The position numbers and the translations under genes were made by a program. A stretch of DNA of 37,915 nucleotides. Origin: a virus. Its lineage: Duplodnaviria > Heunggongvirae > Uroviricota > Caudoviricetes. The stretch is from the IMG/VR virus record IMGVR_UViG_2778261269_000005, positions 1-37,915 of that record. One strand, given 5' to 3'. This document shows, in pieces, positions 1 through 37,915 of the stretch. Numbering within the stretch: the first letter of the stretch is position 1; each line of letters begins with the position of its first letter. Below the pieces are notes generated by a model. That model was not told where the DNA came from. It was given only the letters and a program-made list of their open reading frames with translations, and did no database searches.

Positions 1-921
1 GTACTGGCCGATGACATACAGCGCCCATTTATCCACATCCGCCGCACCAAGACGTTTCCCCATGCCGTAGCGCGGATGGGTCAGCATATCCCACAGACAC
101 CAGGCCATGTTGTTGCTGTATGCCGGTTTAAACGTTCCGTCCCAGATACCGCTGTATTGCCGCGTCTGCGGGTTATAATTCGACGGCACCTGCAGAATAC
201 GCCCGCGCAGATGATAATTACGGCTCACCTGCTGGCTGCCGAACTGCTCCGAGTCCACCTGCACGCCGACCAGTGCCGTGTTCGGGTAGCACTGTTTCAC
301 ATCGATAATTTCGGTGTATGACGACCAGAGCGTTTTGTTCTGCAGCTGGTCTGTGGTGCTGTCCGGCGTCATCCTGCGCATCCGGATACTGAACGGGCGC
401 GGCGGCAGGTTACCCACCACCACCGAGGCCAGATACTGCGAGGTGGTTTTGCCCTTAATGGTGATGTCTTTTTCCGTCACCCAGCCACCATTACGCTGTA
501 TCTGAACCAGCAGACGGACTTCCGACGGATTCCTGTCACCCTTTGAGGTGGTTTCCACCAGTGCCTGCACACCGAAGGTAAAGCGCAGACGGTCGATGTT
601 TGCAGACGTGATGGTCCGGGTAATCGGCGTGTCGTACTTCACTTCCGTACCGAGCACCGTCTCGGAGCCGGAGGATTCAAATCCCTCCGGCGGTGTCTGC
701 TCCTGCTCACCTGCCCGGAACACCACCGTGACGCCGGATATATTGGTATTCCCCTCACTGTCCAGCACCGGCGTACTGTTCAGCAGCACGCTTTTTAATC
801 CATCCACCGGACCTTCAATCGGCCCTTCACTGATCGCATCAATCACGCTCAGTAACTGCGTGGATTTCAGGTTATCTTTCGCTTCGCGAGGAGTGTGCCC
901 CTTGCTGCCACCTTTACCCAT
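1..921 (-). CDS. J: tail tip / host specificity protein J, N-terminal 307 codons (gene continues past left edge)
   Basis: Minus-strand frame from ATG at 921 (GGAG upstream) is open to position 1 and reads MGKGGSKGHTPREAKDNLKSTQLLSVIDAISEGPIEGPVDG..., matching the remembered lambda J N-terminus. Absent from ORF track because no stop lies in the window. Confidence 0.85.
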   Translation of the reverse strand, partial: MGKGGSKGHTPREAKDNLKSTQLLSVIDAISEGPIEGPVDGLKSVLLNSTPVLDSEGNTNISGVTVVFRAGEQEQTPPEGFESSGSETVLGTEVKYDTPITRTITSANIDRLRFTFGVQALVETTSKGDRNPSEVRLLVQIQRNGGWVTEKDITIKGKTTSQYLASVVVGNLPPRPFSIRMRRMTPDSTTDQLQNKTLWSSYTEIIDVKQCYPNTALVGVQVDSEQFGSQQVSRNYHLRGRILQVPSNYNPQTRQYSGIWDGTFKPAYSNNMAWCLWDMLTHPRYGMGKRLGAADVDKWALYVIGQY

Positions 922-981
922 TTATCTGGCTCCATTAACAACAAAACCGCCCGCAGGCGGTTTCACATAAAACGTTTTACA

Positions 982-1629
982 TCAGCGACCAATCACCACA
1001 ACCTGACCACCATTACCCTCATCAGCAGTACTGATACTCTGTGAAATCACACGCGACCCCACACGCATCTCACCATACAGTACCGGTAACGGATTCCCCT
1101 GGGCGATCATATTATCCAGCGAGGAAAAAAAGGTGTTCTGTTTGCCGTTATCCGCGGACTCCATGGACGGCGTTTTGATGGCCGGTGTCAGCATCTGCGC
1201 TATCCCGCCGAGGATCATACTGGCCCCGGCGGCATACATCCCCGTAAGTGCTGCCGCACCCAGCCAGCCCGCGGGGTTCCACCAGGCTACCGCAACAACC
1301 ACAGCACCCAGGATGGTCTGAAAAATTCCGCCATGCTTTGCACCGGCAAGCCGGGGAACAATGTGGATCACCGCACCGTCCGGTAACGGCTCATGGAGCT
1401 GTGCCGTTACCCCGGACTCGCTGACATCCCGCCCGGCGATACGTACCTGATACCAGCCGTCACTCAGTTTCTGACGAAACGACGGAAGTTGTGTGGCCAG
1501 CGCCCGGATGGCTTCAGCCCCCGTTTTCACACGAAGGTCGATGCGGCGGCCAAATCGTTGCAAATCCCCGTAAAGGCAGAGGCGTGCCATGCCCGGTGCC
1601 GCCAGAGGGAGTGTGTGCGTCGCTGCCAT
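982..1629 (-). CDS. I: tail tip assembly protein I
   Basis: 215-aa ORF; lambda I-like sequence and position between J and K. Confidence 0.85.
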   Translation of the reverse strand: MAATHTLPLAAPGMARLCLYGDLQRFGRRIDLRVKTGAEAIRALATQLPSFRQKLSDGWYQVRIAGRDVSESGVTAQLHEPLPDGAVIHIVPRLAGAKHGGIFQTILGAVVVAVAWWNPAGWLGAAALTGMYAAGASMILGGIAQMLTPAIKTPSMESADNGKQNTFFSSLDNMIAQGNPLPVLYGEMRVGSRVISQSISTADEGNGGQVVVIGR

Positions 1630-2270
1630 TTTTCTGTATACCTCTCTCGTTTACTCAGTTGTTCAGGAATATGGTGCAGCAGCTCGCCGTCACCACAGTA
1701 AATGGCGGCATGATTCGGCACCGATGAACCAATGCAGCACAGCAACACATCGCCCGGCTGCGCCGCTGACAGGGTGACCGGGTAAAAGCCTGTATCTGCC
1801 ATGTTGTCCAGGTAAAGATTCTGACCGTTACGCCACCAGTCATCCTCACGATGAAAATCCGGTATCTCAATTCCTGCCAGATGATAAGCGTCCCGGAACA
1901 GCGTGTAACAGTCCGTCACCCCGTGATCAAAGCGCCTTCCGGTCAGATGTGGCACGCAGCGGAATTTATGGAGAGCCCCCCGACAGACCAGCCACCACGG
2001 CAAATCACTCTGTACCTGCAGCTGACGGTCGGCTTCACTCAGCCAGGGCAGACCACCGGGATGGCTGTGGACCAGCGCCACCACCTCGCCCTGTATTTGT
2101 GCCCGCAGCCAGTCTTCCGGTACCATCCGGAAACACGCCTCCGGAGTACCGGAGATATTCACGCAGGGAAGATACCTTTCCCCCTCCGGCGTTCTCACCA
2201 CGAAGCCGCACGACTCCGCTGGCGCACATCGCCGGGCGTGCGCCAGAATCACTGATTCAGTCTCTGTCAT
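1527..2270 (-). CDS. K: tail tip assembly protein K (JAB/MPN plus NlpC/P60-like)
   Basis: Start moved to the internal ATG at 2270 (MTETESVILAHARR...) just after the L stop; HSHP JAMM-like motif and conserved Cys/His; overlaps I as in lambda. Confidence 0.8.
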   Translation of the reverse strand: MTETESVILAHARRCAPAESCGFVVRTPEGERYLPCVNISGTPEACFRMVPEDWLRAQIQGEVVALVHSHPGGLPWLSEADRQLQVQSDLPWWLVCRGALHKFRCVPHLTGRRFDHGVTDCYTLFRDAYHLAGIEIPDFHREDDWWRNGQNLYLDNMADTGFYPVTLSAAQPGDVLLCCIGSSVPNHAAIYCGDGELLHHIPEQLSKRERYTEKWQRRTHSLWRHRAWHASAFTGICNDLAAASTFV

Positions 2271-2274
2271 GGAT

Positions 2275-2973
2275 TTACTGCGAAAGTTTATTGATGGAAA
2301 GGAAACCGCCAAAGTTACCGACGTTATGACGTGACTTACAGCCACTCAGGCATTTACTGCATTTATCCTTCGTGATATCAGACGTCGGCTGGTCATATTC
2401 ATCCGCGACAGCCGGACCGTGATAACCGCACTCATCACCGCGATAGGTCCAGGTACAGGTGTTGGCCAGCATGGTACGTCCCGGGAAAACCGCACCGTCT
2501 GTCTCCGCTGGCGAGGCCAGAACAAACGTTGCCGTCAACGCCGTCAGATCGCTGCACTGTTCAATACGCCAGTAACTGATCACCTCCTGTTCCGGATCGG
2601 CTTCACTGTTTCCGTTAGTAAAATTCACCGCATCCAGAAAACGGGCGTAAACCTTACGCCGGATCACCGTTCCGCCAGCCAGACTCTGTAAATCCTCCAC
2701 CATCCCGGTAACCATCCCGTACAGGTTGGACACCGTCAGGGTGGGGCGGGCGCTGCTTCCCTTGCCTTTCATTTCAAACCCTGCTCCCTGAACAGGATAC
2801 ACCTCATATTTCCGGCCCTGCCAGGTGACGGCCTCCCCCTTCTCGTTAGGCTCATTACTGAAAAAATAACGCTCCCCGCCAATCTCTGTCAGATCAATTT
2901 CCCAGAGTACCAGGCTGGCAGACTGCTCCGTACGGGTACATTCATTCAGTGTTTCCTGCCGGATATCCTGCAT
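2275..2973 (-). CDS. L: tail tip protein L
   Basis: 232-aa ORF, lambda L-like, C-terminal Cys cluster. Confidence 0.85.
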   Translation of the reverse strand: MQDIRQETLNECTRTEQSASLVLWEIDLTEIGGERYFFSNEPNEKGEAVTWQGRKYEVYPVQGAGFEMKGKGSSARPTLTVSNLYGMVTGMVEDLQSLAGGTVIRRKVYARFLDAVNFTNGNSEADPEQEVISYWRIEQCSDLTALTATFVLASPAETDGAVFPGRTMLANTCTWTYRGDECGYHGPAVADEYDQPTSDITKDKCSKCLSGCKSRHNVGNFGGFLSINKLSQ

Positions 2974-2982
2974 CCGTCCTCC

Positions 2983-3315
2983 TCATACCACGACCTGTTC
3001 AAAATTTGCGGTTACCGTGACCCACAGCGCCCCCACACTGGACGACCATTTACGGCAGACCACCCGGACAGGTGTCCAGCCATAAGGCGGTGTCCACTGA
3101 AACGCCCTGACCCCACCGTGCCGGGCCAGAAACGCTTCCAGCGCCTGATGCTCCCCTTTACGGACACGGATCGTGACACTGTACGTTGGCAACAGAGGAT
3201 TCAGTCCCGCCGGACGACGCTGTTCATAACCATCACCCAGTTTAACTGTCACCACTTTGGGCTCTGAATCCACCTTCATATCCGGACGGACTTTCCAGCT
3301 AAATATCTCCATCAC
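2983..3315 (-). CDS. M: tail tip protein M
   Basis: 110-aa ORF, lambda M-like; ATGA overlap with the H stop. Confidence 0.85.
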   Translation of the reverse strand: MMEIFSWKVRPDMKVDSEPKVVTVKLGDGYEQRRPAGLNPLLPTYSVTIRVRKGEHQALEAFLARHGGVRAFQWTPPYGWTPVRVVCRKWSSSVGALWVTVTANFEQVVV

Positions 3316-6300
3316 CGGTATACTCCGCTTAACTGCCCGCCATCACGGGACTGTTGTTGCATAAAATCTTCTGCAGCCCTTTTCCCCAGGTTGTAAACCG
3401 CCTGCATGACTTCCGGCCCAATCTGTCCGTTCTGGCCATCATTATTGATCTCGATGTTGTACTGCGGCGCAAACATCACCATCCCCGAACCACAGGTCGC
3501 TGCCACAACACCCAGCTTACCGTCAGCCCCCCTGCGCAAGGGCAGGATAGCCTCAGGCCCCGCTTCACCCATCACCCCCGCGCCTTTTGCAAAAGCAAAA
3601 AACGTCGGACGGTTAACCACCGTGCCACTGTAGCGACTCAAATCAGCAGACTGATAAACACCACCTTCTGCATTGGTTTTCACATCACCGAAATCAAACC
3701 CCATCACACTGCCAATCCCTTTGACAGCCTTCATCATGGTTGCCTGCGCCAGAATTTTTGCCATATCTGACAGCACAGATGAGGTGAAAGATTTGAAATT
3801 GAGTTTGCCGGTGGTAACAAAAGTTGCCAGACCATTTCCCATACTACTGAAAGCAGACATAAACATCTGTTCTGCAGTCCCGGCAGCATTATCCGCGTCG
3901 GCAGTAAAATTCATGAACGCGCGTTTTGTACCGTTTCTCCACTCCCCCTGCGCAGCATCCATCTGTTGCCAGTAGCGGCGATTCTCATTCAGTTTCCGGT
4001 TCAGACTGTCTGTCAGCGTCTGTTCAGCCTTCCGGTATGCGTCAGAACCATACGAGCCTTTCTGCTTACTGTCCCGTTCAAGTTGCTCCAGCTGTTGCTG
4101 GTACTGCTGTCGTAGACGCAACTGCGACTGGTACCGCTGCCGTTGCTGATCGCCCATTCCTGCCATGGCAACGTCCAGATCGTGTTGCTGACGCTGTGCG
4201 CGCTCTTCCTCAGCCAGTTGACTGGTCAGCTGAATGGTCTTTTTCTTCAGGTCATTGAGGGCAGTCTGCTTCTGCAGCTCCTGCTGTTTTGCATCCAGCA
4301 GCGTCAGTGCCTGAATCAGCTCATCCTTGTGAGCCAGTACACTTTTTTCATCTGCTGTCAGTTTTTTACCGGCTAAATCGCTGATACGCTGCTGAAGGGC
4401 CAGAAGCTGTTTATGCGCTTCTGTCATCCTTTCAGTAGCCATGCCCGCTGACTGTCTGGCGGCGGCAATCTGTCCCTCCACCTGCGCCTGTTGCTGGCTG
4501 TACTGCAGTAATAGCCGGGTGGCCTCATCATTACGGGTGGCAGGCGTTTTTTTCTTAATGGCTTTTTCGTAACGTTCATTTTCACGCTGTATCGCTGCGT
4601 CCCTGACCGCCTGATCGGCGTACTGCATGGCATTAATACGCGCAATTTCACGCTGATGTCGTGCTGCTTCCGTTTCGTTCATCCGGTTCAGCGCGGCATT
4701 TTCAGCATTCCGGCGTTTCTGCTGCTCCTGATAATTTCGCTCAGCCTGCTCTTTTGCATCCTGCAAATCCTGCTGGCGTTTTCGCTCTTGCAGCGCATCC
4801 AGTTGTTGCTGATCGTATTCCCCCGTGGTGGACGCCTTAGTCCACGGAAATTTCTTCGCCCGCTGAATTTTTTCCTGCAGCGACGCAATCTGCGCATCAA
4901 GGGAATCTTCCCGACCAATGTTCATGGCCGCATCCCAGAACTGCTTCCACCAGTCAGACAAGGTTTGCAGCGTACTGCCCAGCGCATTGAGGTTATTATC
5001 AATATCCGACGTACGTTTACCGGTTTCCTCTGCCAGTGCAGACATGGCTATCCGGGCTGCGTCACTGGTGCGCCCCTGCTCTCCGAGCACACGGATCTGT
5101 TCAAGCTGGGTGGCTGTCAGAAAATGCAGTTCATCATCCAGCGCCTTCGCAGCACTGACCGGATCATCCTTCAGCCGTTTAAACTGACTGATGGTGTCAC
5201 TGACAGACTGCCCTACCGAGCGTTCCATCTGTGCGGCAGCTTTCGCCACCATACCAATATCGTTACCGTGAAATGCACCGCTCCCCACTACCTGCGCCAG
5301 TGACCCCGCCATGGCATGTTGCGTGATGCCATTACCGGAAAGATTTTTACTGAGCGCCCACAACTGCCCGGCTGTCACACCGGCATAGTGTCCGGTGAGC
5401 TCAAGCTGCCGGTTAAAGGCTTCGCCTTCTTCCTGCCCCTCCATCCAGGCTTTACCCAGACCAATAACCGCAGCAGTGATCCCTCCGATAACTCCCCCCA
5501 CCGCCAGGCCTTTCGGAGTCATTAATTTATCAATCCAGCCGGCACGGTTAGCCAGGGTGATCCCGGAGCCACGAAGCGCACCGAAATTACCTCGCGCCAG
5601 CTCACCAATCATGACCCCCAGCTCCCGACGGGCTGCCGCACTTTTCAGTCCCAGCGAATGTGTGGTGTTTCCGGCTTTCTCCATTTTACGGATGTACACC
5701 TCCGCGGCACTGCTGCACCCAAGTTGTGCCGCCTTTGCCCGAAGCAGTTCCGTCGTGGTCATTTTCTGGCGACTTGTCTGTTCTTTCAGCTGACGAATAA
5801 ATGCGGTTTTCTGGCGGGTGGCCGTTTCCTCTGCCTGTGTCAGAACGCGGGTTTTCGCTGTCACCTCAGAAATCAGGGCCAGATAATCCTGCTGAGCAAT
5901 CCCGCCACTGTTTCTGGCCTGTCGGATCTGCTGCTGAATACGCTGTAACTCCTGCAGCCCCGCACTGGCCTGTTTTACGCTGTCGATCTGACGATAAAAT
6001 GCGGCAGCCATCTTATCCTGCGCCGCAGCCAGCGCAGCCGCCTGAACCTGCTCCTCCCGCATCTGACGACTCAGGGCCTCCATCCGCAGGCGCGCCCTTT
6101 CCACATCTTCCGCCAGCGAAACATGCCCCTGCGCATGCTTCACCACGGCCTGAGTCTGTATCACCGTCGCGCTGGCAGCCTGTTTCTGACTTTCCTCAAA
6201 CCGTTTCATACGGGCTTCGGCCCGCTCCGCCTCCCTTGCTGTACCATTCAGCAGATTTTTTACACGCGGAAGCTGCTCTTTAAAATCGGCGGTATCAATG

Positions 6301-6335
6301 CTTAAATCAATGACAAGGTCAGCAATCTGGTCCAA
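3312..6335 (-). CDS. H: tail tape measure protein
   Basis: 1007-aa ORF, long coiled-coil Q/R/E-rich centre, conserved lambda-type C-terminal region; sits between G-T and M. Confidence 0.85.
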   Translation of the reverse strand: MDQIADLVIDLSIDTADFKEQLPRVKNLLNGTAREAERAEARMKRFEESQKQAASATVIQTQAVVKHAQGHVSLAEDVERARLRMEALSRQMREEQVQAAALAAAQDKMAAAFYRQIDSVKQASAGLQELQRIQQQIRQARNSGGIAQQDYLALISEVTAKTRVLTQAEETATRQKTAFIRQLKEQTSRQKMTTTELLRAKAAQLGCSSAAEVYIRKMEKAGNTTHSLGLKSAAARRELGVMIGELARGNFGALRGSGITLANRAGWIDKLMTPKGLAVGGVIGGITAAVIGLGKAWMEGQEEGEAFNRQLELTGHYAGVTAGQLWALSKNLSGNGITQHAMAGSLAQVVGSGAFHGNDIGMVAKAAAQMERSVGQSVSDTISQFKRLKDDPVSAAKALDDELHFLTATQLEQIRVLGEQGRTSDAARIAMSALAEETGKRTSDIDNNLNALGSTLQTLSDWWKQFWDAAMNIGREDSLDAQIASLQEKIQRAKKFPWTKASTTGEYDQQQLDALQERKRQQDLQDAKEQAERNYQEQQKRRNAENAALNRMNETEAARHQREIARINAMQYADQAVRDAAIQRENERYEKAIKKKTPATRNDEATRLLLQYSQQQAQVEGQIAAARQSAGMATERMTEAHKQLLALQQRISDLAGKKLTADEKSVLAHKDELIQALTLLDAKQQELQKQTALNDLKKKTIQLTSQLAEEERAQRQQHDLDVAMAGMGDQQRQRYQSQLRLRQQYQQQLEQLERDSKQKGSYGSDAYRKAEQTLTDSLNRKLNENRRYWQQMDAAQGEWRNGTKRAFMNFTADADNAAGTAEQMFMSAFSSMGNGLATFVTTGKLNFKSFTSSVLSDMAKILAQATMMKAVKGIGSVMGFDFGDVKTNAEGGVYQSADLSRYSGTVVNRPTFFAFAKGAGVMGEAGPEAILPLRRGADGKLGVVAATCGSGMVMFAPQYNIEINNDGQNGQIGPEVMQAVYNLGKRAAEDFMQQQSRDGGQLSGVYR

Positions 6336-6633
6336 ATCTCATTCCTCCCGATATACCTTCCCCCAGATGCATCAGCTCTTCATCCGTGCGTTCAGGGATC
6401 ACCCTGTCATCCGTAACCAGACTGAAATCATCCGCCGGAATACGTTCACCGGACACCATCTGAACCATCAGCGACTTCAGTGTGGAAATCTGTGCATCCA
6501 GCCAGATATCCCCGAAACTCTGCTTCCGGAAGAAATCCCCCCATTCGCCCAGTTCTGACGCTGACATTTCTGATAACATCCGCCGCCAGTCTGCCCGCCG
6601 GAACTCACGGGCAAGCTGCATCACAAACTGCAT
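6319..6633 (-). CDS. T: T segment of the G-T tail assembly chaperone (expressed by -1 frameshift from G)
   Basis: ORF in the -1 frame relative to G, open across the G stop; slippery-like GGAAAAG (plus-strand 6648-6654) lies 3 nt before the G stop. Confidence 0.65.
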   Translation of the reverse strand: MQFVMQLAREFRRADWRRMLSEMSASELGEWGDFFRKQSFGDIWLDAQISTLKSLMVQMVSGERIPADDFSLVTDDRVIPERTDEELMHLGEGISGGMRFGPDC

Positions 6634-6641
6634 CTCCCGCG

Positions 6642-7061
6642 TCAGGACTTTTCCGGTGTCAGGGGAACCTGTTCACCGTTCTGAACATCACCGGTGGAGA
6701 CCGGCATACCACTCAGGGATAAAACCAGACTGCCCCCGTCGCCAAGCGCGTCATAAGACCAGGTGTTTTTTACATCCTCATTCAGCGCATCCACATCCTG
6801 TGACGGGTCCGTATTCCACATTGACCGGGAAACCAGCCAGGCATTGATATCCATCCCCATACGCAGAAATTCAATCTGACGATCCGCCACCGGCATGGCA
6901 TCATCCAGGGCGTCAAACTCAGCTGTCCGTTTCTGGACAAACGCCAGATACTCCACCCGCTGAAGTCCGGATAATTCTGTCAGTACCACAGACTGATTAC
7001 CGTAGTTAAATGTGTCCTGTTTCAGAAACATGTCCCCTCCGTAAACAAAAAACCCCGGCAT
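6642..7061 (-). CDS. G: tail assembly chaperone G
   Basis: 139-aa acidic ORF immediately upstream of the tape measure, lambda G-like size and position. Confidence 0.8.
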   Translation of the reverse strand: MPGFFVYGGDMFLKQDTFNYGNQSVVLTELSGLQRVEYLAFVQKRTAEFDALDDAMPVADRQIEFLRMGMDINAWLVSRSMWNTDPSQDVDALNEDVKNTWSYDALGDGGSLVLSLSGMPVSTGDVQNGEQVPLTPEKS

Positions 7062-7087
7062 ACCGGGGTAAAAAACAGACTGCCAGG

Positions 7088-7828
7088 TTAATCACCATTA
7101 ACGGTAATACCGGCCACAGCAACCTGCGCACCACCCGCAGTCATCCCCACAATCGAGGTGCTGCCCGCTTTCACACCTTTCACCGTGGCCACCATGCCAC
7201 TCAGCGTAACCGTGGCGATATCAGGAGATGATGACGCCACGCTCACCGTTTTATCAGAAGCATCTTCCGGTACTGTGCTGAATGTCAGCGTCGTCGTTGC
7301 CCCCACTCTGACACTGGCGGAAACCGGCATTACTGTCAGCCCGGTCACCCCCACAATTTCAGTCCCCTCCTCAGCCAGATACGGACGCCCCACACCGCTG
7401 ATTTTAACCGTACGGGTCATCACATCTTTTGACGTAATGGTTTTACCCAGCGAACTCAGCCAGCCGCGGAACACATCAACGGTACCGTTAGGGTATTTAA
7501 TGCGGAATGCACGAACTTCACCGGAATCAAACAACTGAATCAGTTTTTTCTGTCCGCTGTCACCCGGACGCCAGGCCAGCGTCGCGGATGTATCACCAAC
7601 AGATTTTTGCCCCTGAGTTGTCGTTTTCCAGTCAGCATTTTCATCATCGAGATAATCGTCATCTTCCGCATCTGCAGTCATTTCCCCCGGCTGCAGATCC
7701 TTCACCATCGCGAGGCGCAGCCAGTCCGTATCTGACAAAGGATTCGCAAATGCGTCGCCCTTGCCGGTATACATCCAGAACGTCGTCCCCGCCCCTTTCA
7801 TTTTTTCAAGTGGATTCGGTGTCGTCAT
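7088..7828 (-). CDS. V: major tail tube protein V with C-terminal Ig-like domain
   Basis: Start set at the internal ATG at 7828 (MTTPNPLEKMKGAGTTFW..., AAGGGG RBS); 246 aa as lambda V; C-terminus ...VTGLTVMPVSASV... is Ig-like. Confidence 0.85.
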   Translation of the reverse strand: MTTPNPLEKMKGAGTTFWMYTGKGDAFANPLSDTDWLRLAMVKDLQPGEMTADAEDDDYLDDENADWKTTTQGQKSVGDTSATLAWRPGDSGQKKLIQLFDSGEVRAFRIKYPNGTVDVFRGWLSSLGKTITSKDVMTRTVKISGVGRPYLAEEGTEIVGVTGLTVMPVSASVRVGATTTLTFSTVPEDASDKTVSVASSSPDIATVTLSGMVATVKGVKAGSTSIVGMTAGGAQVAVAGITVNGD

Positions 7829-7838
7829 TTCCCACCCC

Positions 7839-8240
7839 TTAATTTGTATATGTGATTTGATACGTGATTTCCGCCATCGCCCATGTTGCCATATCGTTAT
7901 CACGCTGATAGTTAAATCCCCGTGGGATCATGGTATCGATAAGGCCGTAAAGCGCCGGAATATCCTCCAGTGCCGGGTAAATAATGTTGTCCATCCACGT
8001 ATCCAGATCAGAATCCGGTGCCTGTGCGCGGATAAAGACGGCGACATGCAGAACTGCCAGCCAGTCATCCTCATCCGTCATTTTTCCGGTGTACTGTGCA
8101 TCACTCAGCCACACCGCCACGGCAGGCAGCTCCTGCGCATCAATAAAGGCAGGAAGGCCGTCAAACAGGACGGTCTTCTCCCCGCACGTCGTTTTCAGGC
8201 GCGACAATACGGCCTGACGAATTTGTGTGTGTCGGTTCAT
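7839..8240 (-). CDS. U: tail terminator protein U
   Basis: 133-aa ORF, lambda U-like. Confidence 0.8.
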   Translation of the reverse strand: MNRHTQIRQAVLSRLKTTCGEKTVLFDGLPAFIDAQELPAVAVWLSDAQYTGKMTDEDDWLAVLHVAVFIRAQAPDSDLDTWMDNIIYPALEDIPALYGLIDTMIPRGFNYQRDNDMATWAMAEITYQITYTN

Positions 8241-8827
8241 CGGGTCAGATATAACCTCAGTTGGTGTTTCAGGGCATACCCCAGCTGTTTCGGCATCTCG
8301 TTATCAATGACGCTTTTACGGGCATCCTCAAATGCCTGTGTCAGCGCTCCGGCCAGCGGGATTTTCACAACCTCCACAGGTAGACGATTTTTTTTCGGTC
8401 TGCCCTGATGGTCGCGCCCTGTTGCGAAACGCGCTTCAGGAAGACGTCTCAGAACATGCCAGCGACCATTCGCCAGTTGCCGGATAAACGCGCCACGGAA
8501 AAAATATTTCCCCACCCTCAGCCCGTCACCGGCACGCCGTCGCGTTGTGTTCAGTTTGATGGCGGGAAGGTTGCCACGGTTAATGCGGATCCTGGCATAC
8601 ATTTTTCCGGAAGGGCTGGCACTCAGCATCCTGACGCGCCCCCTGACCAGTTTCAGGGGGATCCCCTTCATCTGGTTATCACCGGCTACGGTATCGCGGG
8701 CAACCTGTCGGGTAGCCTGAGAAATGGCTTTCTGTGCCACACGATTTATTGCCCAGGCGCTGGCCTGTGGCACCATACGGGTATCAAGGATGTCCAGATT
8801 ACGGATGGCGTTTTCAAGACCTTTCAT
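8237..8827 (-). CDS. Z: tail completion protein Z
   Basis: Start set at the internal ATG at 8827 (MKGLENAIRNL...), giving 196 aa; lambda Z-like. Confidence 0.75.
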   Translation of the reverse strand: MKGLENAIRNLDILDTRMVPQASAWAINRVAQKAISQATRQVARDTVAGDNQMKGIPLKLVRGRVRMLSASPSGKMYARIRINRGNLPAIKLNTTRRRAGDGLRVGKYFFRGAFIRQLANGRWHVLRRLPEARFATGRDHQGRPKKNRLPVEVVKIPLAGALTQAFEDARKSVIDNEMPKQLGYALKHQLRLYLTR

Positions 8828-9188
8828 AATATCGCCCCGTACTGATATCACCCCGGGAACTGTCACACCGTTGCAGGCGGATATAACAGCATCCCCCGTC
8901 GTCCTGAGTAATGCGATCCACCCGAAAAAGATCCCCACCAACCTCCAGCGTATCCAGACGGCGCAGTCCCGTAATATCTGCTGTTTTCACAAACAAAGAC
9001 GGTGAAGAATCTTCAAACCGTACTCCTCCGGCAACGAACGAAATTTTTTCAGGATCATCAAAAACACCCCTGAGTGTTTTTCCTTCAAGCTGACCGGACG
9101 TAATTACCGCCGTAATCCCCATATGACAAAGAATGACCTCGTCAGCCATGGCGACGGCGGCATCAAACGGATTATCGAAATCTGCCAC
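8814..9188 (-). CDS. FII: head-tail joining protein FII
   Basis: Begins MADFDNPFDAAVAMADE..., close to lambda FII; C-terminus diverges. Confidence 0.8.
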   Translation of the reverse strand: MADFDNPFDAAVAMADEVILCHMGITAVITSGQLEGKTLRGVFDDPEKISFVAGGVRFEDSSPSLFVKTADITGLRRLDTLEVGGDLFRVDRITQDDGGCCYIRLQRCDSSRGDISTGRYYERS

Positions 9189-9201
9189 CTTTCCCCCACA
9201 T

Positions 9202-9582
9202 TCAACACATTTTCACGAGGCCACTTTCTACCATGCTGGCTGCCACCACGGCAGATACACGAAACACTTCTCCCGGACGTACAAATGCCACGGGGTTATC
9301 CCGTGTGGCGTGGAGTGCATTGACATGTAACATCACCACAGCTTTGACCATGACCATATCCACAGAATTTCGGTTCTCACTCTCCCCACGTTCGGATCGT
9401 GTTTCGTTTTTTTGTTGTGGTTCTTCATCATCCTTATACAGGCCGTCTGAACCATCACTTAATTCTTCTTCCCACTCCGCCAGACGTTGTTCAAGATCAG
9501 CTTTAGAGCCTGAAATATCGGCATCGCGCCCGAGTACTGCCGCCAGCTCCTGAAGACGCGCTGTTATTTCTTCTTTTGTCAT
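9202..9582 (-). CDS. FI: DNA packaging protein FI
   Basis: Start set at ATG 9582 (MTKEEITARLQELAAV..., AGGAGAG RBS); C-terminus ...HATRDNPVAFVRPGEVFRVSA... matches lambda FI. Confidence 0.8.
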   Translation of the reverse strand: MTKEEITARLQELAAVLGRDADISGSKADLEQRLAEWEEELSDGSDGLYKDDEEPQQKNETRSERGESENRNSVDMVMVKAVVMLHVNALHATRDNPVAFVRPGEVFRVSAVVAASMVESGLVKMC

Positions 9583-9603
9583 CACATCTCTCCTGTGCGA
9601 TAA

Positions 9604-9627
9604 AGAAAAAGGCGGGAATATCCCGCC
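9604..9627 (-). terminator. intrinsic terminator-like hairpin between capsid gene E and FI
   Basis: GGCGGGAATATCCCGCC hairpin followed on the minus strand by a T-run. Confidence 0.45.
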
Positions 9628-9632
9628 TGACC

Positions 9633-10661
9633 TTATTTCACCTGAACTACCACAAACGCGTCCGGATCCGGCAACACCATCAACGGCGCAGACTGCGTCA
9701 TGGTATATTCGCACCCCGGGTCCCCCACCTCTAACCAGTGTTTCGGATAACGAATTGCAGAGGTGATCCCTTCACTCAGCGCCTGGTTATCCTGGATTGC
9801 GCCATAACAACGGACACCCTCCACCTGAGTGTTTCCAAGAATCAGTGTGCCTTCCGGCAGATAACGCTGCTCATCCCCGTTTTCATCAACATACGTTGTT
9901 TTCGCCACCATGATGGCCAGATCACCGTAATAACCTTTAAAAGAAACCACGGAACCCAGATCTTTCAGCGCGGTTTCCAGTTCAGATTTTGAGCCACGGC
10001 GGGTATCCAGTTTTTCACGAAACAGCTTAAAACCGTTCAGCATACGCCAGACAGTACCGTCCATAATCGCAATATTGATGGTACCGGAAGCAAAATCGCA
10101 GTACGCATCCAGATCATGCGTCGGATCAAAGGTGTCAGCATTCTGTTTTGACCATTCGCGTCCCCCTGCCTGCGTAATGTTATTGGCGGCAGAACGACCA
10201 AAATCCACTTCCACCGTCTCAAACTGTTCACCGCTCATGGTGTACTTACCCTGCAGAACAGCGCTGACCGCCTGCATTTCTTCCACCTGCACAATCGCTT
10301 GCTCTTCCTGTTTCAGGTTGTCAGTCAGAATACGCAGGCGACGGTAGGCCGGGTCATTAAGACGGGCCGGATCTTCCCCCGGAAGACGCTCCACCGCCTG
10401 CTGATAATCCAGCCGGTGTTTTGGTTTAACATAGCCGGGGCGTAACACGCGGGTTTCACCACCACGACTGCGCAGTACCTTACCTGACACAACCGGAGAC
10501 ACATATGCCGCAACCGGTGTTTTTCCGGTGATTTTATCCAGCATCACTTCCTGAGTATGGAAAGTGACCGTACGACGAAAAAACAGCTCCAGAAACAGCG
10601 CACGGAATTTCACTTTCTGCTCGGTGTAGCCGAGCAACTGACGCGTGGTAAATAACCCCAT
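9633..10661 (-). CDS. E: major capsid protein
   Basis: Start set at ATG 10661 (MGLFTTRQLLGY..., AAGGAAAG RBS); 342 aa; strong lambda gpE-like sequence (GYVKPKH, DPAYRR, EEMQAVSAVL). Confidence 0.9.
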   Translation of the reverse strand: MGLFTTRQLLGYTEQKVKFRALFLELFFRRTVTFHTQEVMLDKITGKTPVAAYVSPVVSGKVLRSRGGETRVLRPGYVKPKHRLDYQQAVERLPGEDPARLNDPAYRRLRILTDNLKQEEQAIVQVEEMQAVSAVLQGKYTMSGEQFETVEVDFGRSAANNITQAGGREWSKQNADTFDPTHDLDAYCDFASGTINIAIMDGTVWRMLNGFKLFREKLDTRRGSKSELETALKDLGSVVSFKGYYGDLAIMVAKTTYVDENGDEQRYLPEGTLILGNTQVEGVRCYGAIQDNQALSEGITSAIRYPKHWLEVGDPGCEYTMTQSAPLMVLPDPDAFVVVQVK

Positions 10662-10730
10662 AATTGACTTTCCTTTAAAAACACAAACGGGCCGCATCAC
10701 GACCCGTTTTTTCAGTTAATCACTTCACCA

Positions 10731-11066
10731 TCAGGCGTGGCTGATGGCACTTCCCACAAACGCGTTGGCTTTTTTCACCGCATCCACCGAATCCGGCCAG
10801 ACCAGCGATTCGGTGGCAAACGTACCGCTTTTGTAGTACGTCAGTGTGGGCTCGGTCCCGGCCAGCGCCAGTACCAGCACCCCCACAGCCGTTCCGGCTT
10901 TCTGACCATCCCATGCCACCAGTTTTCCGCTGGCGTCATCCAGCATCAGTGGCGTCAGTGAAGGCGTGGCAACACTGATACCACTGGTACCTGTTGCGGT
11001 ATATACCGGATCGCTTCCGGCAAAAATGCGCCCGTCCGCGCGCTTTTCTGTGGTGGTTTTAATCAT
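10731..11066 (-). CDS. D: head decoration protein
   Basis: Start set at ATG 11066 (AGGAGA RBS); 111 aa; motifs TPLMLD, KLVAWDG, YKSGTF as in lambda gpD. Confidence 0.85.
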   Translation of the reverse strand: MIKTTTEKRADGRIFAGSDPVYTATGTSGISVATPSLTPLMLDDASGKLVAWDGQKAGTAVGVLVLALAGTEPTLTYYKSGTFATESLVWPDSVDAVKKANAFVGSAISHA

Positions 11067-11106
11067 TTTCTCAGTCTCCTGATTTATCTGAATCACGGAT
11101 CCCCGC

Positions 11107-12723
11107 TTACGGCATACTCATCAGCAGTTCTTCTTCCCCGTTCCCGGCAGTTCCGCCACCGGAAACGGCACTGGCGGCATGCTGTGCCATGAAGCGCTCA
11201 AAAAGTGTTACCTGTGACGGTTGCGATACTGATGGCGCAGCTGCCAGCAGCGTTTTCGCCTGCTCCACTGTCATTCCAGGTTGTTCAGCCAGCGCCTGTG
11301 CCAGTTTTTCGCGTCCTTTTGCTTCCGGCAACGCAATAATTTGATCGCCGGTACTTGCCGTACCGGTTGCCGGTGCCGCTACCAGTAGCATTTTCGCCTG
11401 TTCCACCGTCATTCCCGGCTGTTCAGCCAGCGCCTGTGCGAGTTGTTCACGCCCTTTTGCTTCCGGAAGTGCCATAATCTGCTCGCCGGTACTTGCCGCA
11501 CCGGAAACCGGTGCCGCTGCCAGTAACGTTTTCGCCTGCTCCACCGTCATTCCCGGCTGTTCAGCCAGCGTCCGTGCCAGTTGTTCACGCCCTTTTGCTT
11601 CCAGAAGTGCCATAATCTGATCGCCTGTGCTGTCAGTACCGGCAACCGGTGCTGCCGCCAGTAATGTTTTTGCCTGCTCAACTGACATTCCCTGCTGACC
11701 TGCCAGCATCTGCGCCAGTTTTTCGCGTCCTTTCGCCTCCTGACAATTCAGGATCCCCATCACGCGCTGATTTTCCTGGGACACCGCTTCAGCAACGGTG
11801 AGATTTTTTGTTGTCATCGTATTCTCCTGTGTAACAGAGTCGTTCAGAGCAGAAACCATTACATCAACGGCATCTGCAGCATTAATCAGTTGATCAGCCA
11901 GGCCTATATCAATGCCTGCCTGACCGTCATAAACGGTAGCCTCGGTATTCATCACCGCCTCTGAACTCAGCCCCGTATAAAGCGCCACCTTGTCGACAAA
12001 CATCCGGCGGGCCTCATCAATACGGCGCTGAAAATCCGCACGCACACCTGTCGGCAACGCCTGAATACTGTTGCCGTCAACCTTGTGCTGCCCGGAGTAA
12101 ATCAGCGTGATATCCACGCCTTCCTGTGCCAGTTGTTTCTCGTAACTGGTGTGCGCCATCATCACACCAATCGAACCAATTTTTGCCGTCTGCGTGACCA
12201 GCCGACGCGTACAGGCCGCCGCCAGCAACATGGCGGCTGAACAGGCCATGTCATTACACAGCGCCCACACGGGCTTCTGTTCCCGCAGACGGTAAATCAT
12301 GTCAGCACAGTCAAACGCCCCGGCAGCCTGACCACCCGGACTGTCGATATCCAGTAAAATGCCGCGTACATCCGGGTCGTTCACCGCTGACTTAAGACGG
12401 GCAGTCAGACCGTCATAACCGGTCATACCGGAATATGGCCGCAGGGTACCCATTTTATGTACCAACGTGCCGCTCACCGGCAGAATGGCAATACCATTTT
12501 TCACCTGGTAACTCTTTACCGGACGCGGACCACCAGTCATATAATCGGTAACCGCCAGCTGCATACCATCGGCATCAAGCTGAACGGCCTGCTGCGGAAC
12601 GGCAAGGTTGCCCGCCCCCATCTCCTTACCCAGTGCGCAAAAGAAAACCCGCGCATAGGCGGGTTCCAGTAAAAGCGGCTCATTAAATGCCATCGCGGCA
12701 ATATGTGATAAATTACAGCGCAT
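11107..12723 (-). CDS. C: prohead protease / scaffold (S49 peptidase, C/Nu3-type) with internal tandem repeats
   Basis: 538-aa ORF; N-terminus MRCNLSHIAAMAFNEPLLLEPAYARVFFCAL is lambda C-like; S49 peptidase region; C-terminal part holds repeated 46-aa units. Confidence 0.85.
   Translation of the reverse strand: MRCNLSHIAAMAFNEPLLLEPAYARVFFCALGKEMGAGNLAVPQQAVQLDADGMQLAVTDYMTGGPRPVKSYQVKNGIAILPVSGTLVHKMGTLRPYSGMTGYDGLTARLKSAVNDPDVRGILLDIDSPGGQAAGAFDCADMIYRLREQKPVWALCNDMACSAAMLLAAACTRRLVTQTAKIGSIGVMMAHTSYEKQLAQEGVDITLIYSGQHKVDGNSIQALPTGVRADFQRRIDEARRMFVDKVALYTGLSSEAVMNTEATVYDGQAGIDIGLADQLINAADAVDVMVSALNDSVTQENTMTTKNLTVAEAVSQENQRVMGILNCQEAKGREKLAQMLAGQQGMSVEQAKTLLAAAPVAGTDSTGDQIMALLEAKGREQLARTLAEQPGMTVEQAKTLLAAAPVSGAASTGEQIMALPEAKGREQLAQALAEQPGMTVEQAKMLLVAAPATGTASTGDQIIALPEAKGREKLAQALAEQPGMTVEQAKTLLAAAPSVSQPSQVTLFERFMAQHAASAVSGGGTAGNGEEELLMSMP
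11233..11739 (-). repeat. about 3.7 in-frame tandem copies of a 138-bp unit inside the protease/scaffold gene
   Basis: TTTTCGCC(TG) recurs at 11253, 11391, 11529 and about 11667 (period 138); protein shows repeated AKGRE(K/Q)LA...GMTVEQAKTLLAAAP...STG(D/E)QI(M/I)AL(L/P)E units. Confidence 0.8.
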
Positions 12724-14284
12724 CGCCTTTTTCTCCCGTTGTCTGTCGGATCTGCTGTTGAAACGCGTTCTTTATCCAGACCGGACGCGGAAGACCGGCA
12801 GCCTGTCGCTCCTGAGTTTCCCGTAGCTGCTGGCGGAAAATCTCCTGATAGTCATCCCCCATCAGGGCCAGCTCTTTCTCGTATGTACTCAGGCCGCCTT
12901 CAATGCGCATCACCGCTTCCTGCACTTCCTTAAGGCCATCAATCGCCATACGACCGGCACCAATCCACTCGGCACGGCACCACCCGGAACGAGCCTCCCA
13001 GAATGAGAAACGGGATTTCGGCGGACGGATCACACCACGAATAAGGGCTTCCTCCAGCCAGCAGGCAAACATCTGTGACGCCAGGCGACTGGCCACAAAT
13101 TTTCGTTTTCCCATAAAATACCGCCACGACTCATTGGCGGATGCCCTGGCACTGGAATAACTGACCTGTGAATAATCCCGGGAAAGCTGCTCATACGACA
13201 CACCCAGTCCGGCAGCAATGTAACGTAACAGCGCCTTTTCCAGTTCAGAAAAACCATTATCCGCATTCTGGGCTGTCTGCAGATTCAGTGAATCTCCCGG
13301 GTAAAGATGCGGAATACGGACCCCGCCCAGTTTTACCGTATTGGTGGCGTAATAACGCGCGTAGCCTTTCATGATGGTGTTCAGGGGATTTTTACCTCCA
13401 TCTCCCACCCCGGCGATATATTCAAACGCTTTTTCCGAATCCAGTGTGGATTCAATCGTGGCGGCATACATGGCGCGAACCACCGCCGACTGCAGTTGCG
13501 TGGCCTGCAGTGTGTCGAGCATCTTGAGACGCTCCATTACAGAATAAAACTGGTTGGCCCCGCGGGTCTGCCCGTCTTCCTGTGGCTGAAACACATGGAT
13601 CATTCCCGGTCGTCCGGAAGGCAGTGTTGCCGTAATTCGTGTCCATTTACTGACACCGTAGCCGGGCCAGTCATCATCCTGAACATGGTAGGCCAGCGCT
13701 TTTCCGTGTCGGTTTATTTCCACCCCGGCACGCATAAAACGATCGCCGGTACCATAACCGGGTGTACTGACACGCTTCGGGCTGATGGTTTTGAATTTCG
13801 TCCGGAATAATGACGTGGATTCCGCATCCCATACGGGCTGGACAAAAATTTCACCGTTAAACGTATGGACCCCCACCCCTTCACGAATAAATTCGGTAAA
13901 CGAACGACGCCCTTCCACATCCATCGTACCAAACACCGGATCGCAGTATTCCATCCACGCCGCCTCAACATCTTCAATAAAAGCATGTGAATCTGCTTCC
14001 GACATCCCCAGCCAGCGCCAGTTGGGACGGTAACTCAGACGAAACATGTGCCCGACAATATGATCCTTATGAATTTCCACTGCATTCGATGCAATACCGT
14101 TGTTACGGACCAGCTCATCCGCGCGGGCGTTACCCAGATGAATGGAAGGTAAGAGCGCCACGTCGGCACTTTCCGGTGCAGGCAGCCATTCTGCCATTTG
14201 CCCACCGAACCCGGAACCACCACCAGAATATCCCATGCTTTGCCGTAAAGGCTGCCCATGAATATCCACCAGTTCCCCGTTCAC
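12713..14284 (-). CDS. B: portal protein
   Basis: 523-aa ORF between terminase/W and the protease, lambda gpB-like. Confidence 0.85.
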   Translation of the reverse strand: MNGELVDIHGQPLRQSMGYSGGGSGFGGQMAEWLPAPESADVALLPSIHLGNARADELVRNNGIASNAVEIHKDHIVGHMFRLSYRPNWRWLGMSEADSHAFIEDVEAAWMEYCDPVFGTMDVEGRRSFTEFIREGVGVHTFNGEIFVQPVWDAESTSLFRTKFKTISPKRVSTPGYGTGDRFMRAGVEINRHGKALAYHVQDDDWPGYGVSKWTRITATLPSGRPGMIHVFQPQEDGQTRGANQFYSVMERLKMLDTLQATQLQSAVVRAMYAATIESTLDSEKAFEYIAGVGDGGKNPLNTIMKGYARYYATNTVKLGGVRIPHLYPGDSLNLQTAQNADNGFSELEKALLRYIAAGLGVSYEQLSRDYSQVSYSSARASANESWRYFMGKRKFVASRLASQMFACWLEEALIRGVIRPPKSRFSFWEARSGWCRAEWIGAGRMAIDGLKEVQEAVMRIEGGLSTYEKELALMGDDYQEIFRQQLRETQERQAAGLPRPVWIKNAFQQQIRQTTGEKGDAL

Positions 14285-14493
14285 AGCCCCACTCCTGCCG
14301 GGCCACGACGCCGTCCGGATACACCCAGCGCACTTTCCAGCTCTTCAATATACTGACGCAGTTCACCAATTGTCGCCCGCGAATACTGAACCTGACGCCC
14401 GTCCTTGCTGACGGAAACCACAGCACGTCCGATCATCAGTTCATGTAACGCCCGGCGGGCATCGCATAGCATTTCATGCGTATAAATCATCAC
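14281..14493 (-). CDS. W: head-tail joining protein W
   Basis: 70-aa ORF, lambda W-like size and position. Confidence 0.8.
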   Translation of the reverse strand: MMIYTHEMLCDARRALHELMIGRAVVSVSKDGRQVQYSRATIGELRQYIEELESALGVSGRRRGPAGVGL

Positions 14494-16413
14494 TTATCCT
14501 CCACTCAGAGCAGCCGCGATTTCTTCAATAGTCATTTCATCGTCGTCCTGTTCATCTCTTCTGGCGCGGGCCAGTGCATCCAGATCCAGTTGCCACCGCT
14601 GAACGGAAATGCGCAGCGCTGCATAGGCATACACCAGACAGTCCAGAGCTTCATTACGCCGTTTTCTGGCATCCCACTGGAGTTTCACCCGCCCGTTCAC
14701 AACTTTTTCAACCAGCTCTTCTGCCACGAGTTGTTTAGCTTCAACATCAGAAAAAATGTCCGGGTTATCCGGAAAACGGAAGGTATACGGTGCGGCTTCA
14801 CTGGCAGATACCACCGGCAGGGCAAAACGCGCATACAGCATTTCCTTGACGGTATCGGAACCCACCTCACACAAAAACACCCCACGCTGGTTTCGCTTTT
14901 TTGGCATGGTGATCACCGGCTTGCCGTACACCGACGCCCCTTTGATGGGGAGCACAAAAAAAGTGCCGTGTTTTCTGGATCGCTGATACACAATGTCCTG
15001 GTCAATACCACCGGTATCCCAGCAGACGCGGGAAATGGAAATTTCAGTGCCATCTGCATGACGGTATTTTTTCCGGATCACGGCATCAACGCGTTTAAGG
15101 GTGTCCTCATCTTCCGGTCTCCCCATGATGATCTGCTTGTCAATCAGAAAAGCTTCTTCGCCAGGAGCCCAGCCCCAGACATAAATCTCATAACGGTTTT
15201 TCTGAGAGTCGATCCCTGCGGTCAGGTAAACCACCCGCAGGGGAACCTGCGCATCATAGTGGCAGACTTTTTCCAGCAATAACTCAAAGCTCAGTTTTTC
15301 TGCCACAGCCTCTTCATAAGGCTCCCCCAGCGTGGTGTTAATGAACGTCTTGACGCCATTCGGATCCTTCAGTGCATCAAGCCAGTCATAAACAATCTGT
15401 ACCCAGGTGGTGAACGGGCTGTATGCCGTCCAGATGTGGTACGAGATTGAGCGCGGTGGCGGGATTTCCTCATCACCGGCGCTGTAAAATGTCAGACCGT
15501 CACGCGTCCACATCCCGGTATTGTCACAAATCCACCGCCCGTCGGTCTGGTCAAGTTCCGACTGACGGATCACGCAGCCATTATGTTCACACAGGTAATA
15601 CACCGTCTCCGGTTTGCCCTTCTCCCATTTCAGGCCAAAGGTTGTCGCATCATCGCCAAACTTCAGATACTGGGCTTCACCACAATGAGGGCATGGCACA
15701 TAAAACCGCATAAAATGTGCAGATTCGTTCGCGGCTTTTTCAATCTGGCAAAAACCTTTAATTTTGGGCGTTGAGCCGCGTATGGATTTAGGCCATACCG
15801 AACCTTCGATACGCTTATCGCCAAGCAGAGTTGGTGAACCTTCTTTTTCCACATCCGGTTCAAACGAGGAGAGTTCGTCATAGCAGACCACATCCACAGA
15901 TTTTTCACGGTAGTTTTTGGCAGCAGCTCCGCCCAGACACCAGAATCCCACACCGGAGGAGAAACGTTTCAGGGTAAGCGTGTTGTCCCGATGTTTTCTG
16001 CCAAACCACGGAGCCAGCTCCAGTAATACAGGAACGTCTCTTATCGTTGGTTCGACATGGGATTTCATAAAATCTTCTGCCGCAGAATCTGTCGGCTGAA
16101 AAAGCAGGCTGTTACGGGATTTGTGTTCAATAAAATAAGCCTCCACCCCCAACAGCATTTTGGTGTAACCAACACGCGCCGATTTAATCAGATTAACGGT
16201 GCGGATCCGGTCATTCCCCATGCTGTTCATGATGGCAACCTGAAACGGCAGTGTTTCCCATTGCCCGGGAGTATATGAAGACTCTTTTGGCAGATAATAA
16301 TGCTGATCAGCCCACTGAACTGTCGTCAGTGGTACCGGAATATTGAGAGATACAAGCCCTGTTGCTATCGCACCGGCTGCATTAGCTGCCTTCTGTGCGT
16401 CTGAAATCATCAA
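14494..16413 (-). CDS. A: terminase large subunit
   Basis: 639-aa ORF, lambda gpA-like throughout. Confidence 0.9.
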
Positions 16414-16930
16414 TCCACCCGCCTACGTTCTCACCAGCTTTAGCTGCAACGTTGGAGGCTTTTGCGATTTCAGTTTTCACCACATCAAGGTGTGACGGTG
16501 AAATATCCGGATATTTACGCTGTAATGTCAGCGGCACACGTACAAGTATCCCCGAAATCTCCTGTGCCACACGTTGCAGAATGAAGGTAAACAATTCCGT
16601 TTCCAGTACCAGCCCTTCTTCGCGGGCATTTTTCAGTTCCTGTGCATCAGCCTGTGCTTTTGTGAGTCGGTAGCGCTCATAGTCAATGGTGCCGGGTTGT
16701 AAATCTGATTCCGCAGCCGCACGCAAATCCTCGGTCTCTTTGCGGAGTTTTTCGTTTTCAATATCGGCTTCGCGCTGCGCATACCACTGAATTGCCATGG
16801 CGGTATCAAATACAGATTCAACCCCCTTACTACCACCAGAGACACAAGAGAGCCCCTGAGACTGCCAGCGTTCAATCGTTCGTGGATCCACGTTGAAAAT
16901 TTCCGCGAGCTTCTTTTTATTAACCTTCAT
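16382..16930 (-). CDS. Nu1: terminase small subunit
   Basis: Start set at ATG 16930 ([23 protein letters not shown]...); wHTH N-terminus and [37 protein letters not shown] match lambda Nu1. Confidence 0.85.
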
Positions 16931-16954
16931 AAAACATTTCCATATCAAATGCAG

Positions 16955-17009
16955 GGTCCGACATGGAAGTGCTCAAAAACGTCTTTTTCGGGCACTTTCA
17001 TGTCGGACC
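16955..17009. promoter_or_regulatory. cosB-like terminase binding region (17-bp inverted repeat pair)
   Basis: GGTCCGACATGGAAGTG (16955-16971) and its near-perfect inverse CACTTTCATGTCGGACC (16993-17009), between Nu1 start and cosN. Confidence 0.5.
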
Positions 17010-17099
17010 TTTTACGGATGTGATTGATGAAAAAACAATGAGTTATACACGAGAAGTACCGACACGCTTTTTCCCGAAAAATTTTCATAAATAGCGAAA

Positions 17100-17125
17100 A
17101 TCCGCGCCGCTGCCGCCCCGTGGCA
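17100..17125. other. cos cleavage site (cosN-like)
   Basis: Minus-strand reading CCACGGGGCGGCAGCGGCGCGGATTTTCGCTATTTATGAAAATTT closely resembles the remembered lambda left cohesive end GGGCGGCGACCTCGCGGGTTTTCGCTATTTATGAAAATTTTCC. Confidence 0.6.
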
Positions 17126-17530
17126 GGCCACCCCACCGGAAGGACCCGCACAAATGAGAGCGTTTATCATTAACATTTACAGATAAGATGACGTACATCA
17201 TTGAAACGCCATTCAGCCATATACCGGCAGCATTCGTAGTTGCACTCCGTAACTCTGCGACTAAGGTTAAAAACATGGCCCTCTTTTGCCACCGGCAAAT
17301 CTTCAATGGATTTCCCCTGCCGGTTTTTTATTTTCGTCGATGCATAACATTGCATTTACATCAATAGCGGCTATTGTCATTAGTATGTTGCATCAATGCA
17401 TGGGTGGTATTGGCGGTCTTCGCCGGCCGGTTCTGTGTAGCTGCTCCCTGTGACCGGTTTTTTATTTCTCACATTATCGCAGCCCCTCAGTGTGAAGGGC
17501 TGCTGTAATGCCGCAATCTTTTTTAACATG

Positions 17531-17551
17531 AAAAAGGCCGCATAGCGGCCT
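17531..17551. terminator. bidirectional terminator-like hairpin
   Basis: AGGCCGC-ATA-GCGGCCT 7-bp GC stem flanked by an A-run upstream and T-rich sequence downstream. Confidence 0.45.
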
Positions 17552-17572
17552 TTATGGTTTATTGACAATTGA

Positions 17573-17788
17573 TTAAGACGTGTGGCACTTATTGGCACAC
17601 CAATAGCAACCATTCACCCGGGAATATCCTTTGGCCTTTGCCTCTGTTACCGCCGAAGAACAATCACTATAGTAACCAAGGTAATCGCGGTTAGCTACAG
17701 CAGGAAGATATGAACATTCCTCAGCATGCACCTCATGATCGCCATTGCTCTGAGCATTTTTGTTCACGTAATAGTGTTTAAAAACCAT
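17573..17788 (-). CDS. hypothetical small Cys-rich protein (moron between lysis genes and cos)
   Basis: 71-aa ORF in AT-rich DNA; C-terminal CYWCANKC; no family recognised. Confidence 0.4.
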   Translation of the reverse strand: MVFKHYYVNKNAQSNGDHEVHAEECSYLPAVANRDYLGYYSDCSSAVTEAKAKGYSRVNGCYWCANKCHTS

Positions 17789-17911
17789 TGTATAACTCCA
17801 TGTTGACGCTGATATTCAGCATTAACATGCTATATCACCAATTACACAAACATAAGCTTGTTATTTCAATTAGTTGATAACGATCACCACTGAACTTTGG
17901 CCTTGCGAAAT

Positions 17912-18121
17912 TCAAATGTTTTTCTGACTATTATTGGGCTGATAAACAGATATTATTTGAGCGTTTTGGTTCATTACATAAGCAATATCTCCATCTTTCA
18001 GAATGACTTTCCCATCCTTTCCCGATACGGCAATACTCCGCTGCTCTGGATGATAGCCAATGCTACGCCCGCAATGGATCTCTTCCCCACCATTTTGAGA
18101 CATGACTTTTACAGTTAACAT
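17912..18121 (-). CDS. hypothetical small protein (moron)
   Basis: 69-aa ORF in AT-rich DNA; no family recognised. Confidence 0.35.
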   Translation of the reverse strand: MLTVKVMSQNGGEEIHCGRSIGYHPEQRSIAVSGKDGKVILKDGDIAYVMNQNAQIISVYQPNNSQKNI

Positions 18122-18208
18122 TTTTCTGCTCCTATTTAGATGCCCTTTCCATCCGGGCCACTGTTCAAAGTAAATTTAGATTCAACAATATTCTGCTCTT
18201 ACAGGCGA

Positions 18209-18391
18209 TCAGTTCTGCATACACTGCCTGGCACTTTCGACAATTTCGCAGACCTGCGAGGCCGTATCGAAAAGCTGGCGCACCTTATCCAGGCTAACGC
18301 ATCCCACCAGGAAAAACGACACCAGTATCGCTACCAGTGCCCATTTCGCCGCCGTTCGCGGCATTCTGTGTGTCCAGTGTTTTCGGCTCAT
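18209..18391 (-). CDS. small outer-membrane lipoprotein (possible o-spanin-like lysis accessory)
   Basis: Start set at ATG 18391 (AGGTGG RBS): MSRKHWTHRMPRTAAKWALVAILVSFFLVGC... has basic n-region, hydrophobic core and LVGC lipobox; 29-aa mature part with 3 Cys; directly after the endolysin. Confidence 0.5.
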   Translation of the reverse strand: MSRKHWTHRMPRTAAKWALVAILVSFFLVGCVSLDKVRQLFDTASQVCEIVESARQCMQN

Positions 18392-18405
18392 AAACCACCT
18401 GGTTA

Positions 18406-18789
18406 TTAGCGCTTCAACTGAAAGTGAGGCCCGTCTTTCAGCGTTTTCCAGTCCCCGCCCCATTCGATGGCGATTCCCAACTCTGCGCCAGCCTGCTTAA
18501 ATGCCTGCGCGATTTTCTCGTACAGAGGCCAGTCCCATGACACCTGGCTGCCAACGTAGGCAACAACATCCACCGCATCACCGGTCAGGTGGCGGCTGTT
18601 CATGGTCTGGCTTTTCCCTTCCGCGACCAGCTGCTTCTGGCGATACTTACTGCGCAGGCCTTCCGTAATACCGAAATCAACCTCCGTCAGCTCCAGCGCA
18701 CGGCGAACAACAGCAACCAGCTGTGGTTTGACGCCCTCCAGATTTTTCTCACTTCGACGACTGAATCTGAATTTACCGGGCATACTCAC
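18406..18789 (-). CDS. endolysin, peptidase M15 family (L-alanyl-D-glutamate peptidase type)
   Basis: 127-aa ORF with SRHLTGDAVDV and GIAIEWGGDW, typical of zinc M15 cell-wall peptidases; ATGA overlap with the preceding membrane protein. Confidence 0.75.
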   Translation of the reverse strand: MSMPGKFRFSRRSEKNLEGVKPQLVAVVRRALELTEVDFGITEGLRSKYRQKQLVAEGKSQTMNSRHLTGDAVDVVAYVGSQVSWDWPLYEKIAQAFKQAGAELGIAIEWGGDWKTLKDGPHFQLKR

Positions 18790-19073
18790 CTCCGTAATGA
18801 AAGGATTTTTGATACGTTCCCGCGTGCTCGTATCACCAGCACGCAGAACACCAGGTTAATCAGGACGACCAGCCAGTTACCGGGTGGAAAGCGACCACAC
18901 AGATAACAAAGCGGCGCAAAGGCATAAAGCAGCATCAGCAGCCAGGCCAGCCACGACATCAGCGGTTTATGTCTCGACTCACCACGACGATAAAAAAAGA
19001 GCGTCAGCACGATAACCGTGCTTAACACCACATTCAGTAATCCGGGAAGGTTACTTAACATTACCGCCTCCAC
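18786..19073 (-). CDS. small membrane protein of the lysis cassette (holin/antiholin-like)
   Basis: 95-aa ORF with 3 predicted hydrophobic helices, between holin and endolysin. Confidence 0.55.
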   Translation of the reverse strand: MEAVMLSNLPGLLNVVLSTVIVLTLFFYRRGESRHKPLMSWLAWLLMLLYAFAPLCYLCGRFPPGNWLVVLINLVFCVLVIRARGNVSKILSLRR

Positions 19074-19440
19074 CCCGCAGACGGGAGAACAGCCCGGATA
19101 CCAGCGATGCGATATCCTGCTGGTGGATGAATGAGAGAATCTTCACCGACACCACCGATACCAGTACCGCGCAAAGCGCGTCGAGAGATGTGCTGTGAAG
19201 ATTCAGTTTTTCAACCAGGTAAGACGCCATCACATCCGCCCCCAGCACGCCAACAATGAACGACACCAGAAAATGCGCTGCCACACGCCAGACAGAAATC
19301 TGCTGTGGTATCGTGGCCACAAACAGCGCCCCTGCGAATGCACCAAACACAATCCCGAAATCCGTTCCGGTAAACAGCCCGAATACTGTCGCCCCGCCGA
19401 GCGCCGCAGCCGTGCCGGAACCGGACAAGGGTTCAGACAT
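19051..19440 (-). CDS. putative holin
   Basis: 129-aa ORF with several Gly/Ala/Val-rich hydrophobic helices, AGGAGA RBS, first gene of the lysis cassette. Confidence 0.55.
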   Translation of the reverse strand: MSEPLSGSGTAAALGGATVFGLFTGTDFGIVFGAFAGALFVATIPQQISVWRVAAHFLVSFIVGVLGADVMASYLVEKLNLHSTSLDALCAVLVSVVSVKILSFIHQQDIASLVSGLFSRLRGGGGNVK

Positions 19441-19460
19441 ACGTTTTTCTCCTGTAAATA

Positions 19461-19481
19461 AAAAAGGGCCTCTGTCGGCCC
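19461..19481 (-). terminator. terminator-like hairpin just upstream of the holin RBS
   Basis: GGGCC-N6-GGCCC stem-loop followed on the minus strand by a T-run. Confidence 0.45.
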
Positions 19482-19912
19482 GTAAAAAAACACCCCGTCA
19501 AAGGCACCCGCAGATACCTTTTGTGTGGCGCTATCTGATGTGATGTGCGCCAGGCGTGGCGCGGATATGAAAAAGGCCCGCCGCAGCGAGCCATATGCAT
19601 AGGTAAAAAAAATGCCCACACATAAGGCGGGCTAACGCAATGTAATGATGAAACAGAGTTTACTTGTATAGATGTTATAAGAATGCGCCGTCAGCCTGCT
19701 GTGCAAACTGGCAAATCGTAGGCCCGGAAACAGACAACGACGCATTCTGGTATCACCTCATCCCTGCAACATGCAGGGATGACTACAAAAAAAGCACTGA
19801 AACTGTAGGCGGTCAGGTCTACAGAATGAAAAACAACAAATCCACCTGCCAGGTCTGTTCTTCACGAAAATTCGCCAGTGCTGATAATAAAGCTATGACT
19901 CATCAGTTTTAC

Positions 19913-19989
19913 TGGAGAGCGGGTGGCGAGAATCGAACCCACATCATCAGCCTGGAAAGCTGAGGTAATAGCCATTATACGATACCCGC
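19913..19989 (-). tRNA. diverged tRNA-Gly(UCC)-like gene, possibly a pseudo-tRNA
   Basis: Minus strand reads GCGGGTATCGTATAATGGCTATTACCTCAGCTTTCCAGGCTGATGATGTGGGTTCGATTCTCGCCACCCGCTCTCCA: cloverleaf with GGTTCGATTC T-loop and UCC anticodon, but a 7-66 mismatch, wobbles in the T-stem and no clean CCA. Confidence 0.55.
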
Positions 19990-20206
19990 ATACTGTACTG
20001 GCTTCCGGAATCACACGAATTACCAGGAAAGCCAGCACTGGTCCTTCAGACGATAGTAACGCCCCTGTGAACACAAAAATAACCGTCTTCCGGACCAGTC
20101 AGAATACTAACGACAGTTTTTCAGACATCAAAAATATATTTGGTGTTCAGTTTTAAATATGTGTATACATCTGTATCAGAAATATACAACTTATATCATC
20201 ACTGAA

Positions 20207-21253
20207 TTAAAAATCTTTCGTGATTTCTCTGACCGTCTGATTAAAACGTTCCTCTTCCAGTTCCACGCCAATCGCCCTGCGTCCCAGCGACAGTGCCGCT
20301 TTTATTGTCGACCCCGACCCCATAAAAAAATCTGCGACCAAATCGCCTGGACGGCTGCTGGCAGTAATTATCTGACGCAACATATCCGCCGGTTTTTCAC
20401 AGGGATGTTTACCCGGATAATACTGCACGGGCTTGTGCGTCCAGACATCCGTATACGGAACGGCAGCCGATACGGAAAAATAACGCCGCAGGGATTTGTA
20501 CTCATCCAGCAGGCTGGCATATTGCCGGTTCAGTTCGCTGTATGTGCTGACCAGCTGGTGGGGTGGCTGCTCCAGTTCACCGCGCTGGTGTTTTTCTGCC
20601 GCAACACGCGCAAACAACGCCTGCAGTTTACTGTAATCGGCCTCATTCGGTAACTGCCACTGACTGGTACCAAACCAGTGCGAAGCCATGTTTTTCTTTC
20701 CGGTGGCTTCAGCTATCTGTTTTGACGTTATCCCCAGTAATTCACGCGCATCACGGAAGTAAGAAATCAGCGGAGCCATCACGTGCTGTTTAAGCTCGCG
20801 CCCCTTTGCTGCATAGCCGTCATTTTTTGGCTGGTATGGCCCCTGATAATGTTCAGCAAACAGAATGCGCTCTGTTGCCGGGAAATATGCCCGTAAACTT
20901 TCCTTATTGCACCCGTTCCAGCGTCCGGACGGCTTCGCCCAGATAATGTGGTTCAACACATTAAAACGTTCACGCATCATGAGTTCGATATCTGATGCCA
21001 GTCGATGGCCACAGAACAGGTAAAGACTTCCGGCAGGCTTCAGTACCCGCCAGAACTGTGCAAGACACTGGTCCAGCCATTTCAGGTAATCATCGTCCCC
21101 CTTCCACTGGTTATCCCAGCCCTCGGGCTTCACTTTAAAGTATGGCGGGTCTGTGACTATCAAATCGACAGAGTTTTCCGGTAAGGTCAGGATAAATTCC
21201 AGGCAATCAGCGTTGACTAACTCACAGCTGGATATTTTTACAGTATTAGCCAT
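20207..21253 (-). CDS. DNA methyltransferase, beta-class N6-adenine/N4-cytosine (DPPY) family
   Basis: 348-aa ORF; N-terminal LIVTDPPYF (motif IV) and C-terminal DFFMGSGST (motif I). Confidence 0.85.
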   Translation of the reverse strand: MANTVKISSCELVNADCLEFILTLPENSVDLIVTDPPYFKVKPEGWDNQWKGDDDYLKWLDQCLAQFWRVLKPAGSLYLFCGHRLASDIELMMRERFNVLNHIIWAKPSGRWNGCNKESLRAYFPATERILFAEHYQGPYQPKNDGYAAKGRELKQHVMAPLISYFRDARELLGITSKQIAEATGKKNMASHWFGTSQWQLPNEADYSKLQALFARVAAEKHQRGELEQPPHQLVSTYSELNRQYASLLDEYKSLRRYFSVSAAVPYTDVWTHKPVQYYPGKHPCEKPADMLRQIITASSRPGDLVADFFMGSGSTIKAALSLGRRAIGVELEEERFNQTVREITKDF

Positions 21254-21403
21254 AGATCAATAAGCACTTCTCTGATAGGCTCATACCGCTTTTGCGCAAA
21301 GCAGATGGGCCTGAGGTTTGCTTGTGACCCCAACGCATGAGCAGATGGCTGGCAGGTGCCGCTAACACCCACCAGCCGCCCATTACCACAAATTAAAAAG
21401 CCT

Positions 21404-21601
21404 TCACTGAGGAAGGCGTCTGTAACAACCGAACTGATAATCTGCCAGACCCGCCATAACAAGCTGGGTCAGTATTAACTGGCAGCGTTCGCGTGAAAGG
21501 TAAGTATTCTGCGCAATTTCCCCAACTGTTGCCGGTTCAGTGACGCTTAATTCATTAAACACCACTCTGGCTGTTTCGGTCATATCCTGCTGTTTTAGCA
21601 T
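21404..21601 (-). CDS. hypothetical small protein, possible winged-helix DNA-binding
   Basis: 65-aa ORF between the membrane moron and the methyltransferase; PATVGEIAQNTYLSRERCQLILTQL is HTH-like. Confidence 0.35.
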   Translation of the reverse strand: MLKQQDMTETARVVFNELSVTEPATVGEIAQNTYLSRERCQLILTQLVMAGLADYQFGCYRRLPQ

Positions 21602-21774
21602 GTCTTTTTCTCTTTATTGGTTAACGTGACATACCAATAACTCTTGTCGAAAAAGCCAGCAAGCTGAAAGACCGGTATTAATAACCACCTGCACATTTTA
21701 TGTACCGAACCATTTTTCTGGCATAAAAAACCTCTCAATGGCGGGCGGTAAAAATCTTTGTTACTCAAGAAATT

Positions 21775-22488
21775 TTAACGCACTCTGACTGTATTAATTT
21801 CAAAATCATTAATATTTCCGCTATTAAATATAACGAATTTCTTACCCCCACTCCTGTATGATTTCGATAACACCAGACGAGCATCATAACGCGCAATAAT
21901 GTAATACCATACATTCTCATAGTGGATCGCCTGATATTCCCTCTTAAACTGTGGTTTGTACCAACCGGCAATGAGAGAGAATGCCCAGAAATAAATCATA
22001 AACCCAGCCATCATGAACTCAATTCGGTGATGGCGAATAAAAGACATTTCCGAAAAACATTTGACTGAAACAAGTCTTCTTCCAGACCTGACAAAAAGCG
22101 TGATTGTAAAGGCAGCAAGAATGCAGAAAATCAGTACATCTGGCTCAACATGCTGATGAATTACCGAAAACTCCAGAACAGGTGGAATAAAAAGCAGCAA
22201 TATCGCGAGAAAAAGCCGGATAAAACTCAAATTTTGTATATTGCGCTTTTGTTTTATGCCCAAAAAGAAAATAATACCAACTCCCCATCCAATAAGGAAT
22301 ATAACGATAACTGTCACAGCATAAAACAAACTTCGTGCTACATCATCGACACCAGCCCCGACAACCCACCATGGAAAGCCATAGTAAAATGAAGTACCCC
22401 ATCCATAGAAATAAGCGCTTCCCCATCCTAGACAGCCCATATAAGCAACAAAAAGTGAAGAGTTTCTGAGCAGAGCACTGTCATCCAT
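21775..22488 (-). CDS. hypothetical polytopic membrane protein (AT-rich moron downstream of Q)
   Basis: 237-aa ORF in a markedly AT-rich island; aromatic-rich N-terminus (WGSAYFYGWGTSFYYGFPWWVVGAG), several hydrophobic helices, about 100-aa soluble C-terminus. Confidence 0.55.
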   Translation of the reverse strand: MDDSALLRNSSLFVAYMGCLGWGSAYFYGWGTSFYYGFPWWVVGAGVDDVARSLFYAVTVIVIFLIGWGVGIIFFLGIKQKRNIQNLSFIRLFLAILLLFIPPVLEFSVIHQHVEPDVLIFCILAAFTITLFVRSGRRLVSVKCFSEMSFIRHHRIEFMMAGFMIYFWAFSLIAGWYKPQFKREYQAIHYENVWYYIIARYDARLVLSKSYRSGGKKFVIFNSGNINDFEINTVRVR

Positions 22489-22629
22489 AGTAACACCATT
22501 AACAACTCAAAAATATCAACACATATTACATAACAAATTGGATTCCATGCAGTCAAGGGGCGTCATTGATGGAGAAAGTATTGGCACAATCATCATCACG
22601 TTTAATGTCTATGCCATTTTTTTGGGGAT

Positions 22630-22653
22630 AAAAAAACCCGCTCGGTCACGGGT
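22630..22653 (-). terminator. tR'-like intrinsic terminator
   Basis: ACCCG-N8-CGGGT hairpin followed on the minus strand by T7, about 50-65 nt after the putative start. Confidence 0.5.
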
Positions 22654-22706
22654 TTTACTAGCTTTGCCATCACGTATAAAAACGGCAAAATATCAGATTC
22701 ACACGA

Positions 22707-22735
22707 AATATATGCCTTTTTATCTACTTTTGCAA
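22707..22735 (-). promoter_or_regulatory. pR'-like late promoter immediately downstream of the Q-like gene
   Basis: Minus strand TTGCAA-17bp-TATATT starting about 10 nt after the Q-like stop codon. Confidence 0.45.
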
Positions 22736-22742
22736 TACTTTG

Positions 22743-23414
22743 CTATGAAAATGCCGCCTTTTGTTTTGAACGTGTTCCCTCCACCAACAATAAAGCTTCA
22801 CCATCCAGCCGATGAAAAATGTGTTTCATTGCAACCCAGTGACCAGTAAATGTCTTGGACCAGTTTTTGGTTGTTACTCCCACCAGTAACGCCAGTTCCT
22901 GGTATTCGTAACCTTCCCCACCAAAAAGCTCAGCTTTTACCGCCTGCGCCGCCAACCAGATCAACGTCTTCAGGCGCACCAGAGTTTTTCCTGCAATTTT
23001 TCTGGTACCGGATTGAGCATTAAATTCAGTCCACGCCCACTGCGTTATCGCGATCTGATGCTCCCAGCAAATGCTACCGCTGTAACACCACAGCAGCCAG
23101 GCTTTATGATGTTCTTCAAGAGACAGAACGGCGCGTCGCCATGATGATGTCGAAAACTCAACCGGACTGACCAGGGCAATTGATGAACCTTTCGCCAGCG
23201 ATTGCTTTCCCGGGATCGGTGGATTATCCAGCGTTACTATTTTTCCAGTGACCTTATCGCGGTACCGGATTTTTTTACGTCTGTAACGCCCTGTATTGAA
23301 CATGGCATTCTCCTGCCAGGCTTCAAGCTGACCTTTTGTTGCTCCACTCAAATCAGCGGTGGCGATCATGAGCTGCTCACGCACAAACTGTAAATACTGG
23401 TTATTCATGCGCAC
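22743..23414 (-). CDS. putative late-gene antiterminator (Q-like, QuuQ/YdfT-type)
   Basis: 223-aa ORF between rusA and the pR'-like promoter/terminator; synteny with quuQ-ydfU of Qin. Family not verified. Confidence 0.45.
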   Translation of the reverse strand: MRMNNQYLQFVREQLMIATADLSGATKGQLEAWQENAMFNTGRYRRKKIRYRDKVTGKIVTLDNPPIPGKQSLAKGSSIALVSPVEFSTSSWRRAVLSLEEHHKAWLLWCYSGSICWEHQIAITQWAWTEFNAQSGTRKIAGKTLVRLKTLIWLAAQAVKAELFGGEGYEYQELALLVGVTTKNWSKTFTGHWVAMKHIFHRLDGEALLLVEGTRSKQKAAFS

Positions 23415-23764
23415 TCCAGTTCTGTGATTTTTATCCCCAGCCGCCCACCCGGAACGAGCTGACCACGCACAATATTGATTTCATCAAACTGCTCGTCGTC
23501 TATGAGTAATCCGGCATGGGTCAGTGCATCCAGTGGTGCTTTCAGGATATTGTCCTGGTCACGACGGCGCTTATCCGGTGGCTCTGCAATAATCTTTATC
23601 GCCAGCCTTCCGGACAGGTTTAATTTCAGCCGCTGCTGGCGAACAATAAGCGCCACATCCCGGCGATAACGCTCACCGGCTTTTGATACAAAATATGCGC
23701 TGCCACGACGCCGCCAGTAGGTGTTCACCGTCGGCGGATAAGGCAAAACAAACTCTATACGCAT
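23405..23764 (-). CDS. rusA: Holliday junction resolvase RusA
   Basis: 119-aa ORF; DKRRRDQDNILKAPLDAL and GGRLGIKITE match RusA. Confidence 0.85.
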   Translation of the reverse strand: MRIEFVLPYPPTVNTYWRRRGSAYFVSKAGERYRRDVALIVRQQRLKLNLSGRLAIKIIAEPPDKRRRDQDNILKAPLDALTHAGLLIDDEQFDEINIVRGQLVPGGRLGIKITELECA

Positions 23765-23776
23765 CAGTAACCTCTT

Positions 23777-24826
23777 TTACCCAAGCACGCCGGTTGCAAA
23801 GGCGTGATCAAGAAAACGAAAAATTAAATCAACCTGAGAACCATGCTTTTCTTCGAACGCCAGCGGATCCGCATGAAGTTCGTTGTGATGTTCCCGGCAC
23901 AACGGTAGCGTGAAAATATCGTGGGCCTTTGTTCCCATCCCTCCCTGACCGTGACCTATCAGGTGATGGGGATCGTCGGCTGGTTGACCACAACACGCAC
24001 ACGGCTGTGTCTTCACCCAGCGCGTATATTTCTCATTTACCCAACGGCGACGTTTAGGTCGCCTCATGAAAGATTCCGGAGACTCCGGATCAACGGTGAT
24101 GCATACCACCGTCTTTTCCAGTGGTGGGTTCTGTTGCTGGTGGGAGTGAGGCAACGGCGCAAGATTTTTTGTGCGCTGCTTCAGTATGCTGGTGGCGGTC
24201 TGCTCTCCCGGTACGATGTCGCTTTCGCGGTACACCGCGCGGATTTTTTCCGCACGTAACCCCAGAGAACGACGTAATACTGCCTCCGGAAGCGCGTCCG
24301 CCACTTGATTGCAGACCGCCCACCAGGATAATTCAGCCAGCGATAACTCCCTCTCCTGCGTGCCATTCATTGCATGGCGTATGACGTCAATCATCCATGC
24401 TGACAGATTTTGATGAGCAAGTTGCCCGAGTGATTCGGATGTCTGGTCACGCAGCTGGTTGTCGCAGTGCCAGCACAACACCATCGCGCCGGTACCGTAA
24501 CGATGTATGACGATTTCACTGTGATGATAGTCACCATGAGGCCACTGGCAGGATTTGACATGACGCAACAGCCAGTCAGACAGTGCCCCAGCGCCGCCAG
24601 CAGCACGAATCACCCGCTCATCGCTGAAAAATGGCAGTAATGATTTATCCTCCGCCAGCGGCTGGCGAACGGCAGGGACGACTCCGGATGGCAGGCCGCA
24701 CATGCTTTTCGATTCCGGCTCCACCAGCACTCGAGGATTGTGAAATACCTGCATGGATTCACGACCTGGCTTAAGGACCACCAGCCCGAGTTCCGGTACC
24801 AGAACAGGTCGAAGTAATACCCGCAC
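23777..24826 (-). CDS. ydfU: YdfU-like prophage protein (DUF968) with C-terminal HNH/zinc-finger-like motif
   Basis: 349-aa ORF (same length as Qin YdfU); C-terminus CACCGQPADDPHHLIGHGQGG...CREHHNELH. Confidence 0.65.
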   Translation of the reverse strand: MRVLLRPVLVPELGLVVLKPGRESMQVFHNPRVLVEPESKSMCGLPSGVVPAVRQPLAEDKSLLPFFSDERVIRAAGGAGALSDWLLRHVKSCQWPHGDYHHSEIVIHRYGTGAMVLCWHCDNQLRDQTSESLGQLAHQNLSAWMIDVIRHAMNGTQERELSLAELSWWAVCNQVADALPEAVLRRSLGLRAEKIRAVYRESDIVPGEQTATSILKQRTKNLAPLPHSHQQQNPPLEKTVVCITVDPESPESFMRRPKRRRWVNEKYTRWVKTQPCACCGQPADDPHHLIGHGQGGMGTKAHDIFTLPLCREHHNELHADPLAFEEKHGSQVDLIFRFLDHAFATGVLG

Positions 24827-24827
24827 G

Positions 24828-25154
24828 TTACCTCCAGATGCGTTGCTGGAATGTGCGGGACGGACGCGGTGGGCGTTCGGAATAAGGGAGTCTGACGTAG
24901 ATTATCCAGTGACGATAATCGAGGCTGAGGGCTTTCCTAAACTCATACCCACGTCTGCGGTAGTTCTGTATCAGCCATTCGGCCTGTTCTTCAGTGCAGG
25001 GGGCATGCTGATACCAGTCATATTTGAATGTGTGAGAACGCCGCCCTTGCCTGCTGGCAGGGGCGGTATCAGAATTGTGATGTTTGGTATTGTGCGCCAT
25101 CGGTTTTCTCTGCTGGCGCAGCAGGTGCCAGTTGTTCAAGCTGGCGTGCGGCAA
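24828..25154 (-). CDS. hypothetical basic protein
   Basis: 108-aa ORF (possibly starting at an internal Met); occupies the rem-equivalent position of Qin. Confidence 0.35.
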   Translation of the reverse strand: MPHASLNNWHLLRQQRKPMAHNTKHHNSDTAPASRQGRRSHTFKYDWYQHAPCTEEQAEWLIQNYRRRGYEFRKALSLDYRHWIIYVRLPYSERPPRPSRTFQQRIWR

Positions 25155-25169
25155 TATTGTCTCTGATTT

Positions 25170-25185
25170 CTGTTGTCGTCAACAG
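25170..25185. promoter_or_regulatory. palindromic operator-like site in the parDE promoter
   Basis: CTGTTG-TCGT-CAACAG palindrome overlapping a TTGTCG ... TATCAT promoter-like pair upstream of parD. Confidence 0.4.
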
Positions 25186-25235
25186 GCAACGTGCTATCAT
25201 CAAATGGTGTTCTATCCTACTCCGTGAGGTTTACC

Positions 25236-25493
25236 ATGCGTACAACCCAACAATTCAGCATTACATTAACTAACGAAATGGCTGACATGGTGCGCGCCCG
25301 TGTGGCTTCCGGTGCCTATGCTTCAGAAAGCGAGGTCATTCGTGAAGGGCTTCGCGCACTGAATGAGCGCGATAAAGCAATCGAAGCGTGGTTAACGCAT
25401 TCAGCCGCCCCCTCTCTTGATTCTATCCGCGAAAACCCAAACAACGGACGCTCCATTTCACAGGTTCGCGCCGCGATTCGATCCGGGAAGTAA
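25236..25493 (+). CDS. parD: type II antitoxin, ParD family (RHH)
   Basis: Start set at ATG 25236 (GAGG RBS): MRTTQQFSITLTNEMADMVRARVASGAYASESEVIREGLRAL... Confidence 0.8.
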   Translation: MRTTQQFSITLTNEMADMVRARVASGAYASESEVIREGLRALNERDKAIEAWLTHSAAPSLDSIRENPNNGRSISQVRAAIRSGK

Positions 25494-25498
25494 TCTGC

Positions 25499-25798
25499 AT
25501 GACATATGAAGTCATCATTACTCCTGAGGCCGAACAACAAATAATCAACCTGCACAGGTATATAACGGAGAAAGCAGGGAACGTCATTGCTGACAATTAT
25601 GCCAATGCGCTTCTTGATTATCTTGATGGGTTTTCTACATTCCCGCATCGGGGCAATAAACGCGATGATATTCGCCAGGGGATGCGGGTAACTCATTTCC
25701 GCCACAGAACGATTATTGCTTTTGCCGTTGATAGCAGAAAAGTCTTTATTGTCGGTATCTATCATGGTGGGCAAAGTTATGAAACCGATTTCTTATAA
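25499..25798 (+). CDS. parE: type II toxin, ParE/RelE family
   Basis: 99-aa ORF 5 nt after parD; ...RQGMRVTHFRHRTIIAFAVDSRKVFIVGIYHGGQ is ParE-like. Confidence 0.8.
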   Translation: MTYEVIITPEAEQQIINLHRYITEKAGNVIADNYANALLDYLDGFSTFPHRGNKRDDIRQGMRVTHFRHRTIIAFAVDSRKVFIVGIYHGGQSYETDFL

Positions 25799-25880
25799 AC
25801 TTTTACCCACATCATTCCGGTGTTAGAATAAACCGTCCGCCCCCTCTCTTACTGGCGGATTCGTAGGCTATATAAATCAA

Positions 25881-25916
25881 AGATCCCGGCTCATGTTTGT
25901 GTCGGGATCTTTTTTC
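25881..25916 (+). terminator. intrinsic terminator after parDE
   Basis: GATCCCG-N14-CGGGATC hairpin followed by TTTTTT. Confidence 0.55.
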
Positions 25917-26002
25917 GGCGATTTATCCCCAGCGGCAAATCGAATACACCACCAGCGCCACCGCCATCGCAATTCTTACCGTGGTGAATGCTTCAGGCCA
26001 GG

Positions 26003-26518
26003 TCATCGCAAAACATCCTCCGCGCTTATCAGTTCGTTCCGCTTCAGGTAGTCCATCGCCTTCTCCGGTAATTTGCAGTCCGGCTTAGCTTTTTCCAGTT
26101 GGCTGGCCAGTCGTTTAACCCACATTGTTAATTCGCCAACCTGATTACTGGATGCTAGTGGATTGTCGGCTTTACCCAGAATGACAGCACAGCAGGCCTC
26201 TTTGAGTACCCAATCAACAGCATCTTTCCATGCTCCTGTTTCGACTGGTGGATTCTCACGCTTTACCTGTTCATAAAAGCGCACGGCTTTAACCAGTCCT
26301 TCTGATGTCACAGGGACTGGCGGGGTAGTGAATAAGGCCTGAATCTCATAGCCCGGCCTGTCGTTGCACCCCTCTTTTGTCGGTACATATTTCCAGTCAC
26401 CAACCCACATCTTCTCCTGAAAGTCCGTAACGCCTTTTTTCACGTAGCGATATCGCCATGCAACTGGTTTTGCCTGCCCTGCCGTTTCATGCCCTTCCTG
26501 ATAATTAATCTCGCTCAT
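26003..26518 (-). CDS. hypothetical protein (nin-region-like)
   Basis: 171-aa ORF, translationally coupled (ATGA overlaps) to ORFs on both sides. Confidence 0.5.
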   Translation of the reverse strand: MSEINYQEGHETAGQAKPVAWRYRYVKKGVTDFQEKMWVGDWKYVPTKEGCNDRPGYEIQALFTTPPVPVTSEGLVKAVRFYEQVKRENPPVETGAWKDAVDWVLKEACCAVILGKADNPLASSNQVGELTMWVKRLASQLEKAKPDCKLPEKAMDYLKRNELISAEDVLR

Positions 26519-26691
26519 TCATCGCCCCACTCATCACAATATGCTTCGACCGGTGTTTTTCCTGCTTCATAATCATCACGCCATGCATCGGCATCAGCAG
26601 CACTTCCACCACGTAACTCTGCATAGTCCATTAACAGTTCATGCCATTCTTTAAAACTGACGTTGTATTTAGTTGAACCAAAATCAGCCAT
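26515..26691 (-). CDS. hypothetical small acidic protein (58 aa)
   Basis: Hand-translated MADFGSTKYNVSFKEWHELLMDYAELRGGSAADADAWRDDYEAGKTPVEAYCDEWGDE; stop overlaps the start of the 171-aa ORF; below the ORF-track length cutoff. Confidence 0.4.
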   Translation of the reverse strand: MADFGSTKYNVSFKEWHELLMDYAELRGGSAADADAWRDDYEAGKTPVEAYCDEWGDE

Positions 26692-26866
26692 TTTGTTCTT
26701 CCTCTTCGTCTTTTATTTCGTGATATGAGTAATTGCAGTAGTTAAAGAAAATTTCTTTTGCTTCGTCATGAATTTCATCAGGTGTTGCGTCATCGTCCAC
26801 TTCGAATACATCCTCAAAATCTCCACCAGCTATTCCAGTTTCAATAATTACTTTGAACTTTCGCAT
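26684..26866 (-). CDS. hypothetical small acidic protein (60 aa)
   Basis: ORF-track ORF; its stop overlaps the start of the 58-aa ORF. Confidence 0.4.
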   Translation of the reverse strand: MRKFKVIIETGIAGGDFEDVFEVDDDATPDEIHDEAKEIFFNYCNYSYHEIKDEEEEQNG

Positions 26867-27058
26867 TTCACTACTGCCCTTTCGGGTGGCCTCCTGCTGT
26901 TCTGAGGGTGCAGAAATCCCTCCGGTAAAGGATTAAATTTTTAACCGTGCTAAATTTAATTATTCAGTTCTGGATTTTGTCACCCTGCGTATCCGCGCTT
27001 TCGCGTTACGCTCAATCTGAATTAACTTTTCTATATTTTTCCGTCTTTCCTGTTCCTC

Positions 27059-27349
27059 CTAGCGCAATAGCCTTACATCATCTGCCAGTCTGGTTTCTCT
27101 TTTCGCCACAGAGAGCATCCAGTCAAACGGCTCCACAACTGCACCGCAGATTTTACAGCGGACCTGACGCTCTTTTTCATCAACCCTGACAGAAGCGTGA
27201 TGGCAATATGGTCTTTCCGATGGCTCATAAAGAAAATTAACCTGATTACGTGGGTCATCTTCTTTTACCGGAAATAAAACAATATTACTTAACTCATCTT
27301 CTGGTTTTATTTCCACGTCACTCTCCTTTGATGCGAATGCCAGCAACAC
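27059..27349 (-). CDS. hypothetical protein with Cys/His cluster
   Basis: 96-aa ORF with CHH...CKIC motif; overlaps the upstream ORF end. Confidence 0.4.
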   Translation of the reverse strand: MLLAFASKESDVEIKPEDELSNIVLFPVKEDDPRNQVNFLYEPSERPYCHHASVRVDEKERQVRCKICGAVVEPFDWMLSVAKRETRLADDVRLLR

Positions 27350-27629
27350 GTAGTGCGCGCTCTAAATCAGCCAGATAAATCCAGCTGCCATTTTCCTTAG
27401 GTATCATGACATGGCGCTCATCAGCATTTATCGGGTGTCCATATCGAAGTTCATAGCCAGCCGGTAGCTGGACTTCCCTTGCCTCCAGTTCTGCAATGCG
27501 CTTGTCTTTGGCTTCCAGTTCATCAAGAACCTTTTTGATGGCTGGTGAATGTGTCGTATAACTCGCAGCCGGACCGGCAAGCATTATCCTGAGCTGCGTT
27601 TTCGCTTTTTCCGTGTTCATTTGGTTCAT
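27318..27629 (-). CDS. hypothetical protein
   Basis: 103-aa ORF in the early-right operon. Confidence 0.4.
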   Translation of the reverse strand: MNQMNTEKAKTQLRIMLAGPAASYTTHSPAIKKVLDELEAKDKRIAELEAREVQLPAGYELRYGHPINADERHVMIPKENGSWIYLADLERALRVAGIRIKGE

Positions 27630-27644
27630 TACCTTATTTAGTGG

Positions 27645-28064
27645 CTATATTCCCCAATAGAACGTTAGTATACGCTGCATAACTTCGCTTTCCCGGCACT
27701 CACGGCAAATCATGTTCTGACGCCTGTCGTAACGACGTATTTCTCCATCAGGTAATGACCAGATAAGGTCCGGATCAACCGCAGATGGTTTCTTCAGCTT
27801 TGCCCTTGAGAGCTTTTTACGGGCATTTTGCCAATCCTTACGCGCCTGTTCAGACGGGAATAACCCGTAACCAGAGTTGTATACATCGCCACTGGCAACC
27901 AGCTCTCTGGCCAGAACGCTCATCAGATATCTTGTTGCCCCAGTTTTAGCTTCCAGTTGTCGTAACGTCTCGCGTCCACTCTGGCGTACGAGTTCAACAA
28001 CCAGCCCTTTAATTTTTTCCCGCTCTTCCTGTGTAAATACTTTTGCCATAAGCGCCTCCGGCAA
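27645..28064 (-). CDS. hypothetical protein (replication/nin region)
   Basis: 139-aa ORF; ATGA-type junction with the upstream gene. Confidence 0.4.
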   Translation of the reverse strand: MPEALMAKVFTQEEREKIKGLVVELVRQSGRETLRQLEAKTGATRYLMSVLARELVASGDVYNSGYGLFPSEQARKDWQNARKKLSRAKLKKPSAVDPDLIWSLPDGEIRRYDRRQNMICRECRESEVMQRILTFYWGI

Positions 28065-28859
28065 TCACTTTTCCGATACAACACGGCGGGAAGAATCAGT
28101 AATCTGTCGAACAATATCCCGGTGCTTGTTCAGCTCCCGCAGCGCGGCGCAGACTCGCTCCCACTTCTGGACATGATTTTTCGCCCGACGCAGTTCACGG
28201 TTTGCCATATGCAGCGATGGTAAAATCAGGTTATCCGCTTGCGTTTCAGTAAACGATGGCAACGACTGCACAATGTCCCCCACAGTATCTGTTTTAATTT
28301 CTTCCTGTGTTGCCGCTTCCTGTACTGGTAACGCAACACCGGCTGGCTGAGAAAAGGCTTTACCAGGTGTTTTCGCTACCGATACAACTTTCGGCTCTGC
28401 TGGTAAATTTTCCCCGGTTTCTTTTACCAGCATCCACTTACACCCCTTCCCCTGTCCCAGCTTAATCGCCATGCCATCGCGGCAAAGCTTTTCCATCGCA
28501 GAAACCAGCGACCTGACGCAATCAGCACGCCCCACAGCAATTGCAATCTCAGCGGTGGTCATTGCCCCACCATGAACAAGTGTGGACAGGATGTCGCAGC
28601 GTTTCAGTGGCTCACGCTCTTTTCTGCTGACCACCGGATAGGATTTTCTTTCCACTTTACACACCGTTACTTTTTTTTCTTTCACGCCCGTTTGTCGTTC
28701 TGAAACAGACCAGTAACCATTAACCGACACAACTTCTCCCAGCTCTTCGTACTCCCTCAGCATTTTAATCGCCTCTGCAGGTTCAATGCCCAAACTGGCA
28801 GCAAGCTCGGTGCACGTCACCTTTTGCATCGCTTTTAACGTATCAATCAACGTTTCCAT
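28065..28859 (-). CDS. hypothetical protein with winged-helix-like segments, in the lambda P-equivalent position
   Basis: Start set at ATG 28859 (GGGAGA RBS); no Walker A motif seen, so probably not a DnaC-type loader. Confidence 0.45.
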   Translation of the reverse strand: METLIDTLKAMQKVTCTELAASLGIEPAEAIKMLREYEELGEVVSVNGYWSVSERQTGVKEKKVTVCKVERKSYPVVSRKEREPLKRCDILSTLVHGGAMTTAEIAIAVGRADCVRSLVSAMEKLCRDGMAIKLGQGKGCKWMLVKETGENLPAEPKVVSVAKTPGKAFSQPAGVALPVQEAATQEEIKTDTVGDIVQSLPSFTETQADNLILPSLHMANRELRRAKNHVQKWERVCAALRELNKHRDIVRQITDSSRRVVSEK

Positions 28860-28903
28860 CAAAATTTCTCCCGTTAAAATCATTTACCAATCTCAAACCA
28901 AAC

Positions 28904-29866
28904 TTATCCCCTGAACCCTGGCGGAATTTCGGTGTCCGGTTCAGAAATGTGATTCACACAACGCTGTACAGGCGAACGTCCCAGACGAATAACCAGCTCA
29001 TCCCATTTTTCGCGAAGCTTTGACGGGCTCATGACGTTTTTTACCCAGAATGGATCCCGTTGTACCCGACTGAACATTTCGCAAATTTGCCTGTGAGTTC
29101 TGCCATCCAGCATCCGCATTGTGCGCACGTCATTGGCCCATGCGGTCCAGTTGGGTTCTTTCGGTCGCGTAATCTCGCCATCATCGCTGGCAGCCTGTTC
29201 GTAAAGACTCACGATTCGCCACCAGATCCACTGCGCACACGTCAAATCTTCCTGAGTTCCCCACTGGCGTTTTTTCACACTGAACACAACCGCATCAGGA
29301 TGACGGGTTAAAAACGCCTGTTCAGCTGTCTTCTCGTCCGGTTGCGAAGTTTCCGGACAAGAAGATCTTTTATCTGACGGATCAGGTTTTAATACTGACG
29401 GATCGGGGCCAACCATCGCCCCCCTAACCGGCTGTTTTTTATCAACGGTTGATCCATCAGAATTTGACGGGTCAACCGTTGAGGGGTCAATATTTGACGG
29501 GTCAACGGTTAGCGGGTCATTTTTTGCCGGGTTAATTTTTCTTTTCGGTTTATATGCCTCACGCGCCGCCGCTGCTGCTGCTTCGAGTTTTTCCACATTA
29601 AGACGGTAGATATTGCTTTCATTACGCCCACCGACCTTACGTTCCTCCTTCGTCAGCCAGCCGTTCTTTTCCAGTTCAGCTATCGCAGCTTTAACCGTTG
29701 ATTCACTCTTTGCCCCAATCTGACGACGAATGGTCTCCACTGCAGGCCATGACACACCTTCGTCATTGCTGTAGTCTGCAAGGCGAGCCATTACTGCCAC
29801 TCTGGATAAGATCATGCCTGTGAAGGCACACCCTTCCCAGACAAGACCATGAAGCTTACTGCTCAT
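28904..29866 (-). CDS. replication initiator (lambda O-like; wHTH N-terminus, iteron-encoded repeats)
   Basis: 320-aa ORF; wHTH-like N-terminus (STVKAAIAELEKNGWLTKEER); internal VDPSNIDPSTVDPSNSDGSTVD repeats coincide with DNA iterons. Confidence 0.65.
   Translation of the reverse strand: MSSKLHGLVWEGCAFTGMILSRVAVMARLADYSNDEGVSWPAVETIRRQIGAKSESTVKAAIAELEKNGWLTKEERKVGGRNESNIYRLNVEKLEAAAAAAREAYKPKRKINPAKNDPLTVDPSNIDPSTVDPSNSDGSTVDKKQPVRGAMVGPDPSVLKPDPSDKRSSCPETSQPDEKTAEQAFLTRHPDAVVFSVKKRQWGTQEDLTCAQWIWWRIVSLYEQAASDDGEITRPKEPNWTAWANDVRTMRMLDGRTHRQICEMFSRVQRDPFWVKNVMSPSKLREKWDELVIRLGRSPVQRCVNHISEPDTEIPPGFRG
29466..29537. repeat. replication origin iterons (five GGGTCAA-type repeats at 15-bp spacing) plus adjacent AT-rich tract
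   Basis: GGGTCAA/GGGTCAT/GGGTTAA at 29469, 29484, 29499, 29514, 29529, followed by TTTTTGCCGGGTTAATTTTTCTTTTCGGTTTATAT. Confidence 0.6.
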
Positions 29867-29889
29867 AAAAAACCCCGAACACCGTGCTT

Positions 29890-30315
29890 TTAGTGCATCA
29901 CCACGGCATTTCCCGCCGGGCCACCACGATTCATCTGATTGAAGCCAGCGATCGCCACTGCGACAAAATCATCGGCGTCTCTCACCAGCCGTTCCCGCGA
30001 CTCCACCAGCTCCCGAAACCAGGCTGAACTGTGACTGCGCATTCGGGCCACCAGCAGAGGCGGCATTGCCTTTTCGATCGCAGGCAACAACGCCTGAATT
30101 TTTTTAACCGCATCAGGAGTGTCTTTCTCCACCCAGCGGAAAATTTTCTGGGTATTGCGAGCCAGGGCTTCTGGGTGTGAATCGTCATACAGTTCCGGAA
30201 ACGTCATACCCAGTTCAAAATAAGCCCGGGTTATTTCAGCTGCCGGAACTTTTTCGCCGTCCGGATGCGCCCAGGCATTCATCGCCATGCGGATGTGCTC
30301 ATGCTTGATTTTCAT
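29890..30315 (-). CDS. YdaT-like protein (CII-position early regulator)
   Basis: 141-aa ORF beginning MKIKHEHI, directly after the Cro-like gene (ATGA overlap). Confidence 0.5.
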   Translation of the reverse strand: MKIKHEHIRMAMNAWAHPDGEKVPAAEITRAYFELGMTFPELYDDSHPEALARNTQKIFRWVEKDTPDAVKKIQALLPAIEKAMPPLLVARMRSHSSAWFRELVESRERLVRDADDFVAVAIAGFNQMNRGGPAGNAVVMH

Positions 30316-30614
30316 GAATCAACTCCATCAGATAAGCATGCACTACAATCACCTTCAGCATGAACTACATGTGTTTGCCCCAAACGAATGCCGCTCGCAT
30401 ACTCAGGCCAAATAAGCTCCCAATCATGGGGTCGTAGCTCCGCCCTACTTACTTGGCCTTCCGTCGCAGATTCGATCATAAGGGCGCGGGTTGGAGATAT
30501 AGCTGCTCGTCCAGACGCCATTTGCGATAAGTAAGATGGCGATACACCAAGTCTGGCCGCGAATTTCTTAGCATCACCAACCCTCAATGATTTAATAAAC
30601 TCTTTTAATGTCAT
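30312..30614 (-). CDS. Cro-like HTH regulator (YdaS-type)
   Basis: 100-aa ORF; FAARLGVSPSYLSQMASGRAAISPTRA HTH; divergent from the repressor across an operator-rich intergenic region. Confidence 0.7.
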   Translation of the reverse strand: MTLKEFIKSLRVGDAKKFAARLGVSPSYLSQMASGRAAISPTRALMIESATEGQVSRAELRPHDWELIWPEYASGIRLGQTHVVHAEGDCSACLSDGVDS

Positions 30615-30620
30615 ACCTTC

Positions 30621-30705
30621 CTCGGTTTAGTGTTTTTTTCGAGTTTAGTGTTTAATAAACCATTAAGTCAAGTATTTGCTTATTTAGTGATTACTAAAGA
30701 TAATT
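30621..30705. promoter_or_regulatory. OR-like operator/promoter region between Cro-like gene and repressor
   Basis: GTTTAGTGTTT at 30625-30635 and 30643-30653, TATTTAGTGA at 30681-30690, TTAAGTCAAGTA at 30663-30674; TTGACT and TTGCTT-17-GATAAT promoter-like hexamers. Confidence 0.5.
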
Positions 30706-30710
30706 ACCAC

Positions 30711-31082
30711 ATGCAAAAAAAAGAAATTCGCCGTTTACGTCTCAAGGAGTGGTTTAAAGATAAAACTCTGCCACCCAAAGAGAAGAGCTACCTATCTCAA
30801 CTAATGAGTGGGAGGGCCTCGTTTGGAGAAAAGGCTGCCAGAAGAATAGAGCAAACATACGGGATGCCGGAAGGGTATCTGGATGCGGAATACGCAGAAC
30901 AACCGGAAGTTTCTCCACCACATGTAGGGTTAACGTCTAATCAACTGGAATTATTGCAGATTTTTTCAGCCTTCCCTGAGGATGAGCAACGCCAGATAAT
31001 CAGCGAGTTAAAGCAGAAAAAAGAATCAATGGAAGATCTCATAGCGAGATGGATTGCGGCGCAAAAATGCCGCCGCGCCTGA
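30711..31082 (+). CDS. prophage repressor, XRE-family HTH without S24 peptidase domain (CI analogue)
   Basis: Start set at ATG 30711 (123 aa): MQKKEIRRLRLKEWFKDKTLPPKEKSYLSQLMSGRASFGEKAARRIEQTYGMPEGYLD; almost no leader after the -10-like GATAAT. Confidence 0.65.
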   Translation: MQKKEIRRLRLKEWFKDKTLPPKEKSYLSQLMSGRASFGEKAARRIEQTYGMPEGYLDAEYAEQPEVSPPHVGLTSNQLELLQIFSAFPEDEQRQIISELKQKKESMEDLIARWIAAQKCRRA

Positions 31083-31102
31083 GTTATAAAACCGGAGGAA
31101 AC

Positions 31103-31294
31103 ATGAATAGAGCCCTTTCACCAATGGTTTCTGAATTTGAAACCATTGAACAAGAAAACAGTTACAACGAATGGCTGCGTGCGAAAGTAGCAACGAGCCT
31201 TGCAGATCCGCGCCCAGCAATTCCCCATGACGAAGTTGAGCGCAGAATGGCAGAACGCTTTGCTAAAATGCGCAAGGAACGGAGCAAGCAGTAA
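31103..31294 (+). CDS. putative type II antitoxin
   Basis: Start set at ATG 31103 (GGAGG RBS), 63 aa; stop 1 nt before the toxin start. Confidence 0.55.
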   Translation: MNRALSPMVSEFETIEQENSYNEWLRAKVATSLADPRPAIPHDEVERRMAERFAKMRKERSKQ

Positions 31295-31295
31295 A

Positions 31296-31574
31296 ATGTT
31301 ACCCGTGTTATGGCTTGAAAGCGCAGATACCGACCTAGATGATATAACTAGTTATATTGCTCGTTTCGACATAGATGCGGCTGAACGCTTATGGCAGCGA
31401 TTAAGGGGTTGTGTGCTGCCGTTATCCGAACATCCGTATTTATACCCACCAAGCGACAGAGTACCTGGCTTGCGTGAGATTGTAGCCCACCCTAACTATA
31501 TAATTCTATACCGCGTAACAACATCAAGCGTTGAAGTAGTAAACGTGATCCACACAAGACGCCAGTTTCCCTAA
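31296..31574 (+). CDS. RelE/ParE-superfamily toxin
   Basis: Start set at ATG 31296 (92 aa): ...LREIVAHPNYIILYRVTTSSVEVVNVIHTRRQFP is RelE/ParE-like. Confidence 0.65.
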   Translation: MLPVLWLESADTDLDDITSYIARFDIDAAERLWQRLRGCVLPLSEHPYLYPPSDRVPGLREIVAHPNYIILYRVTTSSVEVVNVIHTRRQFP

Positions 31575-31640
31575 CTTTCACTACCAATAGAAACATAACA
31601 ACCGCAACGACTTTATCAAAAGCGTTGTGTTTGTTACGCC

Positions 31641-31690
31641 CCATGGTTTAGTTTTTACTTGACTTAAGTTTAATGTTTATTAAACTAAAA
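31641..31690. promoter_or_regulatory. OL-like operator/pL-like promoter
   Basis: GGTTTAGTTTTT, ACTTGACTTAAG (inverse of the OR TTAAGTCAAGT) and TTTAATGTTTATTAAAC repeat the OR elements; TTGACT-16-TAAACT on the plus strand. Confidence 0.5.
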
Positions 31691-31865
31691 ATACCAACCC
31701 ACCCCGCCCCACAGAACGCAGGGCAATACTTCGAGTTACCATGCAGTGGTCAGGGGGTAAGTAGCCAGCCCGAGGCGTAAGAACATGACGGCAGGGTTCA
31801 ACTTTAATAACTATGCAGCAGGTTTTTGTTCCGCTACCCCGGCGTTAAGGGGAAATGAGGTCAGC

Positions 31866-32021
31866 ATGGATACTATCGATCTTGGCAACAACGAATCTCT
31901 GGTATACGGCGTGTTTCCCAACCAGGACGGAACGTTCACCGCCATGACGTATACCAAAAGCAAAACGTTTAAAACCGAAACTGGCGCGCGTCGCTGGCTG
32001 GAAAGAAATTCAGGTGGGTGA
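31866..32021 (+). CDS. ydfA: YdfA-like small protein
   Basis: Start set at ATG 31866 (GAGGT RBS): MDTIDLGNNESLVYGVFPNQDGTFTAMTYTKSKTFKTETGARRWLERNSGG, 51 aa. Confidence 0.7.
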   Translation: MDTIDLGNNESLVYGVFPNQDGTFTAMTYTKSKTFKTETGARRWLERNSGG

Positions 32022-32022
32022 T

Positions 32023-32151
32023 ATGGATTTCGACACAATCATGGAAAAGACTTACGAAGAATACTTCGAAGGCCTTGCCGAAGGCGAAGAAGCTCTCGGC
32101 TTCAGCGAATTTAAACAGGCGCTTTCCAGTTCGGCAAAATCTAACGGCTGA
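32023..32151 (+). CDS. ydfB: YdfB-like small protein
   Basis: Hand-translated 42-aa ORF MDFDTIMEKTYEEYFEGLAEGEEALGFSEFKQALSSSAKSNG; below the ORF-track cutoff. Confidence 0.65.
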   Translation: MDFDTIMEKTYEEYFEGLAEGEEALGFSEFKQALSSSAKSNG

Positions 32152-32180
32152 TAAGCGAAACAGCACCGCGAGGAATCAGT

Positions 32181-32399
32181 ATGCAGAAACGAGAACCCGT
32201 CATCATCGCGCCAGACTATACCGATGATAAACTTTATGAGTGGATGCGCCAGAAAATTAATGCAGCGCAGGATCTGAAATGGGCCAATGAAGCCAGGGCT
32301 AAGCAGGCTGAAAATCTGTCCGCTCTGGAGCAGGATATCACCAGGCTGGAAAAAGCAGCGGCATTAAGCATTGCCAGAATGGTTACATACCCACGTTAA
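32181..32399 (+). CDS. ydfC: YdfC-like protein
   Basis: 72-aa ORF MQKREPVIIAPDYTDDKLYEWMRQKINAAQDLKWANEARAKQAENL... Confidence 0.7.
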   Translation: MQKREPVIIAPDYTDDKLYEWMRQKINAAQDLKWANEARAKQAENLSALEQDITRLEKAAALSIARMVTYPR

Positions 32400-32421
32400 T
32401 AGCTAACCAACGAGGCTAATA

Positions 32422-32796
32422 ATGGAATTTAAAGATTTACCAATGCAATTCCAGGAAATGGCAGCGAATATAGTTCGTTCCCAACTGGCGACTCTTGACC
32501 TGAGTACCGTAGAAAAAGAAACCATCGATACTATATCCGGTAACGTGCGTCGTGCCTTTATCGGGCTGTACGAAGAGAAGCAGCTCTCTGATAACCAGGA
32601 TTTACATGAAAAATACTTCATGGAATTAATGGATATCATTGATAAGGGGTTTGGCTTGTTAATGAAAAAGAAATGGATTCGGATAGACCCCCTTAAGAAC
32701 CATTTTACTGAGTGCGGCATTAATCCCAGCGATTTAAACCATCCCGCCACAGATGGGAGTGTTACAGTTAGCCATGAAATTTCGATTAATCATTAA
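32422..32796 (+). CDS. hypothetical protein in AT-rich insertion
   Basis: 124-aa ORF with GAGG upstream; no family recognised; 3' end overlaps the convergent gene by 11 bp. Confidence 0.45.
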   Translation: MEFKDLPMQFQEMAANIVRSQLATLDLSTVEKETIDTISGNVRRAFIGLYEEKQLSDNQDLHEKYFMELMDIIDKGFGLLMKKKWIRIDPLKNHFTECGINPSDLNHPATDGSVTVSHEISINH

Positions 32797-33007
32797 AATC
32801 AATTGCACTTTCAATAAGTGATGCCATCTCATTGCATTTTGTTGAATTCATCTTACGCAATGAGTCACAAATTTCCGCTGGCTTTGATGACGCAGGCAAC
32901 TTAGCAGCAAGTAGCATAATTGCCGTTTTTATAGCAGTGAGTTCATCCGCAAGTCCAGCAGGAGAAACATCGTGGTTAAACTGGATATTTACATTTTTAC
33001 TAGTCAT
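32786..33007 (-). CDS. hypothetical protein, convergent partner in AT-rich insertion
   Basis: 73-aa ORF with strong AGGAGGG RBS 5 nt upstream of ATG 33007; no family recognised. Confidence 0.5.
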   Translation of the reverse strand: MTSKNVNIQFNHDVSPAGLADELTAIKTAIMLLAAKLPASSKPAEICDSLRKMNSTKCNEMASLIESAIDFND

Positions 33008-33338
33008 TTCACCCTCCTAAGGGTTGGTAATTAAGGAGTTCTCCACGGGTCAGGTGGAGTGCGTGCGCCGGACACGGGTGAGCATCCGGCACTGGCAGTT
33101 TACTGAAAGGATATATCCCTGAAAAGTCAGGGCATAACGCGGAAGCGCACGGCGAAGTTCGTCTCTATGTACGGCGTAGTTAAATTTAATTCGACCGTAC
33201 GCTTCCGGTTGTGGCAATACGCGAAATGGCGCGGCGGTAAGTATGGCGGTGTTATTCCTTCCCCGTTGAGGACACCGGGTTGTCAGGTTGACCATACGCT
33301 TAAGTGACAACTCCGCTGCAACGCCCTCTGTTATCAAT

Positions 33339-33396
33339 TTTCTGGTGACGTTTGGCGGTATCAGTTTTACTCCGTGGCTGCTCTGCCGCCCTTTTT
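33339..33396 (+). ncRNA. dicF: DicF small regulatory RNA
   Basis: TTTCTGGTGACGTTTGGCGGTATCAGTTTTACTCCGTGGCTGCTCTGCCGCCCTTTTT matches remembered DicF nearly base-for-base, with 3' hairpin and U-run, upstream of dicB. Confidence 0.85.
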
Positions 33397-33592
33397 AAAG
33401 TGAATTTTGTGATGTGGTGAATGCGGCTAAGCGCACGCGGAACAGTTAAAAGACCATTTGTTCTCCGTATCAATACTTATGGGTAGGTACTTGCAGGCGG
33501 GTCCCTGTATTCCGGCGTTAATTGTTAACTGGTTAACGTCACCTGGAGGCACCAGGCACCGCATCACAAAATTCATTGTTGAGGACGCGATA

Positions 33593-33781
33593 ATGGAAAC
33601 GTTATTACTCAATTCCACTACGCCTGAGACTCGTTTTGAAATTGGCGTTATCACTGGCGATAAAAACTTTATTGAGGATGCCATTAATCAGATAAAGCAT
33701 GAGCCAGATTCATCAAATGAGATATGCATTGCTTCAATGCTGGCCCGTTTACGCCCGACGCAAAAAGGATGCTGGCAATGA
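33593..33781 (+). CDS. dicB: cell division inhibitor DicB
   Basis: Start set at internal ATG 33593 (62 aa): METLLLNSTTPETRFEIGVITGDKNFIEDAINQIKHEPDSSNEICIASMLARLRPTQKGCWQ. Confidence 0.85.
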   Translation: METLLLNSTTPETRFEIGVITGDKNFIEDAINQIKHEPDSSNEICIASMLARLRPTQKGCWQ

Positions 33782-33981
33782 ATACCACATTTGCACTTGT
33801 TCTGACGGTTTTTCTTGTTTCCGGTGAAACAGTTGACATGGTTATTGGCGTATACAGCTCAATGAAAGAATGCATGGCTGCCGCAGATGAACAGAAAATT
33901 CCCGGTAACTGTTATCCGGTCGATAAAGTTATTCACCAGGATAATAACGAAATCCCGGCAGGACTTAAAACAGCGCCGTAA
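33778..33981 (+). CDS. ydfD: YdfD-like small membrane/lysis protein
   Basis: Start set at ATG 33778 (ATGA overlap with dicB stop): MNTTFALVLTVFLVSGETVDMVIGVYSSMKECMAAADEQKIPGNCYPVDKVIHQDNNEIPAGL... Confidence 0.7.
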   Translation: MNTTFALVLTVFLVSGETVDMVIGVYSSMKECMAAADEQKIPGNCYPVDKVIHQDNNEIPAGLKTAP

Positions 33982-34058
33982 TTGATATTCGGTTTCATTT
34001 TTATATGTCAGCAATGACAGGGATTTGTTCACCCTTAAATCTGTAATGAGGTTTATCA

Positions 34059-36494
34059 ATGAGCACTGATAAAGAAGAATTTGCATTATATTGTGAAGCA
34101 AAAAATGACAAAGTCAGAAAACGCCTTGGAATTAAAGGTGGTTTTTACTGGACTACAGCAAAAAAATTATCTGTTGCCATCTCCCGCTGCATTACCGCAA
34201 TGGATGACAACGATTATGATGAAGACGACTTTAAAAAACCCGTCCGCGTCCATTTACCCGTTGTGAATGACCTTCCACCTGAAGGCGTGTTTGATACTGA
34301 ATTCTGTAACCGTTACGAAAAAGGCGGGGAAGATGGCATCACAATGGTATTTATCGCGCCCTCACCCTCTGCGCAGGACAAACCAGCCAACACTGACAAT
34401 ACCAACGTCAACGGCGAAGACATGACTGAGATTGAGGAGAACATGCTCCTGCCGGTTTCAGGTCAGATTCTGCCTGTTCGATGGCTGGCACAGCACGGCA
34501 GCGAAAAACCGATCACACACGTTTCGCGGGACGAACTGCGCGCATTACATAACGCACAGGATGAAAAACTTCCCGCCGTTACCGCGCTGGCTATCTCAAA
34601 TAAAGCAGCGCAACTCGAACCGCTGGAGATTCGCGATCTCCACAAACTGGTGCGAGACACTGACAAAGTTTTCCCCGCCCCCGTAAATTCGGACCTGGGA
34701 CTGATAACCTCTTTTATCGAAGCTTACCTGGACGCCGACTACACCGATCGCGGTCTGCTGACAAAAGAGTGGATGAAAGGAAATCGTATTTCGCGTATCA
34801 CCCGTACGGCTTCCGGTGCAAATGCCGGTGGCGGGAACAAAACCGATCGCAATCCGAATTTAGTACACACCTTCGATACGCTGGATGTGGAGATTGCAGC
34901 AGCCACACTTCCGATGGATTTTAATATTTATGAAATTCCGGGCAGCGTTTATCGTCGCGCAAAAGAAATCGTCCTGAAAAGAGAAAGTCCGTTCAAAGAA
35001 TGGTCCGCAGCACTTCGCGCAACCCCGGGTATTCTGGATTATTCCCGCGCCGCTATTTTTGCACTTATCCGGAGCGCTCACCCTGAGTTTTATCACTACC
35101 CGGGACGCCTTCAGGGGTATATCAACGCCCACTTAACGGAGACTGATCACGAGAACCCCAGCAAGGAAACTCTCACTGCTGCACGACATACACCGGAAAA
35201 AGACATCCTGGAAGAAGTTAACCGCGAACTGGCTGCTGAACGCGAAACAGAAGAAGAAAAAAATAATGAGGAAAAATCACAACCGTCTGACGCAATGGCA
35301 GATGAACAGGCAACGACTGAAGCAATGGGACAGGATACAACTGAATATCGCCAGGACACACAATCGCTGGATACTCAGGCACAGATAAATCCGGTTAATC
35401 AGGTAAAAGTTACCGCTGACGAAGTAAACAAAATTATGCAGGCAGCCAATATCAACCAGCCTGATGCCGACAAAATACTGGCAGTCCATCGCGGTGAATT
35501 CGTTGACGGAATTAGCGACCCGAATGATCCGAAATGGGTTAAGGGGATTGAAACCCGCGATTCTGTGAACCAGAACCAGCCCGAATCGGAACAAAACAGC
35601 CAAAATGCGTTACAAAACGAGCCAGAAACGAAACAGCCTGAACCAGAAGAGCAACAAGAACCGGAAAAAGTCTGCACCGCCTGCGGTCAGACCGGCAGCG
35701 GCAACTGTCCTGACTGTGGCGCGGTGATGGGCGACGCAACATACCAGGAAACATTCGATGAAAAAAATCAGGCTGAAGTTCAGGAAGATGATCCGGAGGA
35801 AATGGAAGGCGCTGAACATCCGAACAATGAGAATGCTGGTAACGATCAGTATCACACCAGCGATAGTGAAACTGGCGAGGCGACAGATCCCTTAATTAAT
35901 GTGAACGGTCATCACGAAATCACATCCACCAGCAGTACGTGTGACCATCTAATGATCGACCTTGAAACCATGGGAAAAAATCCTGATGCCCCGATTATCT
36001 CAATAGGTGCAATATTTTTCGATCCGCAAACCGGAGATATGGGACCGGAATTTAGTAAGACTATAGATCTGGAAACAGCTGGCGGAGTCATTGATCGTGA
36101 CACCATTAAATGGTGGCTTAAGCAATCACGCGAGGCGCAATCTGCCATTCTGACCGATGAAATCCCGTTAGATGATGCACTGTTGCAATTGCGGGAATTT
36201 ATCGACGAAAACTCCGGCGAATTTTTTGTTCGTGTCTGGGGAAATGGAGCCAGCTTCGACAACGTAATTTTACGCCGTTCATATGAACGGCAGGGGATCC
36301 CCTGCCCGTGGCGTTACTACAACGATCGCGATGTACGCACAATTCTTGAACTGGGAAAAGCCATAGACTTCGATGCCAGAACGGCTATTCCATTCGAAGG
36401 CGTACCCCACAATGCGCTGGACGATGCCCGTCACCAGGCAAAACAAGTTTCAGCTATCTGGCAAAACCTGATCCCGAGTCAGGCTGATTTTTAA
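34059..36494 (+). CDS. large early-left protein with C-terminal DEDDh 3'-5' exonuclease domain (YdfE-like)
   Basis: 811-aa ORF; C-terminal MIDLETMG...ISIGAIFFD, WGNGASFDNVIL and HNALDDARHQAKQ motifs; acidic Q/E/N-rich low-complexity centre; CTACGQTGSGNCPDCG zinc-ribbon-like motif. Confidence 0.7.
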   Translation: MSTDKEEFALYCEAKNDKVRKRLGIKGGFYWTTAKKLSVAISRCITAMDDNDYDEDDFKKPVRVHLPVVNDLPPEGVFDTEFCNRYEKGGEDGITMVFIAPSPSAQDKPANTDNTNVNGEDMTEIEENMLLPVSGQILPVRWLAQHGSEKPITHVSRDELRALHNAQDEKLPAVTALAISNKAAQLEPLEIRDLHKLVRDTDKVFPAPVNSDLGLITSFIEAYLDADYTDRGLLTKEWMKGNRISRITRTASGANAGGGNKTDRNPNLVHTFDTLDVEIAAATLPMDFNIYEIPGSVYRRAKEIVLKRESPFKEWSAALRATPGILDYSRAAIFALIRSAHPEFYHYPGRLQGYINAHLTETDHENPSKETLTAARHTPEKDILEEVNRELAAERETEEEKNNEEKSQPSDAMADEQATTEAMGQDTTEYRQDTQSLDTQAQINPVNQVKVTADEVNKIMQAANINQPDADKILAVHRGEFVDGISDPNDPKWVKGIETRDSVNQNQPESEQNSQNALQNEPETKQPEPEEQQEPEKVCTACGQTGSGNCPDCGAVMGDATYQETFDEKNQAEVQEDDPEEMEGAEHPNNENAGNDQYHTSDSETGEATDPLINVNGHHEITSTSSTCDHLMIDLETMGKNPDAPIISIGAIFFDPQTGDMGPEFSKTIDLETAGGVIDRDTIKWWLKQSREAQSAILTDEIPLDDALLQLREFIDENSGEFFVRVWGNGASFDNVILRRSYERQGIPCPWRYYNDRDVRTILELGKAIDFDARTAIPFEGVPHNALDDARHQAKQVSAIWQNLIPSQADF

Positions 36495-36558
36495 TGTTCA
36501 ACCCCGGTCGTCGCCCACCAGCTATAGTGGTGGCGACCATGATTAGCGAACGACGCTC

Positions 36559-36807
36559 ATGGCAAGACTTATTCTGCTCACTGAGTGGGCAAAAGAGGAA
36601 TTCAGCGATCCGGTCCCGACTCCGGGCACGTTAAGTAAATACGCTAAAGCCGGAATGATATTTCCTCTCCCCAAAAAAGTTGGAAGACACTGGCGAGTGG
36701 ATCCACGAGCTCGCTTTGTCGGAATGGTAAACAAGCCGGAGGTGATCGCCACAGATCACCCTGCTTTGAAGAGGATACTGGAAGATGGCGCGCCCGCGAA
36801 AATATAA
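36559..36807 (+). CDS. xis: excisionase (lambda Xis-like)
   Basis: 82-aa ORF: LTEWAKEE...TLSKYAKAGMIFPLPKKVGRHWRV resembles lambda Xis; 3' end overlaps the int start. Confidence 0.7.
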   Translation: MARLILLTEWAKEEFSDPVPTPGTLSKYAKAGMIFPLPKKVGRHWRVDPRARFVGMVNKPEVIATDHPALKRILEDGAPAKI

Positions 36808-37915
36808 AACCGAAGTTCCGGGACTATCTCCGTATTTTGACAAAAGAAATAACAAAGTTTACTGGCGTTACAGGCATCCCATAACAGGCAAAAATCACGG
36901 TCTCGGCAGTATTGACCAGAAACTGGCAGAAACTATTGCAGCAGAAGCGAACAGCCGTCTTGCCAGGCAGCAAATGGAACAAATGCTCAGTCTGCAGGAG
37001 AAAATTATTAATGATACCGGCGGTTCATCAACCGTTTCCATTTTTCTGAATAATTACAGAAAAATTCAACAGGAAAGATATGAAAACGGAGAGATCAAAC
37101 TCAACACGCTGAAACAAAAAGCGGCCCCTCTCAGGGTATTTGATGAACGTTTTGGCACCAGACCGTTAGATGCCATAACTGTAAAAGATGTGGTATCGGT
37201 GCTGGAAGAGTACAAGGCCAGAGGACATAACAGAATGGGGCAAATTTTCAGGAAGGTACTGATCGATGTTTTCCGGGAAGCTCAGCAAACAGGCGATGTT
37301 CCGCCAGGCTTTAACCCTGCAGAATCGGCAAAAAAACCGCAGGTGCGGATATCAAGACAGCGACTGACTTTTGATGAGTGGATGATGATTTATAACGCAG
37401 CGGAAAAGGATGGTTACTTTTTACAGCGCGGCATGTTGCTGGCACTGATGACAGGCCAGCGCCTTTCAGATATTTGCAAAATGCAATTTTCGGATATCCG
37501 GGATGGTTATCTTCATGTCGAACAGCAAAAAACAGGAACCCGGATTGCCATCCCTCTTGCTCTGCGTTGCAATAAATTAAATCTCACCCTGGATGATGTG
37601 GTGTCATCCTGTCGCGATTGCGTTCTTAGTCCGTGGCTATTGCACCACCATCATGCGAAAGGGACAGCCAAGCGCGGCGGGATGGTTAAGCCAGCAACGT
37701 TAACAGTTGCATTTAAAAAAGCGCGGGATTCTGTAGATTACAACTGGTGCCCTAATGGTACCCCACCCTCTTTCCATGAACAGCGATCATTGTCGGAGCG
37801 TTTATTCAGGGAGCAAGGGATCGACACCCAAATTTTGCTGGGCCATTCGAATCAAAAAATGACCGATATTTACAACGATGCACGTGGTAAGGAGTGGAAA
37901 AAACTGGTCATTTGA
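36785..37915 (+). CDS. int: site-specific tyrosine integrase, lambda family
   Basis: 376-aa ORF; catalytic-region motifs TGQRLSDICKMQFSDI, HEQRSLSERL, LLGHSNQKMTDIYNDARG; stop codon is the last 3 bases of the window. Confidence 0.9.
   Translation: MARPRKYKTEVPGLSPYFDKRNNKVYWRYRHPITGKNHGLGSIDQKLAETIAAEANSRLARQQMEQMLSLQEKIINDTGGSSTVSIFLNNYRKIQQERYENGEIKLNTLKQKAAPLRVFDERFGTRPLDAITVKDVVSVLEEYKARGHNRMGQIFRKVLIDVFREAQQTGDVPPGFNPAESAKKPQVRISRQRLTFDEWMMIYNAAEKDGYFLQRGMLLALMTGQRLSDICKMQFSDIRDGYLHVEQQKTGTRIAIPLALRCNKLNLTLDDVVSSCRDCVLSPWLLHHHHAKGTAKRGGMVKPATLTVAFKKARDSVDYNWCPNGTPPSFHEQRSLSERLFREQGIDTQILLGHSNQKMTDIYNDARGKEWKKLVI

Follow-up and report, generated by a model that had tools for sequence, protein, structure and literature searches.

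A prohead protease/scaffold gene of the lambda C/Nu3 type with four tandem copies of a scaffold module whose number varies among relatives

Introduction

Why should a phage gene for a prohead protease carry the same stretch of sequence several times over near its 3' end, and is the repetition a matter of the protein, of the DNA or of the assembly? The question is raised by a locus in a 37,915-nucleotide stretch of viral DNA, the whole of which is called the window here. In relatives annotated by PGAP the gene is listed only as 'S49 family peptidase', with neither a nested scaffold ORF nor a repeat feature. We asked what the gene encodes, how many units the array holds and where they begin and end, how the units evolve, how their number differs between relatives, and what a multiplied unit might do in a growing prohead.

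Results

The array lies in a C/Nu3-type protease/scaffold gene

The array is in frame within a 538-aa ORF on the minus strand. Upstream of this ORF is a lambda-family portal gene, and downstream of it are the head genes for a D-type decoration protein and an E-type major capsid protein (Table 1). The long product matches PHROG 53 ('head maturation protease', E 8e-220) and contains a Peptidase_S49 domain, whose Ser162 aligns with Ser166 of lambda C, reportedly the catalytic serine (Medina et al. 2010). NCBIfam returned only sub-threshold SppA/SohB matches, to the protease part. The gene is 99.9% identical to that of E. coli OkiPb01716 (WP_040092341.1), whose entire late operon is annotated, and in essence the window is an E. 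coli lambdoid prophage. In the phage collection that we searched, no isolated phage carries this allele; the best matches there are phage 21-type genes, which align over the protease part only at 73% identity.

Inside the gene, AGGAG-N6-ATG at 11828-11815 forms an in-frame internal start signal. Three diverged alleles from E. coli have an equivalent purine-rich box and ATG, as does phage 21, in which the box is the annotated ribosome-binding site of gene 6, and the same nested arrangement is annotated both for nu3 in lambda and for gene 6 in phage 21. The 236-aa product that would start here aligns with lambda Nu3 (BLASTP, E 4e-17 and 3e-13), and PHROG 8399 ('head scaffolding protein') covers the last 237 residues of the long protein in four matched stretches (E 6.6e-52). 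From this start signal we infer that the gene yields a second product, a nested 236-aa scaffold. The S49 domain, the neighbouring head genes, the PHROG matches, the nested start and the Nu3 alignment together show that the C/Nu3-type prohead protease/scaffold label, proposed in an earlier reading of this DNA made from the sequence alone (the sequence-only reading), was the right one.

Table 1 Features of the protease/scaffold gene and its neighbours (window coordinates)
Feature	Position	Strand	Details
Lambda-family portal gene	12713..14284	-	PF05136; 11-nt overlap with the beginning of the protease gene
Lambda C-type prohead protease/scaffold gene, 538 aa	11107..12723	-	ORF; Pfam, PHROG; 'S49 family peptidase' in RefSeq relatives
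S49 peptidase domain, aa 146-290	11854..12288	-	Pfam Peptidase_S49 PF01343, E 9.5e-33
Shine-Dalgarno AGGAG	11824..11828	-	6 nt upstream of the nested ATG
Putative nested in-frame Nu3-like scaffold ORF, 236 aa	11107..11817	-	aa 303-538 of the long product; ATG at 11817
Unit 1	11626..11763	-	aa 321-366
Unit 2	11488..11625	-	aa 367-412
Unit 3	11350..11487	-	aa 413-458
Unit 4	11212..11349	-	aa 459-504; linker differs and runs into the conserved C-terminal tail
C-terminal tail	11110..11211	-	aa 505-538 (..LFERFMAQH..LLMSMP); can be aligned to the C-terminal end of lambda Nu3
D-type head decoration gene	10731..11096	-	PF02924; downstream of the protease gene
E-type major capsid gene, 342 aa	9633..10661	-	PF03864; identical to WP_000522659.1

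The array encodes four complete 46-residue units

Tandem Repeats Finder places a tandem array at 11240-11740 (period 138, 3.6 copies, 84% matches, 0 indels, score 638), which is the sole repeat of period above 30 across the 37.9-kb window. An independent repeat search returned three overlapping copies of 234 nt, at 11234, 11372 and 11510, with a spacing of exactly 138 nt. Both tools and the reading frame thus confirm the in-frame 138-bp array that the sequence-only reading had described. Its bounds were given there as 11233-11739, and the full extent is slightly wider when counted as 46-aa periods, which together run from 11212 to 11763 (aa 321-504).

Two other parts of that description needed revision. 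A profile of the unit identifies four full units, at aa 324-359, 370-405, 416-451 and 462-497 (E ~1e-24 to 1e-25 each), so that at the protein level there are four complete 46-aa units in place of the ~3.7 copies counted before; DNA-level tools arrive at ~3.6 because unit 1 is the most divergent. The copies had also been called near-identical, which is overstated, since pairwise DNA identity ranges from 58 to 91%. The upper value belongs to units 2 and 3 (dS 0.12), which are the youngest or most recently homogenised pair, and the other pairs are 58-73% identical overall and 68-84% in the 39-codon core. Unit 1 retains the signature GILNCQEA, common to the single unit of lambda and to Tri1 of phage 21. 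The linkers are the least conserved part, that of unit 4 having only 5-14% of its nucleotides in common with the others. The repeats do lengthen the protein, as had been claimed: lambda C has 439 aa and one unit, phage 21 gp5 has 501 aa and three, and the window protein has 538 aa and four.

No Pfam family covers the 46-aa module. Pfam matches to Peptidase_C23, Bac_DNA_binding, T2SSK, HTH_15 and DUF732 do fall in the repeat; no stretch of them passes the threshold by itself, all except Peptidase_C23 are also under the curated cut-offs, and we treated them as low-complexity or helical noise.

Each unit is predicted to be a small helix-loop-helix

AlphaFold2 modelled the whole protein from a 41-sequence alignment with a mean pLDDT of 65. 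In this model every unit consists of a short helix and then a helix-loop-helix (pLDDT 70-80), and the linkers have pLDDT values below 50 (aa 360-364, 405-410, 452-455 and 499-508). A model of a single unit has a helix at residues 2-20, a loop, and a second helix at 28-37. With mean pLDDT values of 65-66 the models are of moderate confidence, and they do not agree about an interruption of the first helix at the conserved Gly-Arg. Across diverse units the conserved residues are I4, E9, A10, G12, R13, A17, L20, A21, P24, M26, A31, L35, A37 and P39, which give the core consensus I-x4-EA-x-GR-x3-A-x2-LA-x2-P-x-M-x4-A-x3-L-x-A-x-P, and the linker is made up of 7-10 residues of Pro, Gly, Ser, Thr and Ala. 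The unit is thus predicted to be a small helix-loop-helix followed by a flexible linker, with the array resembling beads on a string.

Searching PDB sequences with the unit profile gave chance-level matches only (best E 0.24), and the best Foldseek match of the single-unit model in the PDB had an E of 4.3, the model being small and moderately confident. Medina et al. are said to have reported in 2011 that lambda gpNu3 is largely intrinsically disordered in solution, which would be a poor fit with a stably folded module.

The units are maintained as protein

Between units, dN/dS is 0.19-0.28 at a dS of 0.85-2.0, except for units 2 and 3, which have barely diverged (dN/dS 0.78, dS 0.12). Comparison of the window with an 88%-identical orthologous allele gave dN/dS values of 0.05, 0.20, 0.26 and 0.13 for units 1, 2, 3 and 4, which makes unit 1 the most constrained. 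For the same pair of alleles, dN/dS is 0.15 over all units versus 0.08 in the protease domain. Each unit is therefore under purifying selection and is maintained as protein.

These values bear on the idea that the repeat is a DNA- or RNA-level element, such as a set of regulatory sites, a promoter or a recombination signal, which lies in a coding region only incidentally. The 2022 phage 21 record could be read in its favour: on the basis of pattern matching, it annotates one CII-binding site on the other strand at the start of gene 6 and another at the start of the second Tri box. However, the repeat and its surroundings contain no TTGYN6TTGY site, and the window as a whole has 8, compared to 8.8 expected by chance; promoter-like sites are likewise absent, and terminator-like sites are at background level. 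Furthermore, the divergence between units is concentrated at synonymous sites, which indicates that it is the protein that is conserved. We find an element of this kind hardly credible.

Copy number changes by whole units among relatives

Among the best 120 homologues, proteins with three units (74) and four units (40) are the most frequent, and we also found two proteins with two units, two with five and one with six. The 538-aa four-unit form is recorded in E. coli, E. marmotae, E. albertii, Citrobacter and Salmonella. Of the complete E. coli genomes, 106 have a close match to the 894-bp 3' segment of the gene, and the 60 matches listed for them sample the full identity range, 83-99.9%. Nearly all of these 60 span exactly 894 bp; the span is 885 bp in five and 756 bp in one, PapRG-04-4. 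In this complete genome the allele encodes 492 aa and three units, and it equals that of the window minus one clean 138-bp in-frame deletion, with a junction within sequence common to units 3 and 4 and flanks nearly identical to the window. Another relative (P0004) also has one unit fewer, with a different junction, between units 2 and 3. Gains are seen as well: two proteins (P0001 and P0002) have five units through an exact duplication of unit 2, and in a phage 21-type protein (P0066) the fourth unit is a Tri3/Tri2 hybrid.

Could the repeat number simply be an artefact of assembly, with units collapsed or expanded? Short-read assembly can in principle go wrong at repeats of 138 bp, and the three-unit cluster P0004 comes from short-read Logan assemblies only and may itself be an assembly collapse. 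Against this, the 894-bp span is constant in nearly all of the 60 listed matches from the 106 complete genomes, at identities from 83 to 99.9%, the four-unit form recurs in the other species and genera named above, and even units 2 and 3, the most similar pair, differ at 9% of positions. The assembly hazard raised in the sequence-only reading is thus a weak concern, and we consider an artefactual copy number most improbable for the window; together with a DNA-level element it is effectively excluded.

The gains and losses described above bear the marks of unequal homologous recombination, or of slippage, between units. The sequence-only reading had predicted that recombination might vary the repeat number and had suggested a comparison across relatives. 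That comparison shows gain and loss of whole units with junctions inside homologous segments, including the 138-bp in-frame deletion, and three-, four- and five-unit alleles among close relatives, as predicted. The four-unit architecture is nonetheless stable over alleles that have diverged to 83%, and the locus is not hypervariable.

The history of the units differs between lineages. In the three-unit lineage, which includes phage 21 and proteins from Salmonella, Klebsiella and Citrobacter, most units are closest to the unit at the same position in another genus, and units within one protein are 50-65% identical; an Edwardsiella protein departs from this positional pattern. The positional orthology and the low identity within proteins indicate an old triplication. 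In the window lineage the units of a protein are 76-89% alike, which points to recent duplication or gene conversion.

Copy number appears independent of the capsid-protein sequence

The PapRG-04-4 deletion allele offers a comparison in a nearly constant background. The major capsid protein encoded beside it has no differences from the 342-aa protein of the window, and the decoration proteins of the two differ at one residue. An identical capsid protein is thus found with three and with four units, which argues that copy number is not co-adapted to the capsid-protein sequence. Provided that both prophages are functional, the number of units thus seems independent of the capsid-protein sequence and is unlikely to set capsid size. 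Because one capsid protein goes with either number, the additional units may also be close to neutral and have no function of their own.

Another possibility is that the units act as a flexible spacer or length ruler, in which case the total length of the scaffold chain would matter and not any discrete binding module. Lambda Nu3 (201 aa; one unit and a long low-complexity N-terminal stretch) and phage 21 gp6 (200 aa; three units and a short N-terminal stretch) are indeed nearly equal in length despite their different make-up, and the linkers are predicted to be disordered. However, scaffolds of three inferred lengths (~190, 236 and 276 aa) are found side by side among close relatives, and the three- and four-unit forms share the same capsid protein. 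In addition, the core of the unit is conserved across Proteobacteria, with the fourteen positions of the consensus given above invariant or nearly so, and the dN/dS values of 0.05-0.26 represent more constraint than a mere spacer would need. A pure length function is therefore improbable in our view.

One module is the common state across Proteobacteria

To place the array in a wider context, a profile built from 25 unit sequences was searched against 1.84 billion cluster representatives, of which 1018 match at E<=1e-3. Within the best 150 of these 1018, the module is present once in 137 proteins, twice in nine and three times in four. Proteins of at least 380 aa have a single copy in 56 of 57 cases, and for the most part it lies 33-63 aa before the C-terminus. 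A Peptidase_S49 domain is present in nine of the ten large matches that were sampled, or in eight if an N-terminally truncated 342-aa match is left aside; the tenth, which has no such domain, and two of the nine resemble chimeric gene calls.

Genomes were also scanned, one per species, and of the 78 loci with an uninterrupted reading frame 62 have one unit, 11 have none and five have three. The single-unit loci are found in Enterobacterales, Vibrio, Photobacterium, Pseudomonas-like genera, Marinobacter and its relatives, and some Alphaproteobacteria, and those without a unit include short proteases of ~285-306 aa. All of the three-unit loci are from Enterobacterales (Escherichia, Shigella, E. 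albertii, Trabulsiella and Providencia). Because a single copy is common across the scanned loci, we regard it as ancestral and the multiplication as derived, having arisen in enterobacterial phages. Across the family, the copy number ranges from 1 to 6.

Discussion

We are very confident in the structural and evolutionary description of the four-unit array. The reading that we prefer goes one step beyond it: the array is a four-fold amplified, protein-interaction module of a Nu3-type scaffold, which is expanded and contracted by unequal recombination. To description and mechanism taken together we assign a probability of roughly 70%. In this reading, the array is a tandem multiplication of the only conserved folded module in the scaffolding domain of the lambda Nu3 type, and the 538-aa protease and the putative 236-aa scaffold both end in the same four modules and the conserved tail. 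The module would be the protein-contact element of the scaffold. Its most likely partner would be the major capsid protein, with the portal or the scaffold itself also possible. By analogy with the scaffolds of P22 and phi29 (below), a scaffold or protease chain with four copies would have a higher valency and could make up to four contacts in the procapsid before its degradation by the protease, and the linkers would provide reach and probably protease access. We put this valency mechanism, with the module as a protein-contact element, forward tentatively, at somewhat less than even odds.

The units might instead be cassettes for self-association, for portal recruitment or for cleavage by the protease, rather than binders of the capsid protein. 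As one example, the linkers could be gpC cleavage sites at which the scaffold is chopped into small peptides able to exit the shell. Published lambda data list contacts of Nu3 with Nu3, B, C and E, which are not assigned to regions, and the regular Pro/Gly/Ser/Thr linkers are exposed in the predicted model. However, none of our data favour one partner above another, and the linkers are the least conserved part of the unit (as low as 5-14% of nucleotides in common for that of unit 4), which argues against a conserved cleavage motif within them. We consider such cassettes unlikely, if worth keeping in mind.

The protein-interaction reading could be taken further in two directions. The module may be the docking element for the capsid protein (or portal) in all S49-type protease/scaffold proteins, with copy number setting the valency; as a general rule for the family, we find this doubtful. 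More speculatively, host defences able to detect prohead protease or scaffold proteins might exert selection on the gain and loss of units.

These results change no current concept. Their main value is a better annotation, together with a natural allelic series for studying the role of the Nu3 module, which has no Pfam family although it is the sole conserved folded element of Nu3-type scaffolds across Proteobacteria. The multiplied module is an ordinary feature with a copy number that is variable between close relatives. What is added here is a four-unit, partly homogenised lineage with natural three-, four- and five-unit alleles in an otherwise near-identical background, which is well suited to studies of the module's binding partner and of the importance of valency. 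If the docking reading is true, the natural series of one unit (lambda), three units (phage 21) and three, four or five units (the window lineage) would serve as a test of multivalent contacts between scaffold and coat, and it could be used to probe how T=7 procapsid assembly is driven and proof-read.

Comparison with known systems

The scaffolds of P22 and phi29 contact the N-arm of the capsid protein by means of a helix-turn-helix element. P22 gp8 and phi29 gp7 resemble the window protein in having a small helix-loop-helix element within a scaffolding protein, and the analogy is one of mechanism only: PDB searches detected no sequence or fold relation between the window unit and a P22-type scaffold domain. 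Furthermore, these scaffolds are not fused to a protease, and they have one such element in place of a tandem array.

The relationship to lambda is one of homology. Lambda C is an S49 protease with Nu3 nested in frame, encoded between the portal gene B and D/E, and Nu3 bears the same module (..IMGILNCEEAHGREEQARVLAETPGMTVKTARRILAAAP..) and a related C-terminal tail. In contrast to the window protein, lambda has a single module, and ~40 additional residues, rich in Ser, Thr and Ala, precede it. This single copy aligns to unit 1 when its upstream context is included and to unit 4 when its downstream tail is included. The homology and this dual alignment indicate that the window array arose by internal multiplication of the single module seen in lambda.

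The closest precedent is phage 21. Its head operon record, GenBank M81255.1, for which Smith and Feiss 1993 is reportedly the source paper, has three repeat_regions in gene 6 that bear the names 'Tri1 box', 'Tri box' and 'Tri3 box' and, in every case, the note 'function unknown; putative'. The Tri boxes are left without annotation in the phage 21 record of 2022, and our literature search on the Tri boxes and on tandem repeats in scaffold/protease genes found nothing relevant. Phage 21 genes 5/6 agree with the window gene in position, in the S49 protease, in the nested scaffold start and in a repeated unit with a period of ~46-47 aa. At the DNA level the protease parts are 73% identical, and over the 37-residue core unit 1 has 81% identity with Tri1. 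The unit profile recognises the three phage 21 units (E 8e-24 to 1e-21) as well as the four of the window (E 3e-25 to 2e-24). The two proteins differ in that phage 21 has three units compared to four here, and its units, at 54-57% identity within the protein, are old and diverged, whereas those of the window are 76-89% alike. Thus the feature is not new in kind, as homologous repeats were already recorded in the phage 21 entry, and it is the four-unit lineage that is added here.

Mosaicism of the protease/scaffold gene

We compared the S49 prohead protease/scaffold gene of the window with the three-unit allele in the complete E. coli genome PapRG-04-4 (L005, NZ_CP049201.1). The first 960 nt contain 59 differences (94% identity), while from the nested start, the internal ATG that opens the predicted Nu3-like scaffold ORF, to the end of the gene there are nearly no differences apart from a 138-bp deletion. 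The gene is a mosaic with respect to PapRG-04-4, and the change from a 94% identical 5' part to almost identical sequence suggests a recombination breakpoint close to the protease/scaffold boundary.

Coordinates of features in the window and in L002, a phage 21 record in which gene 6 is the nested scaffold gene
Feature	Coordinates	Strand	Remarks
Protease/scaffold gene	window 11107-12723	-	
tRNA-Gly, anticodon TCC	window 19917-19989	-	prophage-borne
Cluster of 15/30-bp repeats, TTGACGGGTCAAC-type	window 29442-29532		inside 320-aa ORF, 28904-29866 (-)
CII-binding site	L002 (OL657228.1) 2391-2404	antisense to gene 6	pattern match, 2022 annotation
CII-binding site	L002 (OL657228.1) 2625-2638	antisense to gene 6	pattern match, 2022 annotation

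Related genes in other assemblies

In the one-genome-per-species scan, eight loci (L078, L079 and L082-L087) carry short S49 prohead proteases, about 285-306 residues long, that lack the 46-residue scaffold module, and the scaffold there is presumably encoded by a separate gene downstream. The hosts are Chromobacterium, Pseudomonas, Paraburkholderia, Roseomonas and a Rhodospirillales MAG. At L022-L028, L030 and L031, lambda-type C genes of equal length and equal score occur in assemblies of unrelated organisms, on contigs that are short or of very low coverage, some of them about 48 kb with a coverage of about 1. These genes are probably lambda DNA contamination; the assemblies include Neobacillus, Oceanobacillus, Shewanella, Pseudomonas, Kitasatospora, Chromatium, Leeuwenhoekiella and an Akkermansia MAG.

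Several database proteins (P0145, P0149, P0161, P0043, P0044 and P0046) are fusions in which unrelated phage domains are attached to the module or to the S49 domain, and in P0044 the three-unit block is present twice, giving six units. The fusion partners are terminase ATPase, tail protein L and tape measure, and one protein is named 'baseplate assembly protein V'. They probably stem from chimeric assembly, chimeric gene calling or prophage rearrangement and, unless checked, are not to be taken as real architectures.

Other elements of the prophage and comparison with phages 21 and lambda

The near-identical prophage of E. coli OkiPb01716 also has an annotated tRNA-Gly, flanked by a DNA methyltransferase gene and holin genes.

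One of the two CII annotations in phage 21 lies where gene 6 begins, the other where the second Tri box begins. Because a pattern search of the window found the CII pattern at chance frequency, and not within the 138-bp repeat, both annotations are probably chance matches.

The TTGACGGGTCAAC-type repeats are palindromic in part and read in protein as a repeated DPSxVD peptide; they look like origin iterons within a lambda O-like replication initiator gene.

Follow-up and report, generated by a model that had tools for sequence, protein, structure and literature searches.

A lysis cassette without a recognisable inner-membrane spanin, and its conserved small lipoprotein as a candidate outer-membrane lysis protein

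The region between positions 18209 and 19440 of the DNA analysed here (the window, a stretch of 37,915 nucleotides) makes up the whole lysis cassette in the late operon of a lambdoid E. coli prophage, a cassette in which the gene for a small lipoprotein fills the slot normally held by spanin genes, with no inner-membrane spanin (i-spanin) partner in the window. We propose, with a confidence that falls slightly short of even, that this lipoprotein serves lysis at the outer membrane and does so with no partner in the inner membrane. The wider question addressed is how phages that carry no spanin cross the outer membrane: the 2018 census (Kongari et al. 2018, PMC6139136) ended with no spanin assigned to approximately 13-15% of the phages infecting Gram-negative bacteria, and the alternatives to spanins returned by our literature search comprised the phiKT disruptin only.

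Read along the minus strand, the cassette consists of a holin, a second holin-like protein, a cytoplasmic M15 endolysin and a 60-aa lipoprotein precursor (Table 1), an order that the original prediction had already given (holin, second membrane protein, M15 endolysin, lipoprotein) and that the coordinates and the Pfam and PHROG matches bear out. The second holin-like gene overlaps the 3' end of the first holin gene; PGAP places its start at ATG 19061, while its frame is open to GTG 19073. The endolysin frame is open to GTG 18789, and relatives of the enzyme are annotated as L-alanyl-D-glutamate endopeptidase; since neither a transmembrane domain (TMD) nor a signal sequence is predicted in it, its export is predicted to depend on a holin. 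The leader with its three hairpins is laid out in the manner typical of a Q-antiterminated late operon, and a homologue of the antiterminator Q is annotated upstream in a near-identical prophage (99.4% identical over the 2.8-kb query). Terminators precede the holin gene and follow the operon segment, and no promoter-like site was found between the endolysin and lipoprotein genes. The two ORFs further downstream in the late operon have no TMD, and are thus not spanin candidates.

Table 1. Features of the lysis cassette and its surroundings in the window.
Feature	Position	Strand	Evidence or remarks
Leader of the first holin gene, with three terminator-like hairpins	19632-19614, 19592-19575, 19481-19466	minus	
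Holin, 129 aa, about 3 TMDs	19051-19440	minus	PF16931 Phage_holin_8, E 5.4e-22; phrog_198 holin, E 1.4e-41
Second holin-like membrane protein, 91 aa, 3 TMDs	18786-19061	minus	PF05449 Phage_holin_3_7, E 4.4e-21; phrog_217 holin, E 2e-35
M15 endolysin, 125 aa	18406-18783	minus	PF13539 Peptidase_M15_4, E 3.8e-12; phrog_465 endolysin, E 1e-75
Shine-Dalgarno-like AGGTGG	18395-18400	minus	Read from the sequence, within the 14-nt spacer from the endolysin stop (18406-18408) to the lipoprotein ATG (18391)
Lipoprotein precursor, 60 aa	18209-18391	minus	MSRKHWTHRMPRTAAKWALVAILVSFFLVGC/VSLDKVRQLFDTASQVCEIVESARQCMQN
Lipoprotein signal peptide, codons 1-30	18302-18391	minus	Long basic n-region rich in His/Trp (MSRKHWTHRMPRTAAKW), then hydrophobic core
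Mature lipoprotein, 30 residues	18212-18301	minus	CVSLDKVRQLFDTASQVCEIVESARQCMQN
Two downstream late-operon ORFs, function unannotated, 69 aa and 71 aa	17912-18121 and 17573-17788	minus	phrog_3909 and phrog_4298
Bidirectional terminator	17533-17553		3' of the two downstream ORFs

The claim that no adjacent or overlapping ORF encodes an Rz-type inner-membrane spanin holds in a hydropathy scan over six frames and every start codon: no ORF in the late region combines an N-terminal TMD with a tail of at least 35 residues, and no such gene was found embedded in another or at any other place in the prophage. What would have spoken against the original prediction, a two-component spanin at another point of the late operon, was looked for in the window and in the near-identical prophage, and none was found. 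In particular, the PGAP annotation of that entire prophage holds no spanin anywhere, including the part past the window end, where J, lom and a tail fibre gene are followed by host potB. Several individual candidates were considered and rejected. All that the six-frame scan yielded were ORFs off the operon or inside genes, and none of them is a credible i-spanin: a DUF1482-type ORF at 33778-33981, for example, lies in the early region, and another candidate begins within the 237-aa ORF at 21775-22488. The endolysin gene, with out-of-frame dN/dS above 2, harbours no embedded gene, and the alternate frame that runs across the 5' half of the lipoprotein gene (the frame of L32 in phiP27) was rejected as an Rz remnant at an out-of-frame dN/dS of approximately 1; in BLASTP, this frame gave no match to the Rz of Salmonella phage 118970_sal3 (sal3).

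The lipoprotein corresponds to its first description (60 aa, an LVGC lipobox, three Cys and a 29-aa mature part), provided that the 29 residues are counted after the lipidated Cys: L-V-G ends the signal peptide, and the Cys, codon 31, is the first of 30 mature residues. Two further conserved Cys stand at precursor residues 48 and 57 (present in 110/110 and 106/110 cluster representatives, respectively), and the net charge of the mature part is -1. AlphaFold2 predicts a single helix over residues 12-59 (mean pLDDT 73), which in the mature part is predicted to be amphipathic, with a hydrophobic moment of 0.55; the single hydrophobic segment is the signal peptide, and the chain ends at residue 60. 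The start codon, ATG 18391, is conserved, lies 14 nt past the endolysin stop and is preceded by AGGTGG, and codons 1-9 are under selection (dN/dS 0.17). A longer, 84-aa ORF from ATG 18463 was rejected as an open frame and nothing more. No other ORF of the 37.9-kb window has a lipobox. Over its full length, the protein matches phrog_7528, a family of unknown function (E 9.2e-35; residues 25-84 of the 84-aa open frame on profile positions 1-60 of 60), and there was no other significant PHROG match; searches of Pfam (E <= 1), NCBIfam and PADLOC gave zero matches. PGAP calls the gene 'hypothetical', and in phiP27 and pPE4 it is unannotated.

Where might such a protein come from? Its n-region resembles that of the LysC-type Rz1 of sal3 and of Shigella phage SfII (pairwise BLASTP, 42% identity in 38 aligned columns, 2e-8), sal3 Rz1 matches phrog_7528 at E 1.4e-4 over the signal region, and nearly all of the tblastn matches of the lipoprotein to phage records at E 0.1-0.3 are annotated as Rz/Rz1. 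The signal peptide, in other words, suggests descent from a LysC/Rz1-type o-spanin, which may have belonged to an ancestral holin_8/holin_3_7/endolysin/Rz-Rz1 cassette that then lost Rz. Distant cassettes with the same two holin families bear ordinary spanins in that slot: a related holin_3_7 protein is found in sal3, and PF16931 and PF05449 holins stand together in the spanin-bearing mEp390 and HK639. That said, an exhaustive profile search with the lipoprotein family recovered no LysC Rz1 at E <= 1e-3, so that the argument for o-spanin ancestry comes from the signal-peptide half only; the mature part gave no match to PF23793 LysC or to Rz-like PHROGs (including phrog_456), while sal3 Rz1 itself scores 1.4e-16 on PF23793. 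Like the o-spanins (lambda Rz1; the P2 LysC family PF23793), the protein is a small lipoprotein, here predicted to be in the outer membrane, and is encoded by the last gene of a lysis cassette. Conserved periplasmic Cys are common to it and to Rz1, in which they form intermolecular disulfides. In contrast to o-spanins, it has no i-spanin gene beside it, its mature part comprises 30 residues as against approximately 75 in sal3 Rz1, and it is predicted to be fully helical, whereas o-spanins are proline-rich or extended.

Would the lipoprotein, then, be a functionless Rz1 leftover that survived the deletion of Rz? Its LysC-type, Rz1-like signal peptide and its short, unrelated mature domain fit such an origin, and these phages manage without a spanin anyway, but we regard this explanation as highly improbable. 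Namely, the in-frame dN/dS of the gene is 0.20 overall, as against 0.92 and 1.77 out of frame, and drops to 0.12 in the mature part and to 0.05 in codons 32-47, the mature core; the corresponding values are 0.25 for holin_8, 0.42 for the second holin and 0.11 for the M15 endolysin. What is more, all of the full-length copies examined (96/96) are intact, the three Cys are conserved, and the family is kept across eight genera, down to approximately 35-45% identity. The one apparently unused copy, in phage GER2, which has an intact Rz/Rz1, has gathered three in-frame stop codons, a single example. The lipoprotein gene is thus real, with purifying selection on it of much the same order as on the holins and the endolysin, and the leftover explanation is largely refuted by these data.

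The surroundings of the gene were compared over a set of 97 related loci (80 IMG/VR contigs together with phage and genome records). With the sole exception of GER2, loci with intact upstream sequence have the order holin_8, holin_3_7, an M15 or GH108 endolysin, zero to three small ORFs and the lipoprotein, and homologues of the three Rz types tested were found in none of the 96 related loci carrying an intact lipoprotein copy. The endolysin-to-lipoprotein junction is 14-17 nt long, as in the window, in 34 loci, and the lipoprotein start abuts the endolysin stop in Mangrovibacter (TGA followed directly by ATG) and overlaps it in Yersinia (ATGA). Among 5,426 complete E. coli genomes, a 201-nt probe across the junction is at least 80% covered in 228, and the gene is detectable in 297. 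The lipoprotein had been described as standalone, and indeed its partnerless place behind the endolysin is conserved across genera. The linkage persists with either the M15 or the GH108 endolysin, with packaging modules of the lambda Nu1/A, HNH+Terminase_4 or ParB+Terminase_2 kind, and also in genera with one holin only, which is a Phage_holin_3_1 protein in Enterobacter and Mangrovibacter and a different holin-like protein in Lelliottia, the source of the single locus returned by a profile search of genome contigs. Two seemingly distant homologues, P0105 and P0101, were rejected as real divergence: their contigs have fragmented gene calls and are probably frameshifted assemblies, P0105 reading the alternate frame over the N-terminal half. 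It should be noted that in shaken laboratory cultures lacking divalent cations phages can do without spanins, and conservation of the slot is therefore no proof of a role at the outer membrane.

One must also consider that the cassette is truly spanin-less and that the lipoprotein is a late accessory protein, not an outer-membrane effector; we consider this unlikely, if far from negligible. Such a protein might block a receptor or envelope component against loss of progeny on debris (as T5 Llp does), exclude superinfecting phages or adjust the timing of lysis, with the outer membrane failing by shear, osmotic force or some other factor. In line with this, the mature peptide has no match to any lysis family, and the LT-II prophages Rac-SA53 and SerU-LTIIb have the same holin/holin/GH108 cassette with neither lipoprotein nor spanin, which means that the lipoprotein is not an obligatory part of the cassette. 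Moreover, in some relatives variable cargo (KilA-N, a 93-aa ORF, toxin genes) lies between the endolysin and the lipoprotein, and hence the slot tolerates non-lysis genes, and small phage lipoproteins with exclusion roles are known, namely Llp, Cor and Bor. However, the linkage tracks the endolysin and no tail or receptor-binding module, the same lipoprotein occurring with lambda-like as well as P27/HK97-like packaging and morphogenesis modules downstream, which weakens the superinfection-exclusion reading. Furthermore, the gene lacks a dedicated promoter, and its translation is coupled to that of the endolysin gene, so that its expression in the lysogen is predicted to be unlikely. Finally, the one phage with Rz/Rz1, GER2, is the one in which it has decayed.

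A different possibility, which we hold to be improbable, is that the lipoprotein provides the outer-membrane side of an unconventional two-component system with a partner that goes unrecognised. The partner might be a host protein of the TolA or TonB type, which crosses the envelope with a topology like that of an i-spanin, or either of the holin-like proteins, or, at other loci, a TMD protein of phrog_4906 or phrog_1115 or a 64-aa ORF of phiP27. The last of these derives from the 2018 census, in which the phiP27 homologue is entered as an o-spanin and the 64-aa ORF as its i-spanin, the two forming a 'separated' pair that is the shortest listed, with 62 periplasmic residues combined, and whose authors note that unconventional partners fall outside their criteria (PMC6139136). 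The o-spanin entry (20706-20861 of the phiP27 record) is a direct homologue of the window lipoprotein at 87% identity, and the conserved start gives it a 60-aa precursor instead of the 51 aa of the census. The 64-aa 'i-spanin' (20348-20542) is absent from the window. The insert that contains this ORF was found only in phiP27 itself and in a single phiP27-like E. coli contig. The ORF has a TTG start and zero PHROG matches, and antisense to it runs a 90-aa ORF with a match to phrog_36812 (E 5e-20), which a gene caller preferred. The 'shortest spanin pair' of phiP27 thus probably has no i-spanin, a reassessment that amounts to a correction to the literature.

Apart from the census assignment, the signal peptide, with its resemblance to those of true Rz1 proteins, speaks for an unrecognised partner, as do the loci with a GH108 endolysin. 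There, one or two small membrane-protein genes precede the lipoprotein, which makes a partner at these loci possible; one of them, a 44-aa single-TMD gene of phrog_4906 that is under strong selection (dN/dS 0.06), lies 5 nt upstream. On the other hand, the 44-aa protein would expose just approximately 11 residues to the periplasm, and the small-TMD candidates are, like the 64-aa ORF with its better-supported antisense gene, absent from the window and from the 34 direct-junction loci. In distant relatives the one holin present belongs to another family, and the holin_3_7 protein is therefore no universal partner. Set beside a two-component spanin, the window offers an o-spanin-like lipoprotein with a lipobox next to the lysis genes and no cognate i-spanin, and the 29 residues past the lipid anchor, as against the 62 of the shortest census pair even with its doubtful phiP27 partner included, are far too short to cross the periplasm.

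In the reading that we prefer, namely that of an outer-membrane lysis protein without an inner-membrane partner, the precursor would, by the established rules, be processed by the Sec, Lgt and LspA pathway between LVG and C, and Lol would carry the product, an amphipathic helix of 30 residues with a lipid anchor, to the outer membrane and into its inner leaflet, this sorting being predicted because residue +2 is Val and not Asp. The protein would accumulate there during late gene expression and, once holin triggering has been followed by digestion of the murein by the endolysin, the lipopeptide alone would weaken or rupture the outer membrane, its active form possibly being an oligomer joined by disulfides of Cys48 and Cys57. 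Bridging of the periplasm is not part of this proposal, as 29 residues cannot reach the inner membrane, and the function of the protein would be closer to that of small bacteriolytic lipoproteins or of the phiKT disruptin than to that of a spanin. Our full-text literature search found no experimental work on any member of the family, and a paper on the Stx2e holin (PMC12571312) deals with a different holin configuration and mentions neither a spanin nor the lipoprotein.

Several known systems invite comparison. Colicin lysis proteins (BRPs) and entericidin B have precursors of approximately 45-60 aa with a lipobox, and mature lipopeptides of approximately 27-33 residues that compromise the envelope. 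The likeness lies in size and lipobox architecture only: BRPs have no extra Cys, are plasmid-borne beside colicin genes and have no sequence similarity to the window lipoprotein, and no Pfam family of any kind matched the latter at E <= 1, a result that takes in the colicin-lysis type if Pfam has such a family. With the unimolecular spanins (T1 gp11 type) it shares a single gene, an N-terminal lipobox and a lysis cassette without an i-spanin, but those have a C-terminal TMD and a periplasmic domain bridging both membranes, whereas the window lipoprotein has no second hydrophobic segment. Finally, the disruptin gp28 of the E. coli phage phiKT is likewise a short, amphipathic helical peptide from a spanin-less lysis cassette (bioRxiv 10.1101/515445), and we propose it as a functional analogue. 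The two have no sequence relationship: gp28 has been described as a cationic, antimicrobial-like peptide and is not reported as a lipoprotein, while the window protein is predicted to be lipid-anchored and has conserved Cys. A tethered helix of 29 residues with a net charge of -1 is not cationic as disruptin is, which tells against our preferred reading, and its membrane activity is putative.

If that reading is taken one step further, the family may constitute a third class of phage protein for lysis of the outer membrane, independent of spanins, namely a lipid-anchored amphipathic helix of approximately 30 residues that would breach this membrane from the inner leaflet after removal of the murein; we put this forward as a possibility, at clearly less than even confidence. 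In a variant of it, TolA or another host protein that crosses the envelope may be recruited by the lipoprotein to stand in for the i-spanin.

The lipoprotein is in this sense a candidate for an undescribed route by which phages break the outer membrane, in an arrangement shared by many related prophages, and its family is a second candidate for an alternative to spanins in E. coli. If the proposal is true, an entire lineage of prophages in Enterobacterales would make use of this class of lipoprotein, those associated with Stx2e, Stx2k and LT-II among them. Since in these relatives the cassette adjoins the respective toxin genes, the completeness with which the envelope is opened bears on toxin release.

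The lysis cassette of the window lies, together with the three hairpins ahead of it, on the minus strand, and the original prediction described it accurately; its guarded reading of the cassette stands up too. The cassette comprises two holin-like proteins, each with about three transmembrane domains (TMDs), an M15 endolysin and a lipoprotein with an LVGC lipobox. The second holin-like gene overlaps the first by 11 nt, the endolysin has no TMD and therefore requires a holin, and a 14-nt spacer containing AGGTGG separates the endolysin from the lipoprotein. Between the two small ORFs that follow the lipoprotein and the terminase genes there is a strong, bidirectional hairpin of terminator type (9 bp, 6 GC).

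Features of the lysis region in the window and in comparison loci
Source	Feature	Size	Position	Strand	Match or sequence
Window	tRNA-Gly(tcc)		19917-19989	minus	
Window	Three terminator-like hairpins, 5'-most element before holin gene		19466-19632	minus	
Window	Holin	129 aa	19051-19440	minus	PF16931 (E 5e-22), phrog_198
Window	Second holin-like protein	91 aa	18786-19061	minus	PF05449 (E 4e-21), phrog_217
Window	M15 endolysin	125 aa	18406-18783	minus	PF13539 (E 4e-12), phrog_465 (E 1e-75)
Window	Lipoprotein precursor	60 aa	18209-18391	minus	MSRKHWTHRMPRTAAKWALVAILVSFFLVGC/VSLDKVRQLFDTASQVCEIVESARQCMQN
Window	Signal-peptide n-region	codons 1-17	18340-18391	minus	
Window	Two downstream ORFs	69 aa, 71 aa			phrog_3909, phrog_4298
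Window	Terminator-like hairpin		17533-17553		
phiP27 (L001)	Lipoprotein gene	60-62 aa	3026-3214	minus	
phiP27 (L001)	Stx2e and tRNA genes		5150-6729		
pPE4 (L002)	Lipoprotein gene	60-62 aa	3026-3208	minus	
GER2 (L005)	phrog_1115 homologue		2130-2282		phrog_1115
GER2 (L005)	Lipoprotein pseudogene		3501-3668		
GH108 locus (L007)	Two extra membrane-protein genes		4661-4843, 4861-4995		
E. cancerogenus (L107)	ORF upstream of holin	254 aa	2458-3222		

The lipoprotein ORF is a real gene. Namely, its product belongs to phrog_7528 over its full length (E 9e-35), and all 96 full-length copies from phage records, IMG/VR contigs and genomes (48 distinct DNA sequences) are intact. Its dN/dS (Nei-Gojobori) is 0.20 in frame vs 0.92 and 1.77 in two other frames, next to 0.25 for the first holin, 0.42 for the second and 0.11 for the endolysin; within the gene it falls to 0.05 over codons 32-47 and is 0.17 over codons 1-9, the latter value speaking for the 60-aa start and against the literature's 51-aa form. 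These selection data speak against the lipoprotein being a dead relic, a reading to which we give hardly any weight. The L-V-G-C lipobox has the textbook form, with its Cys conserved in 106 of 111 cluster representatives, Cys48 in 110/110 and Cys57 in 106/110. In an AlphaFold2 model (mean pLDDT 73), the 30-residue mature product is a single helix throughout, with a computed net charge of -1 and strong amphipathicity (hydrophobic moment 0.55). In the phiP27 and pPE4 records the gene is unannotated, and 'L32' of phiP27 is annotated in another frame over its 5' half.

As had been predicted, no Rz-type i-spanin lies near this gene. In particular, a scan of the late region of the window found no ORF that combines a single N-terminal TMD with a tail of 35 residues or more, no TMD-bearing ORF is nested in the lysis genes or overlaps them, neither downstream ORF has a TMD, and a six-frame lipobox scan that tried all start codons returned the lipoprotein alone. 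Nor does a spanin appear elsewhere in the late operon, either in the window scans or in the PGAP annotation of the prophage of E. coli OkiPb01716 (99.4% identity, 2.8-kb query), which names none from integrase to tail fibres, including beyond the window edge.

This is a phiP27-type cassette. Among 97 loci, all those with intact upstream sequence have the order holin_8, holin_3_7, an M15 or GH108 endolysin, 0-3 small ORFs and the lipoprotein, and homologues of three different Rz types are absent, the Stx phage GER2 being the single exception. The direct 14-17-nt junction seen in the window recurs at 34 of these loci; among 5,426 complete E. coli genomes, 228 cover at least 80% of a junction-spanning probe and 297 have a detectable copy of the gene. 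The packaging module downstream differs among relatives (lambda Nu1/A or HNH + Terminase_4). With an exhaustive profile search and then a second search for homologues, further members of the family turned up in Salmonella, Citrobacter, Cronobacter, Enterobacter, Lelliottia, Leclercia, Mangrovibacter and Yersinia, with identity down to about 35-45%. In these genera the holin is sometimes a single Phage_holin_3_1 protein, the endolysin is M15 or GH108, the lipoprotein starts at the endolysin stop or a few bases away, and the inspected loci hold no i-spanin-like ORF near it. Since holin and endolysin types vary and the lipoprotein stays, the conserved unit is holin(s), endolysin and small lipoprotein. 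Gene order, coupling, selection and the absence of a partner are directly observed, and the lipoprotein is o-spanin-like, without an i-spanin throughout an entire, fairly widespread family. An unrecognised partner, whether a bridging protein of the host or the small TMD proteins that GH108 loci encode, seems to us improbable.

The GH108 loci carry two extra genes for small membrane proteins between endolysin and lipoprotein, of phrog_1115 (60 aa) and phrog_4906 (44 aa, one TMD, dN/dS 0.06); in GER2 a phrog_1115 homologue sits immediately upstream of Rz. In Enterobacter cancerogenus, the holin is immediately preceded by an ORF with a TMD (residues 40-58) and then a Gln/Glu-rich, coiled-coil-looking region, and no such ORF was seen there in the other inspected loci. 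The lysis region of PP818812.1 ('Actinobacillus phage vB_Apl-pPE4', labelled an Actinobacillus pleuropneumoniae phage) has about 86% DNA identity with that of the E. coli prophage, and its host label looks questionable.

The sole earlier classification of the family depends on a partner ORF that fails scrutiny. Namely, Kongari et al. 2018 (PMC6139136) classed phiP27 as a 'separated' two-component spanin, with an i-spanin at 20348-20542 (64 aa, 32 periplasmic residues) and an o-spanin at 20706-20861 (51 aa, mature part 30 aa), both singleton families and together the census's shortest pair (62 periplasmic residues combined). The o-spanin entry is a homologue of the window's lipoprotein gene. 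The i-spanin assignment is doubtful, because the ORF has a TTG start and no PHROG match, is antisense to a 90-aa ORF matching phrog_36812 (E 5e-20), which a gene caller picked instead in a related contig, and belongs to an insert seen nowhere but in phiP27 and one phiP27-like contig; the window lacks this ORF. Of 279 Stx phages in a published survey, 277 have Rz, and a two-member Stx2e cluster has a separate endolysin and holin family (PMC8136144); we infer that these two members are the survey's two Rz-less phages. Our literature search found no experimental work on the lipoprotein.

Cassettes that are more distantly related but share both holin families have ordinary spanins in the lipoprotein's slot: a 130-aa Rz with an overlapping LysC-type Rz1 (PF23793, E 1e-16) in Salmonella phage 118970_sal3, and a 91-aa i-spanin with a small o-spanin in mEp390 and HK639. 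The Rz1 signal peptides of sal3 and SfII start MQNSRSHWSHREPR..SKW, that of the window lipoprotein MSRKHWTHRMPRTAAKW (pairwise BLASTP 2e-8 over this region), sal3 Rz1 matches phrog_7528 at 1.4e-4 over the same region, and weak tblastn matches outside the family fall nearly all on annotated Rz or Rz1 genes. The mature domains are unrelated, no Rz remnant is detectable at the window lipoprotein, and the exhaustive profile search retrieved no Rz1 at E <= 1e-3; an o-spanin origin is thus plausible only for the signal-peptide half. The n-region is long, basic, His- and Trp-rich and conserved (dN/dS 0.17-0.38), and it resembles that of LysC-type Rz1 proteins, here with no overlapping Rz frame constraining it.

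GER2 has intact S, R and Rz/Rz1 and, downstream, a lipoprotein homologue pseudogenised by three in-frame stops, one example that may hint at redundancy with spanins. In LT-II prophages with the holin_8/holin_3_7/GH108 cassette, toxin genes follow the endolysin, and both the lipoprotein and a spanin are missing. That the cassette is truly spanin-less and the lipoprotein a late accessory unconnected with outer-membrane rupture strikes us as unlikely. The methyltransferase-to-holin slot holds only a tRNA gene in the window, Stx2e with tRNA genes in phiP27 and Stx2k in the Stx2k phage. In Rac-SA53 and a Cronobacter locus, pertussis-like toxin genes immediately precede the holin; Rac-SA53, SerU-LTIIb and a Yersinia kristensenii locus have LT-II genes beyond the endolysin.

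Lipoprotein sorting in E. coli is governed by the +2 rule, and Val at +2 thus predicts the outer membrane. The lipoprotein would undergo Sec export, lipidation, cleavage between LVG and C, and Lol transport to that membrane. Its 29 residues beyond the lipid anchor are too few to bridge the periplasm. The lipopeptide might build up in the outer membrane without harm and, once murein is removed, destabilise it alone, possibly as a disulfide-linked oligomer, a proposal we place just short of an even chance. If so, it would be functionally nearer to phiKT disruptin or small bacteriolytic lipoproteins than to a spanin. That the family constitutes a third class of outer-membrane lysis proteins can be suggested tentatively, and we lean somewhat against it. 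The family bears on how spanin-less phages complete lysis, and the lipoprotein's role is directly testable in E. coli using existing assays.

Follow-up and report, generated by a model that had tools for sequence, protein, structure and literature searches.

Is the tRNA-Gly-like sequence between the methyltransferase gene and the lysis genes of this tailed phage a phage-borne tRNA or the decaying copy of one, the two options left open by a first-pass annotation of the 37,915-nt stretch analysed here (the window)? Our analysis indicates that both descriptions apply: the sequence is, with near certainty, a phage-borne tRNA-Gly gene of a lambdoid array family, located downstream of Q in a lambda-like E. 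coli prophage, and in the window its partner tRNA is lost and the gene itself has changed at approximately the neutral rate.

The tRNA-Gly(UCC) gene comprises 77 nt on the minus strand at 19989..19913, exactly where a tRNA-like sequence of this length had been proposed. ARAGORN calls a tRNA-Gly with anticodon tcc at 19917..19989 and no other tRNA in the whole window, and a whole-window search with Rfam RF00005 matches 19989..19918 with full model coverage (1-71) at 46.8 bits (E = 4.6e-07; gathering score, 29). A sequence identical to the window tRNA is present in the RefSeq record NZ_AP042701.1, where it is annotated as tRNA-Gly by PGAP and carries no pseudogene flag. All three predictors (ARAGORN, Rfam, and PGAP) treat the sequence as a tRNA, and the predictor check suggested in the first-pass annotation, which might have revealed a pseudogene, returned none. 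The gene is of a kind that is already known and annotated in public genomes, and is in this respect ordinary rather than new.

The structural peculiarities described earlier were all recovered. The base of the acceptor stem is mismatched (A7·C66), two T-stem positions are wobble pairs (U50·G64 and G52·U62), both of which still pair as G·U, and the T-loop, UUCGAUU, is canonical. The tRNA body extends from G1 to U73 (19989..19918) and is followed by CUCCA instead of CCA, so that positions 74-76 read CUC and the encoded CCA is shifted by 2 nt. E. coli tRNA genes as a rule encode the CCA in the genome, at positions 74-76, and so does the rest of the phage Gly family, from which the window copy departs. 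In the anticodon loop, positions 32 and 38 are U and G instead of C and A. As read from the sequence, the UCC anticodon, the 7-nt loop, U33, A37, U8, A14, and G18G19 are all intact, and the gene retains six of the six E. coli GlyRS identity elements, which are U73, G1-C72, C2-G71, G3-C70, C35, and C36.

The previously noted near-identity to a host tRNA-Gly is a fair description: compared with K-12 glyT, the tRNA-Gly(UCC) gene of the thrU-tyrU-glyT-thrT operon, 68 of 75 aligned positions are identical, leaving seven substitutions and the 2-nt insertion before the CCA. The two genes are alike in anticodon, D-arm, anticodon stem, variable loop, T-loop, and glycine identity elements. They differ in the 6:67 pair, which is U-A in the window and C-G in glyT, in U32 and G38, in the A7·C66 mismatch, and in the two T-stem wobbles. 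Moreover, glyT lies upstream of tufB, whereas the window gene is part of a prophage late operon.

This late operon is defined by the late antiterminator Q (22743..23414, minus strand; Pfam PF06323, E = 2.1e-90) and has the order methyltransferase, tRNA, holin. The gene directly upstream of the tRNA encodes an N6/N4 DNA methylase (20207..21253, minus strand; PF01555, E = 8.6e-45, and the RefSeq annotation of a near-identical prophage), and directly downstream follows the first holin of the lysis cassette (19051..19440, minus strand; PF16931 and RefSeq annotation), with a second holin (19073..18786) and an M15 endolysin (18789..18406), both assigned by Pfam on the same strand. These Pfam matches bear out the proposed placement between methyltransferase and lysis cassette, downstream of Q. 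In the interval between the tRNA and the holin start (19466..19632), a consensus scan detected three intrinsic-terminator-like hairpins on the minus strand (19632..19614, 19592..19575, and 19481..19466). They are conserved across the clade of variants to which the window copy belongs and might serve to block Q-independent read-through into the lysis genes.

Upstream of the tRNA, folding, covariation, and homology define a leader hairpin of the tRNA array transcript at 20038..20098 (minus strand). It folds alike in both haplotypes, carries compensatory double changes at 4 of 18 pairs (6 distinct sequences), and has its homologue in the GGTTCC...GGAACC hairpin found in the leader of intact arrays. 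Further upstream, a sigma-70-like element, TTGATG-16 nt-TAGTAT (20104..20131, minus strand), matches the consensus at 8 of 12 positions. It falls below the threshold of a generic promoter scan and aligns column by column with the TTGAAA-16-TAATAT or TATTAT elements of intact arrays (9-10 of 12 matches), which makes it a candidate promoter.

The window gene belongs to a family of tRNA arrays in the late region of lambdoid prophages, with the general order Met–Lys/Arg–Thr/Lys/Arg–Gly, a period of 79 nt, and Gly always in last position. Intact arrays (e.g., Thr-Gly, Arg-Gly, or Met-Lys-Thr-Gly) share with the window the position between methyltransferase and holin, the U6-A67 pair that marks the phage form of the gene, and the terminal place of Gly, and their promoter and leader are homologous to those in the window. 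They are annotated in phages SerU-LTIIb, phi467, JLK-2012, vB_EcoM-606R7, vB_EcoS-689R5, and PhiR47_1 as well as in several hundred E. coli genomes; our literature search found no specific description of this lambdoid tRNA-Gly. The U6-type phage Gly is present in about 336 of 5,426 complete E. coli genomes (~6%) and in more than 119 IMG/VR contigs. Its consensus, by far the commonest form, is almost invariant and equals glyT, including an identical anticodon arm, except for the change of pair 6:67 from C-G to U-A, and in the Thr slot the sequence found most often (46 copies) matches K-12 thrU exactly. Judging from these sequences, the array members derive from host thrU and glyT. Gly is the most strongly conserved member of the array, with a family-wide nucleotide diversity of 0.0097 compared to 0.41-0.55 in the flanks.

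A similar arrangement is known from Stx phages such as 933W, which reportedly carry the tRNA genes ileZ-argN-argO (Plunkett et al. 1999). These are likewise tRNA genes for codons rare in the host, situated between Q and the lysis genes of lambdoid phages. Some G38-type relatives are Met-Arg(UCU)-Gly arrays in the style of the Stx phage genes. In contrast to the Stx phages, the tRNA species in the window are different ones, and no toxin genes follow the tRNA.

The window copy departs from the intact arrays in several respects. It belongs to a minority clade found in about 16 of the 336 genomes and in 9 IMG/VR contigs, which is characterized by U32, G38, the A7·C66 mismatch, and the 2-nt insertion that shifts the CCA; the two T-stem wobbles come in addition in the window, giving five Gly substitutions beyond the phage consensus. 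Among all fetched copies on a glyT-type body, the out-of-register CCA is restricted to this clade. The one to three upstream partner tRNA genes expected at the 79-nt period are missing. What remains of the Thr(UGU)-slot tRNA, the immediate predecessor of Gly in intact arrays, is a relic of 44 nt with an internal deletion, which was located at 19993..20036 (minus strand) by alignment to intact Thr-Gly arrays. In this relic, the acceptor strand on the 5′ side (GCTGGCT) and the T-arm/acceptor strand on the 3′ side (GATTCCGGAAGCCAGT-ACAG) survive, and the two can still form a minihelix. Its similarity is weak when aligned locally without constraint (p about 0.02), yet its register corresponds exactly to that of the homologous gene. 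A second tRNA upstream was detected neither by ARAGORN nor by Rfam run permissively (E up to 10) on 19850..20210; snoRNA-like Rfam matches in this interval were discarded as chance hits in AT-rich DNA. A solo Gly is also found in other family members, including 11 loci of the consensus type.

The substitutions in the Gly gene form a stepwise series with intermediates, and the window copy is at its tip. Along this series the Rfam score decreases from 65.6 bits for the consensus to 61.6 with G38, 54.3 for the basal variant, 51.6 with U50 added, and 46.8 for the window, and the predicted T-stem pairing probability declines from 0.99 over 0.93 and about 0.8 to 0.10. The minimum-energy fold of the window sequence is not the cloverleaf (z = -1.0), although all four stems are possible if one mismatch and two G·U pairs in the T-stem are allowed; these values come from a nearest-neighbour model that gives the T-stem of a T4-type tRNA-Gly a probability of 0.5-0.6. 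Sister copies within the clade carry damaging lesions of their own, namely a G53A substitution in L035 and the loss of 1 nt from the acceptor strand in L148. Within what is a common family of phage tRNA clusters, the window copy is the one most worn down.

A relative-rate comparison used a sister lineage that shares the relic and the leader with the window and has a perfect consensus Gly; the upstream DNA common to the window and sister lineages differs by 14.2%. Under neutrality, the absence of any change in the sister Gly (0 of 75 positions) has a Poisson probability of 0.005, whereas the window Gly shows 5 changes in 75 positions plus the indel where about 5.3 would be expected, small counts from a young clade. 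The strong purifying selection on Gly seen across the family is therefore not apparent in the window lineage. Diversity of the tRNA within the variant clade (0.016) is not higher than that of the flanks (0.025-0.108), in a clade that is young and between flanks that contain recombination blocks. Lambdoid mosaicism could account for part of the rate asymmetry, with recombination instead of time separating the lineages. Taken together, we assign a probability of about 0.6 to the reading that the window gene is an eroding phage tRNA under relaxed selection which is at best weakly functional.

The strongest competing explanation is that the gene is a fully functional phage tRNA-Gly(UCC) supplementing the decoding of GGA and GGG, that its changes are tolerated drift, and that it matures by the CCA-less route through RNase BN and the CCA-adding enzyme. 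Besides the intact identity elements and universal tRNA nucleotides, the Rfam score well above threshold, and the PGAP annotation, codon usage speaks in its favor. GGA and GGG make up 44% of the glycine codons in window genes compared to 26% in a K-12 sample (odds ratio 2.2, p = 7.5e-13; about 1.7-fold enrichment), and ACA, AGA, and ATA are about 2-fold higher than in the same sample. Moreover, the variant clade occupies different chromosomal positions in its about 16 complete genomes, indicating that the carrier phage is spreading.

Phage T4 provides a calibration for the structural defects. Its tRNA-Gly(UCC) is phage-encoded and has a weak T-stem like the window copy, and the T4 set includes members without an encoded CCA, e.g., a T4-type tRNA-Pro; such T4 tRNAs are matured by host enzymes. 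In contrast to the window gene, the T4 tRNA-Gly has C32 and A38 in its loop, an acceptor stem in which every position pairs, and its CCA in register, and is part of an 8-tRNA cluster of a lytic phage. Since the cloverleaf of this functional T4-type tRNA-Gly is weaker in the same model than that of the window copy (-16.1 vs -18.9 kcal/mol), we no longer regard folding energy as decisive proof of non-function. Because T4 tRNAs tolerate similar defects, no single defect of the window Gly is judged to be lethal, and G38 is compatible with function because at least 19 phage arrays that are intact in other respects contain it. What argues against full function is the combination of near-neutral change in the window Gly next to a frozen sister gene, the clearly damaging G53A and acceptor-strand lesions in the clade, a cloverleaf that is not the predicted ground state, the weaker promoter match, the lost partner, and a 3′ end that makes this the sole clade on a glyT-type body to lack an in-register CCA. 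We therefore consider full function possible, at roughly half the weight of erosion.

Could the changes instead be adaptive? In such a scenario, U32, G38, and the altered 3′ end would have been selected as making the tRNA a poor substrate for a toxin of the host or of a rival prophage that inactivates tRNA-Gly, so that translation of GGA and GGG continues during infection; candidates would be an anticodon-loop nuclease, a toxSAS-type pyrophosphokinase acting on the CCA end, or a GNAT acetyltransferase such as AtaT2. A38G, which recurs across array types, and the C32U and shifted CCA that accompany it in the window's clade would then reflect resistance of a counter-defence tRNA to a defence or competitor toxin directed at tRNA-Gly, or else a retuned decoding of GGA and GGG. 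There are precedents for phage tRNAs that evade tRNA-targeting defences through changes in the anticodon arm (PMC10264068, PMC12445682, PMC11555353), and several toxins target tRNA-Gly, among them FaRel2, which targets exactly Gly and Thr (PMC11559606). The tRNA-Thr(UGU) of phage 21, a lambdoid tRNA of the type that normally precedes window-type Gly, rescues cells under attack by the tRNA nuclease Old of P2 (Govande et al. 2025, PMC12445682), so lambdoid-phage tRNAs can serve as counter-defence; in the window, in contrast to phage 21, the Thr gene is destroyed. In line with an adaptive origin, G38 appears repeatedly, across several types of array and lineages of acceptor stem, and is phage-specific on this anticodon arm: a search of 185,579 species-representative genomes returned one prophage contig. 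We therefore rejected G38 as a native host state for this arm, the search being for the exact pattern, which other arm sequences would not match.

Several observations make such an escape improbable. A literature search found no known toxin that acts on the anticodon loop of tRNA-Gly(UCC), and neither Gly nor temperate phages come up in the eLife paper that describes escape through the anticodon loop. In every phage Gly copy, the motif for cleavage by P2 Old (CNG at 28-30 and 40-42 together with A37; PMC12445682) is unchanged, so that the window Gly bears no signature of Old resistance, and evasion of P2 Old was discarded as the reason for the Gly gene; in the main text of the same paper, Gly is not among the Old substrates. 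Escape from a FaRel2-type enzyme through the acceptor stem was likewise rejected, as all four determinants (G1-C72, C2-G71, G4-C69, and G5-C68; PMC11559606) are kept. Furthermore, the commonest phage Gly has the anticodon arm of glyT, and the window-specific U50 and U62 sit in the T-stem and look degenerative.

Still less probable is a role that does not involve decoding, in which the tRNA fold, the minihelix relic, and the leader hairpin would be kept as a site where RNase P/RNase E cleave the late transcript between the methyltransferase and lysis messages, or the conserved block would act as a linker in homologous recombination that exchanges downstream modules. The compensatory changes that maintain the leader hairpin and the ability of the relic to fold as an acceptor/T-arm minihelix would fit a processing site, which, as judged from the sequence, is a candidate role. 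Likewise, the tRNA is common to family members with unrelated downstream flanks, indicating mosaic boundaries at its 3′ end, but an effect as a recombination linker would be a by-product, not something selected for. Since the sister lineage combines this arrangement with a perfect tRNA, neither role requires the degenerate form.

Finally, we regard it as practically negligible that there is no gene here at all, i.e., that the sequence is a chance cloverleaf, an attachment-site fragment of glyT, or part of one of the overlapping mechanical ORFs (19862..20074 on the minus strand, 19923..20156 and 19664..19963 on the plus strand): the Rfam match is full-length, whereas attachment sites hold a 3′ part of a tRNA alone, the position is in the middle of the late operon and far from the prophage ends, more than 100 homologous phage copies occupy the same position, and RefSeq annotates a tRNA and no CDS at this site.

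Based on the favored reading of an eroding phage tRNA, we propose the following model. Intact arrays would be transcribed from their own sigma-70-type promoter with a structured leader and also as part of the Q-antiterminated late transcript, and host RNase P and 3′-end processing enzymes would excise the individual tRNAs. These would add decoding capacity for codons whose use in the phage is about double that in the host (GGA/GGG, ACA, AGA, and ATA), and the Thr member could also substitute for a host tRNA destroyed by the nuclease of a rival prophage, as for phage 21 and P2 Old. In the window lineage, this array appears to be eroding: the Thr gene is reduced to its relic, the promoter hexamers are a poorer fit to the consensus, and Gly has accumulated C32U, A38G, and U66C, the last of which leads to A7·C66. 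The 2-nt insertion has moved the CCA out of register, and C50U and C62U weaken the T-stem. The window Gly may still be transcribed and processed, and its function is probably reduced or absent. As every GlyRS identity element is kept, it may still yield some chargeable tRNA, which would need a CCA-less maturation with a cut by RNase BN after U73 followed by the CCA-adding enzyme.

Taken at face value, the finding is of little weight, since phage tRNAs downstream of Q are textbook knowledge and the exact sequence is already a tRNA-Gly in RefSeq. If it were true that G38/U32 and the altered 3′ end are escape changes, they would point to an unknown tRNA-Gly-directed defence in E. coli. The useful outcome lies in the context, a modular tRNA array of host origin that is common in E. 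coli prophages, at about 6% of complete genomes. The window represents a rare lineage in which this array is falling apart, and thereby a natural experiment on the tolerance of phage tRNAs to damage.

ARAGORN calls a single tRNA in the whole 37.9-kb window, a tRNA-Gly with anticodon tcc at 19917..19989, and the Rfam tRNA model gives a full-length match to 19989..19918 with 46.8 bits (gathering score 29). The gene lies on the minus strand (19989..19913, GCGGGUAUCGUAUAAUGGCUAUUACCUCAGCUUUCCAGGCUGAUGAUGUGGGUUCGAUUCUCGCCACCCGCUCUCCA), and both predictions agree with the first-pass annotation, which had proposed a 77-nt tRNA-Gly(UCC) nearly identical to that of the host; it differs from K-12 glyT by seven substitutions and a 2-nt insertion. 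The proposed defects are present as well, namely an A7·C66 mismatch at the base of the acceptor stem, two wobble pairs (U50·G64 and G52·U62) in the T-stem next to a canonical T-loop, and CUCCA after U73 instead of a clean CCA end. The anticodon, U33, A37, U8, A14, G18G19 and the T-loop are intact, as are all six established GlyRS identity elements.

Pfam matches place the gene, as had been suggested, between a methyltransferase and lysis genes. The Q antiterminator (23414..22743), an N6/N4 DNA methyltransferase (21253..20207), two holins (19440..19051 and 19073..18786) and an M15 endolysin (18789..18406) are all encoded on the minus strand. A gene-free spacer of 476 nt lies between this gene and the start of the first holin, and contains three consecutive intrinsic-terminator-like hairpins (19466..19632, minus strand), which would halt promoter-driven, Q-independent transcripts in the lysogen, while Q-modified polymerase would pass through them. 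In relatives, this spacer is a site of extra genes (morons). Elsewhere in the window, a full-length DicF sRNA (33340..33391, plus strand; Rfam RF00039, 75 bits vs a threshold of 48) is consistent with the immunity region of a lambdoid prophage of the Qin/Rac type.

The 1.1 kb surrounding the Gly gene has 13 full-length matches on E. coli chromosomes, each with the RefSeq gene order DNA methyltransferase, tRNA-Gly, holin. The closest (99.6% across 1.1 kb), in a prophage that carries Q, RusA, terminase and portal genes, has an identical tRNA labeled tRNA-Gly without a pseudogene flag. Neither the two predictors nor RefSeq, for the identical copy, indicate a pseudogene, which was one of the results named beforehand as counting against a tRNA. 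A megablast search with the tRNA alone, which the U6 difference keeps from seeding on host glyT, detected phage-type Gly in 336 of 5,426 complete genomes, of which only 16 carry a copy with at least 95% identity to that of the window. An exact-pattern scan of IMG/VR revealed phage-type Gly on more than 119 viral contigs, where ARAGORN shows modular arrays with a 79-nt period and Gly last in every case: Thr(UGU)-Gly (79 loci), Met(CAU)-Lys(UUU)-Thr-Gly (12 loci), variants in which Lys or Arg(UCU) takes the place of Thr, and solo Gly of the consensus type (11 loci). The tRNA pair is annotated in the phages SerU-LTIIb, phi467, JLK-2012, vB_EcoM-606R7, vB_EcoS-689R5 and PhiR47_1. The window feature belongs to a known, previously annotated type of phage-borne tRNA-Gly(UCC).

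The Thr slot most often holds an exact copy of K-12 thrU (46 copies), and the consensus phage Gly, with a clean CCA, differs from glyT solely in the 6:67 pair (C-G to U-A), which indicates that the array is host-derived and arose from thrU and glyT made adjacent. Gly diversity is low (pi = 0.0097 across 74 distinct consensus-type loci) and the flanks are unalignable (pi = 0.41-0.55), pointing to strong constraint on the Gly gene family-wide.

Alignment of the methyltransferase-to-tRNA spacer of the window against intact arrays uncovered remnants of such an array. The family has a conserved sigma-70-like promoter whose spacer is 16 nt long (TTGAAA-16-TAATAT/TATTAT or TTGCGA-16-TATCAT, 9-10/12 matches), and the window has a candidate in the same alignment columns (TTGATG-16-TAGTAT, 8/12 matches; 20131..20104, minus strand). 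It is followed by the leader hairpin of the array (20098..20038, minus strand), which compensatory changes maintain in two haplotypes and a sister lineage, with double changes at 4 of its 18 pairs among six distinct sequences; it could act as a processing or attenuation signal. Directly upstream of Gly, the Thr(UGU)-slot tRNA survives as a relic of 44 nt with an internal deletion (20036..19993, minus strand). On the 5′ side of this relic, the leader end with its acceptor strand (CTGAAGGACCAGT|GCTGGCTT) matches that of intact arrays (CTGAGGAACCAGT|GCCGACTT), and on the 3′ side the T-arm and acceptor strand (GATTCCGGAAGCCAGT-ACAG-TAT) stand in exact register before G1 of Gly. It is this positional agreement that makes the assignment convincing, beyond a free local alignment with a p of only about 0.02. 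The acceptor strands of the relic still pair in a predicted acceptor/T-arm minihelix (−16.6 kcal/mol). The Thr slot has decayed independently in another lineage (L006 and L018, IMG/VR), where a full-length Thr with a mutated D-arm, missed by ARAGORN, adjoins a perfect consensus Gly; in more than one lineage, then, Gly outlasts Thr.

The window Gly belongs to a distinct clade of ten fetched copies (nine IMG/VR contigs together with RefSeq loci and the window), all of them solo and all sharing U32, G38, C66 (hence A7·C66) and a CT insertion that moves the CCA out of register. Related loci form a stepwise series, from the consensus with G38 only (L145), through G38 and C66 with a clean CCA (L137, L144), the basal variant with an intact T-stem (L109, L147) and the addition of C50U (L016, L039, L050, L075, L124), to the further addition of C62U (L001, L014, L026 and the window). 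Two clade copies carry lesions that violate tRNA rules: G53A in L035 (IMG/VR) abolishes the G53-C61 pair, and a 1-nt deletion affects the 3′ acceptor strand in E. coli NS-NP030 (L148:707-777), which PGAP still labels tRNA-Gly. Rfam scores fall from 64.9 (glyT) and 65.6 bits (consensus) to 61.6, 54.3, 51.6, 46.8 (window) and 45.6 (L035). In a nearest-neighbour model, the T-stem pairing probability drops from 0.99 to 0.93, about 0.8 and finally 0.10, and the minimum-energy fold of the window Gly is not a cloverleaf (z = −1.0 vs shuffles). Within this variant clade, diversity is 0.016 in the tRNA and 0.025-0.108 in the flanks. Both the known prophage tRNA kind and the degenerative series support the original interpretation of a phage-carried tRNA or decaying copy.

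The sister lineage (L031, L053, L058, L066, L101) resembles the window in its type of promoter, its leader hairpin and its Thr relic, but has a perfect consensus Gly with a clean CCA. Over the shared upstream 240 nt the two differ by 14.2%, or about 7% per branch. The sister Gly shows 0/75 changes from the ancestral consensus (neutral Poisson P(0 | 5.3) = 0.005) and that of the window 5/75 plus an indel, where neutrality predicts about 5.3; the resulting asymmetry of 6 to 0 events (one-sided p = 0.016) involves small counts and assumes equal branch lengths, and in mosaic lambdoid phages alleles could have been reset or brought in by gene conversion. Since the sister Gly is unchanged despite the same Thr relic, Thr loss did not free Gly from selection, and so some other cause would have done so in the window's lineage. 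Based on the accumulation of lesions and this rate test, rather than on any single lesion, we consider the window Gly to be an eroding, at best weakly functional family member, with a probability of roughly 60%.

The main rival reading is a fully functional tRNA matured via a CCA-less route. Every lesion alone appears survivable, because the identity elements are kept, G38 is found alongside intact companion tRNAs in at least 19 arrays, and T4-type tRNAs offer calibrators: the T4-type tRNA-Gly, which is functional, forms a weaker cloverleaf (−16.1 vs −18.9 kcal/mol) and reaches only 0.5-0.6 in T-stem probability, and T4-type tRNA-Pro does not encode its CCA. E. coli processes CCA-less tRNA precursors by RNase BN and the CCA-adding enzyme. 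Set against the accumulated lesions and the rate test, we regard full function as unlikely.

A38G on the Gly anticodon arm is specific to phages: a scan of 185,579 species-representative genomes matched a single E. albertii prophage contig (L150) and no host chromosomal glyT. It is seen in at least 19 IMG/VR contigs (L145, L127-L144) and recurs across several array types (Asn-x-Gly, Met-Arg-Gly, Thr-Gly) and acceptor-stem lineages. With C32, G38 is predicted to form a potential Watson-Crick pair that closes the anticodon loop (pairing probability 1.0 for 32:38 and 0.81 for 33:37), leaving the cloverleaf 5.4 kcal/mol above the minimum; the added C32U of the window clade halves this predicted gap to 2.7 kcal/mol. 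A38G may tune decoding, allow escape from a toxin or be drift that is tolerated. Rfam hits unrelated to the tRNA in the fetched contigs were two C4 antisense RNA + isrK pairs (L035:10288-11132, minus strand) and STnc100 (L128:258-435, minus strand).

Counter-defence is documented for the Thr member of the array: cells infected with lambda die when P2 Old cuts off the anticodon arm of host tRNA-ThrU(UGU), and are rescued by the Thr(UGU) tRNA that the lambdoid phage 21 carries (PMC12445682). No comparable evidence for Gly was found in the phage Gly copies, in which the Old cleavage motif is unchanged throughout and the acceptor determinants read by FaRel2, a Gly/Thr-specific toxSAS (PMC11559606), are all kept. 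We consider it very unlikely that A38G, together with the C32U and shifted CCA of the window clade, makes the window Gly an adaptive counter-defence tRNA rather than a decaying one. Some array Thr(UGU) copies (L003:2965-3040, L006, L007) have a mismatched anticodon-stem 3′ strand (…AATCATCCGG… vs …AATCAGTAGG… in thrU), the shortened-stem, altered-CNG signature reported for P2 Old-resistant phage tRNA-Thr; 46 others match host thrU exactly. Furthermore, the slot 79 nt upstream of Gly holds an anticodon-shifted 'Lys(UUU)' in L040 and L061 (six copies), which is thrU with only A26G and G35U, and the 'Arg(UCU)' of SerU-LTIIb (L002:1122-1194) has a thrU-like body with G35C. PARIS and PrrC-type nucleases target tRNA-Lys(UUU), and therefore a Lys tRNA with a different, thrU-derived body could be a counter-defence tRNA.

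GGA is more common in window ORFs than in a K-12 sample analyzed the same way (13.6 vs 8.1-9.4 per thousand codons), as is GGG (18.1 vs 9.0-10.6), and together they account for 44% vs 26% of Gly codons (odds ratio 2.2, p = 7.5e-13). ACA, AGA and ATA are likewise about 2-fold higher, an enrichment that matches the other tRNA slots of the array, and it is plausible that the array supplements codons.

Follow-up and report, generated by a model that had tools for sequence, protein, structure and literature searches.

The window analysed here, 37,915 nucleotides of Caudoviricetes DNA (IMG/VR record IMGVR_UViG_2778261269_000005), carries a DNA methylase gene whose product is quite probably an orphan anti-restriction enzyme of the M.EcoGII family, expressed from a Q-dependent late operon and apparently kept in check by a further, post-transcriptional lock. 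The methylase itself adds little, since the family is already characterised, is sold as a reagent and is found in about half of sequenced Escherichia coli. What is new here is a conserved structured leader in front of the gene, an abundant RNA element that is outside both current annotation and the Rfam families. How so toxic and indiscriminate an enzyme stays off in lysogens and comes on at the right time is a question that Murray et al. did not settle. A conserved terminator, the structured leader and a winged-helix protein together provide a concrete, directly testable hypothesis for this control. All features for which coordinates are given below lie on the minus strand.

An orphan methylase of the M.EcoGII family

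The methylase gene (20207..21253), which in the list of open reading frames begins at the first start codon past a stop, encodes a beta-class N6-adenine DNA methyltransferase of 348 aa. It is intact, with no frameshifts and a length close to that of its relatives (349-352 aa). The Pfam model N6_N4_Mtase (PF01555) matches residues 29-340 with 153.8 bits (gathering threshold 26.7, E = 8.6e-45); profile positions 1-219 span these residues, with about 90 extra residues between the two halves of the core. DPPY (motif IV, residue 35) comes before FMGSG (motif I, residue 310), the order of the beta class. A sequence-only reading of this DNA had already described a beta-class enzyme with an N-terminal DPPY and a C-terminal FxGxG, and this assignment holds. 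Inactivating changes in the catalytic motifs were looked for, and both motifs are present in a full-length ORF.

The methylase is 85.5% identical to M.EcoGII over 346 aa and 80.8% identical in the four-helix target-recognition domain (TRD, residues 160-237), where about 19% of the residues differ; these percentages are approximate, within a few percent, because the M.EcoGII reference was machine-read from a supplementary-table PDF with a few reading errors. The machine-read sequence is only 93.7% identical to the enzyme of phage 1720a-02, which Murray et al. call “very similar” to M.EcoGII (PMC5778455). Identities of the methylase to other relatives are 91.9% (phiP27 L24), 87.6% (Anc291), 85.6% (the phage 1720a-02 enzyme) and 72.9% (SUPREM, with a range of 69-73% over the comparisons made). 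Anc291 and SUPREM are still non-site-specific enzymes (PMC11551740), and the TRD is 81-87% identical to those of enzymes shown to be non-specific. Judged by its sequence, the methylase is a member of the M.EcoGII family, which the sequence-only reading had not recognised, and not a novel enzyme. The conservation of the TRD suggests that its target specificity is probably “none”; some sequence preference of this copy is conceivable, because about a fifth of its TRD departs from M.EcoGII.

No restriction endonuclease was found in the window, no restriction enzyme occurs anywhere in an annotated prophage that is 99.8% identical, and no restriction endonuclease family recurs among the neighbours in 80 related genomic loci. 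The neighbour scans (Pfam and PADLOC) covered the ten largest clusters on each side and 61 further upstream clusters, leaving out 69 smaller downstream clusters; the 61 further upstream clusters held no cognate endonuclease among the families listed (25 of 59). One candidate, the “GIY-YIG nuclease” of phiP27 (L22), was rejected as a cognate enzyme, as it is PD-Lambda-1, a defence protein that stands alone and contains a T5orf172/MUG113 domain. These observations support an orphan methylase without a cognate endonuclease. This agrees with the sequence-only reading, and no conserved endonuclease was found beside the methylase in the 80 loci.

The best PADLOC model for the methylase is MTase_II (E = 8e-153), and its name, “Type II methyltransferase”, could be taken to mean that the gene is one half of a restriction-modification system with its endonuclease elsewhere or lost, or else a decaying pseudogene. 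The linked endonuclease expected of a Type II restriction-modification system was found neither in the window nor in the 99.8% identical prophage, nor as a recurrent neighbour in the 80 loci. Decay, in turn, is at odds with a full-length ORF that has both catalytic motifs and is kept at 60-99% identity across genera. Either origin is extremely improbable.

The sequence-only reading had proposed an anti-restriction or an epigenetic function. The latter would imply a sequence-specific orphan methylase that is active in the lysogen and acts on host or prophage expression, as Dam, CcrM and M.BceJIV do. The closest solved structures by sequence are indeed orphan or regulatory beta-class enzymes, namely the M.BceJIV/YhdJ-type orphans (8urk and 9c3u, E = 2e-25) and CcrM (5e-16), and the NCBIfam models for YhdJ and CcrM are similar to the methylase weakly and below threshold. 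The M.BceJIV/YhdJ-type enzymes are sequence-specific. However, the structural matches are confined to the Rossmann fold of the catalytic core (residues 8-114 and 281-341, the latter half ending at 335 for the M.BceJIV/YhdJ-type enzymes) and miss the TRD, which is unrelated to those of the M.BceJIV/YhdJ-type orphans; for all its difference from M.EcoGII, it resembles the TRDs of non-specific enzymes. The gene also lies behind tR' and a second terminator, its start site can be sequestered (see below), and family members are silent in lysogens (PMC5778455). M.EcoGII is a non-specific N6-adenine methyltransferase that is silent in lysogens and toxic, with a proposed anti-restriction role (PMC5778455, PMC12707154). 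Because the methylase is about 85% identical to it, it is unlikely to have a heritable epigenetic function in lysogens, and an enzyme of the Dam or CcrM kind is decidedly improbable. The same kinship supports the anti-restriction half of the proposal, which we favour.

Late-operon position and cargo

The methylase lies 3' of an antiterminator Q gene (22743..23414, PF06323, E = 2e-90). Just 3' of Q there is a pR'-like late promoter (22707..22735), which is a consensus match only (TTGCAA-17-TATATT), followed by a strong tR'-like intrinsic terminator (22626..22661) recognised from sequence and fold as a 9-bp G+C-rich stem and U7. The region 5' of the small upstream ORF (21602..21745) is conserved, aligning with 1720a-02, phiP27, PhiR5_1 and phiSTEC1575-Stx2k; it is common to Stx phages, and its first element is a degenerate version of the tR' hairpin of those phages. 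On the other side of the methylase, a lysis cassette of two holins and an M15 endolysin closes the late-operon context (18406..19440; PF16931, PF05449, PF13539). Expression from the late operon, as suggested from sequence earlier, is thus supported by the position 3' of Q, the promoter and hairpin, and the strand shared with the lysis genes. The earlier statement that the 65-aa ORF is the sole neighbour needs correction: upstream of the methylase the window also contains a 237-aa membrane ORF, Q, RusA and DUF968, and downstream a tRNA-Gly, the two holins and the endolysin.

This arrangement is widespread. In the 80 loci, which range from Escherichia to Proteus, the methylase is found between the antiterminator Q gene and the lysis cassette. 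Its recurrent upstream neighbours are DUF968, DUF1367, RusA and Q antiterminators from three Pfam families, while lysozyme, Rz, holins and terminase recur on the downstream side. In Stx phages this module comes immediately after tR'. An anti-Thoeris Tad2-like gene adjoins the methylase in 7 Xenorhabdus loci, and in some loci the methylase is stacked with other DNA methylases.

A tRNA-Gly(TCC) gene 3' of the methylase (19917..19989; ARAGORN, Rfam tRNA 46.8 bits) occupies the tRNA/toxin cargo slot of this phage group. The locus marks a lambdoid cargo hotspot between Q and holin. Across relatives this stretch holds PD-Lambda-1 (defence), the methylase and the Tad2-like gene (anti-defence), tRNAs, and the toxins Stx2e and LT-IIb.

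The gene setting also bears on the substrate. M.EcoGII methylates ssDNA, RNA and RNA:DNA hybrids in vitro (PMC5778455), and relatives have been engineered as RNA m6A writers (PMC11551740), which would fit RNA or ssDNA (transcripts or replication intermediates) as the relevant substrate in place of duplex phage DNA. Yet the activity of M.EcoGII is highest on DNA (PMC5778455), and a late, anti-defence setting with stacked DNA methylases fits the protection of DNA. We consider an RNA or ssDNA substrate highly improbable.

The upstream ORF and the structured leader

The 65-aa ORF (21404..21601) is a conserved upstream partner of the methylase, with 334 database homologs and a match to phrog_331 (E = 1e-37). 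It is found directly upstream of the methylase in 58 of 76 genomic and 104 of 113 viral loci. The earlier description as a small HTH-like ORF is borne out and can be refined, as AlphaFold2 predicts a winged helix consisting of three helices and a beta-hairpin (pLDDT 91.3 for the best of five models, 58-69 for the other four). Foldseek places this model with the winged helices of MarR, OhrR, IclR, MotA and SelB (TMq 0.66-0.80, best E = 1e-3). The protein appears to be a single winged helix with no effector domain and only two cysteines. There was no Pfam, NCBIfam or PADLOC match above threshold, nor membership in a recognised Aca or C-protein family. The TrmB model (PF01978) scores 18 bits, below its threshold of 25.6, so that the protein does not belong to TrmB, and the RefSeq name “TrmB family transcriptional regulator” on homologs is a weak-similarity label.

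The ORF is absent from 18 of the 76 methylase-bearing genomic loci, and PhiR5_1 and phiSTEC1575-Stx2k carry it without the methylase. Since each occurs without the other, the protein is not obligatory for the methylase.

The stop codon of the 65-aa ORF is overlapped by a terminator-like hairpin with a U-run (21392..21417; GCCTTCCTCAGTGAAGGC then TTTTT). In the alignment most related loci have a hairpin at this position, with a different sequence. Between the hairpin and the methylase ATG is the leader (21254..21391), a conserved structured non-coding RNA of about 140-150 nt that abuts the ATG and was missed in the sequence-only reading. It is a candidate translational control element.

The helices of the leader were proposed by hand and then tested against slid and shuffled controls. 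They are 89-91% paired across loci (30-48% in slid controls) and include 11 pairs in which both partners have changed; because the sequences are related, the statistics from shuffling should not be read as probabilities. The fold has an energy of -63 kcal/mol (z = -3.3). In the minimum-free-energy fold the bases UGAUCU just 5' of the AUG are paired, in a helix (GGUCA/UGAUC) that is 91% conserved and has 4 pairs changed on both sides, a covariation that stems partly from one clade (Morganellaceae). A competing helix, P3 (UUCGCU/AGCGAA), also covaries and is mutually exclusive with the AUG-proximal one. The alternative helices are 98% and 91% paired, and a pairing of the 5' tail with a loop (UGUGA/UCACA, 98% paired) may form a pseudoknot. 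P1 is invariant and thus uninformative on covariation. RNAalifold on the raw MAFFT alignment gave a partial structure only, and clade effects overwhelmed a brute-force scan of column pairs. In the AUG-proximal helices G-U pairs far exceed A-C pairs (128:7 and 65:6), which indicates that the fold is specific to the mRNA-sense strand.

There is no Shine-Dalgarno sequence within 12 nt of the methylase ATG. Rfam 15 has no match in 18500-23500 at E <= 1, and a search of 21230-21620 alone (391 nt, E <= 10) gave chance-level matches only (E 4.5 and 8.4, over 50 bits short of the threshold). A literature search for an RNA motif upstream of M.EcoGII-type methylases, or for the leader sequence, found nothing. 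The covariance model matches once per locus, always at the ATG, and in viral contigs the methylase is the next gene in 115 of 115 cases. The leader is present in 2708 of 5426 E. coli genomes, i.e. about half of the complete genomes match the region, while its overall distribution is narrow, comprising Enterobacterales prophages and one gene family. Xenorhabdus and Photorhabdus copies have a reduced leader only.

A coding role for the leader was rejected. A 47-aa ORF is present in the window and ends 5 nt into the methylase, but across loci the conserved nucleotides fall in each of the three frames, and the indels are not multiples of three. The leader does not belong to the small ORF either, as at least 11 of the 18 loci with the methylase and no small ORF retain it. 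PhiR5_1 has the small ORF without the leader, and in phiSTEC1575-Stx2k all that is left of the leader is its 5' half, a scar of recombination.

Could the leader be mainly a DNA operator and promoter of the methylase, with the winged-helix protein acting as a DNA-binding, C/Aca-like factor? The site would be helix P4, a near-perfect 16-bp palindrome (GCTTTnGCGCnAAAGC), and an invariant TGTGnnAAT at the 5' edge of the leader resembles an extended -10. The structural neighbours of the protein are mostly DNA-binding winged helices (MarR, OhrR, IclR), and the RefSeq name of its homologs would agree. Against this, P2, P3 and the palindrome centre keep pairing rather than sequence (AGCGCT -> TGTGCACA), and the G-U excess is a signature of sense-strand RNA. 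The promoter scan found no sigma-70-like site in 21251-21391, and TGTGnnAAT was rejected as an extended -10, not being robust across sequences. The DNA reading is possible but doubtful. It is not mutually exclusive with an RNA role of the protein. Aca2, for example, binds DNA as well as RNA.

Alternatively, the leader might switch by itself, either as a riboswitch that senses a metabolite such as SAM or SAH, or by purely kinetic or thermal means, with no phage protein involved. Its multi-helix junction, the many invariant unpaired nucleotides, the UGUGA/UCACA pairing and the mutually exclusive helices would suit such a device, the downstream enzyme uses SAM, and the leader persists in loci without the small ORF. 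However, it bears no likeness to a known riboswitch class, the logic of a ligand for a late phage gene is not evident, and the restriction to Enterobacterales prophages and a single gene family speaks against it. A protein-free switch seems rather unlikely.

Proposed control and known systems

We favour translational control. By analogy with Mu com-mom, the leader is likely to control translation of the methylase. In the proposed scheme the methylase heads the late operon of a lambdoid prophage. Transcripts that start at pR' in the lysogen would end at tR' and at the second terminator-like hairpin after the small ORF, and the enzyme would not be made; silence in the lysogen is consistent with these two hairpins and with the occluded start. 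After induction, Q-modified RNA polymerase would pass the terminators. The leader would have a “closed” state, the minimum-free-energy fold, with the bases immediately 5' of the AUG paired, and another state in which competing, covarying helices free them. The most obvious candidate for setting this switch is the 65-aa winged-helix protein, as Com acts on mom mRNA and Aca2 on acr mRNA. The HTH-containing TRD of the methylase would let it, like others of the M.EcoGII family, methylate adenine N6 in essentially any context, so that replicating phage DNA might be hypermethylated just before packaging. In the next host the progeny would then be protected against adenine-sensitive restriction systems of Types I, II and III, and the prophage would be equipped for broad restriction evasion.

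M.EcoGII and M.EcoGI come from prophages of E. coli O104:H4 C227-11 (Murray et al. 2018, PMC5778455). They share with the methylase the family, the length, the DPPY-TRD-FxGxG order, a prophage location, orphan status and about 85% full-length identity, and differ in about 15% of residues overall (about 19% in the TRD). The M.EcoGII-like homolog of 1720a-02 has the same place after Q. In published descriptions of M.EcoGII and M.EcoGI we found no mention of the upstream winged-helix ORF or the conserved leader.

The Stx2e phage phiP27 (NC_003356) carries, besides L24, the small ORF (L23, “TrmB family regulator”), the leader, the tRNA and the order holin-holin-M15 endolysin. It differs in that stx2e separates its tRNAs from the holin and PD-Lambda-1 separates Q from the small ORF. 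Toxin genes are absent from the window, its Q gene is different, and the 237-aa membrane ORF takes the PD-Lambda-1 slot.

Anti-CRISPR-associated (Aca) regulators and the controller (C) proteins of restriction-modification systems are likewise small (w)HTH proteins whose genes directly precede one for counter-defence or modification that is harmful if over-expressed. In contrast to these, the 65-aa protein has no recognised family membership, an endonuclease or acr gene is absent, and the stretch upstream of the ORF showed no C-box-like repeat.

A parallel in regulation is com-mom of phage Mu, where binding of Com to the mom leader opens up a structure that inhibits translation (PMC6483171). 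Mom and M.EcoGII have been paired before as silent and toxic (PMC12707154). In both systems a toxic, broad-spectrum DNA-modification gene is expressed late, is preceded by an ORF for a small nucleic-acid-binding protein, and has an mRNA that can fold to occlude the start region (PMC6483171 for Mu; a predicted fold here). The two systems are not homologous: Com has a Cys4 zinc finger, the protein described here a predicted winged helix, and Mom is not a SAM methyltransferase of the beta class. Moreover, com and mom overlap, while in the window the two genes are set apart by a terminator-like hairpin and 150 nt. From this analogy one may infer a regulatory link from the small ORF to the methylase, as in com-mom. 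We tentatively suggest, at somewhat less than even odds, that the leader represents a new, widespread family of cis-regulatory RNAs for M.EcoGII-type methylases, a two-state switch set by an RNA-binding 65-aa protein. If so, the circuit of Mu would have an evolutionarily independent “com-mom-like” counterpart for the timing of a toxic anti-restriction enzyme, and this would explain the silence of the methylase in about half of all E. coli genomes.

A probably non-specific adenine methylase without an endonuclease

The methylase ORF (348 aa, 20207-21253, minus strand) matches Pfam N6_N4_Mtase with 153.8 bits (cut-off 26.7), is full length by comparison with its relatives, and carries DPPY at residue 35 ahead of FMGSG at residue 310, which is the beta-class motif order claimed in the sequence-only reading. 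Megablast against phage records located the methylase, together with the small 65-aa ORF upstream of it, in the Stx2e phage phiP27 (as L23 “TrmB family regulator” and L24 “DNA methyltransferase”), in many Stx2a phages, in phage 1720a-02 and in the LT-IIb phage SerU. A STEC methylome paper lists prophage methylases homologous to M.EcoGI/GII with a predicted specificity of “nonspecific”. M.EcoGII (349 aa, beta class) comes from a cryptic prophage and methylates adenines whatever their sequence context, with ssDNA and RNA as further substrates; the lysogen does not express it, its expression slows growth, and phage 1720a-02 carries “a very similar MTase” (Murray et al., PMC5778455).

When compared to an M.EcoGII reference that was machine-read from the supplementary table of PMC11551740 and holds a few obvious reading errors, the window methylase is 85.5% identical over its full length, 94.8% in the N-terminal core and 80.8% in the TRD (residues 160-237). 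Identity is 91.9% to phiP27 L24, 85.6% to the enzyme of phage 1720a-02, and 87.6% and 72.9% to the reconstructed ancestors Anc291 and SUPREM, respectively. Since enzymes both nearer to and farther from M.EcoGII than the window methylase have kept non-specificity (PMC11551740), these values support a non-specific activity here as well. The matches to solved structures obtained by sequence (8urk/9c3u, RsrI, CcrM) are confined to the Rossmann core and do not extend to the TRD. The window carries an intact M.EcoGII-family gene, an ordinary member of a family that is already characterised and very common, and the gene by itself adds little.

A scan of one genome per species yielded 80 loci, ranging from Escherichia, Salmonella, Klebsiella, Enterobacter and Citrobacter to Xenorhabdus, Photorhabdus, Morganella and Proteus, in which methylase identity is 60 to 87%. 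Neighbours within 2.6 kb were clustered and then scanned with Pfam. Upstream, the recurrent families are Q antiterminators of three Pfam families (PF06530, PF03589, PF06323), DUF968, DUF1367 and RusA; downstream, they are phage lysozyme (44 loci), Rz (37 loci), three holin families and the small terminase. The scan of rarer neighbours took in 61 upstream clusters and three proteins for comparison, leaving out 69 downstream clusters; among these upstream clusters are additional DNA methylases and various defence-like morons, and no restriction endonuclease family is present among the 25 most frequent of their 59 families. The sole “nuclease” adjoining a close homolog, phiP27 L22, has a T5orf172/MUG113 domain; it is PD-Lambda-1 (PADLOC E=2e-89), a defence protein that stands alone, and was rejected as a cognate endonuclease. 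For a 99.8% identical prophage located beside potC in E. coli OkiPb01716, the annotation lists no restriction enzyme at any position. The search for a cognate endonuclease in full-length homologs was thus negative, and the methylase keeps the orphan status first assigned to it. In seven Xenorhabdus loci (including L057:7174-7953), the gene directly 3' of the methylase encodes a protein that combines DUF7823 with a Tad2-like Thoeris anti-defence domain (PF11195), pointing to an anti-defence island at the head of the late operon in those phages.

Position at the head of the late operon

The window, a lambdoid prophage, has its genes on the minus strand. In 5' to 3' order, DUF968 (23777-24826), RusA (23405-23764) and the antiterminator Q (22743-23414; PF06323, E=2e-90) are followed by an AT-rich 237-aa ORF (21775-22488), the small ORF (21404-21601), the methylase, tRNA-Gly(TCC) (19917-19989), two holins (19051-19440 and 18786-19073) and an M15 endolysin (18406-18789). 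Right after Q there is a pR'-like promoter, TTGCAA-17-TATATT (22735-22707, minus strand), and about 45 nt past it a tR'-like hairpin with a 9-bp G+C-rich stem and U7 (about 22661-22626, minus strand), which together appear to form the classic pR'/tR' arrangement. Alignment of Stx-type relatives reveals a strong terminator hairpin, presumably tR', then a conserved 5' region of about 125 nt and then the small ORF, so that the late genes would start with the small ORF and the methylase. A second terminator-like hairpin with a U-run (21417-21392, minus strand) overlaps the small-ORF stop codon, and most relatives have a hairpin of different sequence at the same place. The methylase lies in the late operon, and both anatomy and synteny support its proposed expression from there. 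According to PMC7547250, Stx phages have a late promoter that is constitutively active but terminated in lysogens; Q-dependent read-through would thus explain the silence of the methylase family in lysogens.

The approximately 140 nt upstream of the small ORF (21602-21745, minus strand) are conserved with Stx phages. At about 21745, downstream of the 237-aa moron, a degenerate copy of the Stx-phage terminator hairpin (CCCGCC...GCGGG changed to CCGCC...GAGG) marks a recombination joint, dating from the swap of an Stx-type Q region for a different Q/pR'/moron block. The 237-aa ORF itself has 41-44% GC and about four transmembrane-like segments, is preceded by a sigma-70-like TTGACT...TAATAT, and matches phrog_1521 (unknown function), with nothing found in Pfam, NCBIfam or PADLOC. 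It sits between tR' and the small ORF, at the position of the defence gene PD-Lambda-1 in phiP27, and is thus a candidate lysogen-expressed moron, maybe for superinfection exclusion or defence. The cargo slot between methylase and holin (19441-20206, minus strand) contains the tRNA-Gly(TCC), a decayed tRNA-Arg remnant (about 19990-20060) whose D-arm is deleted relative to SerU, and, just before the holin, three successive terminator-like hairpins (19466-19632). No toxin genes are found in this slot, whereas it holds stx2e in phiP27 and LT-IIb in SerU.

The winged-helix ORF and the conserved leader

The small ORF scores below threshold against Pfam TrmB and belongs to phrog_331, of unknown function. 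An AlphaFold2 model based on 25 homologs is a three-helix bundle with a beta-hairpin wing (best model pLDDT 91.3, the other four weaker). Its Foldseek neighbours are MarR/OhrR and IclR winged helices, O-methyltransferase N-domains, T4 MotA and the SelB RNA-binding domain (TMq 0.66-0.80, E never below 1e-3). The description “HTH-like” was therefore apt, the prediction being a winged helix; such a fold would suit a DNA or an RNA ligand alike. In 58 of the 76 genomic loci for which there is upstream sequence, and in 104 of 113 viral contigs, a homolog is encoded 85-200 nt ahead of the methylase and on its strand, a co-conservation far stronger than for any flanking gene. The two are nevertheless separable: 18 loci have the methylase without the small ORF, PhiR5_1 has the small ORF without the methylase, and in phiSTEC1575-Stx2k it is followed by an AraC-type gene. 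Loci without the small ORF (L013:5140-5835, L014:5171-5836, L058:5172-5834 and others) have a different gene of 135-300 aa directly 5' of the leader.

The stretch of about 150 nt between the small ORF and the methylase, which holds this leader (140 nt, 21254-21391 in the window, minus strand), is better conserved than either protein, with many columns invariant from Escherichia to Proteus. A coding function was rejected, as the same nucleotides fall in all three frames among loci and indels are not in threes. Rfam gave no match, and a literature search found no paper containing the sequence. A covariance model finds exactly one leader per locus, always ending at the methylase ATG; 46 sources score above 95 bits, namely the window, 43 genomic loci and two phage records, and 1 Mb of flanks yields no other hit. 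A pattern scan of viral contigs, made independently, gave at least 119 stretches; the methylase comes next in all 115 with enough downstream sequence, starting 52-54 nt past the match in 113. Of 5426 complete E. coli genomes, 2708 carry the leader, with as many as 8 copies in one genome, and the records listed do not annotate it as an RNA feature.

Xenorhabdus and Photorhabdus have a shortened leader. At about 90 nt 5' of the methylase (L046-L073) it retains GUGAAAUGG-CGGCUGG and the P2 hairpin, in many copies directly followed by a U-run, which gives it the look of an attenuator or terminator and not of the enteric multi-helix fold. In phiSTEC1575-Stx2k (3917-4061, minus strand; 32.7 bits) only the 5' half through P2 is left, joined to unrelated AT-rich sequence and the AraC-type HTH gene that replaces the methylase, as if a recombination event with a breakpoint in the leader had left a scar. 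In one viral contig (IMGVR_UViG_2698536677_000006) the leader motif occurs twice, at 344-422 and, 3 kb away, at 3330-3408, implying either methylase modules in tandem or two prophages joined in assembly.

Competing helices and control of the methylase

A first helix set, comprising P1 (UGGGC/GCCCA, which never varies), P2 (a 12-bp hairpin), P3 (UUCGCU/AGCGAA), P4 and P5 (GUGAGC/GCUUAC), was tested on MAFFT alignments that had not been fitted to any structure. Paired cells amount to 90.7% in 40 and 89.4% in 72 distinct sequences, against 30-47% and 30-48% with the 3' partners slid; in both sets 11 pairs change on both sides, against 5-7 slid. None of 500 shuffles attained the observed covariation score in either set, counts that are not probabilities because the leader sequences are related. 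One P3 pair occurs as CG:27, UA:18, AU:17 and UG:4 among the 72 sequences.

A second helix set, mutually exclusive with the first, is conserved too. UGUGA/UCACA with AUGGGC/GCUCAU is 98.4% paired and keeps its pairs under every substitution. The long-range helix GGUCA/UGAUC with AAGCG/CGCUU, whose 3' strand stops four bases before the AUG, is 91-92% paired (17-42% slid) and has four pairs changed on both sides, with covariation stemming partly from the Morganellaceae clade. G-U outnumber A-C pairs in these helices by 128:7 and 65:6, which marks the fold as specific to the mRNA-sense strand. The window leader alone folds into the “closed” form (-63.1 kcal/mol, z=-3.3), and no Shine-Dalgarno sequence is seen near the methylase ATG of the window. 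Comparative analysis argues for a structured leader with competing helices, one of them covering the translation start region.

Both the observation and the interpretation of the sequence-only reading hold. What is added here is an unannotated leader RNA and a tight three-part module with the winged-helix ORF, which offer a testable answer to how a toxic methylase is controlled. Read-through by Q would deliver the methylase transcript, the leader of which would by default adopt the closed, non-translated fold. Some factor, for which the winged-helix protein, co-transcriptional kinetics or a ligand are candidates, might shift it to an open fold, such that the enzyme would be made only late and would then methylate adenines all over the phage DNA before packaging. 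The closest parallel in function is com-mom of phage Mu, in which Com, a small protein whose gene lies immediately 5' of mom, binds the mom leader and opens a structure that inhibits translation (PMC6483171). The parallel does not go beyond function: Com has a zinc-finger fold, whereas the small protein of the window is a predicted winged helix, and the sequences are unrelated.

Follow-up and report, generated by a model that had tools for sequence, protein, structure and literature searches.

A TfpB/STM1630-family gene as single-gene cargo behind the Q antiterminator gene of a Rac/Qin-like lambdoid prophage

Results and discussion

Organization of the prophage late region

The window, i.e., the whole stretch of 37,915 nt that was analyzed (IMG/VR record IMGVR_UViG_2778261269_000005), is a Rac/Qin-like lambdoid prophage with a lambda-type integrase, a RecE-like exonuclease VIII and the small RNA DicF. 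The minus strand carries almost all of its phage genes. The DicF antisense sRNA is at positions 33340–33391 on the plus strand (Rfam, 75 bits) and its presence indicates a prophage of the Qin/Rac type. A ParD antitoxin/ParE toxin pair (positions 25173–25493 and 25499–25798, plus strand; Pfam E-values 2e-7 and 5e-10) is found between the nin-like region and the replication genes, in the orientation opposite to the surrounding phage genes.

The gene of interest is an intact ORF of 237 aa with an ATG start, at positions 21775–22488 on the minus strand. It encodes a predicted inner-membrane protein of the TfpB/STM1630 family. Upstream of it and on the same strand are, in order, DUF968, RusA, a Q gene of family PF06323, a promoter, and a hairpin with a U-run. 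The Q antiterminator gene is of the Qin/82-like type (positions 22743–23414, minus strand) and matches PF06323 with an E-value of 2.1e-90 and phrog_304 with 3e-105. A consensus scan shows a putative Q-dependent late promoter, PR'-like, at positions 22707–22735 (minus strand), where sigma-70-like TTGCAA and TATATT elements are separated by 17 nt. The hairpin, AAAACCCG-loop-CGGGUUUUUUU followed by a U-run, is a tR'-like intrinsic terminator at positions 22630–22656 (minus strand), with a folding energy of -22.4 kcal/mol and a z-score of -2.7. The promoter and hairpin behind Q match the usual PR'/tR' arrangement and are putative for this Q type. The Q/promoter/terminator module is also present, with 85% identity, behind the same type of Q in PPompW-type phages. 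The location behind Q and a late promoter, which had been proposed in an earlier note made from this DNA by eye, agrees with these positions.

Downstream of the gene are a 65-aa ORF, a DNA methylase gene, a tRNA-Gly gene (positions 19917–19989), two holin-family genes and an M15-peptidase endolysin gene (positions 18406–18789). The 65-aa ORF (positions 21404–21601, minus strand) is the downstream flank of the inserted segment described below; it belongs to phrog_331 and is winged-helix-like, with weak winged-helix matches. In Stx2 phages the module of this ORF and the methylase comes directly after Q/tR'. The holin-family genes are in tandem at positions 18786–19440 (minus strand) and overlap by 23 nt; they represent Phage_holin_8 (129 aa) and Phage_holin_3_7 (95 aa). 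The segment between tRNA-Gly and the first holin gene, positions 19441–19916 (minus strand), has three terminator-like hairpins (19466–19632). It is the exact stx site of Stx2 phages and has no ORF cargo in the window. The earlier note had assigned the gene to the slot where Stx phages carry stx. It does lie in the same cargo region between Q and the holin genes, but the insertion point is a different one, since in Stx2 phages the 65-aa ORF, the methylase and the tRNAs all precede stx, which lies farther downstream.

The inserted segment and its open reading frame

A comparison with related phages defines the ends of the inserted DNA. Similarity to PPompW-type phages, which have the same Q type and in which Q is followed directly by tRNAs, stops at position 22630, the end of the terminator. 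Similarity to Stx2 phages resumes at position 21732, and the 131 nt immediately 5' of the 65-aa ORF (positions 21602–21732) are in common. As the flank homologies end at these two positions, the approximately 897 AT-rich bp between them (positions 21733–22629, minus strand) represent an insert. The GC content of the insert is 0.387 compared with 0.504 for the window as a whole, and 0.3% of 897-bp windows are equally low. The GC3 value of the ORF is 0.37 vs 0.50 for the neighboring Q gene. Extra DNA of deviant composition, placed between genes that are adjacent in related phages, is characteristic of a moron, and both the flank homologies and the composition bear out the earlier designation of this segment as one. 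A terminator of its own, also characteristic of morons, was not found: there is no convincing hairpin with U-run, i.e., no factor-independent terminator, 3' of the ORF (z-score -1.0).

A Shine-Dalgarno-like GGTG is at positions 22494–22497 (minus strand), 5 nt before the ATG, as read from the sequence, and homologues have a purine-rich stretch at the equivalent position. The dN/dS ratio of the ORF is 0.11–0.17 when compared with copies from an ETEC plasmid, phage 434, a prophage that carries the gene at the stx point and a Shigella plasmid; these are the four homologues for which dS can be estimated, synonymous sites being saturated for the Salmonella and Citrobacter rodentium copies. These ratios show that the 237-aa ORF codes for a protein under constraint and is not a fortuitous reading frame. 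The ORF, which had been placed in AT-rich DNA from inspection, is thus confirmed as a real gene under purifying selection.

A conserved promoter-like footprint

A promoter-like footprint is located in the insert upstream of the ORF, at positions 22527–22556 (minus strand). It consists of TTGACT (22556–22551), an 18-nt spacer and TG-n-TATGTA (22535–22527). The upstream regions of 82 loci were compared, i.e., 79 IMG/VR contigs, the window, phage 434 and the ETEC plasmid, whose proteins have 56–100% identity. TTGAC is found 67–77 nt before the ATG in 81 of the 82 loci, at -67 to -69 in all but one. Downstream of TTGAC the sequence TTTGTTATG is maintained with few substitutions, also in 81/82 loci, and the spacer is variable. 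TTTGTTATG reads as an extended -10 element, TG-n-TAT. The -10 hexamer TATGTA is a poor match, and the promoter is putative, being a footprint in the sequence. The ETEC plasmid copy has retained the footprint in the absence of a Q gene; similarity between the window and this plasmid extends from approximately 5 nt 5' of TTGAC to just past the stop codon. The Salmonella family member, STM1630, has its own transcription start, and SNPs in its -10 element silence the gene in ST313 (bioRxiv 10.1101/689075).

Two modes of expression may therefore be considered for the moron gene, given a footprint of its own and a position behind Q. Transcription from the conserved sigma-70-type promoter would permit expression in the lysogen. 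After induction, read-through under Q antitermination would also express the gene, which comes first on the late transcript.

Family assignment

The protein matches phrog_1521, a family of unknown function, with an E-value of 2.7e-85 over residues 17–237. All 104 homologues retrieved from the database, and the 97%-identical P0001, bear the precomputed Pfam label PF27470 'TfpB'; the PF27470 assignment of the window protein is made through these labels of its homologues. A near-identical E. coli copy (99.6% DNA identity) is annotated in RefSeq as 'STM1630 family protein', and RefSeq already contains DNA that is 99.9% identical to the gene in the window. BLASTP against the product of Moraxella bovis tfpB shows 29% identity over 233 aa (E-value 5e-26), from end to end; the corresponding M. 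bovis cluster carries the IMG name 'protein tfpB'. Alignments show that the window protein has the N-terminal motif AY.YGWG..YG[FY]PWW..[IV]ARSL and the C-terminal beta domain with Y-K-P...YY[IV]L...[IV]LS. The earlier note did not recognize the family. It does however have entries in PHROGs (PHROG 1521), Pfam (PF27470 TfpB) and RefSeq ('STM1630 family protein'), and phage 434 carries a member. The window gene is an ordinary instance of this catalogued, widespread family.

The TfpB/STM1630 family is a small one: when 1.84 billion representative proteins were searched exhaustively with a profile, only 76 clusters were recovered, all of one architecture. When the protein and 48 family members were scanned with the local Pfam, NCBIfam and PADLOC libraries, there was no meaningful match. 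A PDB sequence-profile search revealed no relative, and the predicted model had no match when its fold was compared with the PDB and with viral folds. A second word-indexed homology search, with a mixed alignment, was dominated by enteric sequences and added little. A lipoprotein signal was considered and rejected, as YMGC does not constitute a lipobox and its Cys varies within the family. A literature search found no published function for any TfpB/STM1630 member (the original Moraxella papers were outside it); searches for TfpB returned mostly an unrelated Acinetobacter ATPase and chemistry acronyms.

In this Rac/Qin-like lambdoid prophage, the insert is thus almost certainly a single-gene moron that encodes a member of the TfpB/STM1630 family (PF27470, PHROG 1521) and that is flanked by the Q/PR'/tR' module on one side and by the module of 65-aa ORF and methylase on the other.

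Secondary structure, topology and conservation

The N-terminus had been described as unusually rich in aromatic residues and Gly, and residues 16–45 do contain 12 aromatic residues and 7 Gly in 30 positions. The hydropathy profile shows four strong hydrophobic segments in addition to this Gly/aromatic segment. An AlphaFold model based on a 48-sequence alignment (pLDDT 80.6, pTM 0.73) displays helices at residues 4–36, 47–78, 89–111, 116–135 and 155–181, followed by five strands within residues 184–235. The several hydrophobic helices noted earlier are therefore five according to both hydropathy and the model, and the predicted transmembrane segments are TM1 10–36, TM2 47–78, TM3 89–111, TM4 116–135 and TM5 155–181. 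Lys/Arg counts in 48 family members obey the positive-inside rule for an N-in/C-out orientation. The protein is predicted to be a five-TM inner-membrane protein with the N-terminus inside, the C-terminus outside and a C-terminal beta domain of approximately 55 residues (184–235). A soluble C-terminal domain had been proposed previously; a beta domain is indeed predicted there, but it is only about 55 residues long and is predicted to be periplasmic and not cytoplasmic.

The most conserved segments are TM1 and loop 1, the first periplasmic turn, with values of 0.65 and 0.62. Conservation is 0.28–0.48 in the remaining membrane core and loops; the C-terminal domain has a value of 0.46, which is not above several of the helices. 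The parts considered conserved, a TM1-turn-TM2 hairpin rich in Gly and aromatic residues and the C-terminal beta domain, are predicted to be at or facing the periplasmic side. Gly175 is the sole invariant residue family-wide, and the near-invariant residues are Ala, Tyr and Pro. The absence of an invariant residue of catalytic type argues against an enzyme. The protein would be neither an enzyme nor a transporter but more likely a binding or adaptor protein, whose target may be a component of the envelope on the outer side of the inner membrane. A small channel or transporter formed by oligomerization of the Gly-rich helices is considered very improbable.

Enteric phages, prophages and plasmids

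In IMG/VR the enteric clade is found on 192 viral contigs. A blastn search shows the gene in 1197 of 5426 complete E. coli genomes (approximately 22%), with up to four copies per genome. Among the IMG/VR loci with RusA upstream, the gap between RusA and the moron gene is 800–1500 nt, i.e., exactly one Q-sized gene, in 55 of 60, and at least three Q families occupy this position. The sole non-enteric viral contig with a family member (positions 4986–5699) has it beside a HicAB toxin-antitoxin system and the Ant antirepressor, and not behind Q.

An arrangement comparable to that of the window is found in phage 434 and in O157:H7 prophages. The 434 gene, CPT_434_68, annotated as 'putative membrane protein', and its O157:H7 counterpart (WP_001302581.1) belong to the same family with 55.7% identity over the full length. 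As in the window, both are the first gene after a PF06323-type Q and terminator and are upstream of the lysis genes, and the promoter-like footprint is common to 434 and the window. The 434 and O157:H7 copies are followed by DUF3927/TciB, in 434 also by a NanS-p esterase, with LpxR nearby, upstream of Q. In the window, by contrast, the features that come next are the 65-aa ORF, the methylase and tRNA-Gly, and LpxR is absent. In other prophages a 55%-identical paralogue is at the exact stx point, after the methylase and tRNAs, with LpxR, PmrD and NanS-p alongside.

The gene is at the head of the late transcript, with two holin genes downstream of it, and its product is a predicted membrane protein; this would also fit a lysis-timing or holin-modulating protein of the late operon. 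However, there is no likeness to holin, antiholin or spanin families in Pfam or PHROGs, the gene is missing from many phages that have the same Q and lysis cassettes, and intact copies occur on plasmids and chromosomes devoid of lysis genes. Homology to a known lysis protein, or to a housekeeping transporter, which had been named earlier as contrary to a moron of this kind, was looked for and none was found. A lysis role is extremely improbable, and the moron product would be outside the phage lysis and morphogenesis machinery.

Family members are also carried by virulence plasmids. In ETEC plasmids, a 75%-identical copy is divergently oriented approximately 870 bp from the heat-labile enterotoxin genes eltAB. 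At this locus (positions 2987–5714) STb is approximately 3 kb away, and the whole block is flanked by IS elements. The arrangement beside eltAB may be what is left of a cargo block from the late region of a phage. A 57%-identical copy is present in 106 Shigella plasmid records; in the pINV neighborhood of the gene there are only IS remnants.

Chromosomal relatives in enteric bacteria

Salmonella Typhimurium STM1630, from which the RefSeq family takes its name, is chromosomal and located between sseJ and frmRA, in an effector island. It has 47% identity to the window protein over the full length and the same architecture. Like the window gene it is AT-rich and horizontally acquired. STM1630 has a promoter of its own, where the window gene has the putative one described above; unlike the window gene it is not in a prophage, and it is co-regulated with SPI-2 and induced in macrophages. 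Deletion of STM1630 leaves replication in macrophages unaffected, i.e., the gene is dispensable for it, and a hypermotility seen in a screen was not among the phenotypes pursued after clean deletions. In C. rodentium, a copy adjoins LpxR at a chromosomal locus equivalent to that of Salmonella.

An lpxR gene is within a few kb of a family member in four differently arranged contexts, namely phage 434, O157:H7, the stx-point prophages and C. rodentium, and in one of these PmrD is present as well. Of 80 viral loci from IMG/VR, only 9 have LpxR at a distance of 5 kb or less.

Moraxella, Pasteurellaceae and the type IV pilin linkage

A scan of species genomes shows relatives in Moraxella bovis, M. 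lacunata, M. equi and M. oblonga, in many Pasteurellaceae and in Conchiformibius. All taxa that carry the family are animal-associated. TfpB of M. bovis and M. lacunata, from which PF27470 takes its name, shares the AY.YGWG...YG[FY]PWW...IARSL motif and the C-terminal beta domain with the window protein. It differs in being encoded in a non-phage setting, the invertible type IV pilin locus, and in its length of 261 aa. The homologue lies inside the invertible pilin cassette of four Moraxella species, beside a piv-like recombinase, 186 nt downstream of the pilin segment and in the same orientation. Because tfpB is inside the invertible segment, its expression may be phase-variable. In M. lacunata NCTC10359 the gene is truncated (195 aa, positions 6001–6588) compared with the 261-aa ORF of M. 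bovis (positions 491–1276).

The linkage to pilin in four species suggests a type IV pilin or pseudopilin accessory protein, which would bind membrane-anchored pilin-like subunits and modulate assembly of the type IV pilus or of the type II secretion pseudopilus. Other species place pilin accessory genes at this position, behind a terminator (PMC11841053). A distant family member has a gene for an N_methyl (prepilin-type) protein two genes away, the neighbor of the ETEC copy, LT, is a substrate of type II secretion, and the conserved face of the protein is predicted to be periplasmic or membrane-interfacial. The known accessory proteins TfpY, TfpZ and FimB are likewise polytopic proteins of 235–245 aa with a periplasmic C-terminus and no catalytic motif (PMC11841053), and their position downstream of a pilin gene is common to the Moraxella homologue only. 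Their described architecture sets them apart, however: models of TfpY-like proteins have three TM segments and a larger, mixed beta-alpha-beta periplasmic domain with a second three-stranded sheet (PMC11841053), whereas the window protein has five helices and a 55-residue all-beta domain. Moraxella TfpB is not mentioned in that paper. There are no pilin-like genes in the window, nor is there one at a distance of up to 6 kb from the gene in the Pasteurellaceae, Neisseriaceae and enteric loci, and the Moraxella linkage may reflect one evolutionary event. A pilin accessory function is quite unlikely on this balance.

In Pasteurellaceae the gene stands by itself among housekeeping genes, and some genomes, e.g., those of Aggregatibacter actinomycetemcomitans and Mannheimia species, have two or three diverged paralogues, each in such a setting. 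One Mannheimia copy adjoins a YadA-type trimeric autotransporter adhesin gene. Analysis of neighbor-family enrichment at 22 of 29 loci from Pasteurellaceae, Neisseriaceae and Salmonella subsp. arizonae and diarizonae revealed housekeeping genes only and no recurrent partner. As a lone gene with no recurrent partner in Pasteurellaceae, it provides a weak basis for guilt by association.

Possible functions of the moron protein

Alternatively, the membrane protein could serve in superinfection exclusion or another anti-phage function; it would be produced in the lysogen or at an early stage of late transcription and would block DNA entry, or abort infection, by other phages. A polytopic inner-membrane protein encoded by a prophage moron with no operon partner is consistent with this, as is the abundance of the enteric clade on viral contigs and in E. 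coli genomes; the neighborhood with HicAB and Ant in the one non-enteric prophage is a typical accessory/defense region. Several observations weigh in the other direction. The PADLOC scan had no match (the best hit was AbiC, E-value 0.2), and many intact copies are in virulence-linked settings outside of phages, i.e., Shigella pINV, ETEC LT plasmids and the Salmonella sseJ locus. The Pasteurellaceae copies are outside defense islands. Purifying selection and conserved elements on the periplasmic face are also unlike what would be expected from an arms race. Exclusion is judged unlikely. The earlier note listed superinfection exclusion, abortive infection and surface modification as candidate roles; the non-phage contexts point more towards a host-associated envelope cargo.

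Our working proposal, made with low confidence and short of being probable, is that the moron encodes a non-enzymatic envelope or host-fitness cargo protein that acts at the periplasmic face of the inner membrane and would alter some property of the envelope. It is based on the company that the family keeps, i.e., LpxR, PmrD, LT, SseJ, pilin and a trimeric autotransporter adhesin, and on the animal association of all carrier taxa. The moron would then rank with the genes for LpxR, PmrD, NanS-p, Stx and LT as cargo for host-associated fitness or conversion. In its gene organization the moron resembles stx, nanS-p, lpxR and pmrD: it is late-region cargo of foreign composition that would be read from PR' after induction and probably from a promoter of its own as well. 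The moron differs from stx in that its product is an integral membrane protein and not a secreted toxin or enzyme, and in that it is inserted before and not after the methylase/tRNA module.

Conclusion

A broader proposal is that TfpB/STM1630 proteins are previously unrecognized stand-alone, non-enzymatic inner-membrane modulators of a conserved envelope step at the periplasmic face, recruited by phages, plasmids and Salmonella to change the cell surface. This is a doubtful proposition at present. If true, the modulators would bind, e.g., pilin or pseudopilin subunits or a lipid-linked intermediate, and lambdoid phages (434, O157:H7 prophages), Shigella and ETEC virulence plasmids and Salmonella would share one surface-changing device, with consequences for toxin secretion, host interaction or the exclusion of other phages.

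The gene is a frequent 'known unknown' of lambdoid phages and of enteric virulence elements, and is among the commonest late-region cargo of E. coli lambdoid prophages. If its role were defined, thousands of genomes could be annotated accordingly, and it would be clearer what, apart from Shiga toxin, is carried by lambdoid phages between Q and the lysis genes.

Follow-up and report, generated by a model that had tools for sequence, protein, structure and literature searches.

The window, the whole 37,915-nt stretch of DNA that was analysed, carries all its late functions on the minus strand. Ahead of them lies an antiterminator gene of the Q82 family (22743..23414, minus strand), which is preceded on the 5´ side by DUF968/YdfU and then RusA, and is followed by a putative late promoter, a pause element, an intrinsic terminator, a group of cargo genes and the genes for lysis, packaging and structure. 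Strain OkiPb01716 matches the 5-kb region at 99.5% identity, and the host element is classed, from its sequence, as a Qin/82-like lambdoid prophage of E. coli. DicF is located at 33340-33391, on the strand opposite to the late genes.

The Q open reading frame spans 223 codons (23414-22743, minus strand) and ends in a TAG stop that was read directly at 22745-22743; translation likely starts from an ATG at 23408, which yields a protein of 221 aa. The protein matches the Pfam family PF06323 ('Phage_antiter_Q') with an E value of 2.1e-90 over 216 of the 220 profile positions, its sole Pfam match, and the Q-like gene of the initial annotation is thereby borne out. It also matches PHROG 304 ('anti-termination protein Q-like') and can be aligned with the Q proteins of phage 82 (X92588; 76% identity) and Escherichia phage 606R7 (91% identity). 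PF06323 is the Q82 family of Yin et al. (PMC9388147), one of three Q families that have a common function and genome position and unrelated sequences (PMC9388147). When the protein was compared with solved structures, no relative was found; Q82 is the one Q family without a match among solved structures, and whether or not it forms a nozzle is a question posed in PMC9388147.

The putative late promoter (pR´) begins 7 nt past the Q stop. Its -35 hexamer TTGCAA (22730..22735) and -10 hexamer TATATT (22707..22712), both read directly on the minus strand, are separated by the 17-bp spacer AAGTAGATAAAAAGGCA (22713..22729). The -35 hexamer is kept in relatives, and the -10 hexamer appears there as TATATT, TATACT or TACATT. 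Transcription is predicted to start 7 nt after the -10 hexamer, at 22700 on the minus strand, a numbering that fits the 82 pR´ of PMC5001585; the +1 base is a G in the window, whereas most relatives have an A there, the first of AAA. The Q-binding element (QBE) is expected to lie in the spacer; in 82 pR´ it is situated between the -35 and -10 hexamers, within -31 to +30 (PMC4914094). A CII box was also considered at this position, as TTGC-N6-TTGC on the plus strand (22730-22743; paQ in the phage 434 record), and was rejected, since the window holds 8 such motifs and 8.8 are expected.

Immediately downstream, positions 22675..22695 (minus strand) match the sigma70-dependent pause signal of 82 pR´ feature by feature (PMC5001585). 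The element consists of TG at +6/+7 (22695-22694), the -10-like hexamer TATTTT at +9 to +14 (22692-22687), GCC at +15 to +17 (22686-22684) and the AT-rich segment GTTTTTAT at +18 to +25 (22683-22676), with the predicted pause at U+25/A+26 (22676-22675). As described by Bird, Strobel and Roberts (PMC5001585), the 82 pR´ signal has a -10-like element from +9 that is of the extended -10 type and nearer to TATAAT than that of lambda, a GCC 'discriminator' at +15-17, an AT-rich segment at +18-25 and a pause at +25/26 with U at +25. A one-base insertion at +18 brings G to the pause end of 82 pR´, which implies a G at +24 (PMC5001585). The match was made against this verbal description and against loci whose Q 3´ end is identical to that of X92588, rather than against a sequence of record. 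Three such loci (L208, L209 and L211) have the leader AAATCTGATATTTTGCCAATGTTGTA, with GCC at +15-17, G at +24 and T at +25, and the G at +24 confirms the +1 numbering. The sequence TCTGATAT(T/C) is kept across the E. coli, Klebsiella and Enterobacter loci. At the sequence level the element agrees with the 82 pause signal at every described position, and pausing is predicted.

The leader ends in an intrinsic terminator equivalent to tR´ (22630..22656, minus strand; +45 to +71), in which AAAACCCGU-GACCGA-GCGGGUUUU forms a hairpin that runs into seven U residues (dG -12.3 kcal/mol, z -3.55; RNAfold). The hairpin core CCCGUGACCGAGCGGG occupies 22652-22637, A-U pairs extend the stem to 22656-22633, and the T7 run covers 22636-22630. 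A consensus scan did not list this terminator, probably owing to a stem that can take up part of the T run; the homologous hairpin is annotated as a terminator in the phage 434 record. The RNA 3´ end is predicted near +70, which would give a transcript of ~70 nt. The initial annotation had placed TTGCAA-17bp-TATATT on the minus strand about 10 nt after the Q stop and a GC hairpin with T7 roughly 50-65 nt downstream, and both are confirmed, the promoter at 22735-22707 and the hairpin, which begins 55 nt after the -10 hexamer, at 22656-22630. The module had also been called compact; the ~70-nt leader agrees with this, but such a length is normal for the Q82-type family and is not special. A second tR´-like copy at 21752-21716 was rejected as a terminator, as it does not fold (dG -2.2 kcal/mol, z +0.8).

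Taken alone, the promoter hexamers are unremarkable. They match the consensus at 9 of 12 positions, and a consensus scan of 8 kb found 16 promoter-like sites against 10.7 +/- 3.9 expected, so a 9/12 match by itself is at chance level for the region. It would be equally ordinary for the last early gene to be followed by a terminator, and the hexamers could thus be a chance match beside a hairpin and U7 run that merely end the early rightward operon after Q. Relatives were therefore collected. A Q protein search of genome contigs returned only four loci, from E. coli and Shigella, and because these were too few, IMG/VR was used. The Q-anchored set comprises the best 80 of 563 matches (77-100% identity), which reduce to 40 unique loci and are unbiased as to the promoter. 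The pattern-anchored set, obtained with a degenerate promoter pattern, comprises more than 119 loci from Escherichia-, Klebsiella- and Enterobacter-type phages; it is biased towards conserved promoters and is informative downstream of +11.

Among the 40 unique Q-anchored loci (from the best 80 of 563 matches), the distance of TTGCAA from the Q 3´ end is identical in 39, with three 1-bp-deletion variants shifted by one, TCTGATATTTTGCC is present in nearly all, and a terminator is present in 39. The Q-anchored, pattern-anchored and other fetched loci were pooled into 113 unique leaders and scanned within +110; 107 of them contain an intrinsic terminator, with predicted ends from +52 to +82 (median +75). 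The background frequency, measured in random 110-nt windows of the same loci, is 3.8% (113/3000). Both the fixed offset of TTGCAA and the frequency of the terminator in relatives place the pR´ signal above chance. Moreover, TTGCAA, TATAYT and the TGnTAT pause element keep their exact spacing across three genera, and the elements match the experimentally dissected 82 pR´. A chance match is hence highly improbable. The terminators themselves comprise 41 distinct hairpin sequences that fall into several unrelated stem families, including CCCGC/GCGGG, GCCUCGCC/GCGGGGC, GCCCGAGG/CCUUGGGC and CCUGUC/GGCAGG; the terminator is conserved as a feature while its sequence is swapped.

The relation of the promoter to the Q gene varies among relatives. 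In phage 82 (X92588) the identical -35 hexamer lies inside the 3´ end of the Q gene; likewise, in relatives that include phage 82, phage 434, 606R7 and the Klebsiella and Enterobacter loci, Q reads through TTGCAA (x-Ala-Lys) and stops at a TGA or TAA in the spacer. By this comparison, it is peculiar to the present lineage that Q stops short of the -35 hexamer and leaves a gap. Three Klebsiella-type loci have an HNH endonuclease gene inserted between Q and the promoter, and the reading frame of this gene ends ...LAKLD* across the -35 hexamer. The promoter there has remained next to the leader and is separated from Q, which also speaks against a chance match. Since the -35 hexamer is retained where the unrelated HNH gene replaces Q upstream, the promoter DNA is kept independently of the protein that usually overlaps it.

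The gap arises from a shortened Q. In the alignment, the protein here lacks 8 C-terminal residues that are present in phage 82 Q and other relatives, owing to a nonsense codon (TAG for the AAG or CAG of relatives) that occurs in about 10 of 70 Q-anchored IMG/VR loci. Most members of this TAG lineage have also lost the original stop by a later mutation (GATTAA to GATAAA), whereas L139 keeps it. The spacer shares 15 of 17 positions with the 606R7-type loci, the closest relatives with a full-length Q, and 13 of 17 with 82-like loci; the two differences from the nearest full-length-Q relatives, together with the G at +1, mean that Q loading could be weakened in this lineage. Taken further, the nonsense codon and the spacer and +1 changes might have disabled antitermination, so that the prophage would be cryptic, with the promoter making the short RNA only and the late genes silent. 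Degenerate modules do occur in E. coli and Shigella, where L005 and L006 have a 1-nt deletion between the -10 hexamer and +1 and a broken hairpin. Such decay is nevertheless unlikely here. The promoter, the pause element and the terminator are all intact, the remainder of the Q reading frame is uninterrupted, and PGAP annotates the 221-aa Q as an intact, normal gene. The 8 lost residues are the least conserved part of the Q family in the alignment and are exchanged for unrelated tails in the HNH-insertion loci. Of 5426 complete E. coli genomes, 164 carry the promoter-terminator segment at >=90% identity and 40 of these at >=99%; E. coli K_EC180, ETEC4071 and SOI121 are among those with a 100% identical copy. 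We judge the truncated 221-aa Q probably still functional.

The late genes downstream do not show decay either. The promoter-proximal part of the late transcription unit, defined from gene and terminator calls, extends over 19051..22488 on the minus strand and contains genes for a 237-aa membrane protein (22488-21775), a 65-aa ORF (21601-21404), a DNA methyltransferase (21253-20207), tRNA-Gly(UCC) (19989-19917) and the first holin (19440-19051). Further 3´, the two holins are followed on the same strand by an M15 endolysin, the small and large terminase subunits, portal, capsid and tail genes, and the lysis, terminase, portal, capsid and tail reading frames are uninterrupted. The order of membrane-protein, methyltransferase, tRNA and lysis genes on one strand is as first annotated, and the gene described there as tRNA-like is a bona fide tRNA-Gly(UCC). 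Besides tR´, four intrinsic terminators precede the holin gene, which makes five between pR´ and holin: one after the 65-aa ORF (21417-21400; dG -8.9 kcal/mol) and a tandem of three at 19632-19614 (-11.4 kcal/mol), 19592-19575 (-14.5 kcal/mol) and 19481-19466 (-11.6 kcal/mol), all on the minus strand. Such an arrangement is what one would expect if antitermination has to be processive.

The 237-aa membrane gene is itself preceded by a promoter-like site, TTGACT-18-TATGTA with a TGn motif (22556-22527, minus strand). In phage 434, the counterpart site TTGACG-18-TATGAG lies ahead of a homologous membrane gene (56% identity), and the gene seems, from these sites, to have its own promoter. A membrane gene with its own promoter-like site and a terminator after the next small ORF is the classic 'moron' layout. 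According to the initial annotation, cargo expression would be tied to lytic induction. The cargo does lie in the late unit; however, because of the conserved promoter-like site before the 237-aa gene and the terminator after the next ORF, its expression is probably not tied to induction only, and read-through by Q-modified polymerase would add to the expression of the 237-aa gene rather than be its sole source.

Taken together, the region very probably controls the late genes of a phage-82/Qin-like prophage and is the orthologue of phage 82 pR´ together with the sigma70-dependent pause signal and the first terminator of that phage. The two modules share a PF06323 Q, the -35 hexamer TTGCAA, the 17-bp spacing, the type of -10 hexamer, each part of the pause anatomy (TG at +6/7, the -10-like element at +9-14, GCC at +15-17, the AT-rich segment at +18-25 and U at +25), an intrinsic terminator within about 80 nt, and late genes downstream. 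They differ in several respects. Q here stops 8 codons early, which leaves the promoter just past the reading frame, in contrast to the overlap in phage 82; +1 is G rather than A, and the spacer differs from that of phage-82-like loci at 4 of 17 positions; the terminator stem is CCCGU...GCGGG here and GCUCGAGG...CCUUGGGC in the 82-like loci, which is a different sequence family; and membrane-protein, methyltransferase and tRNA genes stand between tR´ and the lysis genes here. At the level of sequence, the Q-family gene directly upstream, the sigma70 promoter, the pause element, the terminator and the late genes on the same strand all agree with a Q-dependent late promoter and terminator, which supports that reading.

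The initial annotation had likened the module to lambda pR´/tR´. The logic is indeed the same (PMC4914094, PMC9388147, PMC7547250): Q is followed by a constitutive sigma70 promoter whose initial transcribed region holds a -10-like pause signal, and this signal allows Q to load from its site in the spacer; transcripts that stop at an early terminator are short, whereas polymerase modified by Q goes on into the late genes. The homologue, however, is phage 82 pR´ with Q82, as is evident from the Q family, the predicted pause site and the predicted RNA length. Q-lambda belongs to PF03589, which is unrelated in sequence to PF06323 (PMC9388147), and the Q here has no match to PF03589. In lambda, the polymerase pauses at +16/17, the element spans about +1 to +6 and GGG occupies +7-9 (PMC5001585), whereas the element here is at +9-14 and the predicted pause at +25/26. 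Lambda tR´ ends at about +193/194 to yield the ~194-nt 6S RNA (PMC5001585, PMC4914094), compared with about +70 here. The module works like that of lambda but is not a member of the lambda-type pR´/Q-lambda group.

From the sequence elements, homology, conservation and gene order, which the analysis establishes, we infer transcription start, pausing, Q loading and read-through along the following lines. Host sigma70 RNA polymerase would start constitutively near 22700 on the minus strand, and sigma70 would re-bind the -10-like TGnTATTTT at +6 to +14, which would hold the polymerase at about +25/+26. Without Q, the polymerase would resume and terminate at the hairpin and U7 run at about +70, releasing a ~70-nt RNA; short terminated RNAs are documented for the phage 82 late promoter (PMC7547250). 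Upon induction, Q made from the upstream early operon would bind the spacer DNA (QBE) and load onto the paused complex with NusA. The Q-modified, terminator-resistant polymerase could then pass tR´ and the four further terminators; the cargo (membrane protein, methyltransferase and tRNA) would be transcribed first and the genes for lysis, terminase and structure after it.

The module is an already known, well-studied and ordinary kind of element that is present in many E. coli prophages. It leaves current understanding unchanged and is of low interest beyond annotation. For annotation, it shows where the late operon begins, leads one to expect a constitutive RNA of ~70 nt in lysogens, and indicates which cargo Q would boost after induction, namely the membrane protein, the methyltransferase and tRNA-Gly. 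Its natural variants, which include a Q lacking 8 residues, the replaced Q tails next to HNH genes, and leaders with or without the 5´ hairpin described below, could guide construct design.

The leader RNA has structure of its own. The transcript from +1 to +76 folds at -22.4 kcal/mol (z -3.9; RNAfold), and its MFE fold includes a 5´ hairpin, H1, at +11 to +39 (22662..22690, minus strand). A promoter-like site on the plus strand at 22664-22691 is the complement of the H1 region and was treated as a chance occurrence. The H1 core UGCCG/UGGCA pairs +14-18 with +32-36, and its 5 bp are kept in 13 aligned relatives, where RNAalifold finds one-sided changes only and no compensatory pairs. Given this lack of covariation, H1 is not claimed as functional. 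H1 is optional in the family, being missing from phage 434-type and L118/L114/L060-type leaders. Typical features of sRNAs are a 5´ hairpin, a linker rich in A and U, and a terminator that ends in a long U tail; the leader has all three, in the form of the conserved core of H1, an A/U-rich linker and the U7-tailed terminator. The ~70-nt terminated RNA might therefore act in trans as a regulatory sRNA in lysogens, like StxS, a role that would be compatible with late-gene control. StxS derives from the pR´-tR´ region of Stx phages, and its authors propose such regions as a general source of sRNAs, naming phage 82 among the producers (PMC7547250). Like the RNA predicted here, StxS is a short constitutive late-promoter RNA that ends at tR´, with cargo between tR´ and the lysis genes (PMC7547250); in contrast to this shared arrangement, StxS has no detectable sequence relationship to the present leader, by Rfam or any other match. 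We regard a trans-acting role as rather improbable. In Rfam, the leader matched no family at the gathering threshold, and the only leader or sRNA matches were at chance level (E > 0.5). H1 is without compensatory changes and absent from several family members, and relatives freely exchange the leader beyond +17 and the terminator, which argues against a conserved seed. If the RNA were such a regulator, the family-wide swapping of leaders and terminators would reflect diversification of phage-borne regulators.

Another close known system is the late region of phage 434 (OL657226) as annotated. Phage 434 has a Q82-like Q, the same -35 and -10 hexamers, and its annotated terminator about 50 nt after Q, and the homologous membrane-protein gene follows with the same promoter-like TTGAC-18-TATG site ahead of it. 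Its leader, however, is 19 nt shorter, a difference that includes H1, it has GTA rather than GCC at +15-17, and its Q is full length.

The 237-aa membrane gene (22488-21775, minus strand), which lies as cargo between the early intrinsic terminator tR' and the lysis genes, is directly followed by a second, degenerate copy (21690-21765, minus strand) of a segment comprising the 3' half of tR' and the roughly 50 nt downstream of tR'. The hairpin of this second copy no longer folds (dG -2.2 kcal/mol). The membrane-gene cassette is thus flanked by this segment on both sides, an arrangement that resembles a scar left by recombination when a moron was inserted. Upstream of the membrane gene, at a distance of about 40 nt, the minus strand contains TTGACT-18-TATGTA preceded by TGn (22527-22556). 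This site is conserved upstream of the homologue of the membrane gene in phage 434 and is probably an independent promoter of the cargo gene.

The gene of the Q82-family antiterminator Q terminates at a TAG codon (22743-22745, minus strand) that stands at the AAG/CAG position of its relatives, and the last eight residues of Q are thereby lost. The ancestral stop within the spacer of the late promoter pR' (22719-22721, minus strand) is also mutated, with GATTAA/GATTGA changed to GATAAA. The TAG is carried by approximately 10 of the 70 IMG/VR loci that were collected via the Q protein. Three IMG/VR loci (L101, L106 and L131) carry an inserted HNH endonuclease gene that separates Q from the late promoter; their Q proteins have a new tail and terminate at residue 225-227. 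The final residues of the HNH ORF, ...LAKLD*, are encoded across the -35 hexamer, so that this ORF retains the ancestral Q codons forming the promoter.

Downstream of pR', the leader can form a hairpin with the core UGCCG/UGGCA (22662-22690, minus strand), overlapping the pause signal at its GCC. The hairpin is conserved, without compensatory changes, in the E. coli-type and some of the Klebsiella-type leaders, and is missing from the phage 434-type leaders. On the plus strand, TTGCAATACTTTGC (22730-22743), which overlaps the -35 element of pR', fits the CII-box pattern TTGY-N6-TTGY; the homologous site is labelled paQ in the phage 434 record. The pattern occurs at chance frequency, with 8 instances in the window versus 8.8 expected.

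Degenerate copies of the same late promoter-terminator module are found in E. coli ECMA0423 (L005) and Shigella flexneri SFBU1023 (L006), where 1 nt is deleted between the -10 element and +1 and the terminator stem contains a mismatch. Both loci are probably cryptic prophage remnants.

A further intrinsic terminator follows the 65-aa ORF (21417-21400, minus strand). A tRNA-Gly(UCC) gene (19917-19989, minus strand) is located between the methyltransferase and lysis genes, and three strong tandem intrinsic terminators (19466-19632, minus strand; dG -11.4, -14.5 and -11.6 kcal/mol) are placed between this tRNA gene and the start codon of the holin. The early-left region contains a DicF antisense RNA gene (33340-33391, plus strand; Rfam, 75 bits).

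Follow-up and report, generated by a model that had tools for sequence, protein, structure and literature searches.

A 27-codon open reading frame (ORF) at the end of a chain of overlapping early genes in the window (the whole stretch of tailed-phage DNA that we analyzed, 37,915 nucleotides) is probably a genuine gene, whose product would belong to a so far uncharacterized family of 27-residue single-pass membrane microproteins of enterobacterial temperate phages. Its reading frame is under purifying selection across a large set of related loci. The ORF together with its own Shine-Dalgarno (SD) sequence forms a discrete module of 84 nt plus the SD, which moves between phages by recombination as the closing gene of an early accessory chain, and the slot directly after it is a hypervariable cassette-exchange hot spot for TA and defense cargo. 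The family is new and uncharacterized, and the kind to which it belongs, phage-encoded small membrane proteins, is already known.

The features of the window that bear on this conclusion are collected in Table 1. Translation of 26006..25923 on the minus strand (codons ATG ACC TGG CCT GAA ... TGG GGA TAA) gives MTWPEAFTTVRIAMAVALVVYSICRWG. An earlier sequence-only reading had described this ORF as hydrophobic, coupled by an ATGA overlap to the gene before it, last in a chain of coupled ORFs, and followed by a hairpin. All of these elements are present in the sequence and its translation: the hairpin begins 10 nt past the stop, and the successive overlaps of the chain are 8 nt (26866..26684 with 26691..26515), 4 nt (ATGA; 26691..26515 with 26518..26003), and again ATGA at the small ORF itself. 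The structure of the SD/start region is not unusual (folding z = 0.37). As a chance background, 71 ORFs of at least 20 aa overlap the 4-kb stretch around the small ORF; judged from the window alone, it would not rise beyond chance, and its significance comes from comparison.

Table 1. Features of the window around the 27-codon ORF and in its wider neighborhood
Feature	Position	Strand	Remarks
27-codon ORF, stop TAA	25923..26006	-	ATG start; predicted single-pass membrane microprotein
ATGA start/stop overlap of small ORF and 171-aa gene	26003..26006	-	Translational coupling
Shine-Dalgarno GGAGGA	26016..26021	-	9 nt 5' of ATG, within last codons of 171-aa gene
171-aa gene, phrog_660	26003..26518	-	Stop overlapped by small ORF; RefSeq "hypothetical protein" in identical strain
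58-aa phrog_519 protein gene	26515..26691	-	Coupled chain member
60-aa DUF7167 gene	26684..26866	-	Coupled chain member
Hairpin, 10-bp stem, 14-nt loop	25879..25912	.	AAAGATCCCG / CGGGATCTTT; then GATTTATAT
ParD antitoxin / ParE toxin pair, convergent	25236..25798	+	RefSeq annotation of identical strain and window ORFs
Variable slot	25236..25922		One of the slot examples
Antisense frame, 63 aa	25897..26088	+	Overlaps small ORF
Overlapping ORFs of 103 and 96 aa	26960..27629	-	5' of DUF7167; 96-aa ORF with weak zinc-ribbon match
DUF977	27645..28064		Pfam
Q	22743..23414		Pfam
348-aa N6/N4 DNA methylase	20207..21253	-	Downstream of Q

Copies were sought with a 141-nt query around the small ORF, with degenerate DNA patterns, and with tblastn. 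The 84-nt block was recovered at 3,062 places in 1,610 of 5,426 complete Escherichia coli genomes, with up to 7 per genome. In most of the E. coli matches listed, the alignment covers q3/5 to q88/89; it thus opens at the ATG (with no more than 2 extra nt) and closes at the stop, irrespective of which gene is annotated upstream. Homology spans the same ATG-to-stop range in 84 phage records, among them 933W, VT2-Sakai, Min27, and the PA series. The tblastn searches additionally recovered copies with 59 to 67% identity in VT1-Sakai, BP-4795, YYZ-2008, phi467, and Shigella phage POCJ13, as well as 180 plasmids with the small ORF (154 from E. coli, 25 from Salmonella, and 1 from Klebsiella). These plasmids are mostly nonmobilizable, and most among the matches listed are about 90 to 105 kb in size; the one that we inspected is an IncY (P1-like) plasmid with the chain Ea22-like, DUF551, eaa, small ORF. 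The carriers of the family are accordingly enterobacterial temperate phages, namely, lambdoid prophages, Stx phages, and IncY P1-like phage-plasmids. A strict motif search of the GTDB species representatives recovered E. coli, Shigella, and a single Segatella copri MAG contig (JAJXBQ010000377.1); the last is 100% identical to an E. coli phage (ON470583) and was rejected as binning contamination. None of the four K-12 lambdoid cryptic prophages checked (Rac, Qin, DLP12, and e14) has a copy. Most copies are 95 to 99% identical, a degree of nucleotide identity to which recent spread and recombination, as opposed to selection, may have contributed.

The 55 peptide variants share a hydrophobic core between an N-terminal M-[TS]-W-P-[ED]-A and a C-terminal Y-S-I-C-R-W-G. 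Positions M1, W3, P4, E/D5, A6, G11, A15, A17, Y/F21, S22, I23, C24, R25, W26, and G27 are nearly invariant, with the strongest conservation in the last 9 codons, and positions 7 to 20 vary within V/I/L/M/F/A/T/G. On the Kyte-Doolittle scale, the best window of 17 residues scores a median of 2.11 and a minimum of 1.38; in 50 of the 55 variants, its first residue is residue 7. Such a pattern is characteristic of one membrane-spanning helix flanked on each side by an aromatic belt and accompanied by a specific motif at the C terminus; the charges at the two ends are balanced, and therefore the positive-inside rule gives no orientation. The copy in the window has Arg11, a rare variant at a position where 54 of the 55 variants have Gly.

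Searches of Pfam, NCBIfam, PHROGs, PADLOC, and the PDB sequences recovered no significant match for the 27-aa peptide. The KdpF model TIGR02115 gave a below-threshold hit (E = 0.16; 12.1 bits against a cutoff of 26.85), and phrog_4612 was rejected as a family assignment, being nonsignificant even for N-extended forms of the peptide (E = 0.0035 to 0.019). Despite its breadth, the small ORF is mostly unannotated: RefSeq omits it in E. coli JNEC-KY180, where 1.1 kb is identical to the window, and among the E. coli matches listed, either the upstream gene alone or nothing is annotated under the match. Nonetheless, the exact 27-aa peptide has already been deposited by some submitters, as a "putative prophage protein" (e.g., in E. 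coli 042) or a "hypothetical protein," and RefSeq holds a 45-aa N-extended call of it. Partial or N-extended public calls in the peptide frame also occur (GGESMTWPE... and METVTLDAATRTAAGGESMSWPE...; clusters P0013, P0035, P0033, and P0034), some of which are labeled "DUF551 domain-containing protein, partial" yet have no DUF551 sequence. A fusion of the peptide to a DUF551 gene, suggested by 90%-identity clusters with 121- and 185-aa DUF551 proteins, was rejected, as the sequences show none and the link is made by such partial or N-extended calls. Neither the searchable literature nor the supplements of two ribosome-profiling papers on EHEC contain the peptide strings; the cultures in those two studies were uninduced, a condition in which early prophage genes would be repressed.

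We then consider the junctions of the module, counted in the copies fetched from IMG/VR and GenBank. On the upstream side, 213 of 225 copies retain the ATGA overlap, and the gene tails that precede it are of several unrelated types. At least four such tails are found (...GGAGGATRTTTTRCG-ATGA, ...GCAGGAGGTGAATCA-ATGA, ...GAGGAGGGGGATAA-GTGA, and ...GCGGGAGGTGAAGTA-ATGA), and each type provides a GGAGG 5 to 10 nt 5' of the start. On the downstream side, the sequences fall into more than 10 unrelated classes that start right at the stop. The largest class (105 of 233 copies) consists of the hok promoter and leader; in 933W, the small ORF ends 154 nt before mokW. Other contents of the slot include ParDE (in the window), RelE/HTH, Fic/Doc with a small upstream gene, KilA-N, ORF6N, an AbiLi-like AAA ATPase (PADLOC, 8e-23), and DUF4222-xis-int, and in BP-4795-type phages another gene directly follows the small ORF. 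Examples are provided by loci L002, L003, L005, L132, L156, L225, and L273, among others, and in nin-type contexts the far flank of the slot is usually formed by a rem-like 90-aa gene and DUF968. A promoter-like TTGCGG-N16-TAGAAT, read by eye, follows the stop at a distance of about 10 nt in 933W (L005, 2585-2750) and fits the start of the hokW mRNA; read-through from the early operon would there yield 5'-extended hok transcripts.

In the window, the slot that opens directly past the stop holds ParDE as its cargo, and this bears on the hairpin. The hairpin is stable (-21.6 kcal/mol; z = -3.0 against shuffles) and was omitted by the consensus terminator scan because the loop limit there was 8 nt. 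Among the copies compared, it is confined to the ParDE downstream class, which rules it out as a part of the conserved module. Six T residues (TTTTTT) come after it when the plus strand is read, which makes it mainly a terminator for the convergent parDE genes. The hairpin that the sequence-only reading attached to the small ORF does exist, but it is a border element of the ParDE cassette, terminator-like and at best bidirectional, and forms context rather than a part of the module.

The same reading had suggested that short membrane peptides of this kind can be toxins or regulators. The small ORF resembles the type I toxins (Hok/Gef, TisB, ShoB, DinQ, Ldr, Ibs, and Zor) in being carried by a mobile element, often beside hok/sok, and in encoding a peptide that is short and hydrophobic. 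As a host-killing small membrane toxin (type I-like or Kil/holin-like), it would damage the membrane and so bring about host shut-off, prophage maintenance, or abortive infection. We consider this unlikely, even though the peptide is as short and hydrophobic as Hok, TisB, ShoB, or DinQ, with a one-helix Kyte-Doolittle profile throughout the 55 variants, though its gene adjoins TA cassettes in most contexts and lies directly 5' of the hok promoter in the class of 105 copies described above, and though prophage-borne type I toxins are known (PMC12648545). The peptide matches none of the families Hok/Gef, Ldr, TisB, Ibs, ShoB, Zor, and DinQ, nor any other toxin family in Pfam, NCBIfam, PADLOC, or PHROGs, and it has no charged tail at its C terminus such as many type I toxins possess. 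Type I toxin genes differ, too, in having their own promoter, a structured leader, and an antisense RNA. The small ORF has neither its own promoter (promoter-like matches at it are at chance level) nor a long leader and is instead coupled to an upstream early gene; a search of Rfam with window positions 25000 to 27000 recovered no family and thus no antitoxin RNA. As both flanks are variable and interchangeable, no conserved antisense partner is possible outside the 84 nt, and the neighboring TA cassettes are exchangeable cargo rather than partners. The suggestion of a toxin is therefore unsupported in its type I form; a putative regulator-type membrane microprotein is still plausible.

An improbable alternative is that the small ORF acts in cis, as a translated element. 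Its translation might bring ribosomes to within about 8 to 20 nt of the terminator or moron slot (by anti-polarity or by masking of a hairpin), or the YSICRWG end might stall them as in TnaC/SecM and thereby control read-through towards Q. Such an element would suit an ORF that is always the last gene before the slot, that is most conserved in its last 9 codons, and that is followed in many downstream classes by a hairpin opening 8 to 21 nt past the stop. The likeness to TnaC/SecM extends to the length of about 24 to 27 codons, the conserved C-terminal end, and the terminator-like hairpin shortly after it in several contexts. Against this, the downstream sequence is unconserved, with at least 10 unrelated classes and no conserved regulated element among them, and in the most frequent of these classes, that of the hok promoter, no hairpin follows the stop. 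The BP-4795-type phages, moreover, have a gene in that place, and the stop itself alternates between TAA and TGA. What is conserved in the core is hydrophobicity as a property, and an arrest peptide would leave both this variable hydrophobic core and the M-[TS]-W-P-[ED]-A start unexplained. A variant that ties the microprotein functionally to the slot is likewise a long shot: it might be a membrane factor that counters or tunes Hok-like cargo or a host membrane defense in lytic growth, or its translation might gate read-through across the TA/defense cassette towards Q. If this were true, the small ORF would be a conserved "gatekeeper" of a lambdoid defense/TA hot spot, beyond one more accessory gene.

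Whether the frame stays intact was assessed on loci retrieved solely via the tail of the upstream gene, which avoids a bias towards the small ORF. An intact ORF of exactly 27 codons was found in 78 of 109 loci with tail A and 101 of 111 with tail B (179 of 220 in total). The sequence-only reading had named conservation of the frame and of its coupling in related prophages as a check, and loss of the frame in homologous regions as a refutation; with these counts and the 213 of 225 copies that keep ATGA, the small ORF clearly came through. Most of the nonintact loci lack the element altogether. These include about 20% of the loci with tail A (22 of 109; L173 and 21 others), in which the small ORF is replaced by an unrelated AT-rich sequence, ATGAATATTTAG..., and it is therefore dispensable to its upstream neighbor. 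Disrupted copies amount to about 5 to 8% and show 1-nt deletions, a change of W3 to stop, or loss of the stop. One 1-nt deletion allele (ATGAC-TGG) recurs, with the resulting frameshift in L006 (2503-2613; ON470583), L137, L147, and L168, and in ON470583 the shifted frame of 36 aa is annotated as a CDS.

Substitution events were counted along a minimum spanning tree of 61 distinct DNA haplotypes encoding 39 peptides. In the frame of the small ORF (sense 0), 81 synonymous and 100 nonsynonymous events give a pN/pS of 0.42 (p = 2e-8), whereas sense frames 1 and 2 give nonsignificant values of 0.95 and 1.39, respectively. Antisense frame 1 also gives a low value (0.38; p = 7e-10), as a consequence of the third codon positions that it has in common with the small ORF; the two signals are alike, and therefore pN/pS alone does not assign the strand. 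The quality of the replacements does so, together with the start (ATG/GTG), the SD, the fixed stop, and the homology boundaries. In the sense frame, single-step replacements have a mean BLOSUM62 score of -0.24 against an expected -0.61 (p = 0.02), and with all 88 haplotypes the mean is 0.01 against -0.60 (p < 2e-4). The stop stays at one fixed codon (TAA in 75 haplotypes and TGA in 13), and two independent 6-nt deletions are both in frame. The small ORF in this way displays what is generally expected of a protein-coding sequence, i.e., frame-specific selection, a conserved start, SD, and stop, and in-frame indels, with only the pN/pS component shared by the antisense frame through its wobble positions. 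The constraint is moderate, not strong, and the middle third of the peptide is variable. These counts supersede an earlier tally of variant types as synonymous or nonsynonymous, which was weak (0.40 against 0.27 expected; p = 0.13 for the middle region) and biased by protein-based anchors.

On this evidence, we regard it as very improbable that the 84 nt are a nonfunctional linker kept by homologous recombination at the edge of the hot spot, with an open frame that is incidental or recently born. The homology boundaries do fall exactly at the edge of the hypervariable slot, most copies are nearly identical and some are disrupted, and the range is narrow, comprising only E. coli and Shigella among the GTDB species representatives under the strict motif. 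However, a linker would need no ATG, no stop at a fixed codon, and no hydrophobic translation. Nor would it be expected to show a frame-specific excess of synonymous and conservative changes, indels that stay in frame, exactly 27 codons across peptides that are only 59 to 67% identical, or an SD maintained within unrelated upstream genes. That the constrained frame is the 63-aa antisense one, which is open in about 95% of the haplotypes and has the low pN/pS given above, is scarcely credible, since a signal there is the expected by-product of third positions held in common with the sense ORF, its replacements are less conservative than random (p = 0.96 to 0.99), and it starts in the variable downstream region and ends in the variable upstream gene with no conserved start, SD, or stop.

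Taking the small ORF to be a membrane microprotein gene, we propose the following course of action. It would be transcribed with the early (pR- or pL-type) operon, and the peptide would be made on induction or infection and not in the repressed lysogen. Translation would occur by coupling or reinitiation with the help of the ORF's own SD, in step with the upstream protein. The peptide would then insert in the inner membrane as one helix (approximately residues 7 to 24), with Trp3/Pro4 and Tyr21/Trp26 at the interfaces, and may act by helix-helix contact or through its YSICRWG end on a membrane protein of the host or phage; it would probably not be a stand-alone killer toxin. The closest analogs for such a mode of action are the small inner-membrane modulators of enterobacteria, KdpF, AcrZ, MgtS, MgrB, and PmrR (PMC12648545). 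The peptide is like them in its size (27 aa, against 29 to 49 aa), its single hydrophobic helix, its interfacial aromatics, its short conserved ends, and the frequency with which such genes are missed by annotation. KdpF is, furthermore, encoded within an operon and translated with its partners, as would be the case for the small ORF. The peptide differs from these modulators in that it has no sequence relationship to them, is borne by phages, and has no fixed neighboring gene for a membrane protein.

The genomic setting was traced by using E. coli JNEC-KY180, which is 100% identical to the window over positions 25800 to 26900, as the reference for annotation. Its prophage carries, in order, YdaS/YdaT-type regulators, replication genes, DUF1627, DUF977, two pseudogenes, DUF7167, the 58-aa gene, the 171-aa gene, the unannotated site of the small ORF, convergent ParD/ParE, a 90-aa gene, DUF968, RusA, and Q. 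The corresponding order in the window is DUF1627, DUF977, ..., small ORF, ParDE, DUF968, RusA, Q. RefSeq gives the two genes 5' of DUF7167 as pseudogenes in JNEC-KY180 (one lacks its N terminus and the other has an internal stop); at this place, the window has the two overlapping ORFs of Table 1. As the small ORF lies between the replication genes and DUF968/RusA/Q, in the pR operon, its position in the window is equivalent to the nin region of lambda. The sequence-only reading called the chain nin-like, a description that holds for position only. Neither the small ORF nor any of the three upstream genes matches a Nin family in Pfam or NCBIfam, and the DUF7167, phrog_519, and phrog_660 genes are of the Ea22/EaA/DUF551 accessory type, which in Stx phages sits together with the small ORF in the pL/exo-xis-int region, i.e., int-proximally. 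With the lambda nin genes (ninA to ninI) and the exo-xis accessory genes (orf60a/61/63/73 and ea22) (PMC10834534), the small ORF shares a delayed-early operon position among small, tightly packed, overlapping accessory genes, in the replication-Q interval in the window and beside Ea22-like and DUF551 genes in Stx phages. In contrast, it has no homology to any named gene of these regions (no Pfam or PHROG match) and is much shorter and hydrophobic.

If translated, the small ORF would be a widespread phage gene, found in roughly 30% of the complete E. coli genomes and in phages that include the reference Stx phages 933W and VT2-Sakai. Its absence from the four K-12 prophages checked would explain why small-protein surveys of K-12 missed the peptide. 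It would also offer a compact and easily mutable target for studying the roles of tiny membrane peptides in the development of temperate phages. As a precise landmark of the hypervariable slot, it is useful for mining TA and defense cargo. A further site of cargo exchange may lie downstream of Q, where the window encodes the 348-aa methylase: the prophage of JNEC-KY180, in other respects nearly identical, carries an "enterotoxin A family protein" and a small upstream gene at roughly this location (L001, 11242-12383), which corresponds to the Stx position in Stx phages.
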